A DNA stretch of 53,538 nt from an uncultured Bacteroidales bacterium (GCA_946613135.1 CAMOFI010000001.1:1-53538), one strand, 5' to 3'. Counted from the stretch's first letter, positions 1 to 53,538 are shown. Translations and numbers: made by a program. The notes: generated by a model not told the origin, from the letters alone.

Positions 1-170
1 ATTTATGGTAATTCCTGTTAAAAAAATGAAAGTTATTTTTGACCATTTACTTACCGTTTTCACTAAAAAAACAAAGGACATGACTGCCTGTGGCAATCAC
101 GCCCTTAAATAATATTGTCAATGTTCGTTCCGCTACAGCAAAACAGCAGCTGAGAAGCCTAAAAGAAATA

Positions 171-731
171 TCACTTGTCGAGACCTAAGGCCTTCATCAT
201 CTCCGGCTTAATCTCCTCCTGAAAAATATTACGGTACTCGTCAAATGTATAACGGCGGCTGTCGCCAGAACAAAAATACCACAACGTCATGGAAAACTCA
301 TAAGCATTCTGATATCCTTGCAAAATCTGCGTCAAACTGCCATTCCTGCTGAACAAAGCAAAAGACGGATAGCCTATCTTCTGACCCAGTATCGCACGCG
401 TAAAGGGATGCGTCTGTGCCCGCTGACCAGCCACATGGGTGTTGCTGTACTTAGTGCCGTTCCACGTGAAAGTGGACGTTCCTTCAGCGTCAAATCGCAC
501 AGGAATATAATACTTGTTCAATATCGCCGAGACTACCGGATCGCTGAACGTCTCGCGGTCCATCTTCTTGCACCAGCCGCACCACGATGTCGAGAAGTCT
601 ATGAAAATCATTTTCTTGTTCCCTTTCAGGTCTGTCTGTGCTACCTGTTCTATGGGTTTCCAGTCAACTTGGCTCTTAACCCCGTCTATCAGAAAAAACG
701 ATACAAAAAAAAGAAGTAATGCCTTTTTCAT
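171..731 (-). CDS. secreted thioredoxin-fold protein (DUF255/Thioredoxin_7-like)
   Basis: 186-aa ORF with ATG start. N-terminal signal peptide MKKALLLFFVSFFLIDGVKSQ. CxxC redox motif WCGWCK. Confidence 0.75.
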   Translation of the reverse strand: MKKALLLFFVSFFLIDGVKSQVDWKPIEQVAQTDLKGNKKMIFIDFSTSWCGWCKKMDRETFSDPVVSAILNKYYIPVRFDAEGTSTFTWNGTKYSNTHVAGQRAQTHPFTRAILGQKIGYPSFALFSRNGSLTQILQGYQNAYEFSMTLWYFCSGDSRRYTFDEYRNIFQEEIKPEMMKALGLDK

Positions 732-798
732 TCTATATTGCTTTTTTTTATTGTGTTCAACATCGACGTTTCCACGGCTGCCGAAACAACCGCTTCAA

Positions 799-806
799 CA
801 AAATTA
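799..806 (-). promoter_or_regulatory. candidate Bacteroides-type -7 promoter element (TAATTTTG on minus strand)
   Basis: Plus strand reads CAAAATTA, which is TAnnTTTG on the minus strand. It lies about 68 nt upstream of the ATG at 731. Motif match only. Confidence 0.3.
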
Positions 807-869
807 AACACAAATAACAGAAAAATTCCCTTTTTATTGTAAAACAAAATCATAAAAAATGTGAAACGG

Positions 870-2201
870 CTACCACTCTATCTTCCAATCACCTTCCACC
901 TCCTGCTTGGCAGGGTCATACTCCTCCTCCCTGTCCATACGGTCGCGAACCCTGAAGAGTTTGCCTAACCAGTCGTCCTTCTTCGACTTCTTCTTGCCCG
1001 GATTCGCCCTGTCCTCCTCTATAATCTTTGTTATCTCCGTAACAAAATGCTCCACATAACGTTCCGAGACCCCGTCGTCGTGGCGGATGCTTGCACCTGT
1101 ATAGTAGTGGCGTATTATGGAGTCGTACGCAATACCCAGCTCCACCATCCGTATGGCTCCCTCCTGGCTCAGCCCCACGCCATGTCCGTAGCCTCGTCCT
1201 TTCAGCACCACGTCGCCGCTCGCCGCATCGGTAACAACAGTAAAAAAAGTGGATTTCAACCCAAAATCCGTGCGCACACGCGTCAATGGCACACCCAATA
1301 TCTTCACCTTGCGCTCATTCTGTTCAAAACCAAGCAACTCGGCACGTACACGAGGATCCCCCACATCGAGCTTATGCGTCTTGGCAAAATAGTTCAGCCA
1401 TTTCTCTCGGGCTATCACTTTCGTCCAGGTCGACTGGCGCATGCGGTACGAGAATGTGTCCTGCACCGACCGCAGATACGGAAGCGCAGCGCGCCACACG
1501 TCCTCTGAATTAGCCGTCTGGCCTCCCGAATTGGAATGGAACGGCGTGTCTATAAGCTTGCCGTCACTGTCAACGATCGTTTCGCCGCTCGACTGCATCG
1601 TGCCTAACATTATGTCCGGACGCACGCACCTGTTCTGGTATGCCTGGCAGTGGACGTAGTCGCAGAAATTATAGCCGTCGCCCTTGTGTTTGTTCATATT
1701 GCGCATGGCCCATGTCCTCGATATCGTTGCCTGGATTCTGAATATGTCGCTCTTCTTGCCGTAGATCTCCGACTGTACCACACCGGCAAGATATGTCTCA
1801 AATTCCACATCGTTGATAATCTTCAGATTCGACCTGTCAAACGACGAAACCTCCAAGTCTCCTTCATAAGTGCGCTGTTTCACTCCGCGCGGGTTTATGC
1901 ACATGATGCATGCCGTGTCGGTAGCCCTTAGTGTCACACGCCGGTAGTCGCCATACTCATAGCCGTTGACGGCAACGCTCACCCCATTGGCCACTGGCTT
2001 CACCTCTACAGTCATACCCTCTCCCAAGCCCGGTTCGAGAAGCAGCGTGTCGTTGGCATACAAATCATACAGCCCCAGGTCGAACGACACATACACCGCC
2101 TCAATCTTGTTGTTCGAAAATAAGCGAACCTTTATTTTCTCTGCCTTGGCGACAAAAAAAGCCGACACCATAAGCAGGCACACGAAAATCTTTTTTGTCA
2201 T
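870..2201 (-). CDS. SpoIID/LytB domain-containing protein (amidase enhancer-like)
   Basis: 443-aa ORF with signal peptide. SpoIID family hallmarks HSNSGGQTANSEDVW and GRGYGHGVGLSQEGA. Confidence 0.85.
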   Translation of the reverse strand: MTKKIFVCLLMVSAFFVAKAEKIKVRLFSNNKIEAVYVSFDLGLYDLYANDTLLLEPGLGEGMTVEVKPVANGVSVAVNGYEYGDYRRVTLRATDTACIMCINPRGVKQRTYEGDLEVSSFDRSNLKIINDVEFETYLAGVVQSEIYGKKSDIFRIQATISRTWAMRNMNKHKGDGYNFCDYVHCQAYQNRCVRPDIMLGTMQSSGETIVDSDGKLIDTPFHSNSGGQTANSEDVWRAALPYLRSVQDTFSYRMRQSTWTKVIAREKWLNYFAKTHKLDVGDPRVRAELLGFEQNERKVKILGVPLTRVRTDFGLKSTFFTVVTDAASGDVVLKGRGYGHGVGLSQEGAIRMVELGIAYDSIIRHYYTGASIRHDDGVSERYVEHFVTEITKIIEEDRANPGKKKSKKDDWLGKLFRVRDRMDREEEYDPAKQEVEGDWKIEW

Positions 2202-2243
2202 ATTATATCGGTTGTTGTTTCTTTACTGCAATAGTCCATGCTT

Positions 2244-3398
2244 CTACATCCTGCCGTTTCTGGCCACCCATATTATCTCTTCCGCAGTCCTGCGTGACGC
2301 ACCCTCGCCACCAAGTATCTCCGCCACCTCGTCATATCCCTCCTTCATCCTCTCGCGGACAGCTTCATCCGTCGCAATTCTCTCAAACTCGGCATCAAGC
2401 CGACCAAAACCAAAATCGTCTTGAATCAGTTCGCTCACTATACGGCGGTCTGCTATCAAATTAACAAGTGATATGTACCTGATCCTCGACGCTATCAGCC
2501 GTCTCGCTATGGCCGCCGATATCGGATTGCACTGATAGCACACCACCTGCGGCACCCGAAACAGGCCCGTCTCGAGCGTCGCCGTACCAGAGCATACCAC
2601 CGCAGCATGCGACACCGCCAGCAAGTCGTACGTCGCATCGTACACCATCTCTACAGGCGCCCCCTTGGGCAACAGCATCTCATAAAAGTCGCTCCCTATC
2701 AGGCTCATCCCTGCAATAACAAATCTGAACTCCCGGTGCTTTTCGGCAAGCCTCACCATCTCGGGCAGCATCTTCTTCAGCTCCTGCTTCCGGCTCCCCG
2801 GCAGCAAAGCCACAATCTGCCTATCGTCACTCCCTCGCTGCATAACCTCTTTCCCTTCTTCTCTGTAGCGTTTCACCTCATCCATCAGCGGATGGCCCAC
2901 ATATACCGCTTGCGGCATGGCATTCTCTTCAAAGTATTTTTTCTCCATAGGCAATATGTAGCACATACTGTCGAAGTATTTGCGCATCGTGCGCAGACGT
3001 CCCTTCTTCCAGGCCCATACCTGTGGCGAGATATAATGTACGTATCTTATACCCTTTTTATGTGCAAAACGAGCTATCTTGAGATTAAACCCCGGATAGT
3101 CTATTCCAACCACCACATCTGGTTTATAGTCCATTATGTCTTGTTTGCAGAATCTTATATTGCCCAGCACAGAACCAAGGTGCGACACAACTTCCACTAT
3201 GCCCATAAATGCCATCTCACGGATGTCCCTTACCTGTTCAATATGTCCCTCGCGTCCATATCTCGTTGCCACCGAAACCATTCGGGCTCCGCCCCAAAAA
3301 CGGATATCCGCTTCGTTATCGGCTGTCAGCAACTCTTTGATCAGATTGGCACCATGCAAATCACCCGACGCTTCGCCGGCTATAATATAGTACCTCAT
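2244..3398 (-). CDS. lpxB: lipid-A-disaccharide synthase
   Basis: 384 aa. N-terminus MRYYIIAGEASGDLHGANLIKEL is typical of LpxB (GT19). Sits near surE, a surE-lpxB neighbourhood I recall as typical of Bacteroidota. Confidence 0.93.
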   Translation of the reverse strand: MRYYIIAGEASGDLHGANLIKELLTADNEADIRFWGGARMVSVATRYGREGHIEQVRDIREMAFMGIVEVVSHLGSVLGNIRFCKQDIMDYKPDVVVGIDYPGFNLKIARFAHKKGIRYVHYISPQVWAWKKGRLRTMRKYFDSMCYILPMEKKYFEENAMPQAVYVGHPLMDEVKRYREEGKEVMQRGSDDRQIVALLPGSRKQELKKMLPEMVRLAEKHREFRFVIAGMSLIGSDFYEMLLPKGAPVEMVYDATYDLLAVSHAAVVCSGTATLETGLFRVPQVVCYQCNPISAAIARRLIASRIRYISLVNLIADRRIVSELIQDDFGFGRLDAEFERIATDEAVRERMKEGYDEVAEILGGEGASRRTAEEIIWVARNGRM

Positions 3399-3682
3399 AA
3401 TGTCAGCTCTCCAGATTTAATCACGGCATACATGTACACAACAAAGGTGACAAACAAGGTCACTATCAATGTTTTGGTAACGACAGGCATTTCCTTCTTC
3501 TTAGCATAGTGTCTGAGCAGCAGCAACGGCGCCACAAAGACCACTCCAAAAAGCCTTACATGCTTTGCCACAGGCTCTCCCACGACGGCAAGCACCACAA
3601 TCAATGCCACTGCCGACACGGCCTCCGACACTACGGCCATCGACAAGCCTGTAATTATATTGTCTTTTATCGGTATCTTCAT
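3395..3682 (-). CDS. small hydrophobic membrane protein (about 3 TM), unknown function
   Basis: 95-aa ORF with ATG start. Its stop overlaps the lpxB start (ATGA). Three hydrophobic stretches. No recognisable family. Confidence 0.5.
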   Translation of the reverse strand: MKIPIKDNIITGLSMAVVSEAVSAVALIVVLAVVGEPVAKHVRLFGVVFVAPLLLLRHYAKKKEMPVVTKTLIVTLFVTFVVYMYAVIKSGELTL

Positions 3683-3811
3683 TTTTTCTATTTGTTTTGG
3701 CTATACTCTCAGACTCTGTTTTTGCCCGTAGCGATACGGTTTCTCGTTATATGTTTTAACCAAGACTCGTTGACCGACGTTTTTGTCGACTGGTGATACA
3801 CGGGCAAGCCG

Positions 3812-4576
3812 TCATTCAAAAATGGACTTTATCAAACCAAGACTATCATACGCTGTCGAGTCCGTCGATGTCGGCACCACCGACACATACCCGTTTTCAA
3901 GGGCCCACTGGTCGGTTCCCTCACCGTTGTCGTCACACTCAAATCTGCCCGTCAGCCAGTAATACGGCCTACCATGCGGATCGACACGTTTCTCGTAGCT
4001 GTCCAGCCACCGCGCCATCGACTGACGGCATACCTTTACCCCTTTCAGACTTCCTTCAGCATGCTCAGGAAAATTCACGTTCAGCGCAACGCCTCCCGGC
4101 AAGCCATGGTCCATCACTCTGTCTACAATTTGACACATATATGGCTTCAACGGCTCGAAATCAGCTTCTGGACTATGATTGAGTAACGAAAAACCTACCG
4201 ACGGTATTCCCATCAGTGTCGCTTCAATCACAGCGCCCATAGTGCCTGAATAGACAATGTTTATAGACGCATTGCTTCCGTGGTTCACTCCAGAAAGCAA
4301 CAAGTCGGGTCTGCGAGGACAGAAATTCTCCACACCAAGCTTCACGCAATCCACAGGTGTACCGTCGCATGCATAAATTCTTATCCCGTCGGCCTCAGAT
4401 ATGTTATCCACACGGATTGGACGTCCACCTGTAAGCGAATGCGCCAGTCCCGACGCGTTGCACAGCGGAGCCATGACAACCACATCTCCCACATCGCGGG
4501 CAACAGAAATCAACGCCCTTATGCCTTTCGACTGGTAACCGTCGTCATTTGTTATAAAAATCAACGGCTTCATCAT
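3812..4576 (-). CDS. surE: 5'/3'-nucleotidase SurE
   Basis: 254 aa. N-terminal LIFITNDDGYQSKGIRAL and GVNHGSN motifs are characteristic of SurE. Confidence 0.93.
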   Translation of the reverse strand: MMKPLIFITNDDGYQSKGIRALISVARDVGDVVVMAPLCNASGLAHSLTGGRPIRVDNISEADGIRIYACDGTPVDCVKLGVENFCPRRPDLLLSGVNHGSNASINIVYSGTMGAVIEATLMGIPSVGFSLLNHSPEADFEPLKPYMCQIVDRVMDHGLPGGVALNVNFPEHAEGSLKGVKVCRQSMARWLDSYEKRVDPHGRPYYWLTGRFECDDNGEGTDQWALENGYVSVVPTSTDSTAYDSLGLIKSIFE

Positions 4577-5658
4577 TTGGCGATAGCGCTACTGTTACGC
4601 CCCAGGAAGAAGGATGCAGGTTGAAGGATATTGTCAAAAACATAGTACTGGATCAGAACTGTATCCTTTTTGTCCAATACAGCATACAGCCTGTCGAGGT
4701 CGAAGATTTTATACATCGTAGTGTCAGGCATAGCCTTTATGTCGTCCGGGTTGGCATATTTAACGTATGTCTTCAGTTCCGTCTCTTTTCCATCGGTATC
4801 GGTGATCTTCAATATCGTGCGTGGTGCGGCAGAAAATGTTGTGTCCAATTCCGCCTTGGGAACGGCTTTTGCAAACTCGTCGAAATTGAGGTTGACAAAC
4901 GACGACAGCAATTGCGCCACCCTGGCCGTGTCGAAACCATCGACACGTTGCATAGGATTCATAAGGTTGAACACAAAACCATCGCCCTCCCTGACCAAAC
5001 TGAACGACTCGGACGGCATATTGGGTATATCCAGTTCCACCTTCTCAATTCTCTGCACCGGCAGGCTTACTATACTATGGCTACGCCACAGCAATGGGTC
5101 GATGACAAATCGCGGCGAAAGGCATCCCCTGAATCCAGGTATATGCATCTCCATCGGTGCCTCGTCGCCTTCACGGTACATATAGGTGGCCATCATGTCC
5201 TGTGTATCATGGCCTACATATATCACCTCGCATCTCTCATACGGAAACAGCCGGAATTTTCCATTGAACCAATTGATACGGTAGTCTTTGTAGTACACCT
5301 CCACCTTCACACTCTTCGCAGCTATCTGGTTTATCACTGTCTCTTTTGCATTTTTGTTCACCACACCCCTAATCCTCATTTCAGCAAGGGTCTCCAGCAG
5401 CAGGTCTACCATCGGCTGGCTTGCCACATACTTCTCGTCAACATACCATGTAGTGTCATCCTGCATCGTGAGCAAAACTTTGTTGTTCTCTTTGTCTGCA
5501 AGGTATATCTTGTCAACAAGTCCAGGTATGGCGGCGGCTTCTATCTGGAAATCCTGCTCGAAGGTATGGTTCTTGCCTCTTACCAGCACCACTACCAGCG
5601 TCGCGATACCCATAACCACGACAACTCCCGCCGTCCAAAGGGTTTTATTTTTTTTCAT
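4573..5658 (-). CDS. membrane-anchored protein, DUF4340-like (GldG-associated)
   Basis: 361 aa with a single N-terminal TM. Its stop overlaps the surE start by 4 nt. It lies immediately downstream of the GldF/GldG-like gene, where DUF4340 proteins usually sit. The family call rests on context and general resemblance. Confidence 0.55.
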   Translation of the reverse strand: MKKNKTLWTAGVVVVMGIATLVVVLVRGKNHTFEQDFQIEAAAIPGLVDKIYLADKENNKVLLTMQDDTTWYVDEKYVASQPMVDLLLETLAEMRIRGVVNKNAKETVINQIAAKSVKVEVYYKDYRINWFNGKFRLFPYERCEVIYVGHDTQDMMATYMYREGDEAPMEMHIPGFRGCLSPRFVIDPLLWRSHSIVSLPVQRIEKVELDIPNMPSESFSLVREGDGFVFNLMNPMQRVDGFDTARVAQLLSSFVNLNFDEFAKAVPKAELDTTFSAAPRTILKITDTDGKETELKTYVKYANPDDIKAMPDTTMYKIFDLDRLYAVLDKKDTVLIQYYVFDNILQPASFFLGRNSSAIAK

Positions 5659-5691
5659 CTTTAGTTTTTCGTTATATGTTGATATGTCTTT

Positions 5692-8148
5692 TTATCTGTG
5701 ACGTCTCGAGTTAGCCATCCTCCTCTTCAGCAGCACAACACCTGCAAGCACAAGCACCGAGAGAACGGGATAGAACATGTTGGCAAACTGATACGCTCCT
5801 CGTTTTTCCTTTACTTTTGCCAAATCGAGACGGCGTATCGATATATTTCTTGGACGTGCATCTATCATACCCTCATCGCCTGCCAGATAGTTGATAGCAT
5901 TAAGGATGAATGTCTTGTTGGCAAACTCCACATTGGTATATCTGTCATAACCCAACGGGAACGGATAGCGGCCCTGTTCGCTCATGGCCGTTCCGTTGCG
6001 TATCATGTCTCCATCCGACACAACAATCATCTGCGTCGGCTTGTCGCAGGCAGCTTTGTAGCCTATCTCGTTATGCTCGACAAATTCCGCTGCAAGACGG
6101 CCCCTATACAGCGACTTGAACTTGCCCTCGAGCAGCACAGCGACAGGCAACGCGCTACGGTTAAACAACTGGTTGTTCACCTCGATCATGGCATCACTGA
6201 GTTGAATATTCACTGGGGCATTCTTGATATGTACGTGGTCAGAAGTGGTCAGCAGCACCGTCTTCTCAATATCATTGTCTATCAAGTCAATACTACTGAC
6301 AAAATCCGTCTTCAGCACATCCAGGTTGCGGACGATAGGATGGGTCGAGTTTGGAACGAGCGTAGGAAAATAATACCATGGCACGAGCTGCATCCTGTTG
6401 TCTGTGCCCATCATGGGAATGCCACGGCAGCGGTAGTCCATAATCAAATCCGGATTGATGCGGATTCCATAGTTGAAGAACAGCTCGTCAAGGTTGGTCG
6501 ACAGACGTGTGGCAAAGGTTTGTGGTTTGTCCTGAAGGCTGTCCATGTCGGCATCTAAAGCATCGACGAGCCACAGTATCTTGCCTCCATACATCACAAA
6601 CTGGTCAATAACATATAGATCCTTGTCTGTAAACGCCTTGATGGGTTTGGGCACAACAAGCACATCGAATTTGTTTCTCACACTGACACTCGAGTCCCTC
6701 GTATCCATAACTCTCCCGGTCAATGCATCAATATTTCTGTCGAGGTAAACATTTTCAACAGTATAGTCTTCAACCAGCGACATCTGTATGTCAAACAAGT
6801 CAATCTTCTCGAGTTCGCCATGACCAAGAAGGAATCCCACCTTCGACTTCACAGGACGCGTAAGCCTATGTATCGCAGTGACAAAATTGTATTCGAGGTT
6901 CTCGACCGAAGTGTTGACAACCTCGTCGGTAGAACGGCCACTGACTCCTGACGACTGCAATTGCATTGCCGTCTCACGTCCCATATACGACACCTCCATC
7001 GAAGGATACACCACCTGCTGTTTCTGCACACCATTGTCTTCCGACGTGACAGGTATCGGTGTAAGCCCCTTTTTGGCAAGCATCTCATAAAACTGCCTTT
7101 TCTCCTCGTCAGTCTTTAGCTGGTTGGGGTCTACAAACTCATACTCCACATATCTGCTGTAGGCTCTGAACTGGTCCAGCATGTCTTTAATCTCGTTACG
7201 GAACCGTCGGTATTCTACCGGCAGGTCCTCACCTTCAAGGTATATCCTGAAAAGGACCTGCTCGTCAAGTTTCCTGAGCATTTCCTTGGAACTCTTCGAA
7301 AGGGTGTAGCGTCTCTCCTGCGTCAAATCGGCCCTTGTAAACAGATAGCTGCTTATAACATTGACAAATATAACCACCAAAAGCACAGCCATAAAGCCAA
7401 TGGACGTTTGTTTTCTGCTACTCGTCATTCGCCATCTGAGCACCATTCTGGTCAGCATCATAAAGACTATGGTGACCGATATGAAATAGAACACATCGCG
7501 TGTATCGACCACGCCTCTTGACATCGACTCATAGTGCGCCTGCAATCCTAACTCCCTAAGCAGCAGTGCAGCACGTCCATGCATAAGCTGATAGAGAGAC
7601 TCGAAGCCCAGATAGCAGAATGCACAAAGAAGTGCAGCAATAATGAAAGCTACAATTTGGTTGTTGGTAAGCGACGAGGCAAAAAGACCTATGGCCACAA
7701 AAGCTGCCGCGAGGAAGACCAATCCAATATAAGAACCCACAACGGAGCCCGTATCGATATTACCCACAGGGTCTCCAAGCCGATACACCGACCAATAATA
7801 GATCAACGTGGGTATCAACGAGACAACGACAAGGGTAAGTCCGGCCAAAAATTTGGCTGCGACAATGGTAAATTCAGACAAGGGCTTTGTCAGCAACAGC
7901 TCTAACGTTCCCGTCCTCTTTTCCTCGGCAAACATCCTCATCGTTATCGCCGGAATCAGAAAAAGATAGAGGAACGGCCCGAGCATAAAGAGACCGTCAA
8001 GCCCAGCATACTTGTAGTCCAGCAAGTTGAAACCACTCTTGAACACCCATAGCATCAAACCTGTAACTACAAGGAATACGACTATTGTCAAATATCCCGT
8101 CAATGACGAGAAAAATGATGAAATCTCTTTTTTGAATAATGCAAACAT
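5692..8148 (-). CDS. fused ABC-2-type permease (GldF-like) / GldG-like auxiliary protein
   Basis: 818 aa. The first roughly 240 aa are a multi-TM ABC-2 permease. The remaining roughly 570 aa are a large extracytoplasmic GldG-like domain ending in a C-terminal TM (YPVLSVLVLAGVVLL). One continuous ORF. Confidence 0.75.
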   Translation of the reverse strand: MFALFKKEISSFFSSLTGYLTIVVFLVVTGLMLWVFKSGFNLLDYKYAGLDGLFMLGPFLYLFLIPAITMRMFAEEKRTGTLELLLTKPLSEFTIVAAKFLAGLTLVVVSLIPTLIYYWSVYRLGDPVGNIDTGSVVGSYIGLVFLAAAFVAIGLFASSLTNNQIVAFIIAALLCAFCYLGFESLYQLMHGRAALLLRELGLQAHYESMSRGVVDTRDVFYFISVTIVFMMLTRMVLRWRMTSSRKQTSIGFMAVLLVVIFVNVISSYLFTRADLTQERRYTLSKSSKEMLRKLDEQVLFRIYLEGEDLPVEYRRFRNEIKDMLDQFRAYSRYVEYEFVDPNQLKTDEEKRQFYEMLAKKGLTPIPVTSEDNGVQKQQVVYPSMEVSYMGRETAMQLQSSGVSGRSTDEVVNTSVENLEYNFVTAIHRLTRPVKSKVGFLLGHGELEKIDLFDIQMSLVEDYTVENVYLDRNIDALTGRVMDTRDSSVSVRNKFDVLVVPKPIKAFTDKDLYVIDQFVMYGGKILWLVDALDADMDSLQDKPQTFATRLSTNLDELFFNYGIRINPDLIMDYRCRGIPMMGTDNRMQLVPWYYFPTLVPNSTHPIVRNLDVLKTDFVSSIDLIDNDIEKTVLLTTSDHVHIKNAPVNIQLSDAMIEVNNQLFNRSALPVAVLLEGKFKSLYRGRLAAEFVEHNEIGYKAACDKPTQMIVVSDGDMIRNGTAMSEQGRYPFPLGYDRYTNVEFANKTFILNAINYLAGDEGMIDARPRNISIRRLDLAKVKEKRGAYQFANMFYPVLSVLVLAGVVLLKRRMANSRRHR

Positions 8149-8168
8149 TCTACTGTCAAGAGTTTTTA

Positions 8169-9647
8169 TTAATCAAATTTGACACGTTTTGAATCGTTCG
8201 AGCGGCCCTGATATTCACCAAACGAAAGGTCGAGAACCGTTTCGAAAAGGAGCTGGGTCGCTTTTAACACAAACTTCCTGTCTATATTTTCGACAATGTC
8301 ACTCGGGACATGGGCGTGCCTGTTGCCTTTATAGCCGGTAAAATTTATGCTCGGGATGCCGACATGGTCAAACGCCGCAGCATTGCCCTTCGGCATTGTC
8401 TTCACAGAGGTCAGCATATCGTTACCACAATAAAGCGTGTCGACTCTCCGTGCAACATTCCACAGATGCGGATAGCGCCTGTTGCCCAACACGGCTATGC
8501 TGTCGCCACTGCCAATCTTGCTGACATCGACATATGCCTCTATACGCTTCAGTGGCTTGAAGTTGGACACAAAAATCCGCGAACCCAGCCACTGCTGTTC
8601 GCCACCAGCGAACAGGACGAACACCACACTACGCGACGGCTGGTCGTCAGACTGGCTCAGCATACGTGCCGTCTCGAGCAAGGCAGACACTCCCGATGCA
8701 TTGTCGTCTGCTCCTGGAAACAGGCATGTAGTACCCTGCATACCAACATGGTCGAGGTTGGCGCCAACAACAACATACTCGTTGGCGAGCTTGGGGTCGC
8801 TGCCGGGATAAATACCTATAATATTTGTTGTCAAGGCAGCCGGATGATATTTAGCATTGACCTCTATCTCGAATTTCTTGCGCAGATGGAACGACATCGG
8901 TTTTTGTCCGTTTTTCATTCCTTGAATTGCTTCTTCGAGAGTCATAAGTTCACCTTCTAAAAGACGGTCGCCGCAATCTCTTGTCGGTTGAATCACCGGG
9001 AATGTGGCCTCATGAGGCAGTGAGCCGTTATACACATTCCCCTGCACCTCATAAGGCGAGCAGTTTTGCGACATATTGATTACCACCAAAGCGCAAGCGC
9101 CATGTTTTTTTGCGACACGTGCCTTGTCTCTTATCTGCTCATATTTCGAAGTCACAGCACTCGGGAGGAAATCCGGCACTCCGCTAAGGACCATCACAAC
9201 TTTGCCTTTAGCGTCGACATCAGCATATTCGTCGAAGGCTCCATTGTCGATACCATAGCCGCAGAAAACGACAGGAGCGTCTGCATAGCCACGACCGGAC
9301 ATACCGGCACAACAGAAATCACGTCCCAAGACATAAACCTGACGCGAGTCGGCATTTTTGTAGCTATTGAACGTGCAGTTTTCTATCTTGTTGCATTCTG
9401 TCTCGAAATACTGCGTCCATTCGCCGCCATAGGGTTGCACGCCGTATCGCTCAAGAGCATTGACGACATAGTCGGCAGCCGAAAGAAACTCGTCCGTACC
9501 CGACAGACGACCTTCATACACCGACGAAGACAAATCTCTTATGTGGTTGATCAGTGTGTCGATTGATGCCTGCTGGGCCTGCACAGGATGCATCGCCAGC
9601 ATGCATCCGCACATCGTCAGCATCAATATCCCCTTTTTCAGTTTCAT
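8169..9647 (-). CDS. M28 family metallopeptidase with PA domain
   Basis: 492 aa with signal peptide. M28 zinc-site region NLDHVGMQG ... GADDNASGVSALLE. Confidence 0.85.
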   Translation of the reverse strand: MKLKKGILMLTMCGCMLAMHPVQAQQASIDTLINHIRDLSSSVYEGRLSGTDEFLSAADYVVNALERYGVQPYGGEWTQYFETECNKIENCTFNSYKNADSRQVYVLGRDFCCAGMSGRGYADAPVVFCGYGIDNGAFDEYADVDAKGKVVMVLSGVPDFLPSAVTSKYEQIRDKARVAKKHGACALVVINMSQNCSPYEVQGNVYNGSLPHEATFPVIQPTRDCGDRLLEGELMTLEEAIQGMKNGQKPMSFHLRKKFEIEVNAKYHPAALTTNIIGIYPGSDPKLANEYVVVGANLDHVGMQGTTCLFPGADDNASGVSALLETARMLSQSDDQPSRSVVFVLFAGGEQQWLGSRIFVSNFKPLKRIEAYVDVSKIGSGDSIAVLGNRRYPHLWNVARRVDTLYCGNDMLTSVKTMPKGNAAAFDHVGIPSINFTGYKGNRHAHVPSDIVENIDRKFVLKATQLLFETVLDLSFGEYQGRSNDSKRVKFD

Positions 9648-9691
9648 AATTAATATAATTAAAGGTTAGTGTTTTTTTACTTCCTGCTATC

Positions 9692-12367
9692 TTATTTCTC
9701 GCCTCTCAGCTTGTCGATTTGCGTTTTCAATGCCTCTATCTTCTTTTCGGCATCGGCCTTCTTCTGCTTTTCGATGGCGACGACCTTTTCCGGAGCTCCG
9801 TTGACAAATTTTTCGTTGCCAAGCTTCTTCATCACGCTCTGCAAGAAACCCTCCTGATACTTGAGTTCTGCTTCCATCTTCTTAAGTTCTGCTTCAACAT
9901 CGATATTCTCCTTGAGGGGAACGAAGCATTCCATAGTCCCTACCATAAATCCCAGAGCTCCCTCCGGTTTCGTTTCGGAATACAAGATCTCTTCCACATT
10001 GGCCAGTTTTCGGACAATGGCGTCAAATCTGCGGTTCAGCGGCTTGTCATCACCGGGCACAACGATAAGGTTTAACGGTTCTTTCGGTGAGAGTCCGCGA
10101 CTATTGCGCAGGTTGCGTACTCCGGCAATCATTTCGCGTGCAACATTGCAATCGTCGAGCATGCGCTGATCGTAGAACACACTGCATGGCATGTGCTGCA
10201 TCATGATGCTGCTCTCGGCACCGAGTTTGGCCACCGACTCGTTTTCTTCGCATGTCTGCAGCAGGTGCCATATCTCTTCCGTAATGAAGGGCATAAACGG
10301 GTGCAGCATACACATCAACCGTTCGAAGATGCGTATGGTCGAGTTGTATGTTTCCCGATCGATAGGCTTGCCATAGGCTGGCTTGACCATTTCGAGAAAC
10401 CACGAGCAGAAATCGTCCCACACCAGCTTGTAGGTGTCCATCAAAGCCTCGCTCAGCCTGTACTGGTCGAAATCCTTCTCTATACCCTCCAGAACACAGG
10501 CCATTCTTTGCTCCATCCATTCGACAGCGAGGGCATTTTCATCGGTCTGGCTTTGTTCGGCATCTGTTTCCCAGCCTTTAACCAAACGCAAGGCGTTCCA
10601 TATCTTGTTGGCGAAATTACGTCCCTGTTCGCATATGCTCTCGTCAAAAGGAAGATCGTTGCCTGCAGGTGCTGTAAGAAGCATACCCATACGCACTCCG
10701 TCGGCACCATATTTCTCTATCAACTCGATGGGGTCCGGACTGTTGCCCAAGCTCTTGCTCATTTTGCGGCCCAACTTGTCGCGTACAATTCCTGTAAAGT
10801 ATACATGACGGAAAGGCACCTGTCCTCTATACTCCTCTCCGGCCATAATCATACGGGCCACCCAGAAGAAGATGATGTCGGGGGCCGTAATCAAGTCGTC
10901 GGTCGGATAATAGTATTTGATTTCTTCGTTTTCAGGGTTACGGATTCCGTCAAAAAGACTTATCGGCCACAACCAGCTGCTGAACCATGTGTCGAGCACG
11001 TCCTCGTCCTGCACCAATTGGTCGGCACTCGATACGGCACCCGGGAACAGGCGGCAAGCCTCCTCAAAAGCCTTTTCGCGCGATACGGCGACAACGACTT
11101 CGCGCTTGCCGTTGACATCAAGGTAATATGCCGGTATTCGATGACCCCACCACAATTGGCGGCTGATACACCAATCCTTAATATTCTCGAGCCAATGGCG
11201 ATAGGTGTTCTTGAACTTGGCAGGGTGGAACTGTATCGTGTCGTCTTCGACAACTTCGAGCGCTTTCTTGGCGAGGTTCTCCATTTTCAGGAACCACTGT
11301 GCCGACAATTTCGGTTCGATGACCGCATCGGTACGCTCCGAATGGCCCACTTTGTTGGTATAGTCCTCCACTTTCTCGACGAGGCCGGCTTCTTCAAGGT
11401 CCTTCATAATGGCCTTACGGCAGGCAAAACGGTCCATTTTGGCATATTTGCCACCGTTATCGTTGAGGGTTCCGTTATCGTTGAAGATATCTATGCTTTC
11501 AAGACCGTATTTCATTCCGAGGTTGTAGTCGTTGATGTCGTGTGCCGGAGTAATCTTCAGTGCTCCTGTACCGAATTCACGGTCTACATACTCGTCCATT
11601 ATGATTGGCACGACCCTGCCTACTCCAGGAACAATCACCCTCTTCCCTTTGAGCCACTGGTAGCGTTCGTCTTCAGGATGCACACACACAGCAGTGTCGC
11701 CCATGATGGTTTCGGGACGTGTGGTTGCCACAACAATATACTTGTCTTCGCCTTCCACATAATATCTCAAGTAGAACAATTTACCGTGGCTCTCTTTGTA
11801 AATCACCTCTTCGTCGCTTACAGCAGTAAGCGCCTGAGGATCCCAGTTCACCATACGCACACCACGATAGATGAGGCCCTTCTTATACAAGTCGACAAAC
11901 ACCTGTATTACCGACTCATAGCGTATGTCGTCCATAGTAAACGACGTACGGTCCCAGTCGCAGCTTGCGCCAAGTTTACGCAGTTGCTTTAGTATGATGC
12001 CGCCATACTTCTCTTTCCACTCCCATGCATATTTCAGATATTCGTCGCGGCTGAGGTCTCTCTTGTTTATGCCTCGTTCGGCAAGCATCTTGACGACCTT
12101 GGCCTCTGTCGAGATGCTGGCGTGGTCTGTTCCCGGTACCCAACAGGCATTTTTCCCCAACATACGTGCACGGCGCACCAGCACGTCTTGTATTGTATTG
12201 TTAAGCATGTGCCCCATATGAAGCACTCCCGTCACATTGGGCGGCGGTATTACCACAGTGTAAGGACGACGATGGTCGGGTTCCGAATGAAACAGTTTCT
12301 TCTCTAACCAAAAATTATACCAACGCTCTTCTACCGAGCGAGGATCGTATTTCGATGCTATTTCCAT
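9692..12367 (-). CDS. valS: valine--tRNA ligase
   Basis: 891 aa. Class I signatures [13 protein letters not shown] and KMSKSLGN. C-terminal coiled coil is typical of ValRS. Confidence 0.97.
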
Positions 12368-12545
12368 CTCTCTTCAATATTTTTTCGTTATAAATTTCTA
12401 CGTTTTATGCGAGACAAAAAATATTTGTTTTCGTTATCGTTTTCCTATGGAGTTTTTCTTTTTGTTGTTGTTTTTGCATGACAATATCCAAACAAAGAAC
12501 TAAATATAAAACATTTAGACACCCTGTTGATTATCTTTAATCTTG

Positions 12546-12553
12546 CAAATTTA
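12546..12553 (-). promoter_or_regulatory. candidate -7 promoter element (TAAATTTG on minus strand) for valS
   Basis: Plus strand reads CAAATTTA. It lies between the upstream terminator (12581-12619) and valS, about 180 nt upstream of the valS ATG. Confidence 0.3.
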
Positions 12554-12580
12554 CACATTTTTTATAGTTTTATTATTATT

Positions 12581-12619
12581 AAAACAAAAAAAAGAACCAT
12601 CTGTCGTTCCAGATGGTTC
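12581..12619 (-). terminator. Rho-independent terminator after the lipoprotein gene
   Basis: Perfect 10-bp stem GAACCATCTG (12594-12603) / CAGATGGTTC (12610-12619) with a 6-nt loop. On the minus strand it is followed by a T-run (plus-strand AAAACAAAAAAAA, 12581-12593). It starts 26 nt after the stop at 12645. Confidence 0.75.
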
Positions 12620-12644
12620 CATATCGATTCTGTGTCGCCCCGAT

Positions 12645-13256
12645 TCATCCATTGGCATTTGCTCCGGTCTTTTTTTCGACCTTGATGTAATTGGGCATCG
12701 GAACCTGCATGCCTCCAACATTGAGCGACGGTTTGATACGGAGGCCCACTTTCGACGATGTTCCGTCGTTCTTGAAACTGGAGACAAAGTTCTTGAGCGA
12801 GTTGATGCCCTCTTTGCTGAACATGCTGTACAAGTCAGTGTTAACGCCAAGAGGAACAGTAGTGGTCGCCTTCTTGGTAACGGTGTAATTCTTGACGCTG
12901 TTGCCTTGAGCAAACTGGCTGCCGTCGATGTCGAGAATCCAATCCATTGCAGTAAGGGCTGCATTTTTCTCCGTCGGATTCTTGATGTCGATATTCACAT
13001 CCATCATCATAGGCACCTGCTTGCTGACAAGCGCGGTGGTTAATTTGAGAACATCGGAAGCCGTGATGTTGCCATTGGTCAGAGATTTGACATTGACACC
13101 CGCGATGGTGAGTCCCGAAACATTTTTGAGGTTATACTCGCAATTGGCGAGGTTGGCGAGCTCGGCTGCCTGATTGGCTACAGACTGAAGCAAGCTGCAT
13201 GCCGACAGGGTGAGAGAGGCTGCAGCAACAACAAAAAGGTGACGAAGTTTTTTCAT
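12645..13256 (-). CDS. lipoprotein, LEA type 2 (LEA14/WHy-like) candidate
   Basis: 203 aa. Lipobox LTLSAC. Beta-rich segment MMMDVNIDIKNPTEKNAALTAMDWILDIDGSQFAQG resembles LEA_2 domains. Family call is tentative. Confidence 0.6.
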   Translation of the reverse strand: MKKLRHLFVVAAASLTLSACSLLQSVANQAAELANLANCEYNLKNVSGLTIAGVNVKSLTNGNITASDVLKLTTALVSKQVPMMMDVNIDIKNPTEKNAALTAMDWILDIDGSQFAQGNSVKNYTVTKKATTTVPLGVNTDLYSMFSKEGINSLKNFVSSFKNDGTSSKVGLRIKPSLNVGGMQVPMPNYIKVEKKTGANANG

Positions 13257-13308
13257 GATTTTTTTTTTGATATGTTCTATTTTGATTTGTTTTTTTTAAT
13301 CTTTTTGG

Positions 13309-14934
13309 TCAAAATCCCATGCCGAACATTTGCCAATACTTGGCTTCAAGCTGTTTCCATGCATAAGCGGTGTTGTCATATACCCGATATGTATAGTCGT
13401 TCAGGAGGTTGGCAATTTGCGGGCCAGGGTTGAAATCGTGACTTTCTCTTTCTTTAAGGTTTTTCACGCTGTTCTCAAGTTCACTGAGGCCATCCATGGC
13501 TTTATGTTCCTGGTCGAGAACGACCGACAACATTTCTTTCTTTGTACGCTGCCATGCAACGGTGGCAAGTTTGTTGGCCTTGCGGTACTGCCACAGGACT
13601 GCGTTCTCGTCAAATTTCTTCTGCCCACAGGTGTTGAATGCCTGCGGCAGGCGGCTTGTACCGCAGAAGATGGGAACACGTGGACTCTGCCCAGGATTGT
13701 CGACAGCCATCCAGCATATGCCTCCCACCTCGTCGGGCAACCAGTCGCGCAACTGAGCAACAAACGAATAGGAGCACCATGCAACACTCACCGTACGCTT
13801 GAAATCGACAGTGCCAGGCTTTATTGTGTTAAATGTGTTCTGCATATTGCCTCCCATCCACGGATTGGCGATGGGACTTGTTATAGTATCTTTAACCACT
13901 GTGCCATCGCTCTGTTTACGGTTGACGACAGTCGTTAGGTTTCGACACATATCCATATCTGTACCTTCGTAGGTTGAACGAAGAAGTTGCATGACATCAC
14001 TTACATCGACACTCTGGTCCGGCTTTACGGAGAATGGCAGTTCGTCCATGTCCTGAGAGAGCTGCAGCGATGGAGCCAAAGAGTTCAAAATAAAGAATTC
14101 ACGTTCACGGAAGTTTTTCCCGTTGGCATAAGAGGCATTGAACGCTTTCCAGAAAACAAAGTCGCCTTTACCATCCCAAAGTCCATATCTTAAAGCCACA
14201 CTCTCAATGTTGTCCGAGCACATAAAATTCTCTTTGTTGTCGCGCTGAAGCCGACCGATGCGAGGGATGTTGGCACTGACGGCCACATGGTTGTCAGGAA
14301 CCCTCTGCGCTGCCCATACACCTCCTATTCTGTCACGGCCTTCACCGATGATTTCCATCTGCCACACTTCGTTCTTGTCGGCAATGGTTATGCATTCGCC
14401 GCCATCGGCATAACCGTACTCTTTGACTAATGATCCGATAAGCCGGATAGCATCACGGGCATTGTCGCAGCGCATAAGAGCCACTCTCTCCAACTCTTCA
14501 ATAAGAAAAAGGCCATTAGGGTTTCTCAACGTATCAGGACCTCCAAATGTCGTCTCTCCTATGGCAAGTTGTTTCTCGTTCAGGCACGGATAGGCAGTAT
14601 TAAGATAGGCGTATGTATGTGCCACCTGCGGAATGGTGCCGGCGATTGTCACTCCTGTGGTGTCGTCACGATAGGCTGTATGCATTGTGCCCTTACGCAC
14701 TGTATGCCTTTCGCCTTGCTTGTAGTTGTGTGCAGGTTCGATGGTCATCCATGTACGGTAACGGCCGTCACAAGTATGTGATGTGATTACAGACCCGTCA
14801 GACGAGGCTTTCTTGCCAACCATTATCGATGTGCACGACTGTCCGTCTACAAGTTGAGAATTGTAGTCGGGATTCTGTGCTTTCAGTATAAATGCAGAAC
14901 AGAGTATTCCAATAGTGGCGATCAGTTTTTTCAT
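13309..14934 (-). CDS. C69 family dipeptidase (secreted)
   Basis: 541 aa with signal peptide. CTSIMVGKKASSDGSVITSHTCDG matches the N-terminal Cys-nucleophile region of peptidase family C69. Confidence 0.85.
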   Translation of the reverse strand: MKKLIATIGILCSAFILKAQNPDYNSQLVDGQSCTSIMVGKKASSDGSVITSHTCDGRYRTWMTIEPAHNYKQGERHTVRKGTMHTAYRDDTTGVTIAGTIPQVAHTYAYLNTAYPCLNEKQLAIGETTFGGPDTLRNPNGLFLIEELERVALMRCDNARDAIRLIGSLVKEYGYADGGECITIADKNEVWQMEIIGEGRDRIGGVWAAQRVPDNHVAVSANIPRIGRLQRDNKENFMCSDNIESVALRYGLWDGKGDFVFWKAFNASYANGKNFREREFFILNSLAPSLQLSQDMDELPFSVKPDQSVDVSDVMQLLRSTYEGTDMDMCRNLTTVVNRKQSDGTVVKDTITSPIANPWMGGNMQNTFNTIKPGTVDFKRTVSVAWCSYSFVAQLRDWLPDEVGGICWMAVDNPGQSPRVPIFCGTSRLPQAFNTCGQKKFDENAVLWQYRKANKLATVAWQRTKKEMLSVVLDQEHKAMDGLSELENSVKNLKERESHDFNPGPQIANLLNDYTYRVYDNTAYAWKQLEAKYWQMFGMGF

Positions 14935-14960
14935 ATTGATATTTTTTTGTTTTATAATAG

Positions 14961-16037
14961 CTAAGCACTCATAATCAACTCAAAGCATCGGGCGGCAGGC
15001 TCGATGACGCTGTCAGGGAATACGTAGCAAGGGTTGTGCAATTCGGGTTGGTCTTTGCCACTTCCAATACCGAAAAAAGCACCTGGCATTATTGTCAGAT
15101 ATTCTGCGAAATCCTCACTCCACCTAAAAGGCCGGTCTATCAATTCGACAGGAAAATGTGGCGACAGTATATCATGGATTTTATCAACAAACGCAGCATT
15201 GTTTTCTGTTGCTTTGAAAGGCTCTTTGAGTTGCTTTTCCAATTTGAGCTGATGTTTGTCCGACTCGTCGATAGCTATGGTATCGGCAGCCGACATCAGG
15301 TCGTGCATGGCATCGTTTGTGAAAGAACGCAACGTGAACATCAGTTCGCCACAACCGGCCGAAGTACCGAAGGCCTCCTCTCCCACTCTGCAGCATACCA
15401 AAGTAGACTGACGAAAGCTTTTAGGATCGCTTGTGATTCTATTCAATGCATCAAAACGGACAATAGCCGAAGCTATTGCAAGTGCCGGATTAAGACCTTT
15501 TTCCGGTGTAGAGGCATGAGTGGCTCTACCGACGAAACGGTACACCACACCACACGATGCTGCAGCGAAGGTGCCGCGGTTCAAGACCACCGTACCTTCT
15601 GGATAACCAGGCAGATTGTGCAATCCAAAAATTGCGTCGACATGGTATTTCTGAAGCAGGTTGCTTTGGATTATCTTCTTGGCTCCTTTGCCTGTCTCCT
15701 CTTCGGGTTGGAAGACGAGGACAATGTTTTTGACATGTTCAGACTGGGCGACAATCTGAGCAAAACGGAGCATGATGGCCGTGTGTCCGTCGTGTCCGCA
15801 ACGGTGACCGATGGGGAGCGCATCGATATCAGCCCTGAATGCAAGCGTGGGAGCATTGGGCACACACGCACGCCAATAAGCCACCACGCCATATCCGCCG
15901 ACATGGGTGTTCAGTTCGGTAGGATGCAAGTCTGAAAGAAAGCGCACAATAAGATCGTGGGCATAGCTTTCGCATCCAGAAACACCTGGGTTGCTATGCA
16001 GCTGTTTGCGCAATTCCATTATGTCGGTTGAAAGCAT
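14961..16037 (-). CDS. M20 family amidohydrolase (M20D-like)
   Basis: 358 aa. Metal-ligand motifs DIDALPIGHRCGHDGH and QPEEETGKGA. Somewhat shorter than the typical M20D length of about 380-400 aa. Confidence 0.8.
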   Translation of the reverse strand: MLSTDIMELRKQLHSNPGVSGCESYAHDLIVRFLSDLHPTELNTHVGGYGVVAYWRACVPNAPTLAFRADIDALPIGHRCGHDGHTAIMLRFAQIVAQSEHVKNIVLVFQPEEETGKGAKKIIQSNLLQKYHVDAIFGLHNLPGYPEGTVVLNRGTFAAASCGVVYRFVGRATHASTPEKGLNPALAIASAIVRFDALNRITSDPKSFRQSTLVCCRVGEEAFGTSAGCGELMFTLRSFTNDAMHDLMSAADTIAIDESDKHQLKLEKQLKEPFKATENNAAFVDKIHDILSPHFPVELIDRPFRWSEDFAEYLTIMPGAFFGIGSGKDQPELHNPCYVFPDSVIEPAARCFELIMSA

Positions 16038-16061
16038 TTTTGTGTGGTTTTATGTTTAGAG

Positions 16062-18839
16062 TCAAACGTTCCGTTTCAAGACTTTATCCTTGAAATCGCG
16101 TCCTCGTTCTTCAAAGTTTTTGTAATGGTCATAGCTGCTTGCCGCTGGCGAAAGCAGGCAGATTTTTCCCTTGGCAGTATACTGCGAAGCAAACACAACG
16201 GCATCGCCCATCGAGTAATCAGGCTCAAAATGCATCATCATCCTTTTCTTGCCGGCCGCCTCGGCATCGATATCCGACATGCAGTCGACAATCTGTTTGC
16301 CTGCCGTTCCGAAAAGAACAAGATTCCGCACTTGACATCCCTTATCGCTTCTCAACAGGTACTGCGCCAATGGATTATAGTCTATGCCTCTGCTATAGCC
16401 GCCAAGAATCAATGTGTCAACATCCTTCAAGGCCTCAATGGCAGCAATCGTAGCTTGGGGTATTGTGCTTATTGAATCATTATAGTATACAACACCATCA
16501 ACAACAGAAACGAACTCAAGACGGTGTTCCAATCCCTTGAACGATGCCACCGATTCGAGAAAATCGTTGACACTGATGCCAATACTCTCGGAGACAAGCC
16601 ATGCTACATATATATTCGAAAGGTTGTGGTCGCCAACTAAGGGCAAAGAGACTCCTTCAAAAGGCTTGAAATCTTTTGCCTCTTGGAGGCTGTAAGGATG
16701 AATGTGCGACACAATACGACCATCCGACTCTACCACTTTGGTTCTGAGGTCGTTGTTGTCGCCACAATAGAAAAACACACCATTATTATCCTGATTTACG
16801 GCTATCTGCATTTTTGCATTGCAGTAGTCCGCATAGTCATGATAATGGTCAAGATGTTCCTGAAACAGGTTGAGAAGCACCGCCACGTGTGGCGCCCGAT
16901 GGATGTTCTGCAACTGGTGACACGATAGTTCGGCTACGACAATACAGGATTCATCCATCTTTCCAAGTATATCAAAGAAAGGTATCCCTATATTTCCTGC
17001 AAGAATTACATCCTTGCCATGTAGCGACTTGGACAATACATCATATATCAGACTTGTTGTAGTGCTCTTGCCTTTGGTGCCAGTGACACCGATGGTGATA
17101 TCACCAAACACACGGAGGAAAAGGTCTGTTTGAGATGTAATCTTCGTCATGTCGCAGTGACCTTCGAAAACAAAATCCGGTATACCTGGCGATTTGATAA
17201 TCAAGTCGTAGTCGTTACTTTTAAGGAGCGACAGTATTTCGTCGTTGTTATTGGCCACATCGAACGGACGGCCTGGAAACATCTTGCTGAGCAAAGAGGC
17301 ACTACTTCTCCCCTCCCTTCCATAGCCGGCAATAAGAATGCGCTTGCGAGCCAAGAGGTTGAAAAGCCGGTTGTACCGGAAGAACTGCTCAACACTTCTC
17401 GACGGAACCTCTTTGGCAGAAACAGCGTCGTTCACTGTGTCCGCACACAGCGCCTTATAAAGAATAGACCAATCTCGCTTGGGCAGATTATGGTTTGTCG
17501 AGACACTGTCGAGAGAGATATCTACAGGAAGTGGACTATAGTTTTGTAGCAATGCCGGCAACTTGTCGGTATACCATTTTGCTATCGTGATAGCCAGGGC
17601 ATTGTTGACCTCACTGACAGTGCCTACACATTCGAACGGCTTGGTCTCGGCCACGCCTACGAGTTGGTCGAACTCGTGCTTCATTGAGATGTCGTCGAGC
17701 ATGTCCTTGCCGAAAATCATCGCAAGGCGATGAGGTTCTATAAAGGGTGAAAGAATAATGTAGGCAAACAGACATTTGGCGCAGTGACCGCACCACACAT
17801 CCTGCTTGCTGCCAACGTTGCAGCTCCTGAAAACAGGGTGGTACTTGTCGAACCTGGCAAAAAGCATGGCAATCTGCAGTTCGCATAGAGGACGCAGAAA
17901 ACTGTAATAATTGAATTCCGGCGATATATACTCTCTTACATATTCCCTGAAGTCGTTCTCAAACTCGAGACTTTTCGAGTACTGATGGTTTACGTTAGTT
18001 CCAAGCACTGTACTCTCGTTGGCACTGTTCTCGTTAGAAAGAGCTATGTCTGGACGGGATGCCGTCATTGCCGAAGTAAGCAACGAATAGAACGCCAACA
18101 TGGCACTGAAAGGGGTATGACCATTGAGGGCTCCCGACTTGTTCTCCTGCAGCAGTCGCGGGTCGATAGTGCGGTTGATGACGATGACATCGTCCATCGA
18201 AAAACCAGCAGCTTCGACACACCCTATGGTGGCGCCGCGAGGATTCATGATAAGAGGCAATGGAAGTTTCTGTTTCCCGTTGTCGCCTATTCGGCCCGAA
18301 AGCAGTTCAAGGGTTACTACAGAGTCTTTCCCTCCACCTATAGGAACTATATGACTGTCTGTATCAAGGGTTGGACGAAAGATGTGCTGTATGAATTTAG
18401 GTGCAAAGGCAGACGACGGACTTTGTATCTGCATAAAGTCATCAACGCTTGCTTCGATTCCATTAGTATAGAAAAACTCGCCCAAACCATTATAGTATAG
18501 TTTTTTCCAGAAAGAAATCTGACGTTCTTCCAGTTTATATGGACATATCGTGACCAAAGGAGGACAATAGCACTTCCAATAGCTCACCAATTCAATCATT
18601 CCAATGTTAAACACCAACGCGTCGAGTGTCTGGGGCGAGAGATGGTCTGTTGTGAGGAATCGGCGCGAAGGCACTACAGCGCTCGGCTCAAAAACCACAT
18701 CCCTGCCAGGTTGCGAAGCGACAAGGCGAAAACAAAAAGTGATGTGCAGCCCATCTGGCTGCACATCATATTTGAAACTTTCGTAGATGAACTCTTTGAA
18801 ATTCCGTCTAAAAGTGCTATAGTCGTTCTGTCTTGTCAT
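16062..18839 (-). CDS. fusion protein: N-terminal QueC-like PP-loop/4-Cys domain + C-terminal MurD-type UDP-MurNAc-L-Ala--glutamate ligase
   Basis: 925-aa continuous ORF. N-domain (about aa 1-495, nt 17352-18839) carries GGGKDS (nt 18321-18338) and C-x9-C-x2-C-x2-C (nt 17772-17822). C-domain (about aa 497-925) has the Rossmann stretch ILIAGYGREG, the Mur ligase P-loop GVTGTKGKSTT (nt 17061-17090), GDHNLSNI and GLEHRLEFV. Confidence 0.85.
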   Translation of the reverse strand: MTRQNDYSTFRRNFKEFIYESFKYDVQPDGLHITFCFRLVASQPGRDVVFEPSAVVPSRRFLTTDHLSPQTLDALVFNIGMIELVSYWKCYCPPLVTICPYKLEERQISFWKKLYYNGLGEFFYTNGIEASVDDFMQIQSPSSAFAPKFIQHIFRPTLDTDSHIVPIGGGKDSVVTLELLSGRIGDNGKQKLPLPLIMNPRGATIGCVEAAGFSMDDVIVINRTIDPRLLQENKSGALNGHTPFSAMLAFYSLLTSAMTASRPDIALSNENSANESTVLGTNVNHQYSKSLEFENDFREYVREYISPEFNYYSFLRPLCELQIAMLFARFDKYHPVFRSCNVGSKQDVWCGHCAKCLFAYIILSPFIEPHRLAMIFGKDMLDDISMKHEFDQLVGVAETKPFECVGTVSEVNNALAITIAKWYTDKLPALLQNYSPLPVDISLDSVSTNHNLPKRDWSILYKALCADTVNDAVSAKEVPSRSVEQFFRYNRLFNLLARKRILIAGYGREGRSSASLLSKMFPGRPFDVANNNDEILSLLKSNDYDLIIKSPGIPDFVFEGHCDMTKITSQTDLFLRVFGDITIGVTGTKGKSTTTSLIYDVLSKSLHGKDVILAGNIGIPFFDILGKMDESCIVVAELSCHQLQNIHRAPHVAVLLNLFQEHLDHYHDYADYCNAKMQIAVNQDNNGVFFYCGDNNDLRTKVVESDGRIVSHIHPYSLQEAKDFKPFEGVSLPLVGDHNLSNIYVAWLVSESIGISVNDFLESVASFKGLEHRLEFVSVVDGVVYYNDSISTIPQATIAAIEALKDVDTLILGGYSRGIDYNPLAQYLLRSDKGCQVRNLVLFGTAGKQIVDCMSDIDAEAAGKKRMMMHFEPDYSMGDAVVFASQYTAKGKICLLSPAASSYDHYKNFEERGRDFKDKVLKRNV

Positions 18840-18840
18840 A

Positions 18841-20574
18841 TCAATTCAGCTTGAACGACACCTTCCCGATTTCATATCCATTGGCATAGAGCGTCACCCA
18901 ATAGAGACCGGGGGCCAAGTCTACGTTATCGGCTTTCTTCCATAGCATGGTGATATTGCGTCCATAGCCTGTGAACTCTATTTCTTGTTTCACAGTGTAT
19001 TGCATCTGGACTCCATTCATGTCGAAGCTGTAATTCTCGGGATTGCCGTTGCATACAACACGGTTGGAGGCATTGGCTATACGGGCATATAGGGCAACCG
19101 TTCCCGGGTCTATAACATTATTGTCAAGCAACTTGCAGTCGAGTCTGATAACCTTGGTCTGCGACGCCTTTGAAGTGGGTTTGACTACATTGCCTATCTT
19201 TACACTTTTGCCAGGTGTGACTTTGATGTCCGAAGTAACCAGCACAGAAGCAAGTTTGACCTTCTGTTGCAGGCGCTCGTTCTCGGCAATAAGATCGGCA
19301 CTGGAAGCCACTTTCTCTTTCAGTGTGGCGTTCTCGTTCTTGAGCTGTTCATTCTCTGCTTTGAGGCGTGCAATCTCAGCCTCATAGTTGCTGCACATAG
19401 CCTGGAGTTCGGCTATTTTTGCATTGACGCTGCCTGCTGTCGATTTGCTGCCCGACTGGCTTGCAGCCTTTTCGGCAGCCTTACGGGCTTCAGCAAGGGC
19501 TGCATCCTTGCGCTGTATTTCCTGACGCAGCTGCTCTATTTCAGCACGCTGGCTCGCAATTGTTGCATTAAGGCTCTCCACAGAGCTTGTGTTCTCTGAA
19601 CTTGAACTCTTGAGTGCTTCAAGCTGTGCTGTCAGACTGCTTATTTTTCCAATAAGAATTTCTTTGTCGCTATTGCATTTGGCGATCTGCTCTTCAAGAG
19701 CCTTGGTAGCTTTCTCGCTCGACTTGTCGGCCTGTTGTGACGCAATCTTTTTGTTGGCATCAGCCAATTGCGACTGGGCATCTGACAAGTCTTTCTGGAA
19801 TTTTGCATTCTGTTTTTGGCAGTCCGACAGTTGTGACGAAAGTGTAGATAGCTGACGTTTTGCATCGGCCAGTTCTGCACTTGTTTCGCTTCCCGACTTT
19901 GCCAAGTCGCCGCGCAGCATTTTAATCTCGTTGTTGAGAGACTCTATCTGGCGGTTATATGCGGTGGCCTGGGTTTGCGAAGCATCGAGCTCGCCACTCA
20001 ACTGGGATATACGGCGCTCGTATCCGTCGCGAAGTGCATCACAGTCCTTGGCTCCGCTGCGAAGAGTTGCAATCTCGTTTTCCGACTCTTTCAGCTCTTT
20101 TTTCAGCTGTGCTATTTGTGCTTCCTGGGCTTTTACCTGTCGCTGCATCTGCTCAGCCTTGCCTTCTTTCAGGTTGCCATTATTGACGATGTTTTCCTGT
20201 CTGTCAAGCTCTTTCTGCAGGTTTCTGATAGTAGACTCTTTCTCTTTAAGCTCCTTTTGCAGGCGAGCGATCTTGGCATTGTCCACATTAGCCGGAGCTG
20301 AATTCTGCTTCTTCTGGTTAAGCTGATTGATCAGCTGTTGGATTTCTGCGGCCTGGGCATTGATCGCACTGTCGCGCGAAGCCATCTGCCCCTCGAAACC
20401 AGCATTTTCAATTTTGACCTTTTCGTATCGTTCCATTGTCGCGTCAAGTTGTTTTTGCAACTCGGCGACCATCTCGTCGTTATCATTCGTTCCATTGCAC
20501 GATTGAAAAGCCATAGCTACCGACACGGCAACAAAACCAAAGGCGACTATTCGTTTAAAGCTATTAATTACCAT
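18841..20574 (-). CDS. long coiled-coil lipoprotein with C-terminal beta-rich domain
   Basis: 577 aa. Signal peptide plus lipobox (AMAFQSC). About 400 aa of Q/E/K/L/A-rich heptad-like sequence. Non-coil C-terminal domain of about 140 aa. Its TGA stop is separated by 1 nt from the ATG of the downstream fusion gene. Confidence 0.8.
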   Translation of the reverse strand: MVINSFKRIVAFGFVAVSVAMAFQSCNGTNDNDEMVAELQKQLDATMERYEKVKIENAGFEGQMASRDSAINAQAAEIQQLINQLNQKKQNSAPANVDNAKIARLQKELKEKESTIRNLQKELDRQENIVNNGNLKEGKAEQMQRQVKAQEAQIAQLKKELKESENEIATLRSGAKDCDALRDGYERRISQLSGELDASQTQATAYNRQIESLNNEIKMLRGDLAKSGSETSAELADAKRQLSTLSSQLSDCQKQNAKFQKDLSDAQSQLADANKKIASQQADKSSEKATKALEEQIAKCNSDKEILIGKISSLTAQLEALKSSSSENTSSVESLNATIASQRAEIEQLRQEIQRKDAALAEARKAAEKAASQSGSKSTAGSVNAKIAELQAMCSNYEAEIARLKAENEQLKNENATLKEKVASSADLIAENERLQQKVKLASVLVTSDIKVTPGKSVKIGNVVKPTSKASQTKVIRLDCKLLDNNVIDPGTVALYARIANASNRVVCNGNPENYSFDMNGVQMQYTVKQEIEFTGYGRNITMLWKKADNVDLAPGLYWVTLYANGYEIGKVSFKLN

Positions 20575-20614
20575 ATTATTAGTTATTTTATTTTCTCATT
20601 TCAAAAACAATATC

Positions 20615-20622
20615 TATCTTTG
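20615..20622 (+). promoter_or_regulatory. candidate -7 promoter element TATCTTTG for the plus-strand three-gene island
   Basis: Exact TAnnTTTG match 65 nt upstream of the ATG at 20687. No clear -33 TTTG. Confidence 0.3.
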
Positions 20623-20634
20623 CAAATCAAATTG

Positions 20635-20642
20635 CAAAAGTA
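20635..20642 (-). promoter_or_regulatory. candidate -7 promoter element (TACTTTTG on minus strand) for the coiled-coil/Mur-fusion operon
   Basis: Plus strand reads CAAAAGTA. It lies about 61 nt upstream of the ATG at 20574. Confidence 0.3.
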
Positions 20643-20686
20643 CAACTATTTTTTAAAAAATGATAAGATAAATAATTCCAACCCCG

Positions 20687-21619
20687 ATGTCGAATCATCA
20701 AATAATCAACAAAATCATCAAAATAAACAATATATCAACACTTTACACCACACTAATCTTGTTGATAACATTTTGCGTTGCTTCTCCGCAAGCCATGTCG
20801 CAAAACGGCTGTAACATGTCAAAAAATACAAATAACGGACTTGACGACACATTGGGGTACAAGACTACGTCGCTCATTGTCGGCAGTGGTTTGGGGTATG
20901 GCACCTTCCGCGATATGGGAACAGCTCCCTTCAGCTTCAATGGCATAATGCTGCAACCTCATATAGGAATAGAACTAAGTGGACTGCGGAAATGGCACAC
21001 TAAAGTAGAGTCATTCACCGCTTTCGGTATATTTGAAGACGCCATTAAACCGATAATGAATTTTGGCTCGTTCGACGTAAACAACACATTCAGAGTCAAC
21101 GTCATGAGATGTGTGGCAAAAAGAAACCCTGTCTTTCTCTTTGTCGGTTTAGGTATGGCAAATTATCTTGACGTGACCGTCAATCCCGACTATGAAAATG
21201 CAGCAGCAGGAATCAGCGAGTTCTTCGGCCCTGAAATATCTGCATGTGTGCTGCTCGACCTATCCGCAAAACATGCCACAAACGTTCTGAAATTCAAAAA
21301 AGGGGTACATGCCGAAATGGGACTTACACCATTTGCCGCTGTGCTGAGACCCGGATATGCGTACATAGACAACTACACAGCATCTCATCCTGTACTCGAT
21401 GCCTTGTTTGACAATTTCCAATGGCACATGAAACCTGTTGCAGGAATATACACGAATATCGGCTTTGACATTATCAACGGTCTTGGAAGCCGTATATCAC
21501 TGTCGTACATTTGGTCATACCATTCGTCAGGCAACAACGACATCTGGCGCTACGACCATGCTTCGCACATGCTATTTATTGATTTTATAATTCCTCTCAA
21601 AAACAAAAGTGTGAAATGA
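20687..21619 (+). CDS. hypothetical exported protein, possible outer-membrane beta-barrel
   Basis: 310 aa. Hydrophobic signal-like segment LYTTLILLITFCVASPQAMSQ. Gly/aromatic-rich alternating sequence. The stop overlaps the next gene's start (ATGA). No family recognised. Confidence 0.6.
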   Translation: MSNHQIINKIIKINNISTLYTTLILLITFCVASPQAMSQNGCNMSKNTNNGLDDTLGYKTTSLIVGSGLGYGTFRDMGTAPFSFNGIMLQPHIGIELSGLRKWHTKVESFTAFGIFEDAIKPIMNFGSFDVNNTFRVNVMRCVAKRNPVFLFVGLGMANYLDVTVNPDYENAAAGISEFFGPEISACVLLDLSAKHATNVLKFKKGVHAEMGLTPFAAVLRPGYAYIDNYTASHPVLDALFDNFQWHMKPVAGIYTNIGFDIINGLGSRISLSYIWSYHSSGNNDIWRYDHASHMLFIDFIIPLKNKSVK

Positions 21620-22647
21620 ACAAGAGACTTGCAATACCAATATGTTTTTTTCTGTCGGCATTTTTCTCAGGATGCGAAAAAATACTCATGTCTGAAGATG
21701 CCGACCCATCGCCTGTCGCAGTATTCGAGTATTTATGGAAGCAGGTCGACGAACGCTATTCTCTTTTCGACGTCAAGCAGGTGGACTGGGACAAGATGCA
21801 CGACAGTCTGCGACCACAGGTATACAACACAATGTCGGACGACAGTCTTTTTGCGGTATTGAGAAAAATGCTAAACAGCCTTGACGACGGGCATGTAAAC
21901 CTTTGGGGCAATAACGATGTAGCCAGCAGCGAAGCAATATTCCTACAGAAATACGGCAAATCAAATTTCGACATAAACACTGTGGCCCTCTCCTACCTGC
22001 GTGCCGACTACCACACCACCGGCGGAATGGCTTACAACACTATCGACTCTGGACGTGTATTGTATATCCGTTACAGTTCCTTCAGCAGCTCTGCATCCCC
22101 AAGCCAACTGAGAACCATACTGAAACGATATCCGGACATCGACGGAATCGTTTTCGACATCAGACAAAACGGTGGTGGCGAAATCCAGAATGAATGGAAC
22201 ATCATGTCCATCCTTCCAAGCCAGGAGCAAATGCTTTACTCCACACAACTCAAGAACGGGAAATCCCATTTCGCTTTTTCAGAGCCCGTAACCGTATATG
22301 CTCCGCAAAACAAAGACTCTGACATTTTTCACAAACCTTTTATCCTGCTAACAGACAGAGGATGTTACAGCGCCGCTTCAAGTTTTGCCTTATGCCTTAA
22401 AAGCTTTAAAAATGTCACTGTCGTCGGCGACACTACCGCTGGAGGACTCGGCATTCCGGCCGGAGGCGCTCTGCCAAACGGCTGGCACTACCGCTTTGGC
22501 GTAAGCCGCATATTGGCACCTGACGGAATCAACTACGAAAACGGTGTCCCTCCCGACCGCACAATCATGCTCGACCCCTCCGCATTAGCCAACAGGCGCG
22601 ACAACATCATTGATTCTGCATGCAGCATAATAAGAGAATTAAAGTAA
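21616..22647 (+). CDS. S41 family peptidase lipoprotein
   Basis: 343 aa. Lipobox FFSGC. S41 motifs DIRQNGGGE, TDRGCYSAASSFA and VVGDTTAGG. Confidence 0.8.
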   Translation: MNKRLAIPICFFLSAFFSGCEKILMSEDADPSPVAVFEYLWKQVDERYSLFDVKQVDWDKMHDSLRPQVYNTMSDDSLFAVLRKMLNSLDDGHVNLWGNNDVASSEAIFLQKYGKSNFDINTVALSYLRADYHTTGGMAYNTIDSGRVLYIRYSSFSSSASPSQLRTILKRYPDIDGIVFDIRQNGGGEIQNEWNIMSILPSQEQMLYSTQLKNGKSHFAFSEPVTVYAPQNKDSDIFHKPFILLTDRGCYSAASSFALCLKSFKNVTVVGDTTAGGLGIPAGGALPNGWHYRFGVSRILAPDGINYENGVPPDRTIMLDPSALANRRDNIIDSACSIIRELK

Positions 22648-22676
22648 ACAACAAGAACATCAAAAACAACAAAATA

Positions 22677-25361
22677 ATGAATCTTTCCGACTTTCTGATA
22701 CGAGCAAGCTATCCGAACTATTTCATGGTGAAAAAATATGCCGACATGGGGCGGGAAATATTCAATCGCAACATCGAGGACAAAGACAACCAACTGAAAG
22801 GCAACAAACCAGGCACGGTGATCTATAACCTCGATGACGGAAGCCGTCACGAATTTCCTCCGAGATGGTATGACATGTATTATTTGCTGCGGCAACGAGC
22901 CGACAACCGCAAACGCTACCTTGAGTTGCTTCTGAGAGAACGTTATGGCGAACAGCTTTGCGACAGTAACGGCAACGCTCATCCTGCAACAAACAAGATT
23001 CCAGAATTAGAGACTATCAGGAACAATTTCAGAGAAACATGTATACAATATGTTGCCGACAATCCACTGGTAAACAGCCCCGACTTGATAACAACACTCG
23101 TGGAAGGCGATTTCAGCGACGAACAAATAAGCTACAAGGGGCGTATGCTCCTTGACCTCACACGCAACTGCTATCCTGTTCCCGACTTCTGCATCCTTAC
23201 CTCCAACGCTTTTCAGAAAGAAGACCAACTCGAGCAACTCCTCGAACAAGCCATTGCCAACCTTGAAGTGATGACTGCTTATAAATTAGGCAGTTCCGAC
23301 AACCCGCTTGTTTTTGCCATACGATGTGCTATGCCACAATACATACCCGGACTGATGCCGACACTGCTCAATATCGGCGTCACTCGCGATGCCTACAAAG
23401 GTCTTCTCAGACATCACGCACGTTCCATGGCCAATCGTGTATACCTGAGCACCTTACACACCATCAGCGAGATGCTCTCGATCGAGAAAAAATACGACCG
23501 AAATGACATAGAACTCACAACTGACGAGCAAGAGGCACGCATCAAGACCATGGAAAAATCCATTATCAGCGCACGGGAAGATGGAGAACGCCTTCTTTGC
23601 GACGCCCATTACCAAGCCCTGAAACTTGTCGAATATGTACGAGCATTCTATATAGACAATCAAGACCTAATCCTGACCTTCATGCAAGGCAAACAAGCCT
23701 ACCCCTCGCTTATACTGCAGCGTATGGTATGGACTATAGGCAACGAGGAATCCTATCCCGGCGTACTCTACAGCCATCACAGCCGCACAGGACAAGGACG
23801 GCAAGTGGAAAGCTACCGTAACATTTTTGGCGAGGAAATCATGACTGGCGACGTGACTTCTATTGACATTTCGTATACTGACAGAAACGAAATAAAAACG
23901 GAATATCCTGCAGTATTTCACTTCGACCCGCTGCTCGATTCGCTCGAAGAGAAACTCAAATCGCCTGTAACAATAGAATTTGCCGTCGAGACACGGCCTC
24001 AAAAGACGAGTCTCTTCGCTGTCCTTCAGCTGAACATGTCAGAAATGACAGGTCGGGCCGCTCTTATTTCATCAATCGACTTGCTGAACCGCGGAATGAT
24101 TGAGGAACACGATGTCACCTCACTAATAAAACCGTACCATCTACGCCAGATTGTCAGCAACTCAATAGACGATCGTTCCATGTCTCATCTCGACTTTTTC
24201 GGACGCGGGCTCAGCGTACTGCCTCGCACAGCAATTTCGGCGACACTCTGTTTCAGTGCACAAAAAGCACAGGAACTCAAGAAAAACGGAGTGGCCGTAT
24301 GTCTCTGCCAAGAACGCTTTGTGCCCGAGGACACCATCACCCTTGGCGAAATCGACGCCATACTTAGCATGACACCTGCCGCCATCCATGTCGTCACCGC
24401 ATGTCGCGGTTACGGCATTCCGGCACTGATGAATCTGCAAAATTATGGCATACACAAAGTCGGCAACAAGATAGTCAACAACAATGGATTGGAAATCTAC
24501 GAGAACGATCCTGTGACCATCTCAAGCAAACATCAGACCATATACAAGGGCATTGCCGACTTCAAGCCTGCACGATTCACAAAATACATAAATGGAGAAA
24601 AAGTCAAACTGGAACCTGACGAGGTGAAGTTTTTCGAGGACATGAAACAAGCCTATTCCCGCTACCAGGATATTGTCACTTCCGACAAAGCCTCATTTAT
24701 TACCGACATCAACAAACTGGCAAGACTGATACGCTGCGACCTGCAAGACAAGCCAGAAACAGCACGCAACATTGTCAATGCATGGTACAGCGGCAATGCA
24801 GACCTGTACATCAAACAGGTTCTCGAAAGCAAGATGGGCGACCACCAAGACCAGTCAAGAGTATTCAACCTGCTTTCGAACGACAGGAAAGTCGACTTTT
24901 TCAAACGAGCCTCAAAACAGTGCATCGACAATGGCATGAACGGCTTGAAAGCAGGTGCTTTCATGCTTGGAAGATTTGTCGCACGTCCACTGCCTACTGC
25001 CATTTGGAACCTACTGAGCGACCAGACAGTGGCTTTTCTGCTCAACGAATATGTCCTATACGAGAAATACCTCCACGTACTCGAGGAGGTTGGAGAGATA
25101 AGGCTGGCACGAGCTCACTCGAAAATCGAGACTGAAGGTATCGACAATATGATAATAAACAACTTCAACCTATATACTTTCGTCACCCTCCTGGATTCAA
25201 GCCACGACTGGGACAATGTCTGCAAAGAACTGGAGCAATTGGACCATCAAGACAACACCCATCTGCTTGTCGAGAAACTGAGCCATCCCATAGACGAAAT
25301 ATTCGACACGAAAAAGTCATGGGTCGCCTATGAGATAGAGAACTACAGGAAAATCCAATAG
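22677..25361 (+). CDS. pyruvate,phosphate-dikinase-like protein (ATP-grasp + phosphohistidine swivel domain) with non-canonical N- and C-terminal regions
   Basis: The ORF is open from ATG 22620, but that start overlaps the S41 gene by 28 nt, so I prefer the ATG at 22677 (MNLSDFL). PPDK-like blocks: YKGRMLLDLTRNCYPVPDF, SDNPLVFAIRCAMPQYIPGLMPTLLNIG, FGEEIMTG, IEFAV...LQLN. Swivel motif TPAAIHVVTACRGYGIP has its His codon at 24387-24389. The last roughly 260 aa show none of the PEP/pyruvate TIM-barrel motifs. Confidence 0.8.
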   Translation: MNLSDFLIRASYPNYFMVKKYADMGREIFNRNIEDKDNQLKGNKPGTVIYNLDDGSRHEFPPRWYDMYYLLRQRADNRKRYLELLLRERYGEQLCDSNGNAHPATNKIPELETIRNNFRETCIQYVADNPLVNSPDLITTLVEGDFSDEQISYKGRMLLDLTRNCYPVPDFCILTSNAFQKEDQLEQLLEQAIANLEVMTAYKLGSSDNPLVFAIRCAMPQYIPGLMPTLLNIGVTRDAYKGLLRHHARSMANRVYLSTLHTISEMLSIEKKYDRNDIELTTDEQEARIKTMEKSIISAREDGERLLCDAHYQALKLVEYVRAFYIDNQDLILTFMQGKQAYPSLILQRMVWTIGNEESYPGVLYSHHSRTGQGRQVESYRNIFGEEIMTGDVTSIDISYTDRNEIKTEYPAVFHFDPLLDSLEEKLKSPVTIEFAVETRPQKTSLFAVLQLNMSEMTGRAALISSIDLLNRGMIEEHDVTSLIKPYHLRQIVSNSIDDRSMSHLDFFGRGLSVLPRTAISATLCFSAQKAQELKKNGVAVCLCQERFVPEDTITLGEIDAILSMTPAAIHVVTACRGYGIPALMNLQNYGIHKVGNKIVNNNGLEIYENDPVTISSKHQTIYKGIADFKPARFTKYINGEKVKLEPDEVKFFEDMKQAYSRYQDIVTSDKASFITDINKLARLIRCDLQDKPETARNIVNAWYSGNADLYIKQVLESKMGDHQDQSRVFNLLSNDRKVDFFKRASKQCIDNGMNGLKAGAFMLGRFVARPLPTAIWNLLSDQTVAFLLNEYVLYEKYLHVLEEVGEIRLARAHSKIETEGIDNMIINNFNLYTFVTLLDSSHDWDNVCKELEQLDHQDNTHLLVEKLSHPIDEIFDTKKSWVAYEIENYRKIQ

Positions 25362-25437
25362 TTACCGACTCTCACTGTCGGAAACAAACGCCACGCCTAA
25401 GCGAAGCACACATGCAAAAGCATACGATGGAACCAGA

Positions 25438-26043
25438 CTAATGCAGATCGACACCGATAATATGCATGAATTCCTCTCGCGTTTTAGGACTGTTGAGGAA
25501 AGCGCCAGTAAAGTCGGAAGTGGTCGTGACAGAGTTCTGCTTCTGCACACCACGCATAGACATACACATATGCTGCGCCTCGATAACCACAGCCACTCCT
25601 AACGGCTGCAATGTTTCCTGAATACAATCCTTAATCTGCTTGGTAAGTCTTTCCTGCACCTGCAGACGACGGGCGTAGGCATCCACTACCCTCGGTATTT
25701 TAGAAAGGCCCACAATCGTACCGTTAGGGATATAGGCAACATGTGCCTTGCCTACAAACGGCACCATATGATGTTCGCATAGCGAATACAACTCTATGTC
25801 TTTTACTACAACCATCTGCTTATAGTCTTCGTGGAACATGGCCGACCGCAAAATCTCCTCGGGGTCCAGATCATATCCATTGGTAAAAAACAGCATAGCC
25901 TTTGCTATACGCTCTGGCGACTTGATGAGGCCTTCGCGTTCGGGATTCTCTCCCAGCAAGCGGATGATCTCCTTATAGTGCGTTGCCAGTTCCGAAACAC
26001 ATTTTTCGTCATACTGGTCTATTTTCAGGTATCCTTTTTCCAT
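25438..26043 (-). CDS. folE: GTP cyclohydrolase I
   Basis: 201 aa. Motifs CEHHMVPF and VQERLT. Confidence 0.95.
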
Positions 26044-26089
26044 TTCTAATATGTTATGCTACATTATAAGAATTAACTTGTTCACGTCA

Positions 26090-27277
26090 CTATTCTATTT
26101 CCACGAGAAGGCCTTTAAGATACTCTCCTTCCGGATGGAAAATGCTGACAGGATGGTCTATGGCATGTGGCAACTGGCGGACAATCCTCACATTACGGCC
26201 AGCGTTGGCAGAGGCAGAAAAGAGCATGGTCTGAAAATCGTCCCGGCTTACAGCTTGCGAACAGCTGAATGTGAACAGAAGTCCTCCAGACTTTATCTTC
26301 TCTATAGCTTTTTGGTTTATGCTACGATAGCCTTTCAATCCATGTTGCAACGAACGGTGGTTCTTGGCAAAGGCTGGCGGGTCGAGGACTATAACATCAA
26401 AATTGTCGTCAACAGTATCGAGATACTTAAGCACATCGGCCACAACACCTTTGTGTCTGGTCAAAGCCTCATTAGAGTCAAGATTCAATGCCACATTTCT
26501 GTTACACAACTCTATAGCCTTCTTCGATATATCGACAGTCTCTACATATTCCGCACCACCATTTAAAGCTCCAAGCGAGAACCCGCCTGTATATCCAAAA
26601 CAGTTAAGTACACGGCGCCCCGCAGAGAGACTTCCCACCAGACGGCGGTTTTCTCTCTGATCGATGAAAAAACCCGTCTTCTGTCCTTCGACAAAATTAA
26701 CATTCAGCAGAATGCCATTCTCTCTGACAAGACGTTCCTCCTGCATTTCGCCCCAAAGAAACGTGTCTTGACTGCCTCCCGGCACTGTCGCACTACTCTT
26801 ATCGAATATGCTCTTAAGCCCATCATTGGCCAAGAGTTCGACAAACATCTGCGAAAGCCTGTCGAACATTCTATGCATACCCACACTGTGTGCCTGCATA
26901 ACCAGTGTGCCTGCGTACCAGTCGCACACCAAACCCGGCATCCCATCACCTTCGCCGTTTACGAGTCTGAACACTGTAGTATTAGTGTCGGAGAAGAAAC
27001 CAAATCGTTTTCTAAACTCGATAGCAGACTTCAACCTACACTTTATGAAACTATCGTCAACTTCCTTTGTATCAAACGATAGAATCTTACAAACAATGGA
27101 ATCGTTTTGGTAATGGCCAACAGCCATCCAGCGACCGTCAGCAGAAATCACATCCACGATGTCGCCTTCAGAAGGAGTGCCTACCGTTCGCTTGACGGCA
27201 CCCGAGAAAAGCCATGGATGTTTTCTCAGCAACGATTTCTCTTTGCCGTGTGCAAGTATCAGCTGCGGCCTGTTCAT
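26090..27277 (-). CDS. rlmI: class I SAM-dependent rRNA methyltransferase (RlmI-like, PUA + MTase)
   Basis: 395 aa. N-terminal PUA-like region. SAM-binding VLNCFGYTGGFS and VLDPPAF motif. Confidence 0.8.
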   Translation of the reverse strand: MNRPQLILAHGKEKSLLRKHPWLFSGAVKRTVGTPSEGDIVDVISADGRWMAVGHYQNDSIVCKILSFDTKEVDDSFIKCRLKSAIEFRKRFGFFSDTNTTVFRLVNGEGDGMPGLVCDWYAGTLVMQAHSVGMHRMFDRLSQMFVELLANDGLKSIFDKSSATVPGGSQDTFLWGEMQEERLVRENGILLNVNFVEGQKTGFFIDQRENRRLVGSLSAGRRVLNCFGYTGGFSLGALNGGAEYVETVDISKKAIELCNRNVALNLDSNEALTRHKGVVADVLKYLDTVDDNFDVIVLDPPAFAKNHRSLQHGLKGYRSINQKAIEKIKSGGLLFTFSCSQAVSRDDFQTMLFSASANAGRNVRIVRQLPHAIDHPVSIFHPEGEYLKGLLVEIE

Positions 27278-27918
27278 CGTTTAAGTTCTATAATGGTTTG
27301 AGACGGATTTTGTGACTTGAAGACGGCATTGCCAGCCACGAGGACATCTGCACCGGCTTCATATAATTTGTGTGCATTATCGACATTGACGCCACCATCC
27401 ACTTCTATCAAGCATGAAGGATTCTTACGCATGCACAATTCCTTCATTTGTCTTACTTTGTTGTAAGTATTCTCTATGAATTTCTGTCCACCAAAACCAG
27501 GATTGACAGACATAAGAAGAACAACATCACATATTTGCACAGCATCTTCGAGCAACACCACGGGAGTGTGAGGGTTGAGCACAACGCCACATTTCATACC
27601 TGCATCTTTTATCGAGTGCAGAGTACGGTCAAGATGGGTGCAAGCCTCGTAATGAACAGTCAATATGTCTGCTCCTGATTCCTTAAAATCATTCACATAG
27701 CGCCCCGGATCCATTATCATCAGGTGAACGTCCAAGGGTTTGCGTGCGTGTTTTTTTATATGTTTGACGACTGGCTGTCCGAACGATATGTTAGGAACAA
27801 AAATGCCGTCCATGACGTCGACATGGAGCCAGTCGCATTCAGAATTGTTCAACATTTCAATATCTCGCTGAAGATTGCCGAAATCGGCCGACAGCAATGA
27901 AGGGGAAATCATTTTCAT
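27274..27918 (-). CDS. rpe: ribulose-phosphate 3-epimerase
   Basis: 214 aa. Motifs LHVDVMDGIFVPNISFG and EVDGGVN. The stop overlaps the rlmI-like start by 4 nt. Confidence 0.95.
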   Translation of the reverse strand: MKMISPSLLSADFGNLQRDIEMLNNSECDWLHVDVMDGIFVPNISFGQPVVKHIKKHARKPLDVHLMIMDPGRYVNDFKESGADILTVHYEACTHLDRTLHSIKDAGMKCGVVLNPHTPVVLLEDAVQICDVVLLMSVNPGFGGQKFIENTYNKVRQMKELCMRKNPSCLIEVDGGVNVDNAHKLYEAGADVLVAGNAVFKSQNPSQTIIELKR

Positions 27919-27944
27919 ACAAATACTTTTTTAGTGTAACACCT

Positions 27945-28829
27945 CTACATTTTCAGTTTCTCAAAATTGCGTCCATAAACGCCCTGAGTCTTGGACACTG
28001 ATATGAAAGCATCCTGGTCTATACGGTGTATTATGTGCATCACATTGGTTTTATCTGTTTTATGGGCTAAAACAATTAGCACTTTTGTAGCCTTGTGAGT
28101 ATAACCGCCTTCGCCTTCGAGCAATGTCACACCTCTACCTATCTCCGATGTGATCGCATCGCCTATCTCCTTGTTTTTGGCAGAGAAAACAAAAATCTGA
28201 TAAGACTGCTTATTGCCATCGAGCACCATATCGAGCACATAGGTCATGGTGACCATGACGACATAGCCGAAAACCACATTCTCAAGTTTGTATGACACAA
28301 AATATGAACTTCCGATGATGAAAATATCAAGATACATGATAACCTTGCCCGGCGAGATATTGTAGAATTTGGAGAGTATCAGAGCAATGATATCCGTTCC
28401 TCCACTGTTTCCGCCCATCGAGAATGCCAGACCTATACCTCCACCGCACAGAGCGCCTCCGATGATTGCACACATAAATCCTCCAAACTGGTTCACATCG
28501 AATAATGTTTCCACATGAAGCACCTGCTGCCACAATATGAAACAGGCAGACGACATGACAATGCCGTAGATTGTGTTGGCTCCAAACTGTGACCCTAATA
28601 TTTTAAAGCCAATCAGCACCAAGACAGCATTGATTACAAGGTTGAGCACACCAATAGGGATATGCAGTCCGACAGCATAATAGAGTACTGAAGAAATACC
28701 ACTGACGCCACCTCCGACAATTTGCGCCGGCAACATAAACGCCGACCATGCGAAGGTATATACGGCTATTCCCAATGTGATAATCAAATATGAAAAAAAC
28801 AGCTTCGACTTGTTTTTAAAAATATGCAT
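27945..28829 (-). CDS. YitT family membrane protein (DUF2179 C-terminal domain)
   Basis: 294 aa. About 5-6 TM segments with GGVSGIS and GGNSGGTDI motifs, then a soluble C-terminal domain. Confidence 0.8.
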   Translation of the reverse strand: MHIFKNKSKLFFSYLIITLGIAVYTFAWSAFMLPAQIVGGGVSGISSVLYYAVGLHIPIGVLNLVINAVLVLIGFKILGSQFGANTIYGIVMSSACFILWQQVLHVETLFDVNQFGGFMCAIIGGALCGGGIGLAFSMGGNSGGTDIIALILSKFYNISPGKVIMYLDIFIIGSSYFVSYKLENVVFGYVVMVTMTYVLDMVLDGNKQSYQIFVFSAKNKEIGDAITSEIGRGVTLLEGEGGYTHKATKVLIVLAHKTDKTNVMHIIHRIDQDAFISVSKTQGVYGRNFEKLKM

Positions 28830-28916
28830 CTTGTTAAGTTTTAAATTAATTGCCTATAGTTTTACATCACTGTCATAATATACAATACGACAATCATGAC
28901 AAGAGACACGACCCAA

Positions 28917-29585
28917 TTAAATGTAAATCCGTTCACCAAAAATTGAAGAGCCTACACGCACCAGCGTGGCACCTTCCTCGATGGCAATGGCATAATCGTG
29001 GCTCATGCCCATTGAGATCTCTTTGAAAAAATCATTGTCTTTAAAGTATGAACACTTCAAATCCGAAAAAATATTTCTCAAGTGTGCAAACTCTGAACGC
29101 ACCTTATCCATATCGCCCGTATTGGTTGCCATACCCATAACACCGCAAATCCTGACGTGGTGCAGCTCTCGATATTCATCCGATTCCAGAAGTTGGCGAG
29201 CCTCGTCCATATCCAGGCCAAACTTGGTCTCTTCGCTTGCAATATGGAACTGCAGCAGGCAGTCGATGACGCGCTCATGTTTTCTTGCCTCCTTGTCCAC
29301 CGCCTCAAGGACTGTCAACGAATCAATGCTATGAATCAGACTCACGTATGGTGCTATATACTTGACCTTGTTTGTTTGCAGGTGTCCAATAAAATGCCAC
29401 TCGACATCATTAGGCATCACAGCATGTTTGTCGCGCATTTCCAGAGCCTTGTTTTCTCCAAAAAGACGCTGACCGGCATCATAGGCCTCCTGCAGCATCT
29501 CGACAGGCTTTGTTTTAGACACAGCAATCAATCTCACTCCTTCCGGGATTGTTGAAACAATTCTATTCAGATTCTCTTTTACCAT
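28917..29585 (-). CDS. yggS: YggS family pyridoxal-phosphate homeostasis protein
   Basis: 222 aa. PLP-lysine motif LIAVSKTKP, FGENKALE, HFIGHLQTNK. Confidence 0.92.
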   Translation of the reverse strand: MVKENLNRIVSTIPEGVRLIAVSKTKPVEMLQEAYDAGQRLFGENKALEMRDKHAVMPNDVEWHFIGHLQTNKVKYIAPYVSLIHSIDSLTVLEAVDKEARKHERVIDCLLQFHIASEETKFGLDMDEARQLLESDEYRELHHVRICGVMGMATNTGDMDKVRSEFAHLRNIFSDLKCSYFKDNDFFKEISMGMSHDYAIAIEEGATLVRVGSSIFGERIYI

Positions 29586-29747
29586 CCTTAAAACATTTTC
29601 ATTTTTTATGTTATTTTAACGCCAAGTATCAATATATATTTTCCAAACACAATTTTTTTTTGCGAAATACGTTTTCCGATTACTTTTCCCCATTTCCAAA
29701 CGGGCTTCCTTACTTTAATAAAACATAAAAACCTTTCTCCAAAACCC

Positions 29748-31667
29748 ATGATTGTCTGTATAGCTGAAAAGCCAAGCGTGGCAAAAGAAATAGCCAAAGT
29801 ACTCGGTGCGAATGGTTCTCACGACGGGTACATGGAGGGCAACGGATACCAGGTTACTTGGACCTTCGGACACCTATGCACCCTCAAAGAGCCACACGAC
29901 TATACTGAGGCATGGAAACCATGGGCTCTTAGTCGGTTACCGATGATTCCTCAACGGTTTGGCATCAAGCTCATCGACAACAAGACCTACGAAAAGCAGT
30001 TTCACACTATTGAATCGTTGATGCAGAAAGCCGACGAGATTATCAACTGTGGCGATGCCGGGCAGGAGGGAGAACTGATTCAGCGATGGGTGATGCAAAA
30101 AGCCGGAGCCAAGTGTCCTGTCAAACGGCTATGGGTATCATCCCTCACCGAAGAAGCCATCAGGGAAGGATTCAAAAACCTCAAGATGCAGGATGATTAC
30201 CAGTCGCTTTACGAAGCCGGACTCTGCAGAGCCATCGGCGACTGGCTGCTGGGCATGAATGCCACAAGACTCTACACATTAAAATACCGTACCGAACGCG
30301 GCCAAGTGCTCTCCATAGGACGTGTACAGACTCCTACGCTCGCCTTGATTGTAAACAGGCAAATGGAGATACAGAATTTCACGCCAGAACAGTATTGGGT
30401 GCTGTCGACAATATACCGCGACACGCTCTTCACTCTTCAAGGAAACGACAATGAACAAAACGCCGAAAACGACAAAAAAACGAGCAAAGGCAGAATACAG
30501 AATGAACAAGACGGACGCAAAGCATTAGATTCGATTAAAGACAACGACTTCGAGGTGACATCCATCGCCAAGAAAAACGGAAACGAAACAGCGCCTCGCC
30601 TTTTCGATTTGACAAGCCTGCAAGTTGAATGCAACAAAAAATTCAGCTTCTCGGCCGACGACACACTCAAATACATACAAAGCCTCTACGAAAAAAAACT
30701 GACTACATATCCACGCGTCGACACCACGTTCCTGAGCGAAGACATCTATCCCAAATGTCCCGCCATACTTAGAGGACTGCTCCCCTACTCTTCACTAACG
30801 ACTCCACTTCTCGAAAAAAAACTGCCAAAAAGCAAAAAGGTATTCGACAACAGCAAAGTAACTGACCACCACGCCATTATTCCCACTGGAGAGAATCCCA
30901 GCAATGGCGATTTGACTTTAAACGAGAAACGTGTATTAGATCTTGTTGCACGTCATTTCATCGCTGTTTTTTACCCTGACTGCAAAATCTCTACGACTAC
31001 AGTGACCGGCAAAGTGGATGCGACAAATGCAGACGACAAGAAAACGGAACGGCTCACCTTCAAAGCCACAGGAAAACAGATATTAGACCCCGGATGGCGC
31101 GTCTGTTTCTCTAAATGGATCGAAGTCAACGGAAGCTGGCGACAAGAGAAGAAAAACAGCATAGAGGATGACGAAGACGACAAAAGCACCGATAAAAAAG
31201 ACGAAGACCGCATGCTGCCGTCTTTTGAGAAAGGCGAACGCGGTCCTCATACTCCAACACTTGCCGAAAAATGGACCTCGCCTCCTAAGCCGTACACCGA
31301 AGCGACATTGTTGCGCGCAATGGAGACTGCCGGACGTTTCGTCGAAAACGATGAATTGCGCGATGCATTGAAAGAGAACGGCATCGGACGGCCATCGACA
31401 AGAGCTGCCATTATCGAGACGCTATTCAAACGCGGATACATACAAAAAGCAAGGAAATCGCTTACTGCCACAGAAACCGGCATCAACCTAATTGCATTGA
31501 TACAAGAGGAGTTGCTAAAGAGTGCAGAATTGACAGGACAATGGGAAAAAAAACTGCGTGACATAGAGGCTCACAAGTACGATGCTAAGCTTTTCATCGA
31601 CGAGTTGAAGCAGATGGTCACACAAATAGTACAGGATGTACTGAATGACAAAAAAACAGCCATCTAA
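29748..31667 (+). CDS. topB: type IA DNA topoisomerase (topoisomerase III-like)
   Basis: 639 aa. TOPRIM start MIVCIAEKPSVAKEIAKVLG. Active-site region LTTYPRVDT. No C-terminal zinc-finger region. Two K/D/E-rich insertions. Confidence 0.88.
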   Translation: MIVCIAEKPSVAKEIAKVLGANGSHDGYMEGNGYQVTWTFGHLCTLKEPHDYTEAWKPWALSRLPMIPQRFGIKLIDNKTYEKQFHTIESLMQKADEIINCGDAGQEGELIQRWVMQKAGAKCPVKRLWVSSLTEEAIREGFKNLKMQDDYQSLYEAGLCRAIGDWLLGMNATRLYTLKYRTERGQVLSIGRVQTPTLALIVNRQMEIQNFTPEQYWVLSTIYRDTLFTLQGNDNEQNAENDKKTSKGRIQNEQDGRKALDSIKDNDFEVTSIAKKNGNETAPRLFDLTSLQVECNKKFSFSADDTLKYIQSLYEKKLTTYPRVDTTFLSEDIYPKCPAILRGLLPYSSLTTPLLEKKLPKSKKVFDNSKVTDHHAIIPTGENPSNGDLTLNEKRVLDLVARHFIAVFYPDCKISTTTVTGKVDATNADDKKTERLTFKATGKQILDPGWRVCFSKWIEVNGSWRQEKKNSIEDDEDDKSTDKKDEDRMLPSFEKGERGPHTPTLAEKWTSPPKPYTEATLLRAMETAGRFVENDELRDALKENGIGRPSTRAAIIETLFKRGYIQKARKSLTATETGINLIALIQEELLKSAELTGQWEKKLRDIEAHKYDAKLFIDELKQMVTQIVQDVLNDKKTAI

Positions 31668-31685
31668 CGAACCGCCGAAAAGGGC

Positions 31686-31731
31686 AAAAAGACAGCCGGG
31701 AAACGTGTGTTTCCCGGCTGTCTTTTTTTTT
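31686..31731. terminator. bidirectional Rho-independent terminator between convergent genes
   Basis: Perfect 14-bp stem GACAGCCGGGAAAC (31691-31704) / GTTTCCCGGCTGTC (31709-31722) with a 4-nt loop. Flanked by AAAAA upstream and a T9 run downstream. Confidence 0.85.
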
Positions 31732-31788
31732 GGAAAGAGCGGCACATATCCATATGCCATTCATTTCGTTTCGCAGCGTCTTTGGTGC

Positions 31789-32856
31789 CTACTGCACATC
31801 ACGTGGATCGAGTGGTTGAGCCAACAGTCCGGTGAACTTGCCGGTATTGTCAAACTCCATGCGGGTATACTTCAAAGTATGGCCTGACGCCTTCTGGCTA
31901 ACCACAACATAAGTGTAAGGCTTGGGTTTCTTGCCGTCGGGACCGCGGAATTTGGCATCATATTCGTACACTACCATTTTTTCCACTCTGTATTTTTCTC
32001 CCTTGAATTTTTCGTTCAAGTATTTAATAATTGCACTCGTATAACGATCCTTTGCAAGGACTTTGCCAGTCTTGATCAACTTCTCCTCGCTCATGCTGTA
32101 AACTGCTTCGAATTTGTTTTTCTGATTGTTGGCATAGTATGCAACACACTCGTCACCTGCACGCTCATACCAATCGGGGCCGGCACTGAGACGCGTGGCT
32201 GGATAACGTTTTGTAAAATTGGCAACTATTGCGTCACTCGGAACAAACACCTCCACCTCAGGAACATCCTCAACGGGTTTTGGACGTTTCTTGTTGGATT
32301 TCTTGGTTTTGGAAGTCTCTTCGTCACTCGTCACATCCTCGGGATTCGAATGAGTATAGTAGTCCTTTTTGACAACATCCGGATCAGGAGCAGTGGAACG
32401 TTGCAATTTGCCTCTGGTGTCGAAAATCATCTCGCAATCGGCTGAACCAAGACCTTTTTTAACAATGATCATACGATAATAATTGTCGCCACTCATTTCT
32501 TCAACATATTCTGTCGACTTGATTCTGTAACCAGGATAGTTGTTTACAAAATAAGTGTTCATCATCGTAGGACATTCCTCAAGAGCCACCGGGAAGGAGC
32601 TGTACTGCCAGTCACCATTAGCAGTGAAGTAGCATCGTCCATTCTGTCCGTCAGTAACAAATTCGGCGATATACTGTCCTGGCGCCTGATACCATGTTTT
32701 CACCTTATACGACTCGTATGTTTTCTCCAAAGCAAGCATGACCGACTTGGGAACATCAGTCTCCTTGATTTTATTCTGTGCCGAGACGCATAACGGAAAT
32801 ATTAGCGCAGTCAGGCAGATTATGGTTTTTGCAACTTTCGTTTTGTTCATCTTCAT
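31789..32856 (-). CDS. secreted protein with two PepSY-like repeats separated by a Lys/Glu-rich linker
   Basis: 355 aa with signal peptide. Two similar modules (VPKSVMLALEKTYESYKVKTWYQ... and PSDAIVANFTKRYPATRL...) flank the linker SDEETSKTKKSNKKRPKP. Family assignment is tentative. Confidence 0.55.
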   Translation of the reverse strand: MKMNKTKVAKTIICLTALIFPLCVSAQNKIKETDVPKSVMLALEKTYESYKVKTWYQAPGQYIAEFVTDGQNGRCYFTANGDWQYSSFPVALEECPTMMNTYFVNNYPGYRIKSTEYVEEMSGDNYYRMIIVKKGLGSADCEMIFDTRGKLQRSTAPDPDVVKKDYYTHSNPEDVTSDEETSKTKKSNKKRPKPVEDVPEVEVFVPSDAIVANFTKRYPATRLSAGPDWYERAGDECVAYYANNQKNKFEAVYSMSEEKLIKTGKVLAKDRYTSAIIKYLNEKFKGEKYRVEKMVVYEYDAKFRGPDGKKPKPYTYVVVSQKASGHTLKYTRMEFDNTGKFTGLLAQPLDPRDVQ

Positions 32857-33121
32857 ATTGTTTTTTCTGTTTTAGTAACCGACAGAGTTTTTTTATTGCA
32901 AAATTCAATTTATTTCACATTTTAACGCTAAAATGTTAAATTAATTGTACGCAAAAAAACATTTTTGGTTTCAAAAACGCCAAGCCTCTTTGTTTATTTT
33001 GACTTTACAGCCCAACAGCTGACCCTCGAGCACGATGCACCGTCGACAACAGTCTTCAATCAACTATATGGAACCGAAAGGGATGCCTCTGCGAACAACA
33101 GAGATCAGACCTGCACAAACG

Positions 33122-34414
33122 TTACTTGAACAGGACATCCTTGCGGTCCGGGCTGACAGACACTGCCATAATATTGACTCCTGTGCGATGCTCTATTTCT
33201 TGGAGATATTTCCGCAGTTTCTCTGGCAATTCCGCATACTTTGTGGCTTGGTTCAGATGTTGCTTCCAGCCCTCGAACGAAATAAGATTAGGATGGATTT
33301 CAACTTCGTTGAACTCGAATGGAATCTCCTGAGTCTCTTTGCCGTTGATGGTGTAGCTTACGCACATCTTCACCTCGTCGAAATCATCCATCACGTCAGG
33401 TTTTGTCACTATAAGGTCTGTCACACCGTTCAGCATGCAGGCATATTGCAGTGCAGGCATATCGATCCATCCGCAACGGCGCGAGCGGCCGGTTGTTGCG
33501 CCATATTCGTGGCCAATCTCGCACAGCGTCCTTCCCGTCGAATCAAAAAGCTCTGTAGGGAACGGACCTGCACCAACACGTGTACAGTAGGCCTTGGTTA
33601 TACCCATTACACGACCTATCGACGAAGGCGCGACGCCAAGTCCCGAACATACTCCCGCCGTTATGGTTGACGACGAGGTGACAAAAGGATAAGAGCCGAA
33701 ATCGATGTCTAACATAGATCCCTGGGCACCTTCGGCGAGGACTTTCTTTCCGTCCTTAAGACATTGGTTTATAAAATACTCACTATTAATAAGATTGAAT
33801 TTGCGCAAGGTTTCTAATGCTTCCATCCATTTGACCTCGTACTGGTCGAGTGTCAAGTCGCCAATGCGAAATGAGTCGACATCGAACTTCAACATCTTGG
33901 CTATCTGTATGTGCTGGAATTTCAGCAACTGGTATTTCTCGCGGAAATCAAATTCGAGTATATCCCCCACCCTGATACCCGTTCTTGCGATTTTGTCGGT
34001 ATATGCAGGACCTATTCCCTTAAGGGTTGAACCAATCTTGGCGTTTCCTTTTGCCTGTTCGTTGGCTGCATCTAAAAGACGATGCGATGGCAGAATGAGA
34101 TGTGCCTTCTTGGAAATAAAGAGGTTGTCGATTGGTTCGACATTCTTCTGGCGAAGGGCTTCTACTTCATCGTTGAAGATGGCGGGCTCAATCAAGACGC
34201 CATTGCCAATGACGTTGAGTTTGTCTTTGTGGAATATACCGGAAGGAATAATATGCAGCACATGTTTGATGCCATTAAATTCAAGTGTATGTCCAGCATT
34301 GGGACCACCTTGAAAGCGTGCAATCACGTCGTAATGGGGAGTTAGGACGTCGACAATTTTGCCTTTGCCTTCGTCACCCCATTGCAAACCTAATAAAACG
34401 TCTACTTTACTCAT
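33122..34414 (-). CDS. purA: adenylosuccinate synthase
   Basis: 430 aa. Motifs QWGDEGKGK and GGPNAGHT. Confidence 0.97.
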   Translation of the reverse strand: MSKVDVLLGLQWGDEGKGKIVDVLTPHYDVIARFQGGPNAGHTLEFNGIKHVLHIIPSGIFHKDKLNVIGNGVLIEPAIFNDEVEALRQKNVEPIDNLFISKKAHLILPSHRLLDAANEQAKGNAKIGSTLKGIGPAYTDKIARTGIRVGDILEFDFREKYQLLKFQHIQIAKMLKFDVDSFRIGDLTLDQYEVKWMEALETLRKFNLINSEYFINQCLKDGKKVLAEGAQGSMLDIDFGSYPFVTSSSTITAGVCSGLGVAPSSIGRVMGITKAYCTRVGAGPFPTELFDSTGRTLCEIGHEYGATTGRSRRCGWIDMPALQYACMLNGVTDLIVTKPDVMDDFDEVKMCVSYTINGKETQEIPFEFNEVEIHPNLISFEGWKQHLNQATKYAELPEKLRKYLQEIEHRTGVNIMAVSVSPDRKDVLFK

Positions 34415-34495
34415 TTCTGTATTTTTAATATAATCATCTTATCAATAATTTCTTATAATGCAAAAGTCAGAACTACTCTTTTGCAAAAATCATCG

Positions 34496-34503
34496 CAAAG
34501 ATA
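34496..34503 (-). promoter_or_regulatory. candidate -7 promoter element (TATCTTTG on minus strand) for purA
   Basis: Plus strand reads CAAAGATA, about 82 nt upstream of the purA ATG. Confidence 0.3.
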
Positions 34504-34551
34504 CAAATAAAAATGGAAACTGACTGATGAAAAATTAAATTTAGAGTTTGC

Positions 34552-35166
34552 TTATTTGGATTGTTCACGATAATTCTTAAACCAATCAACAAAATCCGGG
34601 AGGTCGTCGAGAGGACGGAAGCCCTCTTTTTTCGGATTAGCAGGGATGGGGCATGTGTCGAGATAGCCCAAAAGCGTGGCACAATCGAATTCGCCAATCA
34701 TGGCTTCGAGAGTAACGTAAACACCTACAAGCTGGTCATCATCGTCCCTTACCGGGTCGGGCAGCGCCACTCTCAAACCGAGTATATCAGGCTCTTCTTC
34801 GCTTTCGAGCTGCATGAAATACATCTTCTGTGTCTCAAAATGGTATTTGTCAAATGTGACTTTCAGATTCTTTCCCTTAGGCTGTTTGAAGGCCACAAAC
34901 TCCCACCAGTCGAGATCAGGTGCATTATCGGTCAGTTCGACAACATAACGGAACAATTCAATGTCGCCTTCTGCCGAAAAAGTAATCGTACGCCCTGTAG
35001 GCTGCGGATCGCTTATCTCATAAGTAAGGCCTTCACAGTAGGCGTCCAGCTGCGACTGAAGGTCGCTAAGGAGTTGGTCTTGTTCGGCCTGCTCCAAATC
35101 GCCGAGCATTGTAAGACGTTCATTGTTGTCGGCAAACCATTGCCAAAATTTGTTGTAATCAGACAT
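34552..35166 (-). CDS. acidic cytoplasmic hypothetical protein
   Basis: 204 aa with ATG start. No signal peptide or TM. Highly acidic. No family confidently recognised. Confidence 0.6.
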   Translation of the reverse strand: MSDYNKFWQWFADNNERLTMLGDLEQAEQDQLLSDLQSQLDAYCEGLTYEISDPQPTGRTITFSAEGDIELFRYVVELTDNAPDLDWWEFVAFKQPKGKNLKVTFDKYHFETQKMYFMQLESEEEPDILGLRVALPDPVRDDDDQLVGVYVTLEAMIGEFDCATLLGYLDTCPIPANPKKEGFRPLDDLPDFVDWFKNYREQSK

Positions 35167-35216
35167 GATAGCTATTAAATGTTGATGTTTTTAGTAATAA
35201 AGAAAAAGACTTTTGA

Positions 35217-36242
35217 TCAGTCGACAAAAATCGCTTCGCATTGCAGCGCGACGTCAAACTTTGTCTTGACATCACTGGCTATTGCATTGGAGAGTTCAAA
35301 GACCTCTGCACCTGTGCAACCGCCAAGATTGTAGAGTACAAGGGCCTGCTTGGGCCATACGCCTACTCGTCCTACGCTACGGCCTTTCCATCCGCACTTG
35401 TCTATAAGCCAACCGGCCGAGAGCTTGTTGCCTGGATAGCGTGGCATGTCGGGATATCGGTCGAGCAGAGCGTTGTATGTTGCGTCGTCGACTATTGGAT
35501 TTTTAAAGAAACTGCCAGCTGACCCATAGACTTCCGGACGTGGCAGTTTGTTCCATCGAAGATCGATAATGGCATTACGCAATTCTATGGCCGAAGAATG
35601 TGGTAGCGAGGTAATAGCCTGATATGCAAGATTTGGCCGGAATGTATGAAAGAGGCGGTATGAGACATTGATGACAATGTAGCGCCCTGGGTTGTGCTTG
35701 AATATGGAGTCACGATAGCCGAAGCAGCATTCTTCAGCCTTCAATGTCACAAACTCCTTCTGCTTCAAATCGTATGCATCCACGCAGTAAACAACATCTT
35801 TGGCTTCGACGCCATAGGCCCCTACATTCTGAACCACAGAGGCACCAACCGTGCCGGGAATGGCTGACAGATTTTCGATACCATAGAGATCGTGCTCAAT
35901 ACTCCACTGTATTACATCGTCGAGCAACATTCCGGCATCGGCACTGACAAGTGTGGCCTCTTCGCCAAGAGGACTGGCATTCACCCCACCCTTTGACATT
36001 AATATAACAGTGCCGTGATAATCTTTTGTAAAAACGATGTTACTTCCCGCACCCAGTACAAGGTATGGTCTGTCGAACATCCTGCCTTCATACAGTTCTT
36101 CGATAGCATGAGCATAACGGGAGGCTGGAGACCCGCTGCCTGAAGGCTTCACCTCTACAAGCTGTTCCGTGCTGACATCTATCCCAAAGGTATTGTAAGG
36201 CAATAGTGAGACGTTATGTAGAACCGTCAAATTATTGTTCAT
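35217..36242 (-). CDS. murB: UDP-N-acetylmuramate dehydrogenase
   Basis: 341 aa. FAD-binding LVLGAGSNIVF. Overall MurB type I layout. Confidence 0.92.
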   Translation of the reverse strand: MNNNLTVLHNVSLLPYNTFGIDVSTEQLVEVKPSGSGSPASRYAHAIEELYEGRMFDRPYLVLGAGSNIVFTKDYHGTVILMSKGGVNASPLGEEATLVSADAGMLLDDVIQWSIEHDLYGIENLSAIPGTVGASVVQNVGAYGVEAKDVVYCVDAYDLKQKEFVTLKAEECCFGYRDSIFKHNPGRYIVINVSYRLFHTFRPNLAYQAITSLPHSSAIELRNAIIDLRWNKLPRPEVYGSAGSFFKNPIVDDATYNALLDRYPDMPRYPGNKLSAGWLIDKCGWKGRSVGRVGVWPKQALVLYNLGGCTGAEVFELSNAIASDVKTKFDVALQCEAIFVD

Positions 36243-37324
36243 TTTTTTGCAAGATTGGAGTTATAATAATCAGGATTACCAGTCACGTCGCGGATTACAC
36301 GGATGAAAGGAGGAAACTTCACATCCTCTGGCCGTGTGGCGTCTTCAATCTCAAGCATAAGGTAAGGAAGCTCCGGTTCAACGAATTGGTCGAGTTCGAA
36401 ATATTGGTCAGCCCATACGAAACAACGACGGCGTTTTACGATGGTCCGTTTCTTCGGGTTTGCTTCGCCGAGAAGCTGATGGTATGTAGATTCGTCAATA
36501 CGCCGTTCTTGTTCGTAGCTGCGGTCGGAAGCCAGCCGTATCTTGACTGTCAGAAAGTATATATTGTTTCCATCCTCTCCCCTCATTCGGACCCTGCGTT
36601 CTTTCCCGTCGACGGGTGTGAGATACGTCTGTCGTATATCGCTGACATTGCTGTTTGGCACTTCACCGATAAGTTCAACAAGGTATTTACGTTCAATCTC
36701 TATCGGCTCTGGTACACCCACGACATTAGAGATTTCCTTCAAGACGCGATTGATTTTCTCTTCGAAACTGCAATCGTTTCCTATCACTCGAAGATGCGGA
36801 TGCCCCGTCCATGCCGAGATGAGGCGGTCGTCTATTACGCACGCCTGTTCAGGGGTTTCTCTACGAGCCTGGTTGTTGGCCAGCGTATAGAACCGTTCTG
36901 CTCCTTTGGCTGCTGTCGACATGTGGATTACCGCAGCATAGCGCGCGTCGCGAAGCTGTACTACAGATGTGCCGACCGCAGCAAGCAGCTTGTCCCATAC
37001 CTGTGGCGGCATATAGGCACGGATATCCATCGTCCCGCGATCACATACTATGAGCGCCGGCTGGACTGACGTCGAGGCTATACGCTCAATCCGGTCTTCG
37101 AGTTCCATTTGGAAATGCATGAGTTGTTTTTCGCTTTCAAAGAACAACATCTCGTTCGCTGTCTGGAAATTAATACCCGACTGGCTGAAAAGTGTAGCAG
37201 CTTCCGGAACAGTATAGACTGTAAATCCCATCCCGGAAAAATGCTCGACTATTCTGGCAAGTGCTGTCGTTTTGCCAGCGCATGGCCCTCCGGTAAGAAC
37301 TATTTTGGTAACTTGATTAGGCAT
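36239..37324 (-). CDS. P-loop ATPase (AAA_28/NadR-kinase-like) fused to CYTH domain
   Basis: 361 aa. Walker A GGPCAGKT (nt 37268-37291). CDRG motif. CYTH signature ExExK as EIERK (nt 36686-36700). The stop overlaps the murB start (ATGA). Confidence 0.8.
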   Translation of the reverse strand: MPNQVTKIVLTGGPCAGKTTALARIVEHFSGMGFTVYTVPEAATLFSQSGINFQTANEMLFFESEKQLMHFQMELEDRIERIASTSVQPALIVCDRGTMDIRAYMPPQVWDKLLAAVGTSVVQLRDARYAAVIHMSTAAKGAERFYTLANNQARRETPEQACVIDDRLISAWTGHPHLRVIGNDCSFEEKINRVLKEISNVVGVPEPIEIERKYLVELIGEVPNSNVSDIRQTYLTPVDGKERRVRMRGEDGNNIYFLTVKIRLASDRSYEQERRIDESTYHQLLGEANPKKRTIVKRRRCFVWADQYFELDQFVEPELPYLMLEIEDATRPEDVKFPPFIRVIRDVTGNPDYYNSNLAKK

Positions 37325-37393
37325 ATTATGTCAAAGACAAGAAAAAAGTTTTATTATTTAACGTTCTTTTCGTCTGATTATTGCACACAGCAA

Positions 37394-37426
37394 ACAAAAA
37401 AAGAGAGCGTCGAAAACGACGCCCTC
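37394..37426 (-). terminator. Rho-independent terminator ending the mmd operon
   Basis: 10-bp stem with one mismatch: GAGAGCGTCG (37403-37412) / CGACGCCCTC (37417-37426), loop AAAA. A T-run follows on the minus strand (plus-strand ACAAAAAAA, 37394-37402). It begins 46 nt after the mmdB stop. Confidence 0.65.
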
Positions 37427-37471
37427 CAACAAACATTATGATTATGAAAACAATTTCATCTATAACAATGC

Positions 37472-38641
37472 TTAGTGCAGGAATGCCAGCAGAATACCGG
37501 CGGCAACAGCCGAGCCTACAACGCCAGCGACGTTGGGACCCATCGCATGCTGGAGGAGGTAGTTGGTCTTGTCATACTCTAATCCGACATTGTTTGACAC
37601 ACGAGCGGCATCGGGTACTGCCGAAACGCCAGAGTTGCCAATAAGAGGATTGATTTTGTTGCCTTCCTTCAGGAAAAGGTTCATAAACTTGACGAACAAT
37701 ACTCCAAAGAATGTGGCAACAATGAACGATCCTGCTCCAAGCGCAAAAATCAGTACCGAACGACCTGTAAGGAACGTCGTGGCCTGCGTGGATGCTCCAA
37801 CAGTGATACCGATAAGGAGAGTACAGATATTGACTATTGCATTAGAAGCAACCTCCGAGAGACGCTTGGTAACGCCACACTCCTTCAACAGGTTACCAAA
37901 GAAAAGCATTCCGAGCAGAGGAAGGCCCGACGGCACTATGAAAGCACAGAAAATGAGTCCAAGAATCGGGAACGAAATCTTCTCGAGTTTTGTAACCTGA
38001 CGCGGAGGACGCATGCGTATGGTGCGCTCCTTCTTAGTTGTCAGCAGGCGCATGATGGGCGGCTGGATGACAGGCACAAGAGCCATATAAGAATATGCCG
38101 ACACAGCGATGGCACCCATCAAGTCAGGAGCAAGCTGAGAAGACAGGAAAATTGCTGTCGGGCCGTCTGCACCGCCAATAATACCGATAGCACCGGCCTC
38201 GTTAGGAGCAAATCCAAGAGCCAAAGCGCCCATGTATGCGGCGAAGATACCCACCTGAGCTGCAGCACCGATGAGCATAAGCTTTGGATTGCTGAGCATT
38301 GCCGAGAAGTCGGTCATTGCACCAATACCGAGGAATATGAGCGGAGGATACCATCCGTTCTGAACTCCATGGTAAAGGATATGAAGCACCGAACCATCTT
38401 CATAGATACCTATCTTTAGGCCTGGATAGAAAGGTATATTGCCCACTATCATACCAAATCCGATAGGAACGAGAAGCAGTGGCTCGAATTCCTTCTTGAT
38501 ACCCAAAAAGATGAATATCAAACCTATTAAAATCATTATTATGTGGCCCCACTCTACGTTGGCAAATCCTGTGTAGTGGAGAAACTGCACAAGTTGCGTA
38601 GACATAAAGTCCATGAAACCACCAGATGCTAAAATATTCAT
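37472..38641 (-). CDS. mmdB: sodium ion-translocating decarboxylase beta subunit
   Basis: 389 aa polytopic membrane protein. Typical OadB/MmdB sequence and operon context. Confidence 0.92.
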   Translation of the reverse strand: MNILASGGFMDFMSTQLVQFLHYTGFANVEWGHIIMILIGLIFIFLGIKKEFEPLLLVPIGFGMIVGNIPFYPGLKIGIYEDGSVLHILYHGVQNGWYPPLIFLGIGAMTDFSAMLSNPKLMLIGAAAQVGIFAAYMGALALGFAPNEAGAIGIIGGADGPTAIFLSSQLAPDLMGAIAVSAYSYMALVPVIQPPIMRLLTTKKERTIRMRPPRQVTKLEKISFPILGLIFCAFIVPSGLPLLGMLFFGNLLKECGVTKRLSEVASNAIVNICTLLIGITVGASTQATTFLTGRSVLIFALGAGSFIVATFFGVLFVKFMNLFLKEGNKINPLIGNSGVSAVPDAARVSNNVGLEYDKTNYLLQHAMGPNVAGVVGSAVAAGILLAFLH

Positions 38642-38674
38642 TTTAGGAAATTAATAATTAATAAACAAAAACAA

Positions 38675-39112
38675 TTAACCGATAACGACCATTACATCGC
38701 CTTCGAGCACCGAGTCGCCCTTTCTGACTTTGACTTCCTTGACGGTTCCATCAACATCGGCTTCGATGTTGTTTTCCATCTTCATAGCCTCGAGAAGGAC
38801 AACAGTCTGACCGGCCTTGACACTGTCGCCGACATTGACAAAGACATCAAGGATTGTTCCAGGCAGAGGGGTCGTAACCTTTGAACCCTTTGCTGCAGGA
38901 GAAGGCGAAGAAGTCTGTACGGCGCCGCCGGGTGCAGCACTGACACGCGGAGCTGTGCGGGTTGTCATGGTTACCTGTTTCTGTTTCAATTCCTTGTCAA
39001 CAGTAACCTTATATGGGGTTCCGTTTACGTCAAGTGATATTTCCTGGCCTTCGACCTCATTGATATCGACTGAATATTCAGTGCCGTTTATTTTAAATTT
39101 GAAATTTTTCAT
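38675..39112 (-). CDS. mmdC: biotin carboxyl carrier subunit of methylmalonyl-CoA decarboxylase
   Basis: 145 aa. Ala/Pro-rich linker followed by biotinyl-lysine motif EAMKMEN. Confidence 0.92.
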   Translation of the reverse strand: MKNFKFKINGTEYSVDINEVEGQEISLDVNGTPYKVTVDKELKQKQVTMTTRTAPRVSAAPGGAVQTSSPSPAAKGSKVTTPLPGTILDVFVNVGDSVKAGQTVVLLEAMKMENNIEADVDGTVKEVKVRKGDSVLEGDVMVVIG

Positions 39113-39126
39113 GTTTCTGATGGCTT

Positions 39127-40110
39127 TTATCTTTTGTTAATAAAATAACGGTTCATGTTGTAGAACTTGGCATTCCAGGGGGTCCAGGCGCGCTCCACTT
39201 TCTGAATTGTGATAACAGTGTTCTCGTCATCATGCATCTCTTCGTCATACATATAAATGGCAGCAGCTATAGCAGCATAGATTTCGCCTGAAGTCTGCGA
39301 GGCTGGAGTTGCAGAACTGTCTGTTGCCTTGGTGACACTTGAATTCTTGGCCTTACGATCTTGAGTCTTCATGATCAGCTTGCCATAGCCCTTCAGTATT
39401 AACGAGATGCAAAGCAGGGCGAGAAACACCACAGAAACTGCTACAACAGTAAGTCCAATACCGATTGGATCCGATTCGCGTATGCGGTCGGCTTGTTTAG
39501 GCACATGGTAATGGAGTCGTGTGCTGCGGCCCTCTCCGAGTTGCATGCCTTCTATTCCATCAGCAAGGCTGACAACATTGATATCGTAGCCCAGCTGGTT
39601 GCGTCCGAAAACTATCAGTTCATCCGGGAACACTTTGAAAGCATAGGAACAGCAATTGAAATCCAGTCGCTTTACAATATTTCCATTCATATCGCATACA
39701 GCGAGGTAAGACGAGTCTTTCTTTGCCGATGCAATAAACAGGACATAGCCGTCATAATAGCCTACGCTCTTGGGGCGCAAGACGTTGTCCAAGTCATGAC
39801 GTCCCTTGGATTCGTCGACAACAATTCGTATTGTAGAGTCGAAGTACATCTTTTCGCGACGAAAGACGAGATCAACGGTGTTGTCGATACTGTCGATGAC
39901 AACAAAGAGATCCTGATTACCGACATAGCACATAGGAACAGATACAAAATCAGTCACATCCACTCCTATGCCGCTTTGCGGATTGTTGGTCTCAAAATGT
40001 GTCAACACAGTGTCGGCAGGATCAGGCAGAGGATTCTGGGCAAGCGTGACGTTTGTGCAGAATGCAGCAATGAAGATGCCAGCCGTCAATGTTTTTAAAA
40101 ATATATTCAT
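39127..40110 (-). CDS. OadG-family (decarboxylase small membrane subunit-like) protein with a large extracytoplasmic N-terminal domain
   Basis: The ORF is open to 40158, but the ATG at 40110 gives a signal peptide (MNIFLKTLTAGIFIAAFC). A domain of about 200 aa is followed by a TM (IGLTVVAVSVVFLALLCISLIL) and an OadG-like tail EIYAAIAAAIYMY. Sits between mmdA and mmdC. Confidence 0.7.
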   Translation of the reverse strand: MNIFLKTLTAGIFIAAFCTNVTLAQNPLPDPADTVLTHFETNNPQSGIGVDVTDFVSVPMCYVGNQDLFVVIDSIDNTVDLVFRREKMYFDSTIRIVVDESKGRHDLDNVLRPKSVGYYDGYVLFIASAKKDSSYLAVCDMNGNIVKRLDFNCCSYAFKVFPDELIVFGRNQLGYDINVVSLADGIEGMQLGEGRSTRLHYHVPKQADRIRESDPIGIGLTVVAVSVVFLALLCISLILKGYGKLIMKTQDRKAKNSSVTKATDSSATPASQTSGEIYAAIAAAIYMYDEEMHDDENTVITIQKVERAWTPWNAKFYNMNRYFINKR

Positions 40111-40213
40111 AATAATAATATGTCTGTAATAATAAAACAAAACATCATTCCGGACCATCAGGTGCCGCTATGAAAAGCGGCACCTTCGTTCCGAAATAGC
40201 AAGAGCGGAACAA

Positions 40214-40573
40214 TTAATTCTTATGCTCACACTCTTTCTTACAGCCTTGGGCGTTGGCGCAACCTTCGCCTTCAGCTTTTTTGCAGCATTCGCCCTGTGC
40301 CTGATCTTTCTTGCAGCAGTTACCATCACCTTGGCAGGCGGGTTTCTGGTGGCAAGCGCTGCTGTCAGGGCAAGTGCAGTTTTCGCAGTTGGCAGCGAGG
40401 CAAACGCTGTCAGGGCATGTCATTTGGCAGTGCTTCATGCATTGCTCGGTCTGTTCCATAGTAGCACCTGTGGTGTCACATACAGAGTCGGTTGTTTCGG
40501 CGTTGCCATTGCATGATACCATTGCGAATGCGAAAGCGATTCCTAAGAATCCTGAAATTAAAACTTTTTTCAT
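40214..40573 (-). CDS. cysteine-rich lipoprotein (18 Cys in 119 aa), possible metal-binding protein
   Basis: ATG start. Lipobox AMVSC. The mature 99 aa contain 18 Cys including the lipidated one, with CxxxC, CxC and CC patterns (CMKHCQMTC, CENCTC, NCCKK, ECCKK) plus His residues. Confidence 0.7.
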   Translation of the reverse strand: MKKVLISGFLGIAFAFAMVSCNGNAETTDSVCDTTGATMEQTEQCMKHCQMTCPDSVCLAANCENCTCPDSSACHQKPACQGDGNCCKKDQAQGECCKKAEGEGCANAQGCKKECEHKN

Positions 40574-40781
40574 TTTTTTGTATTTAAATATTAGTAAAGC
40601 GGCTTGTTAAAAGATATTATTGAACCGTCGGATTATTTTCCGTAACGTTCAAAAAGTATCAAATGAATCTAACCTGTTTATTTGAATTTTGTTATTATTA
40701 TTTATTTCATTAATATGCATCTTTCAAGTATTCAAGGCCGATGGTTGTAATAAATAAAAGATTACAAATTAACTATGAAGA

Positions 40782-42341
40782 CTACAACGGGATGTTGCAG
40801 TGTTTTTTCATCGGCAGCGAATCCTTCTTTGTGGCAAGAGTCTGGAGGGCACGAATGACGCGGAAACGTGTGTTACGCGGCTCGATTACATCATCGATAT
40901 AGCCATATTTGGCAGCGTTGTAAGGATTTGCGAACTGGTCATTGTACTCTTTCTCTTTTTCGGCCATGAACTTGGCTTTCTCTTCGGGATCCGTGATTTC
41001 TTTCAAGGCACGTCCTTGAAGGACCTCCGTGGCACCGCTGGCACCCATAACTGCAATCTGTGCTGTAGGCCATGCGTAGTTGATGTCGCTGCGCAACTGC
41101 TTACATGACATAACGATATGGGCTCCTCCATATGATTTGCGAAGAGTTACCGTTACCTTGGGAACCGTAGCCTCGCCATAGGCAAAGAGGAACTTGGCTC
41201 CATGTGCGATAACACCGGCATACTCCTGACCCGTACCGGGAAGGAATCCAGGAACATCGACAAGGGTGACAATGGGAATATTGAATGCGTCGCAGAAACG
41301 GACAAAACGGGCACCTTTGCGGCTGCTGTTGCAGTCGAGGACGCCAGCCATCGACTTGGGCTGGTTGGCGACAACGCCTACCGAAACGCCTCCAAAGCGA
41401 GCGAAGCCGACAACGAGGTTGGGGGCAAATTTTTCATGCACTTCAAGGAATTTGCCATCATCGACAATAGCATGGATGATATCCTTGACATCGTAGGCCT
41501 GGTTGGGGTTCTCAGGGATAATGGTGTTGAGGCTGTCCTCGAGACGGTCGATAGGATCTTCTGTCGGCACATAAGGAGCCTCTTCAAAATTGTTGGAAGG
41601 AATATAGCTGACGATATCGCGGATAAGCTGAAGTGTAGCCTCTTCTGTCTCGCCGACAAAGTGAGCGACACCCGACTTGGTGGCATGTACCATTGCGCCA
41701 CCGAGTTTGTCGGTCGTAACATCCTCTCCGGTGACGGTCTTGACAACCTTCGGACCGGTAAGGAACATGTAGCTGTTCTCTTTAGACATGAGAATGAAGT
41801 CGGTAAGTGCAGGCGAATAGACCGAGCCGCCAGCGCAAGGGCCGAAGATAGCTGAAATCTGAGGAACGACTCCAGAAGCAAGAATGTTGCGTTCAAAGAT
41901 TTCTGCATATCCTGCCAATGAGTTGCAGCCTTCCTGAATACGGGCTCCACCAGAGTCGTTAAGGCCTATGACAGGTGCTCCGACCTTCATGGCCTGGTCC
42001 ATAACTTTGCAGATTTTGAGAGACATGGTTTCGGACAGAGAACCAGCAAAAACGGTAAAGTCCTGAGCGAAAACATACACCAGACGGCCATCGATGGTGC
42101 CGTAGCCTGTAACTACGCCATCACCGAGATAAGACTGCTTCTGCATGTCGAAATTTGTACAACGATGGGTAACGAACATGTCGAATTCCTCGAAAGAGCC
42201 TTCGTCGAGGAGCAGGGCAATACGTTCGCGGGCAGTGAGTTTGCCTTGTTCGTGCTGCTTGTCAATACGTTTTTGGCCGCCGCCCATCTTGGCTTCACTT
42301 CTCTTGTCGAGAAGTTCTTTTATTTTTTCTTCAAAAGCCAT
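40782..42341 (-). CDS. mmdA: methylmalonyl-CoA decarboxylase alpha subunit (acyl-CoA carboxyltransferase)
   Basis: 519 aa. Carboxyltransferase family sequence throughout (GGARIQEG ..., [14 protein letters not shown]). Confidence 0.93.
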
Positions 42342-42425
42342 TATTTGAACTGTTTGTTGGTTTATATTGTGAGGCTTCCCGTTGCTCTTAGCGGCATTGG
42401 TAGACCCCGAAAATTCTTAATCGGT

Positions 42426-42833
42426 TTATTTGCAGCAGAGTTCTGTAAGAACACCAAGTGTGCTTTTGGGATGGAGGAATCCGATATGGAGGCCTTCTGC
42501 ACCGCCACGCGACTGCTGGTCGATAAGACGGACGCCTTTCTCCTTGCACTCATTCAGAGCTTCGTCAGTGTTTTCGACTGCAAAGGCGATATGATGCATT
42601 CCGCCCTTGCCACCGTTTTTTTCAATAAATGAAGCTATGGTGCTTTCCGGACATGTAGGTTCCAGGAGCTCGATTTTGACATCCCCGATTTTGAAGAATG
42701 CAGTTTTCACCTTCTGGTCTACTACCTCCTCAATGGCATAGCATTTGAGGCCCATAACATTTTCCCAATACTTGATAGCTTCTTCCAAATTGGTAACAGC
42801 AATACCAATGTGTTCAATGTGTGATGGTGTCAT
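42426..42833 (-). CDS. mce: methylmalonyl-CoA epimerase (VOC family)
   Basis: 135 aa. HIGIAV... and GGMHHIAF metal-ligand segments. First gene of the mmd cluster. Confidence 0.9.
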   Translation of the reverse strand: MTPSHIEHIGIAVTNLEEAIKYWENVMGLKCYAIEEVVDQKVKTAFFKIGDVKIELLEPTCPESTIASFIEKNGGKGGMHHIAFAVENTDEALNECKEKGVRLIDQQSRGGAEGLHIGFLHPKSTLGVLTELCCK

Positions 42834-42940
42834 AATTGTTTATTATTTATTATATTATTTTAGATTTTCGTTATTCAAAAAAAGCACAATCTACAATCAT
42901 ATTGCTCACAATCAGCAACATGACACAAAAGTGTGATTTA

Positions 42941-42948
42941 CAAAAATA
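42941..42948 (-). promoter_or_regulatory. candidate -7 promoter element (TATTTTTG on minus strand) for the mce-mmd operon
   Basis: Plus strand reads CAAAAATA, about 108 nt upstream of the mce ATG. Confidence 0.3.
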
Positions 42949-42981
42949 CAACAACAATTTGGAATGGCAAAATATTTTTTT

Positions 42982-44397
42982 TCAGAGGCCTATTTTCTGG
43001 TGTCTCACGTCAACATTAATAGCATCCAATGTGCCGATAATCAGAAAATAGCGTTTGCGTTCTGGAGCCTTGATGAAAAAGTTGTCTGCCGGATATGACG
43101 CCGGTACACGGTCATCGACGACCAATACTCCCCTCTCGTCGTACAAACGGACCTGAATTCCTTCCAATTGACGGGCTTTTGTGATGCAAACAATTCTACC
43201 GTCAATAGATATCCATTCCGCCGGATCGATATCGCCAATCAGATGTTCGACATCGACCTCCACGTTGTCGTACATAGAATTTGATGGCAGCTCGTCAAAA
43301 CGCTGACGGAATTGTTCTTCGGGCAGGTAGACTGTGTCGTGGATGTAGACTGTGTCGTGGATGTAGACAACCTCCTGGACAAGAGGATCTATGGGGCATC
43401 CTGCAACATAGGAAACATTCTTGAAAATACGTCCGACAGCAGAATTAGTATATGTCTGCAGGCTTCCACAAGGAATGGTCACCCTCGTAGTACTGTCTCC
43501 TCCGAAGAAAGGGGCATCGTCGAGTATCGGTGGATTAGCAGACGAAAAGTCAAGCGATCGAAATCGGCAATAGGCGAATGCGTTGGATTTGATTATTGCA
43601 AGTTTTTCAGGGAAAACAATATCCAAGACGGATGTGCATCCAGCAAATGCATACTGACCAATTATAGTAACCTGCGAATCGTCGCCGGCAAACTCGACGG
43701 AGCTGAGACCTGAAAAATTAAAACATAGGAACTGTGGCACGACAGTGACTTTAGAGCCAAAAGTAATACTGGCATGTCCTTTGTTCGCATAGAAAAGGCT
43801 CTGCATTGACGACGGCTGTTCGGCAAGAAAAACAATATTTTTGACATTAGGCACGCTGCTGAACGCGAAAGGATTGATACACCTTGCTGTCGGACCTACA
43901 ACAATACTGTCGATTGCGCCACATCCCTCCATGCAGTTGTACGATATCTGCACACTATCACTATTGACAACAACTGTCTGAAGGTCCGGACAGTCCGCAA
44001 ACGCTGCATCGCCGATGTTTGTGACTGTTGTCGGAACAGTTACCGATACCAAGCCTTCGCACCCGGCAAAAGCCCTTGATGCTATCTCGGTGACGACATA
44101 CTTGTCGCCGTCATATGAGACCTCCGTGGGCAGGACCAGCCTTATGGACTGCTCTTTTTTTCTATTCCACACGCCATGACCATCGTCGCAACTGTTTATT
44201 CCAATCGCCACAGCACCTCTGTTGTCCACAGTCTTATTGCCGTGGATATTCTTATTTGTAGGCAATTGATGTGGAGAATGCAATATTGTAAAGCAATATG
44301 TGGTACCCTCAATCACCTTCTTGAAATCTGCAGCATGCAACGGAAGTGCGATTGCAACCAGGAGAACAAACAGCAGTATTTTCATTGGCTTACGCAT
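42982..44397 (-). CDS. BspA-like leucine-rich repeat surface protein, possible T9SS C-terminal sorting domain
   Basis: The ORF is open to 44460, but that overlaps dxs. The ATG at 44397 (MRKPMKILLFVLLVAIALPLHA) gives a signal peptide. Repeated xxAFxxCxxLxSVxxP units (LRR_5 type). The C-terminal roughly 80 aa (IQVRLYDERGVLVV...YFLIIG) resemble a Por/T9SS tail. Confidence 0.8.
   Translation of the reverse strand: MRKPMKILLFVLLVAIALPLHAADFKKVIEGTTYCFTILHSPHQLPTNKNIHGNKTVDNRGAVAIGINSCDDGHGVWNRKKEQSIRLVLPTEVSYDGDKYVVTEIASRAFAGCEGLVSVTVPTTVTNIGDAAFADCPDLQTVVVNSDSVQISYNCMEGCGAIDSIVVGPTARCINPFAFSSVPNVKNIVFLAEQPSSMQSLFYANKGHASITFGSKVTVVPQFLCFNFSGLSSVEFAGDDSQVTIIGQYAFAGCTSVLDIVFPEKLAIIKSNAFAYCRFRSLDFSSANPPILDDAPFFGGDSTTRVTIPCGSLQTYTNSAVGRIFKNVSYVAGCPIDPLVQEVVYIHDTVYIHDTVYLPEEQFRQRFDELPSNSMYDNVEVDVEHLIGDIDPAEWISIDGRIVCITKARQLEGIQVRLYDERGVLVVDDRVPASYPADNFFIKAPERKRYFLIIGTLDAINVDVRHQKIGL
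43327..43368. repeat. perfect 18-bp tandem repeat (2.3 copies) inside the LRR gene
   Basis: GTAGACTGTGTCGTGGAT occurs at 43327-43344 and 43345-43362, followed by a partial GTAGAC. It encodes the in-frame duplication YIHDTVYIHDTVY. Confidence 0.95.
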
Positions 44398-44405
44398 TGT
44401 AAGGT

Positions 44406-46310
44406 CTATGACAGAATGTTTTGCAAGGTAGCCAATATGGATTCGGCATCGATGCCACATTCGTGACGCAACTGACCAACGGTGCCATGCATGATAAACC
44501 TGTCGGGGATACCCAGTCGGGTAATTTCCGGAAGCGGATATGACTCATCAGAGGACCTACGTTGCTGGTAGTATTCGACAACGGCACTGCCAAAACCACC
44601 CTCGAGGCATCCGTCTTCGACGGTGACGACATGCCGAAATTGCCGTGCCACATTGTCGAGCAAATCAGTATCTATAGGTTTGACGAAGCGCATATCATAT
44701 TGTCCGACAGAGATTCCCTGTTTCGACAATTCCTCACGTGCCCTGGCTGCCTCGTTGCCTATATGTCCTATCGTCAGCAGAGCCACGTTTTTGCCCTCTG
44801 CAACACAGCGTCCCTTGCCTATGGGAAGCCTCTGCATCGGGTTTTTCCAATCTGAATGTACTGATGCCCCTCGCGGATAGCGGATAACAAAGGGTCCGCT
44901 GTCGTCGGCTTGAGCAGTGAACATCATATTACGAAGCTCGTGTTCGTCCATCGGTGCACATATCGTGAGATTCGGCACCATTCGCAATGCTGCCATATCA
45001 AACGCCCCGTGGTGTGTCGAACCGTCCTCGCCCACCAGTCCTGCCCTATCAAGACACATAACCACATGAAGTTTTTGCAAAGCCACATCATGGATTACCT
45101 GATCATAGGCACGCTGCATAAACGACGAATAGATGTTGCAAAAAGGAACCATGCCCTGTGCTGCAAGGCCCGCAGCGAACGTGACAGCATGCTGCTCGGC
45201 TATACCCACATCGAATGCCCTGTCGGGCATCTGTTCCATCATCATGTTCAACGAACACCCTGTAGGCATTGCCGGTGTAATACCGACAATTTTTTTGTTC
45301 TGCTCGGCCAGTTCGACGATTGTATGACCGAAAACGTCCTGGTATTTGGGCGGCTGATTGTCCGATTCTTTATTCAGTTGCACACCCGTTTCGGCATCGA
45401 ATCGACCGGGGGCATGATATGTGACAGGGTTGTTTTCGGCCGCTTTGAGGCCTTTGCCTTTGGTAGTGACTATGTGCAGAAGTTTCGGTCCTTTCAGGCG
45501 CTTGAGCTGGTCGAGAGTCTCGACGAGCTGACGAGTATCGTGGCCATCGATAGGACCAAAATAACGGAAACCAAGGCTTTCGAACAAGTTTGCTCCATCG
45601 AGCAACGAGGATTTGAGAGCGGCAAGTGTCTTTGAGAAAAAATTCCTGCTGCGCGACCGGCCTTTGTCGCCGCCTGTTTTGCGCCACACACGCTCTTTGA
45701 GGTCGTTGTATTGCCTCGACGCTGTAATCTTGACAAGGTAGCGGCTTAGACCGCCAACGGCTTTGTCGATAGAAATCCCGTTGTCATTGAGGACCACAAT
45801 AATGTTGGCTTTCGACACGCCAGCATTGTTAAGGGCCTCGAAAGCTTCGCCGCCCGTAAGCGAGCCATCACCTATAACGGCGATATGCTGTCTGTCGACG
45901 TTGCCCTGCAGCTTTGATGCCATTGCCATGCCGAGGGCTGCTGAAATCGAGGTCGACGAGTGTCCTGTGCCAAAGGCATCGTATGGGCTTTCTTCCATTT
46001 TAGGGAAACCGCTGATGCCGCCATAGGTGCGGATTGTCGGAAAAGCGTCGCGGCGCCCGGTCAGAATCTTGTGGGCGTAGGCCTGATGTCCCACATCAAA
46101 GATGACTTTGTCGTCAGGTGTATTGAATACATAGTGTAGTGCTATGCACAACTCGACAGTGCCAAGTGAAGAGGCCAGATGGCCCGGGTGGTGAGCAAGT
46201 GTATCAATAATATAGTTGCGCAGTTCCAAAGCCAGCTGCGGAAGGTCGGAGACAGGCAGATGGCGAAGATCCTGTGGGTTGGAAATATTTTCTAATACGA
46301 CACCATTCAT
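44406..46310 (-). CDS. dxs: 1-deoxy-D-xylulose-5-phosphate synthase
   Basis: 634 aa. Motifs GHQAYAHKILTGRR and the TPP motif GDGSLTGGEAFEALNN. Confidence 0.97.
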   Translation of the reverse strand: MNGVVLENISNPQDLRHLPVSDLPQLALELRNYIIDTLAHHPGHLASSLGTVELCIALHYVFNTPDDKVIFDVGHQAYAHKILTGRRDAFPTIRTYGGISGFPKMEESPYDAFGTGHSSTSISAALGMAMASKLQGNVDRQHIAVIGDGSLTGGEAFEALNNAGVSKANIIVVLNDNGISIDKAVGGLSRYLVKITASRQYNDLKERVWRKTGGDKGRSRSRNFFSKTLAALKSSLLDGANLFESLGFRYFGPIDGHDTRQLVETLDQLKRLKGPKLLHIVTTKGKGLKAAENNPVTYHAPGRFDAETGVQLNKESDNQPPKYQDVFGHTIVELAEQNKKIVGITPAMPTGCSLNMMMEQMPDRAFDVGIAEQHAVTFAAGLAAQGMVPFCNIYSSFMQRAYDQVIHDVALQKLHVVMCLDRAGLVGEDGSTHHGAFDMAALRMVPNLTICAPMDEHELRNMMFTAQADDSGPFVIRYPRGASVHSDWKNPMQRLPIGKGRCVAEGKNVALLTIGHIGNEAARAREELSKQGISVGQYDMRFVKPIDTDLLDNVARQFRHVVTVEDGCLEGGFGSAVVEYYQQRRSSDESYPLPEITRLGIPDRFIMHGTVGQLRHECGIDAESILATLQNILS

Positions 46311-46407
46311 TACAAGTTTGCAGTTATAAGTGTGTATGTTTGATTGTTAATTTGTCTGATTGTCTTTTGTTATAGCCTATGGCAGGGGAAAAATACCATT
46401 AAATGTT

Positions 46408-47391
46408 TCACTTCTCGACCTGGTATGTTGGAACCTGTTTTGGCAAAGGTTCAAATTCTTTGTTGAGTTTCTGGTCTGATAGCCTACCCTGGGCATTGTC
46501 CTTCAACTCCCATCTGCCATTAACGAAGACATAGGCCTGTTCGGTGCCTGTAGGAACATAATATTGAGGTAGACCCTCCATGCCGGGTAACATTGGTGCA
46601 ATCTCGTCGAAGAGAATCATTTTCATTTTCTCTTCGTGAGGGACCTGTATATTGTATGTCCGTCCGTTTTTCTTGACTTTCTTATTTTCGTAAGTGCGTA
46701 CTATCTGCTCGTCGAAACGCACGTTGACCATTGCGTCGCGCGAATATTCAAGCACCAAGCGCCGCAGATTCTTCTCGCGACGGAAAAGGGCCTGCCCAAA
46801 CTGAGGACGGGAATTGTTGCTCCGAAACAGAATCGGCTCTATGACCTTGCGCTGGGTCAGCGCGTTGACTCCTGTCCAGCCGATAAGTGTGTAATAGGTC
46901 CTGCCCTCATGTTTTGTTTCCACCAGATCCTGATAGACGCTGCCGAGCCAATTTTCTGGACCCAATGTCTCTTCGTTGACCGAAATCAACTCGTCCGACT
47001 TGTCGTTGAGCACATATACATCATATTCGTCTGTCCTATCGTTGTACGACTGCACAAAACCGAAACACTCATATTCGCCATTGTCTCGAACGACAGGCCA
47101 GGTAATGATCCTGAACTGACGGTCGCTCGATGTGAGCACAGAGACATAGTTGCCCAAATTCCATTTCCAATAGAATGATTCGTCCACATGAAGAGCTTCG
47201 TCCATCAGCTGGACAAACTGTTCGTTTGCGTTATAGCGTTCATTGTCGGTCGGTGCATCTTTGACTTTTTCTATCAAAGGCTGCATATTACGCTCGTAGG
47301 CACTCATAACATCTTTGTTTTGAGCCGAAAGAGTGTTGATGCAAATAAACCCAACCAACAAAAGGACAGCATATCGTATATTGAACTTCAT
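46408..47391 (-). CDS. secreted hypothetical protein
   Basis: 327 aa with signal peptide MKFNIRYAVLLLVGFICINTLSAQ. No family recognised. Confidence 0.65.
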   Translation of the reverse strand: MKFNIRYAVLLLVGFICINTLSAQNKDVMSAYERNMQPLIEKVKDAPTDNERYNANEQFVQLMDEALHVDESFYWKWNLGNYVSVLTSSDRQFRIITWPVVRDNGEYECFGFVQSYNDRTDEYDVYVLNDKSDELISVNEETLGPENWLGSVYQDLVETKHEGRTYYTLIGWTGVNALTQRKVIEPILFRSNNSRPQFGQALFRREKNLRRLVLEYSRDAMVNVRFDEQIVRTYENKKVKKNGRTYNIQVPHEEKMKMILFDEIAPMLPGMEGLPQYYVPTGTEQAYVFVNGRWELKDNAQGRLSDQKLNKEFEPLPKQVPTYQVEK

Positions 47392-47467
47392 ATTTAAAAA
47401 GATGACTGCATTGACAGTTGAACGTCAAGAAGTTGAATAATTGAGATTGAGAATTGATTTTTTTTTG

Positions 47468-47475
47468 TACTTTTG
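47468..47475 (+). promoter_or_regulatory. candidate -7 promoter element TACTTTTG for dapD
   Basis: Exact TAnnTTTG match 50 nt upstream of the dapD ATG. Confidence 0.35.
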
Positions 47476-47524
47476 TAATTACTCAAAAAAATGATTTTTA
47501 TTGTAAACAATTGAAAAAAAATAA

Positions 47525-48337
47525 ATGACAACACAAGGGATTATTGAGAATGCGTTCGAAAACCGTGAGTTATTGAAATCCGACGACGTTCAAGCAGCCA
47601 TAAGAGAAGTAGTTGCAAAACTTGACAGTGGCATACTGAGAGTTGCCGAGCCTGAAGGACATGGCTGGCGTGTAAACGAATGGGTCAAAAAAGCCGTATT
47701 GATGTACTTCCCGATATGCGGAATGGAAACTATAGAGGCTGGCCCCTTTGAGTACTACGACAAAATTCCTCTCAAGCGGAACTATGCCGAATTGGGAGTC
47801 CGTGTTGTGCCTCCTGCAACAGCACGCTATGGATCTTTTCTCGCAAAGGGTGTTGTAATGATGCCCTCTTATGTCAACATCGGTGCCTACGTGGATAGCG
47901 GCACCATGATAGACACGTGGGCCACAGTAGGCAGCTGCGCACAGATAGGCAAGAACGTCCACCTCAGCGGCGGCGTCGGAATCGGCGGCGTACTTGAGCC
48001 CGTGCAAGCAGCACCGGTAATCATTGAGGACCATTGCTTCATAGGATCGCGATGCATTGTGGTAGAAGGTGCCCATATCGGCGCCGAGGCCGTATTAGGC
48101 GCGAACACGGTGATAACAGGAAGCACCCACATAATTGACGTGAGCAAATCAGAGCCGGTCTACTACAACGGATACGTTCCGCCACGCAGTGTGGTGATTC
48201 CCGGCAGTTATACAAAACACTTCCCTGCTGGCGACTATTCGGTAAGTTGTGCACTTATCATCGGACAGCGCAAAGAAAGCACTGACAAAAAGACATCATT
48301 GAATGCCGCATTAAGGGAATTCGGTGTGGAGAGTTGA
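47525..48337 (+). CDS. dapD: 2,3,4,5-tetrahydropyridine-2,6-dicarboxylate N-succinyltransferase
   Basis: 270 aa. Left-handed beta-helix hexapeptide repeats. Overall DapD sequence. Confidence 0.9.
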   Translation: MTTQGIIENAFENRELLKSDDVQAAIREVVAKLDSGILRVAEPEGHGWRVNEWVKKAVLMYFPICGMETIEAGPFEYYDKIPLKRNYAELGVRVVPPATARYGSFLAKGVVMMPSYVNIGAYVDSGTMIDTWATVGSCAQIGKNVHLSGGVGIGGVLEPVQAAPVIIEDHCFIGSRCIVVEGAHIGAEAVLGANTVITGSTHIIDVSKSEPVYYNGYVPPRSVVIPGSYTKHFPAGDYSVSCALIIGQRKESTDKKTSLNAALREFGVES

Positions 48338-48375
48338 AATAACTACAACAAATAAGAATCACAAGCGAAAAAAAA

Positions 48376-48738
48376 ATGAAACACGCTATCGGATTTGTTT
48401 TGGCAGTTGTGCTATTTGCATCGTGCGAGCACCATGACGATTTTGATTTTACAGGCACCGTCGTCGACTACGAGATTTGCAATGGTATATCAGAAGTAGG
48501 CTATGCTGTTGCATTGTCGAGTCCGGACTCGATAGGAGGCAGCTATATCAATCGATACAATGAAGAATACCAGAACGTCGTTGTAATCTATGGTTCAGAC
48601 CGCATGTTGCATGGAGGCACAAAAATATCAGGAACCATATACCTTGATCCTAACTATTCAGAAGCAGAGTGCAACTATCACTACAGAGAGCGCGAAGTGC
48701 CCGAGGCGGTATTTACAAAACTGAAAAGCGAAGACTGA
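48376..48738 (+). CDS. small lipoprotein, unknown function
   Basis: 120 aa. Lipobox LFASC. Confidence 0.6.
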   Translation: MKHAIGFVLAVVLFASCEHHDDFDFTGTVVDYEICNGISEVGYAVALSSPDSIGGSYINRYNEEYQNVVVIYGSDRMLHGGTKISGTIYLDPNYSEAECNYHYREREVPEAVFTKLKSED

Positions 48739-48746
48739 GTCCTCTG

Positions 48747-49133
48747 CTACTGAAAATGCTTGACGATTAGCAATATGAATATGATTGCAGCAAGTACAAG
48801 CATAAGATAGCCTTTGTTGTAATAAGGCTGCAGGGGATTAACACGCCTCTTTTTTGCCTCGCCTTTGGCAACAACAACATATTGAATGCCTTCGAGTACA
48901 AATTCCTCTTCTATACGCAACGGGGTTGTGGCCGTTATCAGTGAGTGTTGAAGAGCATTGTTAAAATCGGAAAACGACGCAGTGCTCTCCACCGAAAGCA
49001 ACGCATAATAACGACGTCTTAGGCTTTTGCCCGCCCTGTGGCGGGCAAAAGCTTTATAGACTGTCGCAAGCTGGTCTGAATGGATCACCGACTCGATATG
49101 GTATCGGCGAATATTTCCTTTAACTGCTTTCAA
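48747..49133 (-). CDS. hypothetical C-terminally anchored membrane protein (TTG start only)
   Basis: 128-aa ORF starting 2 nt after the alaS stop. The start codon is TTG (plus-strand CAA at 49131-49133), with no in-frame ATG until aa 111. C-terminal TM LMLVLAAIIFILLIV. Confidence 0.35.
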   Translation of the reverse strand: MKAVKGNIRRYHIESVIHSDQLATVYKAFARHRAGKSLRRRYYALLSVESTASFSDFNNALQHSLITATTPLRIEEEFVLEGIQYVVVAKGEAKKRRVNPLQPYYNKGYLMLVLAAIIFILLIVKHFQ

Positions 49134-49135
49134 TT

Positions 49136-51778
49136 TTATTTATTTATCTCTTTTACAGCTATTTCTAAAGCCATATCCACTCCTTGAGGGTTCTTGCCTC
49201 CTGCTGTTGCATAGGCCGGTTGTCCGCCACCGCCACCTTGTATTTCCTTGCCGGCGAGTCGGATTATAGTCGATGCATTGAGGCCTGCATCAACACGATT
49301 CTGTCCCAGGCATATCATAAGTTGCGGTTTATCATCGACGACACTGCCTAAAACAAGAGCCATATCCGGATGATCTGTGCGCAGCTGCATCACCCCGTCC
49401 TTGAGTTGCATCAAATCGCAGTCCATGCGCTTGGCCAATAACGGGTTCTCGACGAGTTCGGCGGCAAGCGACTTGCATACCGATGCGACTTTTTCTTTCT
49501 GGAAAGCGGCAATCTGGCTTCGCAAAGACGAATTTTCTTCCTGCAGGCGTTCTATGGAAGCTGCAAGATCCTTAGGATTCTTCAGCAATGTCTTGACAGC
49601 TTCGAGCTGGTCCTGCATACTGTCAACATAACGAGCGGCTCCGCCTCCTGTAACAGCTTCGATACGACGCATACCTGCTGCAACAGCTCCTTCGCTGACA
49701 ATACGGAACGATCCGATATGGCCTGTGTTGTCAGTATGGGTACCGCCACAGAACTCTACGCTGTCGCCGAATTTAACCACACGTACCTTGTCACCATATT
49801 TCTCGCCAAACAGTGCCATGGCACCAAGTTTGCGAGCCTCCTCGATAGGCATGGCTCGGTGCTCTTCGAGTGGGATTGCATGCCAGATGTCGATATTGAC
49901 CTGCTTTTCAATCTCGCGGATTTCCTCTTTCGAGAGTTTTGCGAAATGAGAGAAATCGAAACGCAGACGCTGGTCGTCGACGAGCGAACCTTTCTGCTCC
50001 ACATGCTGTCCAAGGACATTACGCAGTGCCTTGTGCAACAAGTGGGTTGCACTATGGTTGCACTGTATGGCAAAGCGACGGCAGCGGTCGACTTCGGCCT
50101 TGAAAACGGCACTCAGATTCGACGGCAGCTTTGTGACTATATGAACAATAAGATTGTTTTCCTTTTTTGTGTCGACAATCGGGATGACTTCTTCTCCGCA
50201 TCCGATAGTTCCCACATCACCTACCTGGCCGCCACCCTCGCCATAGAATGGCGTGCGGTCGAACACGAGCTGGAAAAACTCGCGGTCTTTGGTACGCACA
50301 TGACGATAACGCACAATACGGACATCGCTGACCAGCTGGTCGTAGCCAACAAATTCTTCTTCGACATCCGGGATCAACTCAACCCAGTCGTCATTCTCTG
50401 TTTTCGCGGCAGCACGGCTACGGTCTTTCTGTTCTGCTAAACCTTTCGAGAAACCTTCCATATCCACAGTCCATTCTTTTTCGGAAGCCATGAGTTGTGT
50501 GAGGTCTATCGGGAAACCATAGGTGTCGAAAAGTTCGAAAGCGAAAGCTCCATCGATAACCTTGTCCACTTTGACTTTCTGTTCGCAAGCATCACAAGTT
50601 GTTTCGCGTTCAAGGGCCTTGGCGATATAGTTTTCAAATTTAAGTATTCCGTTCGACAGAGTCTTCAGGAACGACTGTTCCTCCTCCTGTATAATTCTGA
50701 CAACGAGTTCCTGTTGTTTCGCCAGTTCAGGGAACTGGGCTCCCATCTGGCCCACAAGTGTCGGTACCAGTGTATGGAGGAAGGGCTCTTTGAATCCTAA
50801 AAACGTATAGCCATAGCGCACGGCACGGCGCAGAATGCGGCGGATCACGTAGCCTGCCTTGGCGTTAGACGGAAGCTGGCCGTCGGCGATAGAGAAACTG
50901 ACAGCACGCAGATGGTCGGCACATACTCGCATGGCAATATCCTTCTTTTCGTCATTGCCATATACCGATCCTGACTTACGTGCCAGTTCCTGGATTAGCG
51001 GTTGGAAAACGTCAGTATCGTAATTTGACTTTTTGCCTTGCATCACCATACAAAGCCGCTCGAAACCCATACCAGTATCTATATGTTTGGCTTTCAAAGG
51101 TTCGAGTGTTCCGTTAGCAAGGCGGTTAAACTGCATGAAAACGAGGTTCCATATCTCGATAACCAGAGGGTTGTCTTTGTTGACAAGTTCGGCACCGGCA
51201 ATCTTGGCTTTGTCCGATTCGTCGCGCAGGTCTATATGTATCTCGCTGCAAGGACCACACGGGCCTTGGTCTCCCATCTCCCAGAAGTTGTCCTTTTTCG
51301 ACCCTTTGAGGATATGGTCTGCAGGAACTATATCTTTCCAGTATTCGTATGCTTCGGAGTCCATAGTGAGCCCTTCTTTTTCGTCGCCTCCAAAAACCGT
51401 GACATACAAATTACGGCTATCAATTTTCATGACATCAGTAAGGAACTCCCAGGCATAGGAAATGGCGTCCTTTTTGAAGTAGTCGCCAAAACTCCAATTG
51501 CCGAGCATCTCAAACATGGTATGGTGGTATGTATCGTGTCCCACCTCTTCGAGATCGTTGTGTTTGCCACTGACGCGCAAGCACTTTTGCGAATCGCAGA
51601 CACGTGGCCACTGAGCCACACTGTTTCCCAAGAAAATGTCTTTGAACTGGTTCATTCCTGCATTGCAGAACATGAGTGTCGGGTCGTTTTTGACAACCAT
51701 AGGAGCAGAAGGTACTACATGATGGTTTTTGCTTTCAAAAAACTGCAGAAATTTGGTTCTTATCTCGTTTGAAGTCAT
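49136..51778 (-). CDS. alaS: alanine--tRNA ligase
   Basis: 880 aa. Class II AlaRS motifs (WSFGDYFK, editing-domain HxxxH CNHSATHLLH, C-terminal DHHA1-like GGGG). Confidence 0.97.
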   Translation of the reverse strand: MTSNEIRTKFLQFFESKNHHVVPSAPMVVKNDPTLMFCNAGMNQFKDIFLGNSVAQWPRVCDSQKCLRVSGKHNDLEEVGHDTYHHTMFEMLGNWSFGDYFKKDAISYAWEFLTDVMKIDSRNLYVTVFGGDEKEGLTMDSEAYEYWKDIVPADHILKGSKKDNFWEMGDQGPCGPCSEIHIDLRDESDKAKIAGAELVNKDNPLVIEIWNLVFMQFNRLANGTLEPLKAKHIDTGMGFERLCMVMQGKKSNYDTDVFQPLIQELARKSGSVYGNDEKKDIAMRVCADHLRAVSFSIADGQLPSNAKAGYVIRRILRRAVRYGYTFLGFKEPFLHTLVPTLVGQMGAQFPELAKQQELVVRIIQEEEQSFLKTLSNGILKFENYIAKALERETTCDACEQKVKVDKVIDGAFAFELFDTYGFPIDLTQLMASEKEWTVDMEGFSKGLAEQKDRSRAAAKTENDDWVELIPDVEEEFVGYDQLVSDVRIVRYRHVRTKDREFFQLVFDRTPFYGEGGGQVGDVGTIGCGEEVIPIVDTKKENNLIVHIVTKLPSNLSAVFKAEVDRCRRFAIQCNHSATHLLHKALRNVLGQHVEQKGSLVDDQRLRFDFSHFAKLSKEEIREIEKQVNIDIWHAIPLEEHRAMPIEEARKLGAMALFGEKYGDKVRVVKFGDSVEFCGGTHTDNTGHIGSFRIVSEGAVAAGMRRIEAVTGGGAARYVDSMQDQLEAVKTLLKNPKDLAASIERLQEENSSLRSQIAAFQKEKVASVCKSLAAELVENPLLAKRMDCDLMQLKDGVMQLRTDHPDMALVLGSVVDDKPQLMICLGQNRVDAGLNASTIIRLAGKEIQGGGGGQPAYATAGGKNPQGVDMALEIAVKEINK

Positions 51779-51873
51779 TTAGTGATAATTTAAAGAAAAA
51801 CAATGATAAATGGATTATAAAAGGGAACCGGGATGAATATCAAGCAAACGATAAACGGACAATACTTTTTGCA

Positions 51874-52236
51874 TCATACAAACTCGTCGCGTTCCACAAG
51901 AAGAATTGCACTTTGTGGAACGATATAATATTTCTCGTTATCATACTTGATTTCAACGGCGCTTTTCTGTATAAAAAGTGCCAAATCGCCAGGTTGTACT
52001 TGCAACGGAAGGTATTTGGGCTCTTTATCTTTGGAATTCCATGGTTCGTCGTTATCGATATTTGGCAACGCATATCCTGGACCACATTTTAGGATGTAGC
52101 CCGACTGGATTTCTTCCTTATCCTGATAGCCAGCAGGCAGATACAGACCGCTTTTGGTACGCTGCGATGCAGTGCCTGGCTGTATCAGCACACGGTCGCC
52201 AATTACGATAAGTTTGTCAATATTAGCGTGTTTCAC
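51874..52236 (-). CDS. GroES (Cpn10)-like family protein, orphan
   Basis: 120 aa. GTG start (plus-strand CAC at 52234-52236) and no in-frame Met anywhere. GroES-like blocks LIVIGDRVLIQP, KSGLYLP, GYILKCGPG, VQPGDLALF and ILLVER. No groEL adjacent. Confidence 0.65.
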   Translation of the reverse strand: MKHANIDKLIVIGDRVLIQPGTASQRTKSGLYLPAGYQDKEEIQSGYILKCGPGYALPNIDNDEPWNSKDKEPKYLPLQVQPGDLALFIQKSAVEIKYDNEKYYIVPQSAILLVERDEFV

Positions 52237-52297
52237 GATATACTATATAACAGATTTTTAATCAATTATCTTACAAACGCACAATTCGTACAATTTG

Positions 52298-52305
52298 CAA
52301 AAATA
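52298..52305 (-). promoter_or_regulatory. candidate -7 promoter element (TATTTTTG on minus strand) for the GroES-like gene
   Basis: Plus strand reads CAAAAATA, about 62 nt upstream of the GTG start at 52236. Confidence 0.3.
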
Positions 52306-52320
52306 CACAAATATTTCGAA

Positions 52321-53412
52321 TCATTGAAGCCATGGGTGTCCGAGAACTTGCGCGACGGTCTGGTCCATGTCATAGTAGCGGTATTCGGCAAGGCGACCGC
52401 CAAACCACACCTTGTCGTTTTGGGCGGCAAGAGACCTATACGCTTCCGCCATATTGTTGTTTCGGTCGTCGTTTATTGGATAATACGGTTCGAGTCCTGG
52501 TGACCACTCTTGCGGATACTCGTAGGTGACTACGGTATCGGGTTGAGCACCGAATTCGAAATGTTTGTGTTCGATGACACGGGTGTATGGTGTTTCGGCG
52601 TCGGTGTAGTTGAAAACCGCATTTCCCTGAAAATTGGCGACTCCCTCAAGCAGCTTATGTTCAAAACGCAGCGAGCGGAAGTTGAGTCTTCCCAAGCGGA
52701 AATCGAAAAATGCGTCGATGGGACCAGTATACACTATGCGCTCTGCCATCTTCATAAGGTTTTCCCGGTCGGCAAGAAAATCGGCATTCAGCCTGACTTC
52801 CACCCCGTCGAGCAACTTTTCGAACACTCTTGTGTACCCGCCGACAGGAATGCCCTGGAACGGGTCGTTGAAATAGTTGTTGTCGAATGTGAAACGCAGC
52901 GGAACACGGCGCAACACAAAAGCAGGAATTTCATCTGCAGCCCTTCCCCACTGTTTTTCCGAATAGCCCTTGATAAGCTTTTCGAATATGTCCTTGCCGG
53001 CAAGTTTCATGCCTTGCTCGTAGAGGTTGCGTGGATTCTCTATCTCTTCACGTTGCTCGTCTATACGCCGCAATGCCTGGTCGGGTGTGTGCACATCCGG
53101 CCAAAGCCGGCAGAATGTATTCATGTTGAACGGCAGATTGTACAACTCACCCTTGTAATTTGCTATTGGGCTGTTAATGTAATGGTTGAATGTACAGAAC
53201 TGCTGCATATAGCGCCACACCCGCTCATCCTTGGTATGGAAAATATGGGCACCATAGCGATGAACATTGATGCCGGCCACAGTGTCTGTATAGCAATTGC
53301 CACCTATATGGTCACGCCGTTCGACGACAAGACATTTTTTCCCACGCAAAGTGGCTTCGTGTGCAAAAACAGAGCCATACAATCCGGCTCCAACTACAAG
53401 AAAATCATACAT
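52321..53412 (-). CDS. glf: UDP-galactopyranose mutase
   Basis: 363 aa. FAD motif DFLVVGAGLYGSV. Overall Glf sequence. Confidence 0.93.
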   Translation of the reverse strand: MYDFLVVGAGLYGSVFAHEATLRGKKCLVVERRDHIGGNCYTDTVAGINVHRYGAHIFHTKDERVWRYMQQFCTFNHYINSPIANYKGELYNLPFNMNTFCRLWPDVHTPDQALRRIDEQREEIENPRNLYEQGMKLAGKDIFEKLIKGYSEKQWGRAADEIPAFVLRRVPLRFTFDNNYFNDPFQGIPVGGYTRVFEKLLDGVEVRLNADFLADRENLMKMAERIVYTGPIDAFFDFRLGRLNFRSLRFEHKLLEGVANFQGNAVFNYTDAETPYTRVIEHKHFEFGAQPDTVVTYEYPQEWSPGLEPYYPINDDRNNNMAEAYRSLAAQNDKVWFGGRLAEYRYYDMDQTVAQVLGHPWLQ

Positions 53413-53538
53413 ATCACCTATTCTATTGATTTCTTAAAATGACAATAAAGAAAACTCTCTTTCATACACCTTTTAGACATAAAGTGACCTCTAAAATTCG
53501 AGTAATTATCTTCGTTGACATTTCTTTGGCTCTGAAAA

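Follow-up and report, generated by a model that had tools for sequence, protein, structure and literature searches.

The D-glutamate of peptidoglycan stem peptides can be supplied by the MurD2/MurL route, known since 2017, in which one enzyme joins L-glutamate to the precursor and the other spends ATP to invert it to D-glutamate. Assays of MurL orthologues have covered Micromonospora and Salinispora (Feng et al. 2017, summarised in PMC8788868 and PMC5808125). The organisms described as using this pair are reported to be without D-Glu-forming genes (PMC8788868). Two residues of the MurD2 ligase, E197 and R358, stand in for D182 and K348 of Escherichia coli MurD, and an E197D/R358K double mutation turned MurD2 into a D-Glu ligase; with a K319T mutation, E. 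coli MurD accepted L-Glu (PMC8788868). The route was described as restricted to "relatively few bacterial genera" and, because of this narrow distribution, was proposed as a narrow-spectrum drug target against Xanthomonas and Stenotrophomonas (PMC8788868). In the open-access literature, we found MurL described neither as a PP-loop enzyme, nor from Bacteroidota, nor as part of a fusion.

We analysed a 53,538-nucleotide stretch of DNA (the window), an unbinned metagenome scaffold from an uncultured Bacteroidales bacterium, in which one gene joins a MurL-like domain to a MurD-type ligase. The product of this gene is most likely a bifunctional enzyme for the MurD2/MurL alternative route to stem-peptide D-glutamate. 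The existing Pfam families for the MurL domains match the fusion protein, which is an architectural variant of a known pathway and not a new chemistry.

A single open reading frame spans both domains

The first-pass annotation of the window had described one uninterrupted ORF of 925 aa, with MurD hallmarks in the C-terminal part and with a PP-loop-type motif and a cluster of four cysteines in the N-terminal part. The ORF was confirmed as running without interruption from ATG to stop on the minus strand, and an identical ORF call is carried by the source scaffold. Every quoted motif was recovered in place, the ligase hallmarks being ILIAGYGREG (aa 501 to 510), GVTGTKGKSTT (aa 584 to 594), GDHNLSNI (aa 736 to 743) and GLEHRLEFV (aa 769 to 777). 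Profile-HMM searches matched the N-terminal half to MurL models (NF041275, aa 72 to 427) and the C-terminal half to the murD model TIGR01087 (aa 501 to 920), in agreement with the domain boundary that had been proposed. As the E values for homology were 1e-71 and 1e-83, chance matching was not at issue. At least 58 clusters with 49 to 66% identity spanned 98 to 100% of the fusion protein with the same architecture, which rules out an assembly artefact as the source of the fusion. Relatives with split genes had a stop and a fresh start where the linker lies. The features of the locus are listed in Table 1.

Table 1. Features of the fusion gene and of the adjacent DNA, with coordinates counted from the first nucleotide of the window
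Feature	Residues	Coordinates	Strand	Basis or remark
Whole fusion ORF, predicted bifunctional MurL-MurD2	1-925	16062..18839	-	ORF call; NF041275 and TIGR01087; Pfam MurL_N, MurL_epimerase_C, Mur_ligase_M
Conserved intragenic hairpin followed by a T-run	codons 25-37	18740..18768	-	
MurL-like epimerase domain (predicted)	1-465	17445..18839	-	NF041275 at aa 72-427, E 3.9e-71; AF2 model
Invariant Cys92	92	18564-18566	-	Invariant column in A2
PP-loop motif GGGKDS	168-173	18321..18338	-	Presumed ATP pyrophosphatase/adenylation site
Cys4 cluster C340-x9-C350-x2-C353-x2-C356 (CNVGSKQDVWCGHCAKC)	340-356	17772..17822	-	Four Cys invariant in A2
KPFECVG motif with invariant Cys404	400-406	17622..17642	-	Invariant columns in A2
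Inter-domain linker	466-497	17349..17444	-	pLDDT <50 for aa 469-495
MurD2-type ligase domain (predicted)	498-925	16065..17348	-	TIGR01087; identity to E. coli MurD; PDB match
Glu661, position of E. coli MurD Asp182 and MurD2 Glu197	661	16857..16859	-	Glu in 71/73 MurL-linked ligases
Ile790, position of E. coli MurD Lys319	790	16470..16472	-	Ile in 73/73 MurL-linked ligases
Arg817, position of E. coli MurD Lys348 and MurD2 Arg358	817	16389..16391	-	Arg in 73/73 MurL-linked ligases
M20D amidohydrolase gene		14961..16037	-	TIGR01891, Peptidase_M20; 24 nt downstream of the fusion gene
Terminator-like hairpin with T8		12593..12620	-	Closes the putative operon

The N-terminal domain matches MurL families and contains a PP-loop

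The N-terminal half scored 239.9 bits (E = 3.9e-71) over profile positions 57 to 404 of 447 in NF041275, the model for Xanthomonadales MurL. The equivalog cutoff of this model is 700 bits, so that the N-domain is a distant homologue and not an orthologue by the NCBI criterion. Ten stand-alone MurL relatives produced scores of 215 to 275 bits with the same model and hence none of these representatives is a Xanthomonadales MurL. Judged by its sequence, the N-domain is a MurL homologue outside the clade used to train NF041275. Precomputed Pfam assignments (E ≤ 1e-5) placed MurL_N (PF26299) and MurL_epimerase_C (PF26298) in the exact protein and in its relatives. The N-domain therefore resembles characterised MurL in approximately 350 residues of homology, in matching both Pfam domains and in its genetic coupling to a MurD-like ligase. 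It differs as a distant homologue that is covalently fused to the ligase, in its origin from Bacteroidales, whose phylum is absent from the published distribution, and in the M20D amidohydrolase gene that comes next, and is sometimes fused, in this clade.

AlphaFold prediction of the N-domain gave a pLDDT of 34 without an alignment and of 87.7 with a 25-sequence alignment. The latter (AF2) model was folded to approximately aa 465, with a beta/helical part at the N terminus and an alpha/beta core of the PP-loop type. A Foldseek comparison of this model with the PDB detected no match at E ≤ 1e-3, and the tail of the output contained only weak matches to NAD synthetase and a TtuA-like sulfurtransferase. 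As there was no significant neighbour, the fold gave no independent confirmation, and the outcome speaks neither for nor against a PP-loop in the modelled N-domain. Nothing was found in a search of the PDB with the sequence of the N-terminal half, such that no solved structural relative was detected by sequence or by Foldseek.

The identification of GGGKDS as a PP-loop, made in the first-pass annotation, was strengthened by a family profile. This profile matched only PP-loop enzymes among PDB sequences (TtuA, E = 3.9e-4) and aligned the GGGKDS stretch with the SGGKDS loop of TtuA, MJ0690, MnmA and GMP synthase. Residues G169, G170, K171 and D172 were invariant in an alignment of 25 MurL homologues (alignment A2). 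QueC and the PP-loop ATP pyrophosphatases (TtuA, MnmA, NAD synthetase and GMP synthase) share with the N-domain an SGGxDS-type PP-loop and a presumed adenylation of a carboxylate (or carbonyl) with release of AMP. The assignment is consistent with formation of AMP by the MurL domain and with the ATP-to-AMP stoichiometry reported for characterised MurL. In contrast to the N-domain, these enzymes have no counterpart of MurL_N or of the NGHTPFS, SNExSANE, NHQYSKS and KPFECVG motifs, and the outcome for MurL is epimerisation and not an amide, a nitrile or thiolation.

A proposed likeness of the Cys4 cluster to the zinc-site segment of QueC held at the level of the motif, where C-x9-C-x2-C-x2-C aligned with the E. 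coli QueC segment TCYNGFKGDGCGHCAAC (hhalign, probability of 4.8%, Cys motif only), but did not extend to membership of the QueC family. The N-domain fails the QueC family models, and no match at E ≤ 1 was obtained with the QueC/ExsB, NadE, AsnB or GATase models of Pfam and NCBIfam. The cluster is probably a structural metal site, for which we infer zinc as the metal. The invariant Cys404 and Cys92 are candidate catalytic acid/base or thiol residues and, together with the invariant His241 and His285, might act in acid/base catalysis or in formation of a thioester.

The ligase domain carries residues associated with L-Glu specificity

The C-terminal half scored 279.9 bits against TIGR01087, above the cutoff of 211.95, was approximately 32% identical to the E. 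coli enzyme (b0088) and had Streptococcus agalactiae MurD as its best PDB match (E = 3.9e-41). Like MurD2, this domain combines the fold of MurD with its catalytic residues. The GKS motif of the P-loop and equivalents of H183, K198 and T321 are shared with canonical MurD; these three residues and the equivalents of S415 and F422 were each conserved in all, or all but one, of the 73 MurL-linked ligases, and the N138 equivalent and the P-loop lysine were kept in a seven-sequence alignment.

Specificity residues were mapped through the E. coli numbering given in PMC8788868. Glu and Arg are present at the positions of E. coli D182 and K348, the sites that, according to mutagenesis, determine the L-Glu specificity of MurD2. 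The four solved canonical MurD enzymes (PDB 1UAG, 7SIR, 7SY9 and 3LK7) have D, D, D and T at position 182, K at position 319 throughout and K, K, K and R at position 348, namely Asp/Lys/Lys in three proteobacterial enzymes and Thr/Lys/Arg in 3LK7. The canonical D-Glu signature, consisting of Asp or another non-Glu residue at position 182, Lys at position 319 and, in most cases, Lys at position 348, was absent from the fused ligase, where Glu, Ile and Arg were found. Since a canonical streptococcal MurD likewise has Arg at the K348 position, Glu661 and Ile790 carry most of the weight of the L-Glu signature. This ligase and MurD2 share an aromatic residue at the position of E. coli L416, with Tyr here and Phe in MurD2; at the A414 position there is a Ser, as opposed to the Pro of MurD2. 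Unlike MurD2, moreover, the ligase makes up the C-terminal half of a larger, fused protein. The L-Glu signature was common to nearly all of the MurL-linked ligases examined (n = 73). The public annotation of the protein as a "D-glutamate ligase" is probably wrong about stereochemistry.

Pairing and fusion of the two genes recur across many genomes

The linkage of the two genes was surveyed in the best 80 species-level genomes. A murL gene was followed directly, on the same strand, by a murD-like gene in 69 of the 80, of which 12 had fused and 57 had adjacent genes. The 12 fused species-level genomes were distributed over at least five clades of a neighbour-joining tree, indicating repeated independent fusion in at least five clades. 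MurD-MurL proteins in the reverse order were also found, and one clade of MurL homologues had no adjacent MurD. Overall, the MurL homologues formed approximately 2,600 clusters at 50% identity and were present in at least 595 species-level genomes. Many of the genomes with MurL were those of uncultured gut or rumen Bacteroidales, and some were from Lachnospiraceae.

The fusion gene lies outside a dcw cluster and next to an M20D gene

Canonical murD is found in the dcw cluster, and the first-pass annotation had noted that the fusion gene is not in such a context. This was true for the 53.5-kb window, in whose ORFs no homologue of E. coli MraY, FtsW, FtsI, FtsZ, RsmH or MurI was detected. Family scans of the larger ORFs of the window, which left out four ORFs beyond 46.4 kb, revealed no second murD and a single other Mur enzyme, murB (35217..36242). 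The survey was extended to 92 fetched murL loci of approximately 13 kb each, in which E. coli queries detected no murI, mraY, ftsW or second murD; the queries otherwise matched no more than murF together with ddl (L079), murG by itself (L050) and ftsA (L070).

The fusion gene is part of a putative operon extending from 20574 down to 12645, with gene spacings of 1, 24, 26 and 52 nt. Its partners encode a coiled-coil lipoprotein, an M20D amidohydrolase and an exported C69 dipeptidase, and include no Mur genes. The M20D protein has the active-site motifs HRCGHDGH and QPEEE, and among solved structures it is most closely related to the N-acyl-amino-acid hydrolases ILL2 and YxeP. In the closest clade, the gene that follows likewise encodes M20D, and in two proteins (P0023 and P0044) M20D is fused to MurL-MurD2.

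Discussion

The first-pass annotation had offered two readings of the N-domain, and the one in which a MurL-like epimerase is fused to a MurD2-like ligase was favoured by the matches to MurL models, by the L-Glu residues of the ligase and by the pairing in 69 of 80 genomes. In the proposed mechanism, the C-terminal ligase (aa ~498 to 925) would couple L-Glu, and not D-Glu, with UDP-MurNAc-L-Ala with conversion of ATP to ADP, and the MurL domain (aa ~1 to 465) would then spend a second ATP with production of AMP. Adenylation of the alpha-carboxylate of the terminal L-Glu by the PP-loop site would acidify the alpha-proton, after which the centre would be inverted and the adenylate hydrolysed. 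The fusion would provide both active sites on one chain at a 1:1 stoichiometry, possibly with channelling of the L-Glu intermediate. It is by analogy with the Xanthomonas, Micromonospora and Salinispora enzymes that we propose the substrates, the direction from L to D and the formation of AMP. By comparison with other MurL/MurD2 organisms, the fusion may also be the only MurD of this organism, in which case its earlier labelling as a paralogue would be wrong.

The position of the gene outside a dcw cluster, in an operon with lipoprotein, M20D and C69 dipeptidase genes, and the clade of MurL homologues without an adjacent MurD could also be explained by an auxiliary paralogous pair in an organism that has glutamate racemase and a canonical MurD encoded in a dcw cluster as well, in line with the "second MurD" of the first-pass annotation. 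Such a pair might have a side role, for example as a backup D-Glu route in certain conditions or in modifying another UDP-muramyl or glycopeptide substrate. We consider this unlikely, as the characterised organisms use the pair for D-Glu and are reported to be without other genes for its formation (PMC8788868), the ligase has every catalytic residue of a Mur ligase and exceeds the murD equivalog cutoff, and the pairing is kept in hundreds of species, as for a housekeeping function. The lack of a second murD or murI in the 92 loci points in the same direction but counts for little, each locus being no longer than approximately 13 kb.

A further explanation, the second reading of the first-pass annotation, is that an ordinary D-Glu-adding MurD is joined to a QueC-like amide synthetase, which would use ammonia to amidate the stem (iso-glutamine or amidated DAP). 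The PP-loop and the alignment of the Cys4 motif with the QueC zinc-site segment are compatible with this proposal, and the conversion of a carboxylate via an adenylate to an amide by QueC would also release AMP. Its probability is very low, since the QueC/ExsB, NadE, AsnB and GATase models all failed to match, the hhalign result was limited to the Cys motif and MurL family members characterised so far epimerise without ammonia. Furthermore, the attached ligase has an L-Glu and not a D-Glu signature and would thus need an epimerase as its partner, for which an amidase would not suffice. The analogy with the MurT/GatD amidotransferase drawn in that reading was likewise not borne out, there being no glutaminase or MurT-type domain and specifically no GATase or DUF1727 domain in the ORF or its neighbours. 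Finally, murL and murD2 overlap or abut in the nearest split relatives and could be joined by a single base change, raising the question of whether a lost stop or a frameshift had joined two adjacent genes during metagenome assembly. This is hardly credible given that many samples contributed to the dozens of independent 90%-identity clusters in which the fused architecture occurs at 98 to 100% coverage, that the 12 fused species-level genomes fall into at least five clades and that the linker is in frame and conserved in length within the clade.

The observed distribution of MurL homologues points away from confinement of the MurD2/MurL route to a few genera, given the approximately 2,600 clusters and at least 595 species-level genomes, with a ligase of the L-Glu signature as the partner in nearly all cases. 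If these homologues are isofunctional, inhibitors of the pathway would also strike abundant commensals, thousands of "D-glutamate ligase" annotations would be wrong in stereochemistry and the supply of D-Glu in much of Bacteroidales would be independent of glutamate racemase. The natural fusion is also a handy single-chain object for study of the mechanism and structure of MurL.

It is possible that M20D is a third component of the module. We tentatively propose, as a joint reading for this clade that we regard as rather doubtful, a three-part pathway in which MurL-MurD2 is linked by translational coupling to a cytoplasmic M20D aminoacylase, the three forming one polypeptide of ~1,250 aa in some lineages, and in which a hairpin tunes expression of the module. 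The M20D enzyme may act on UDP-MurNAc-L-Ala-Glu intermediates, for example in editing or recycling by removal of un-epimerised L-Glu; if so, this would be a proofreading step new to peptidoglycan precursor synthesis. The hairpin in question is located within the first 110 nt of the fusion gene and may tune expression of the module.

Both halves of the fusion protein are assigned to the MurD2/MurL pathway

The fusion gene was confirmed to be a single uninterrupted ORF, as the first-pass annotation had described it. On the minus strand it opens with an ATG at 18839, closes with a stop codon at 16062-16064 and encodes 925 aa without an internal stop; the six motifs named in that annotation were all located at exactly the nucleotide positions given. 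The NCBIfam murD model, TIGR01087, matched aa 501 to 920 with 279.9 bits (cutoff, 211.95). Precomputed Pfam results for the fusion protein comprised MurL_N (PF26299), MurL_epimerase_C (PF26298) and Mur_ligase_M, of which our own Pfam search returned Mur_ligase_M only. The N-terminal half scored far under the 700-bit cutoff of the MurL equivalog model NF041275 and is therefore a distant MurL homologue. No match to the fusion protein was obtained with the QueC, NadE, AsnB, GATase or MurT-type models of Pfam and NCBIfam. By homology, the two halves are assigned to the MurL and MurD2 families at the Pfam and subfamily levels, with the N-terminal half failing the Xanthomonadales equivalog threshold, and the protein is, as judged from its sequence, an enzyme of the MurD2/MurL pathway. 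The public annotation of related entries (cluster representatives P0003, P0014, P0015, P0036, P0055 and P0089 and JGI entries) passes over the MurL half and probably mis-states the stereochemistry of the ligase.

The substrate specificity of the ligase half was examined in an alignment of the window protein, related proteins and E. coli MurD (from NC_000913). The MurD2 protein XOO_1320 adds L-Glu, an E197D/R358K double mutant of MurD2 switches completely to D-Glu, and a K319T mutant of E. coli MurD accepts L-Glu (minireview by Ogasawara and Dairi, PMC8788868). The residues at these positions were compared between 73 MurL-linked ligases from other genomes and four solved D-Glu-adding MurDs.

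Residues at specificity positions of MurD-type ligases (MurD2 equivalents from PMC8788868; solved MurDs in the order E. coli, 7SIR, 7SY9, 3LK7)
E. coli MurD	MurD2	Window protein	MurL-linked ligases	Solved MurDs
Asp182	Glu197	Glu661	Glu, 71/73	D, D, D, T
Lys319		Ile790	Ile, 73/73	K, K, K, K
Lys348	Arg358	Arg817	Arg, 73/73	K, K, K, R
Ala414	Pro433	Ser901		
Leu416	Phe435	Tyr903	Tyr, 72/73	L, F, L, W

An aromatic residue at position 416 is non-diagnostic, as it also occurs in two of the four solved canonical MurDs. Glu182 and loss of Lys319 are diagnostic on this alignment. Equivalents of the Mur-ligase catalytic residues H183, K198, T321, S415 and F422 were kept in 72 or 73 of the 73 ligases, and those of the P-loop lysine and N138 were invariant in a seven-sequence alignment. 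Two Lachnospiraceae ligases (loci L079 and L071) retained Asp at the position of D182, yet carried the Ile319 and Arg348 changes.

The MurL domain contains a PP-loop

An AlphaFold model of the N-terminal domain, built with a 25-sequence alignment, was confident (pLDDT, 87.7; pTM, 0.88), with a folded region from aa 7 to approximately 465 and a disordered linker. A Foldseek search of the PDB with this model gave nothing significant (best E value, 0.078) and a sequence search for solved structures gave no match; MurL is therefore structurally uncharacterised in the libraries searched. When a MurL-family profile was compared with PDB sequences, eight matches were detected, every one a PP-loop ATP pyrophosphatase (including TtuA PH0300 [E value, 3.9e-4], MJ0690, MnmA and GMP synthase), and in all eight the aligned region was a beta-strand plus the GGGKDS loop. 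Comparison with E. coli QueC by hhalign (probability, 4.8%) aligned a sole stretch, FRSCNVGSKQDVWCGHCAKC with LTCYNGFKGD-GCGHCAAC. The term "QueC-like Cys4" used in the first-pass annotation was fair as a description of a motif but gave no evidence for membership of the QueC family. Residues invariant in 25 homologues were Y87, K89, C92, G169, G170, K171, D172, N239, G240, H241, P243, S245, S268, N269, S272, N284, H285, Q286, K289, L315, R316, P317, S339, C340, N341, W349, C350, C353, K355, C356, K400, C404 and G406.

PP-loop enzymes adenylate carboxylates or carbonyls with release of PPi, and the PP-loop assignment hence provides a structural basis for an adenylation mechanism. Adenylation of the alpha-carboxylate was proposed for Xanthomonas MurL, which requires ATP and Mg, forms AMP and acts in the L-to-D direction only (PMC8788868). 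An alpha-carboxylate that was adenylated, or passed to a thiol, would make the alpha-proton acidic enough for a general base, and the invariant Cys92, Cys404, His241, His285 and Lys289 are candidates for that base. For the Cys4 cluster, a structural Zn site is the likelier role, since the reviewed activity was obtained with ATP and Mg2+ alone added, other cofactors being unnamed (PMC8788868). On the fused chain, the ligase would form its product beside the epimerase site.

Genomic context, M20D association and intragenic hairpin

The fusion gene belongs to a tight minus-strand gene array.

Features of the window
Feature	Coordinates	Strand	Remarks
577-aa coiled-coil lipoprotein	18841..20574	minus	1 nt from stop to murL ATG
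murL-murD2 fusion	16062..18839	minus	24 nt to downstream gene
M20D amidohydrolase	14961..16037	minus	26 nt to downstream gene
Signal-peptide C69 dipeptidase	13309..14934	minus	52 nt to downstream gene
203-aa lipoprotein	12645..13256	minus	Followed by strong terminator-like hairpin, 12620..12593
Intragenic hairpin	18740-18768	minus	T-run to ~18728
GldF-GldG ORF	5692-8148	minus	818 aa
913-aa protein	22620-25361	plus	

The 577-aa lipoprotein has a long coiled coil and a lipobox (...AFQSC), and a 646-aa counterpart precedes the fusion gene in loci L005 and L092.

An M20D gene was the next gene, often overlapping, in all uncut loci of the closest clade, both those with murL and murD2 fused and those with the two split. 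This association was detected in the window, in loci L005-L018 and L092 and in the cluster representatives P0023 and P0044, in which M20D is itself part of a MurL-MurD2-M20D fusion protein (1,247 and 1,260 aa); P0023 has 24 member sequences, and its M20D fusion was confirmed on its contig. M20D was absent from remoter MurL-MurD2 fusions and from a group of 874-aa proteins (45% identity), which has a class II FBPase gene there instead. M20D has its nearest solved relatives (ILL2, YxeP, an AbgB-like protein and N-acyl-glutamine aminoacylase) among enzymes that hydrolyse N-acyl amino acids, and a putative role in editing or recycling UDP-MurNAc-dipeptide is possible.

A perfect 11- to 12-bp hairpin (GATGTGCAGCC-loop-GGCTGCACATC, then ACTTTTTGTTTT; -22 kcal/mol) was detected within codons 25 to 37 of the fusion gene. 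It was kept in the closest clade only, at the same site in L005, L008-L012 and L092. Synonymous third positions were frozen in the stem and varied in the loop and flanks, and compensatory double changes were present at two pairs. As RNA, it could act as an attenuator or terminator-like element within the gene; alternatively, the palindrome could be a site to which a protein binds.

Distribution and recurrent fusion of murL and murD2

A search with the N-terminal domain detected 2,602 clusters (50% identity) at an E value of ≤1e-3 and 1,147 at ≤1e-30. The best 150 of the 2,602 clusters included approximately 112 stand-alone proteins (~450-480 aa), approximately 33 MurL-MurD fusions, two reverse-order MurD-MurL proteins and two MurL-MurD-M20 proteins. 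Architectures other than MurL-MurD (reverse-order MurD-MurL, Mur ligase-MurL and MurB-MurL), all outside the window, were seen among P0129, P0196, P0247 and P0266; the PF01225-type (MurC/E/F-like) Mur ligase-MurL and MurB-MurL forms, each a single example in a singleton cluster, might be gene-calling artefacts.

A MurL relative was present in at least 595 genomes when each GTDB species was represented by one genome. The best 80 of these were chiefly uncultured Bacteroidales/Bacteroidota from rumen, gut, sediment and lake samples (taxa including "Ca. Colimorpha," Onthomorpha, Limimorpha, Lentimicrobiaceae, Marinilabiliales, Draconibacterium and Marinifilum), and some were Lachnospiraceae, including the cultured Pseudobutyrivibrio xylanivorans DSM 14809. 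This strain (L079; NZ_FQYQ01000007.1) has murF and ddl alongside adjacent murL-murD2, and the pair is likewise adjacent in L071, also from the Lachnospiraceae (Firmicutes). A murD-like gene directly followed murL on the same strand in 69 of the 80 genomes (12 fused; 57 split, often overlapping). Two of the 11 exceptions were cut by contig ends, and the other nine grouped in one part of a neighbour-joining tree of the MurL domain (eight as a clade, L074 as the sister of that clade and L072 immediately beyond). Bacteroidales murL genes without an adjoining murD-like gene were those of L048, L066, L069, L070, L072, L074, L078, L083 and L087.

Fused forms fell into at least five separate clades of this tree, and the window clade (window, L005 and L008-L010) was nested within a clade of split pairs. 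These results indicated that the fusion is real, recurrent and recent in the window lineage. Recurrent fusion is a classic signature of two enzymes working in consecutive steps.

Housekeeping status and relation to published systems

The window, an unbinned metagenome scaffold of chromosomal origin (ENA ERZ28612953; GC, ~47%), bears the housekeeping genes valS, lpxB, surE, gldF/G, folE, rpe, purA, topB, murB, dxs and mmdA. For the window, the location of the fusion gene outside a dcw context was upheld, as searches of the window with E. coli MraY, FtsW, FtsI, FtsZ and MurI detected no homologues. Family scans of the larger ORFs of the window, except four ORFs beyond 46.4 kb, detected no second murD. 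Published MurD2/MurL organisms reportedly have no D-Glu-forming genes (PMC8788868), and by analogy the fusion is more likely to be the sole housekeeping route than a paralogue.

Reviewed MurL distribution covers some Gamma- and Alphaproteobacteria and rare actinobacteria, with "low similarity" matches in cyanobacteria, a fungus and an amoeba (PMC8788868, PMC5808125). The chemistry and the Pfam recognition of MurL domains were already known. New relative to the accessible literature are the fused architecture, the occurrence of MurL/MurD2 in Bacteroidales and Lachnospiraceae, the explicit PP-loop assignment of MurL, the E/I/R signature of MurL-linked ligases and the association with M20D.

Two other window proteins were noted. 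The 913-aa protein has no Pfam match and a weak partial match to TIGR01828 (pyruvate phosphate dikinase; 118 bits, cutoff 843); its position is held in L005 and L092 by a protein of ~893 aa, also without a Pfam match, that adjoins an S41 peptidase. The 818-aa ORF joins GldF (gliding-motility ABC permease; aa 1-238) to GldG (aa 252-810), which are usually encoded by two separate genes.

Follow-up and report, generated by a model that had tools for sequence, protein, structure and literature searches.

What does a protein of the pyruvate,phosphate dikinase (PPDK) lineage do when a helical domain stands in the place of its PEP/pyruvate TIM barrel? The question is raised by a gene of an uncultured Bacteroidales bacterium, which we analysed within a 53.5-kb stretch of DNA, here called the window. 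The gene, its immediate upstream neighbours and the parts of the encoded protein are as follows.

20687..22647, + strand: two upstream co-directional genes, the first for a 310-aa protein with a signal peptide and no known family, the second for an S41 peptidase (ORF list, Pfam, NCBIfam)
22677..25361, + strand: whole gene of the PPDK-derived protein, 894 aa plus stop codon, with more than 900 full-length homologues
22677..23081, + strand: N-terminal domain, aa 1-135, three strands plus helices, without known relative
23082..24191, + strand: ATP-grasp nucleotide-binding domain and linker, aa 136-505, homologous to PPDK residues ~4-390 (TIGR01828 and 1DIK alignments)
24192..24572, + strand: phosphohistidine swivel domain, aa 506-632, homologous to PPDK central domain 390-515 (1DIK alignment)
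24387..24389, + strand: codon CAT of His571, the predicted phospho-carrier histidine, aligned with catalytic His455 of C. symbiosum PPDK and invariant in the family
24573..25358, + strand: C-terminal all-alpha domain, aa 633-894, standing where PPDK has its PEP/pyruvate TIM barrel
24843..24845, + strand: codon of His723, the invariant histidine of a Gly-x-His motif where a predicted C-domain helix begins

The ORF list and a codon check agreed on an uninterrupted plus-strand reading frame from 22677 to 25361, ending with TAG. An alternative ATG at 22620 falls inside the upstream S41 peptidase gene, and the start was set at 22677 because the homologues begin at that position. The PPDK-like motifs quoted in an initial annotation of this DNA were all found where it had placed them (YKGRML... 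at aa 153-179, SDNPLVF... at 207-234, NIFGEEIMTG at 382-391, VTIEFAVE at 431-438, AVLQLN at 448-453 and SMTPAAIH... at 564-584), and its position for the histidine codon was correct.

The NCBIfam PPDK model TIGR01828 matched residues 153-638 of the protein (E 4.2e-34; model positions 20-516 of 865), and the whole-protein score of 117.6 bits was below the curated cut-off of 843.45. Among PDB sequences searched with phmmer, PPDK chains were the only matches and neither PEP synthase nor RPH appeared; the C. symbiosum enzyme (1DIK) aligned over residues 22-515 with query residues 154-632 (E 9.4e-18), placing His571 on His455. Canonical PPDK compared with the window by tblastn matched through residues 22-525 only (E 1e-24). 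Pfam alone would have missed this kinship, because PPDK_N (PF01326) stayed below threshold (E 0.054) and PEP-utilizers gave no match in the 894-aa protein. We conclude that the resemblance of residues 153-638 to PPDK, as read from these alignments, is homology and not chance, in line with the proposal that the ATP-grasp and swivel domains of PPDK are kept. Like PPDK (EC 2.7.9.1), the Bacteroidales protein has both domains (~24% identity over ~500 aa), the catalytic histidine at the same position and a similar overall length. Unlike PPDK, it bears an additional 135-aa N-terminal domain and ends in an unrelated 262-aa helical domain instead of the TIM barrel.

The last ~260 aa had been described as helical and devoid of PPDK C-terminal motifs, and every comparison agreed with this description. 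An AlphaFold2 model of aa 625-894 consisted of 17 helices and no strand (pLDDT 87, pTM 0.81). None of the strings CRTEHMF, LDPPLHEF, NPMLG and GTNDL occurred in the 894-aa protein, the residues of the PEP site in the PPDK barrel (R561, R617, E745, D769) and its motifs had no counterpart there, and Pfam PEP-utilizers_C (PF02896) matched neither this protein nor any of 21 family members. Compared by hhalign with a profile of the PPDK barrel, the C-domain profile had a probability of 0.14%. Neither the window nor 96 related loci gave a tblastn match to PPDK residues 521-875, and a barrel-coding remnant was absent from every frame. A TIM barrel was thus sought in the C-terminal 260 aa by profile as well as by structure search and was not found.

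Other known folds were not recognised either. The best Foldseek match of the C-domain in the PDB had an E-value of 0.2 (TM <=0.33), BFVD yielded no match, the C-domain profile retrieved from the PDB sequences nothing but one spurious PfEMP1 match (E 0.0025), and a Pfam scan of this region in 21 family members was empty. When the profile was run against 5.8 billion proteins, only fragments of the same family were retrieved and no other architecture; the domain never occurred apart from the PPDK-like part, and each half of the tandem protein P0140 carries it. His723, residue 99 of the model and opening residue of helix 99-107, was invariant in 49/49 sequences of one alignment (A2) and 21/21 of another (A4), and it was also present in the second branch of the family and in both P0140 repeats. 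The residues invariant throughout the family further include E649, E791 and Y798; N701, R766 and K797 were conserved in most members. Purifying selection was strong in all four domains, with a pN of 0.087 for the C-domain against 0.088 for the ATP-grasp domain and synonymous sites saturated. The model confidence, the low pN, the invariant polar residues in both branches and the constant attachment together show that the C-domain is a genuine domain under constraint. An HPt/HPr-like identity, considered on account of His723, was rejected: no HPt or HPr protein was among the Foldseek PDB matches, and there was no Pfam or PDB sequence match.

The N-terminal domain was likewise predicted to fold confidently (pLDDT 90, pTM 0.83; three strands plus helices) and matched nothing in the PDB, either by Foldseek (best E 0.7) or by phmmer against PDB sequences (nothing below E 1); Pfam gave no match. 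It had been proposed as an unrelated extension of ~150 aa, and its lack of relatives was upheld, with its length revised to about 132-135 aa. The domain was weakly conserved over the wider family and missing from P0140. We regard it as an accessory module, to which comparison with PDB and Pfam assigned no role.

The proposal that the ATP-grasp domain is kept needs qualification at the nucleotide site. The equivalents of PPDK Lys22, Arg92, Gly101, Glu323, Gln335 and His455 were invariant in 27 family members with identities down to 28%; in the Bacteroidales protein, K154 (codon 23136-23138), R216, E434 and Q451 are among them. Three other PPDK residues are altered: Thr253 is replaced by Pro, Asp321 by T432 (codon 23970-23972) and Arg337 by N453 (codon 24033-24035). 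No member had an acidic residue at the Asp321 position (0/27) and none had Arg at the Arg337 position, which held Asn or Asp in 27/27; in PPDK-like controls, the two positions were acidic and Arg, respectively, in 29/31 each. Of the residues K22, R92, D321, E323 and R337, a list taken from 1DIK and used to define PPDK (PMC13147460), the protein thus keeps K, R and E and has D321 and R337 replaced.

The swivel motif is remodelled in a similar way. The GG-x-T-S-H of PPDK reads P-A-A-I-H, with one residue deleted, and the substitution of Thr-Ser453/454 by Ala-Ile noted in the initial annotation extended to all 27 members as Ala plus Ile or Val, together with the deletion. The histidine itself was invariant in these 27 diverse members, and the whole motif PAAIH571VVTACRGYGIPA was invariant in the Bacteroidales set. 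In RPH, a Lys22 mutant was dead and an Arg117 mutant neither conferred rifampin resistance nor formed rifampin phosphate, whereas the Mg ligand Glu297 was dispensable (PMC4844700), so that losing one acidic ligand need not abolish activity. Judged from the family-wide replacement of Asp321, Arg337 and Thr-Ser, the chemistry may differ from that of PPDK or be lost; the change of Arg337 to Asn may leave room for ADP-forming instead of AMP-forming chemistry.

In its architecture of an ATP-grasp domain, a mobile histidine domain and a third domain on one polypeptide, the protein conforms to the swivelling-His superfamily, the third domain being the putative acceptor. RPH, PEP synthase and glucan-water dikinase similarly combine an ATP-grasp domain and a swivel histidine with a separate, lineage-specific acceptor domain; they keep D-x-E and Q-x-R. 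In RPH, the histidine domain lies C-terminally, after the rifampin-binding domain, whereas that of the Bacteroidales protein is central. In sequence and in fold, the C-domain resembled neither the rifampin-binding domain nor any PDB entry, and no RPH chain was among the phmmer PDB matches or the best 50 Foldseek matches listed. A second barrel-less PPDK-like family (P0223, P0241 and P0258; 750-776 aa) also has ATP-grasp and swivel domains followed by a ~240-aa tail that is not a barrel, but it keeps GG-x-T-S/C-H, D-x-E and Q-x-R, and its tail is unrelated to the Bacteroidales C-domain (hhalign probability 0.4%).

The more than 900 close full-length homologues come from rumen and gut Bacteroidales and share the same architecture throughout; relatives in other phyla extend down to 28% identity. 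The family is widespread: the GTDB species-representative genome collection contained 126 loci, environmental metagenomes more than 500, and its members form ~80 clusters at 50% identity. Its members are annotated only as 'hypothetical', our literature search on the family or an enolase fusion returned only RPH and VadK as general precedents, and a PADLOC scan of the 894-aa protein gave no match to a defence system. What is new here is a strongly conserved gene of an uncharacterised family whose N- and C-terminal domains are without relatives in PDB and Pfam and whose nucleotide site is remodelled throughout.

Gene context was compared in the best 80 of the 126 loci, all from metagenome-assembled genomes of rumen or gut Bacteroidales/Bacteroidetes. 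In the window, the two upstream genes overlap by 4 bp and are separated by 29 bp from the PPDK-derived gene, with which they probably share a transcription unit in this lineage. This trio was kept in ~40/80 related species, and another arrangement, with RuvX, Def and a TPR gene ahead of the PPDK-derived gene, occurred in ~26/80; both involve housekeeping genes. Because this alternative occurs, a functional link to the upstream genes is doubtful. The downstream side was not conserved among the 80 loci. A scan for sigma-70 promoters and terminators, with a model unsuited to Bacteroidota, remained at chance level. Neither a canonical PPDK nor a canonical enolase was found in the window or the 80 loci, and no other metabolic partner lay nearby.

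Outside the Bacteroidales, a different neighbour recurred. A circularly permuted enolase-like gene adjoined all six loci that carry a second-branch gene or P0140 (L086, L087, L088, L089/L090, L091 and L096) and 30 of 80 metagenome loci of the PPDK-derived gene's own branch, where the association was found in 3/7 deep clusters only. The encoded proteins are membrane-anchored (M50-like), and every catalytic motif of enolase is retained in them. PEP is the product of the enolase reaction, and the family-level neighbourhoods indicate the enolase/PEP node of lower glycolysis as the most likely substrate area.

Taken together, these data lead us to favour, with some reserve, the reading that the protein is probably a catalytically active His-swivel phosphotransferase of the PPDK/PEP-utilizer superfamily with a new architecture, acting perhaps at the PEP node. 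This agrees with the initial annotation, which had proposed a dikinase-type phosphotransferase and left the acceptor unnamed; it had mentioned neither His723 nor VadK. Support comes from the homology to PPDK and the residue conservation, from the constraint on the C-domain, from the precedent of VadK described below and, as context, from the enolase-like neighbours. In such an enzyme, the modified ATP-grasp domain would bind a nucleotide and, as homology and residue conservation suggest, phosphorylate or pyrophosphorylate His571 on the mobile central domain. The central domain would then swivel to the all-helical C-terminal domain, which would contribute a cluster of conserved polar residues (His723, Glu649, Asn701, Arg766, Glu791, Lys797 and Tyr798). 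There, going by the architecture, a second substrate could exchange the phosphoryl group with the enzyme, or His723 could do so first, a relay role that is an idea only.

Several observations weigh against an active phosphotransferase. Asp321, Arg337 and the Thr-Ser pair are replaced, the Pfam models PPDK_N and PEP-utilizers remain below threshold, the C-domain has no recognisable substrate-binding fold, and neither the 80 Bacteroidales loci nor the window has an enolase-like or other metabolic partner nearby, the two conserved arrangements involving housekeeping genes. The confinement of the enolase link to 3/7 deep clusters of the protein's own branch is a further counterpoint.

A regulatory autokinase is an alternative that we consider unlikely. 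His571 would become autophosphorylated, the N- and C-terminal domains would serve protein interaction, and metabolic enzymes would be tuned, instead of a small substrate being converted, through the phosphorylation state or by passing phosphate on to a partner protein. The model for such a function is VadK (Rv1127c), a truncated, barrel-less PPDK that autophosphorylates on the equivalent histidine with ATP and Mg and binds methylcitrate-cycle enzymes (PMC13400623); because VadK is active in this way, barrel-less PPDK derivatives can evidently stay active. VadK and the truncated PPDKs of NF004531 resemble the Bacteroidales protein in having lost the barrel and kept the ATP-grasp and histidine domains. 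All-helical domains often serve protein binding, no small-molecule fold was recognised in the C-domain, and the frequent enolase-type neighbour could be a protein partner. However, VadK has ~490 aa, ends after the histidine domain and does without extra domains, whereas the 894-aa protein has two additional conserved ones; VadK also keeps the canonical motifs that are altered at the nucleotide site here. The score against NF004531, a model of the truncated mycobacterial type (~490-530 aa), was 78 bits with a cut-off of 456, which places the protein outside that family. The Bacteroidales loci showed no conserved partner gene, and the invariant His, Glu, Tyr and Arg of the C-domain resemble an active site more than they do a docking surface.

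Still less likely, in our view, is a non-canonical pyruvate/PEP dikinase, an analogue of PPDK or pyruvate kinase whose PEP site would be provided by the helical domain or, in trans, by the enolase-type TIM barrel. Descent from PPDK speaks for it, as do the enolase-like genes with complete catalytic motifs that adjoin members in Saganbacteria, Spirochaetota, soil lineages and others, and the further neighbours of relatives, which include phosphoglycerate-mutase-like, PGK-like and GAPDH-like genes, PGI, and canonical enolase or GAPDH. Against it, the PEP-site residues and motifs of PPDK are all missing, no enolase-like gene occurred within 6 kb in the 80 Bacteroidales species or anywhere in the window, and the best 120 enolase-like proteins listed in the family search included no Bacteroidales name, which does not prove their absence there. 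The earlier statement that this is not a pyruvate/PEP enzyme is too firm: the canonical PEP site is absent, but, given the enolase-type neighbours in several phyla, the protein may have a role at the PEP node through another site or a partner.

We consider it improbable that the protein is a pseudo-enzyme or scaffold, in which a PPDK-like core without catalysis would have a structural or binding role only. The initial annotation had allowed for a pseudo-enzyme, and the replacement of three superfamily signature positions in every member, as well as the sub-threshold Pfam domain models, would fit it. The catalytic Lys, Arg, Glu, Gln and His, together with the Gly101 equivalent, are nevertheless invariant over very deep divergence, under strong purifying selection, which would be unexpected after loss of catalysis, and the replacements are themselves fixed (Thr or small; Asn or Asp), which suggests that the site was remodelled and not given up. 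A degraded or mis-assembled canonical PPDK (frameshift, truncation or chimera), to which the length of 894 aa, near that of PPDK, might point, has a negligible probability and was rejected: the same full-length architecture recurs in more than 900 homologues and 126 genome loci, no frame holds a barrel remnant, and the domains on either side of the PPDK-like core are conserved, have confident fold predictions and show purifying selection (C-domain pN ~0.09 with saturated synonymous change).

Returning to an active phosphotransferase, we tentatively suggest a more specific arrangement, which we regard as doubtful at present. The PPDK-derived family and the M50-like permuted enolase-like neighbours might form an unrecognised PEP-node module, in which the enolase-type barrel would make or hold PEP, coupled to nucleotide phosphorylation via His571 and possibly a His723 relay. 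The altered ATP site may make the reaction ADP-forming, and the Bacteroidales version would act as a PPDK or pyruvate kinase analogue with an ordinary enolase.

Swivelling-His dikinases are the textbook case of long-range phosphoryl transfer, and to our knowledge every new acceptor domain to date has brought a reaction of its own (pyruvate, rifampin, starch, phenol). Identification of the substrate would add a reaction to this class and might expose an unknown step of central carbon or energy metabolism in uncultured rumen Bacteroidales. A concrete, testable lead is the repeated association of the family with membrane-anchored, permuted enolases.

The target protein, derived from pyruvate, phosphate dikinase (PPDK), is encoded by a single uninterrupted reading frame:

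22677-25361, + strand: target ORF, 894 codons followed by TAG

An alternative start, the ATG at 22620, would run into the S41 peptidase gene upstream. Every homologue begins where the 22677 ATG does (MxxxFLIRASYPNYF), which confirms the start chosen in the initial annotation. Every peptide quoted there was found at its given place, and the codon for the catalytic His lies at 24387-24389 as reported (CAT). The window is ordinary chromosome of a gut or rumen Bacteroidales, carrying ValRS, AlaRS, FolE, Rpe, topoisomerase, PurA, Dxs and similar genes. In its closest species-genome relative (L009, from a sheep-rectum Bacteroidales MAG), the target shows 85% identity and its flanking genes 76-97%.

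The NCBIfam PPDK model matched residues 153-638 of the target (model positions 20-516 of 865; E 4e-34), with a score of 118 bits that lies far under the 843-bit family cut-off. Using phmmer against PDB sequences, the target matched PPDKs only. The top match was Clostridium symbiosum PPDK (1DIK; E 9e-18), with target residues 154-632 aligned to residues 22-515 and His571 placed on the catalytic His455. A canonical PPDK searched against the window by tblastn aligned over residues 22-525 (E 1e-24), with no match past residue 525. Pfam alone gave a sub-threshold PPDK_N match (E 0.054) and no PEP-utilizers match, which explains why public records name the protein 'hypothetical'. The resemblance to PPDK, first proposed without database searches, is real homology, and the domain boundaries are established.

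We modelled the C-terminal region (residues 625-894) alone, from a 49-sequence alignment. The prediction comprised 17 helices and no strands (pLDDT 87, pTM 0.81). Foldseek found no relative of this fold in the PDB (best E 0.2, TM <=0.33), HPt and HPr-like folds included, and none in BFVD. A profile of 21 diverse C-domains had no credible match among PDB sequences or in Pfam. Profile-profile comparison with the PPDK barrel returned a probability of 0.14%, and none of the barrel motifs occurs in the target sequence. The initial annotation held that the PEP/pyruvate barrel is absent and named its detection by a sensitive search as grounds for refutation; these searches detected no barrel, so its absence from the target stands. 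The C-terminal helical domain is without a relative in PDB or Pfam. The N-terminal extension (residues 1-140), already described as lacking recognizable similarity, was modelled in isolation with a pLDDT of 90, giving three strands and four helices, and matched nothing in the PDB by fold or by sequence. Both terminal regions are thus confidently folded in prediction, with no PDB neighbours.

A search of 5.8 billion proteins returned >900 homologues. The best 120 were 63-85% identical to the target and nearly all about 880-900 aa long; the few named ones among them were 'hypothetical protein [Bacteroidales bacterium]'. The distribution and neighbours of the family, which the initial annotation had proposed to map, were followed through 126 loci in the GTDB species-representative genomes and >514 more in metagenomes from soils, sediments and wetlands. 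All 80 GTDB loci examined belonged to MAGs of uncultured Bacteroidales/Bacteroidetes from rumen or gut; one of these is labelled 'bacterium P3' and another is Candidatus Colimorpha. When 1.84 billion representatives were searched exhaustively with HMMER, 80 clusters were recovered at E < 1e-30, including full-length relatives down to 28-44% identity; canonical PPDKs appeared only from E about 1e-20 and covered residues ~150-638 only. Besides the target's own branch (A), there is a branch B of about 800-920 aa, common with A through about residue 770, after which the tails differ. Between the target and its nearest orthologues synonymous sites were saturated (pS 0.6-0.9) and pN was 0.09-0.25. 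Compared with L009, the C-domain (pN 0.087) and the ATP-grasp domain (0.088) were equally constrained. With >900 homologues, deep relatives and this constraint, the target cannot be a decayed or chimeric PPDK.

Two further gene structures were seen. P0140 (1550 aa; L086:5408-10060, Spirochaetota MAG GCA_016934735.1) consists of two complete tandem units of ATP-grasp, swivel-His and helical domain, each without the N-domain; in both copies the Lys and carrier His are intact, as is G-x-H. At L096:4186-9658 (GCA_964405185.1) a branch-B gene (890 aa) lies back to back with a branch-A gene (885 aa, P0132).

Within the helical domain, Gly721-x-His723 is invariant in branches A and B and in both halves of P0140, and sits in the opening turn of a predicted helix. 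Further invariant or near-invariant residues are Glu649, Asn701, Trp703, Phe762, Gly765-Arg766, Trp777, Glu791, Lys797-Tyr798 and Gly806-Glu807. In a profile search the domain was never seen separate from the PPDK-like core. We infer that the swivelling His571 may serve this domain as a second active site, and that His723 may act as a catalytic residue or second phospho-carrier.

Catalytic-site residues (C. symbiosum PPDK numbering) in 27 diverse family members and 31 PPDK-like representatives (controls)
Lys22, Arg92, Gly101, Glu323, Gln335: family, invariant; controls, invariant
His455: family, invariant (27/27); controls, His 30/31
Asp321: family, Thr/Met/Ser/Val/Leu/Ala, acidic 0/27; controls, acidic 29/31
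Arg337: family, Asn 24, Asp 3; controls, Arg 29/31
Thr253: family, Ser/Pro/Ala/Val; controls, Thr 29/31
Thr-Ser before His: family, Ala/Pro, then Ile/Val/Leu/Phe/Ala, with a one-residue deletion; controls, Thr/Ser 28/31, Ser/Cys 30/31
Target equivalents of kept residues: K154, R216, G225, E434, Q451, H571

The ATP-grasp and swivel domains are thus kept, with six positions invariant; Asp321, Arg337, Thr253 and the Thr-Ser pair are replaced. A recent survey checks Asp321 and Arg337, among other residues, to verify PPDKs (PMC13147460). Work on RPH found Lys22 essential and Arg117 necessary for the second transfer, whereas Glu297, a Mg ligand, could be dispensed with (PMC4844700). Since the essential residues are frozen and a few signature residues are swapped for other fixed ones, the alignment suggests an active site that looks remodelled, not dead. 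ADP-forming ATP-grasp ligases classically carry an Asn two residues past the Gln/Glu Mg ligand. The Asn at the Arg337 position resembles this pattern, which makes the AMP versus ADP outcome worth attention.

In Bacteroidales the target gene occurs in two arrangements. About 40 of 80 species, including that of the window, have an unknown 310-aa signal-peptide protein, the S41 peptidase and the target; about 26 of 80 have RuvX, Def, a TPR protein and the target. Downstream genes are not conserved in either, and we draw no functional inference from them. Three upstream genes of the window were characterized as well:

16062-18839, - strand: 925-aa MurL-like and MurD fusion
18841-20574, - strand: 577-aa protein with signal/anchor, about 400-aa coiled coil and ~130-aa C-terminal non-coil region
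20687-21619, + strand: 310-aa protein with N-terminal signal-like hydrophobic segment

The fusion, upstream of the target in 31/80 related species, matches the UDP-MurNAc-L-Ala-L-Glu epimerase model at residues 72-427 (E 4e-71, below cut-off) and MurD at 501-920 (280 bits, above cut-off). The 577-aa protein has weak SMC/Rad50-type matches only and adjoins the fusion gene in 25/80 species. The 310-aa protein has no Pfam or NCBIfam match and diverges fast (24-52% identity); its gene overlaps the S41 peptidase start by 4 bp.

Outside Bacteroidales, each of the six loci with a branch-B gene or P0140 (L086, L087, L088, L089/L090, L091 and L096) encodes, next to that gene, an enolase-like protein of 700-1200 aa. 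Its Enolase_C part precedes Enolase_N, a circular permutation in which all enolase catalytic motifs are kept, and an M50-like membrane part (HExxH) is usually fused or precedes it; in some loci this region is a separate ~310-aa gene. The permuted enolase-like genes are:

L086:2370-5297
L087:10088-13693
L088:2819-6412
L089:3961-7506
L091:13343-15487
L096:900-3056
L108:5238-7781, - strand

This family scores 247 bits on the eno model (cut-off 300), is labelled 'enolase' or 'hypothetical' and is widespread (Saganbacteria, WOR-1, Margulisbacteria, Planctomycetota, Verrucomicrobiota). At L096 the branch-A and branch-B pair adjoins it: after the branch-B gene come the membrane part, encoded separately, and the permuted enolase-like gene. 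In metagenomes, the M50 and permuted-enolase protein was by far the commonest neighbour across 80 branch-A loci, convergent and about 37 bp downstream (30/80 loci; 17/51 with enough downstream sequence; 3/7 target clusters at 55% identity). Other non-Bacteroidales neighbours were phosphoglycerate-mutase-like, PGI, canonical enolase, PGK N-domain-like and GAPDH-like without the active-site Cys; P0122, a Bacteroidota-like relative, is flanked by GAPDH and CTP synthase. L087:5188-13693 (Saganbacteria) looks like a row of divergent lower-glycolysis paralogues: a PGK N-domain-only-like protein (264 aa), the target-family protein, a GAPDH-like protein without the SCTTNC Cys and, last, the giant permuted enolase-like protein. 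L089 has in addition a phosphoglycerate-mutase-like gene, and L088 has one for PGI. In the window and in the 80 Bacteroidales loci the target gene had no enolase-like neighbour, and the 120 best enolase-like proteins included no entry labelled Bacteroidales. The link to the PEP node is therefore a family-level lead and putative for the target gene.

Taken together, conservation patterns, selection and neighbourhood statistics are observed, and on balance we favour an active phosphotransferase of the swivelling-His type, its nucleotide site remodelled, in which a new helical acceptor domain replaces the barrel and the enolase/PEP node is the best substrate lead. The target would autophosphorylate and the swivel would deliver the phosphate to the C-domain, where His723 may take part; any PEP link is putative. 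The target shares with PPDK, PEP synthase, RPH and GWD the plan of ATP-grasp, mobile His and variable acceptor domain (the acceptor role being predicted in the target). A regulatory autokinase is an appreciably weaker candidate: VadK, a PPDK without the barrel, uses ATP and Mg to phosphorylate itself at the equivalent His (PMC13400623), but the target falls outside the VadK-type truncated PPDKs (78 vs 456 bits) and has two extra domains. A non-canonical PEP/pyruvate dikinase with a new or trans-acting PEP site, to which the enolase-like neighbours could point, is a little less likely again. The target is not a PPDK proper, having no barrel, lacking two nucleotide-site residues, carrying an altered motif and scoring 118 vs 843 bits. 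The lost signature residues could indicate a pseudo-enzyme, an improbable reading given the frozen essential ones. An artefact is scarcely credible for an intact gene with so many homologues.

P0223, P0241 and P0258 form a different barrel-less PPDK-like family (750-776 aa) that keeps the canonical GG-x-T-S/C-H, D-x-E and Q-x-R, unlike the target family. Their conserved, non-barrel tail of ~240 aa (FGG..WA....T...YL and LFVDRVFDL.HN) is unrelated to the target helical domain (hhalign 0.4%), so the barrel has been replaced more than once. We found no paper describing the target family or the permuted enolase fusion. We class the target family as a new domain combination within a known kind of swivelling-His enzyme. 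It is large, unannotated and strongly constrained in a major gut lineage, brings two orphan domains, and offers a concrete experimental handle.
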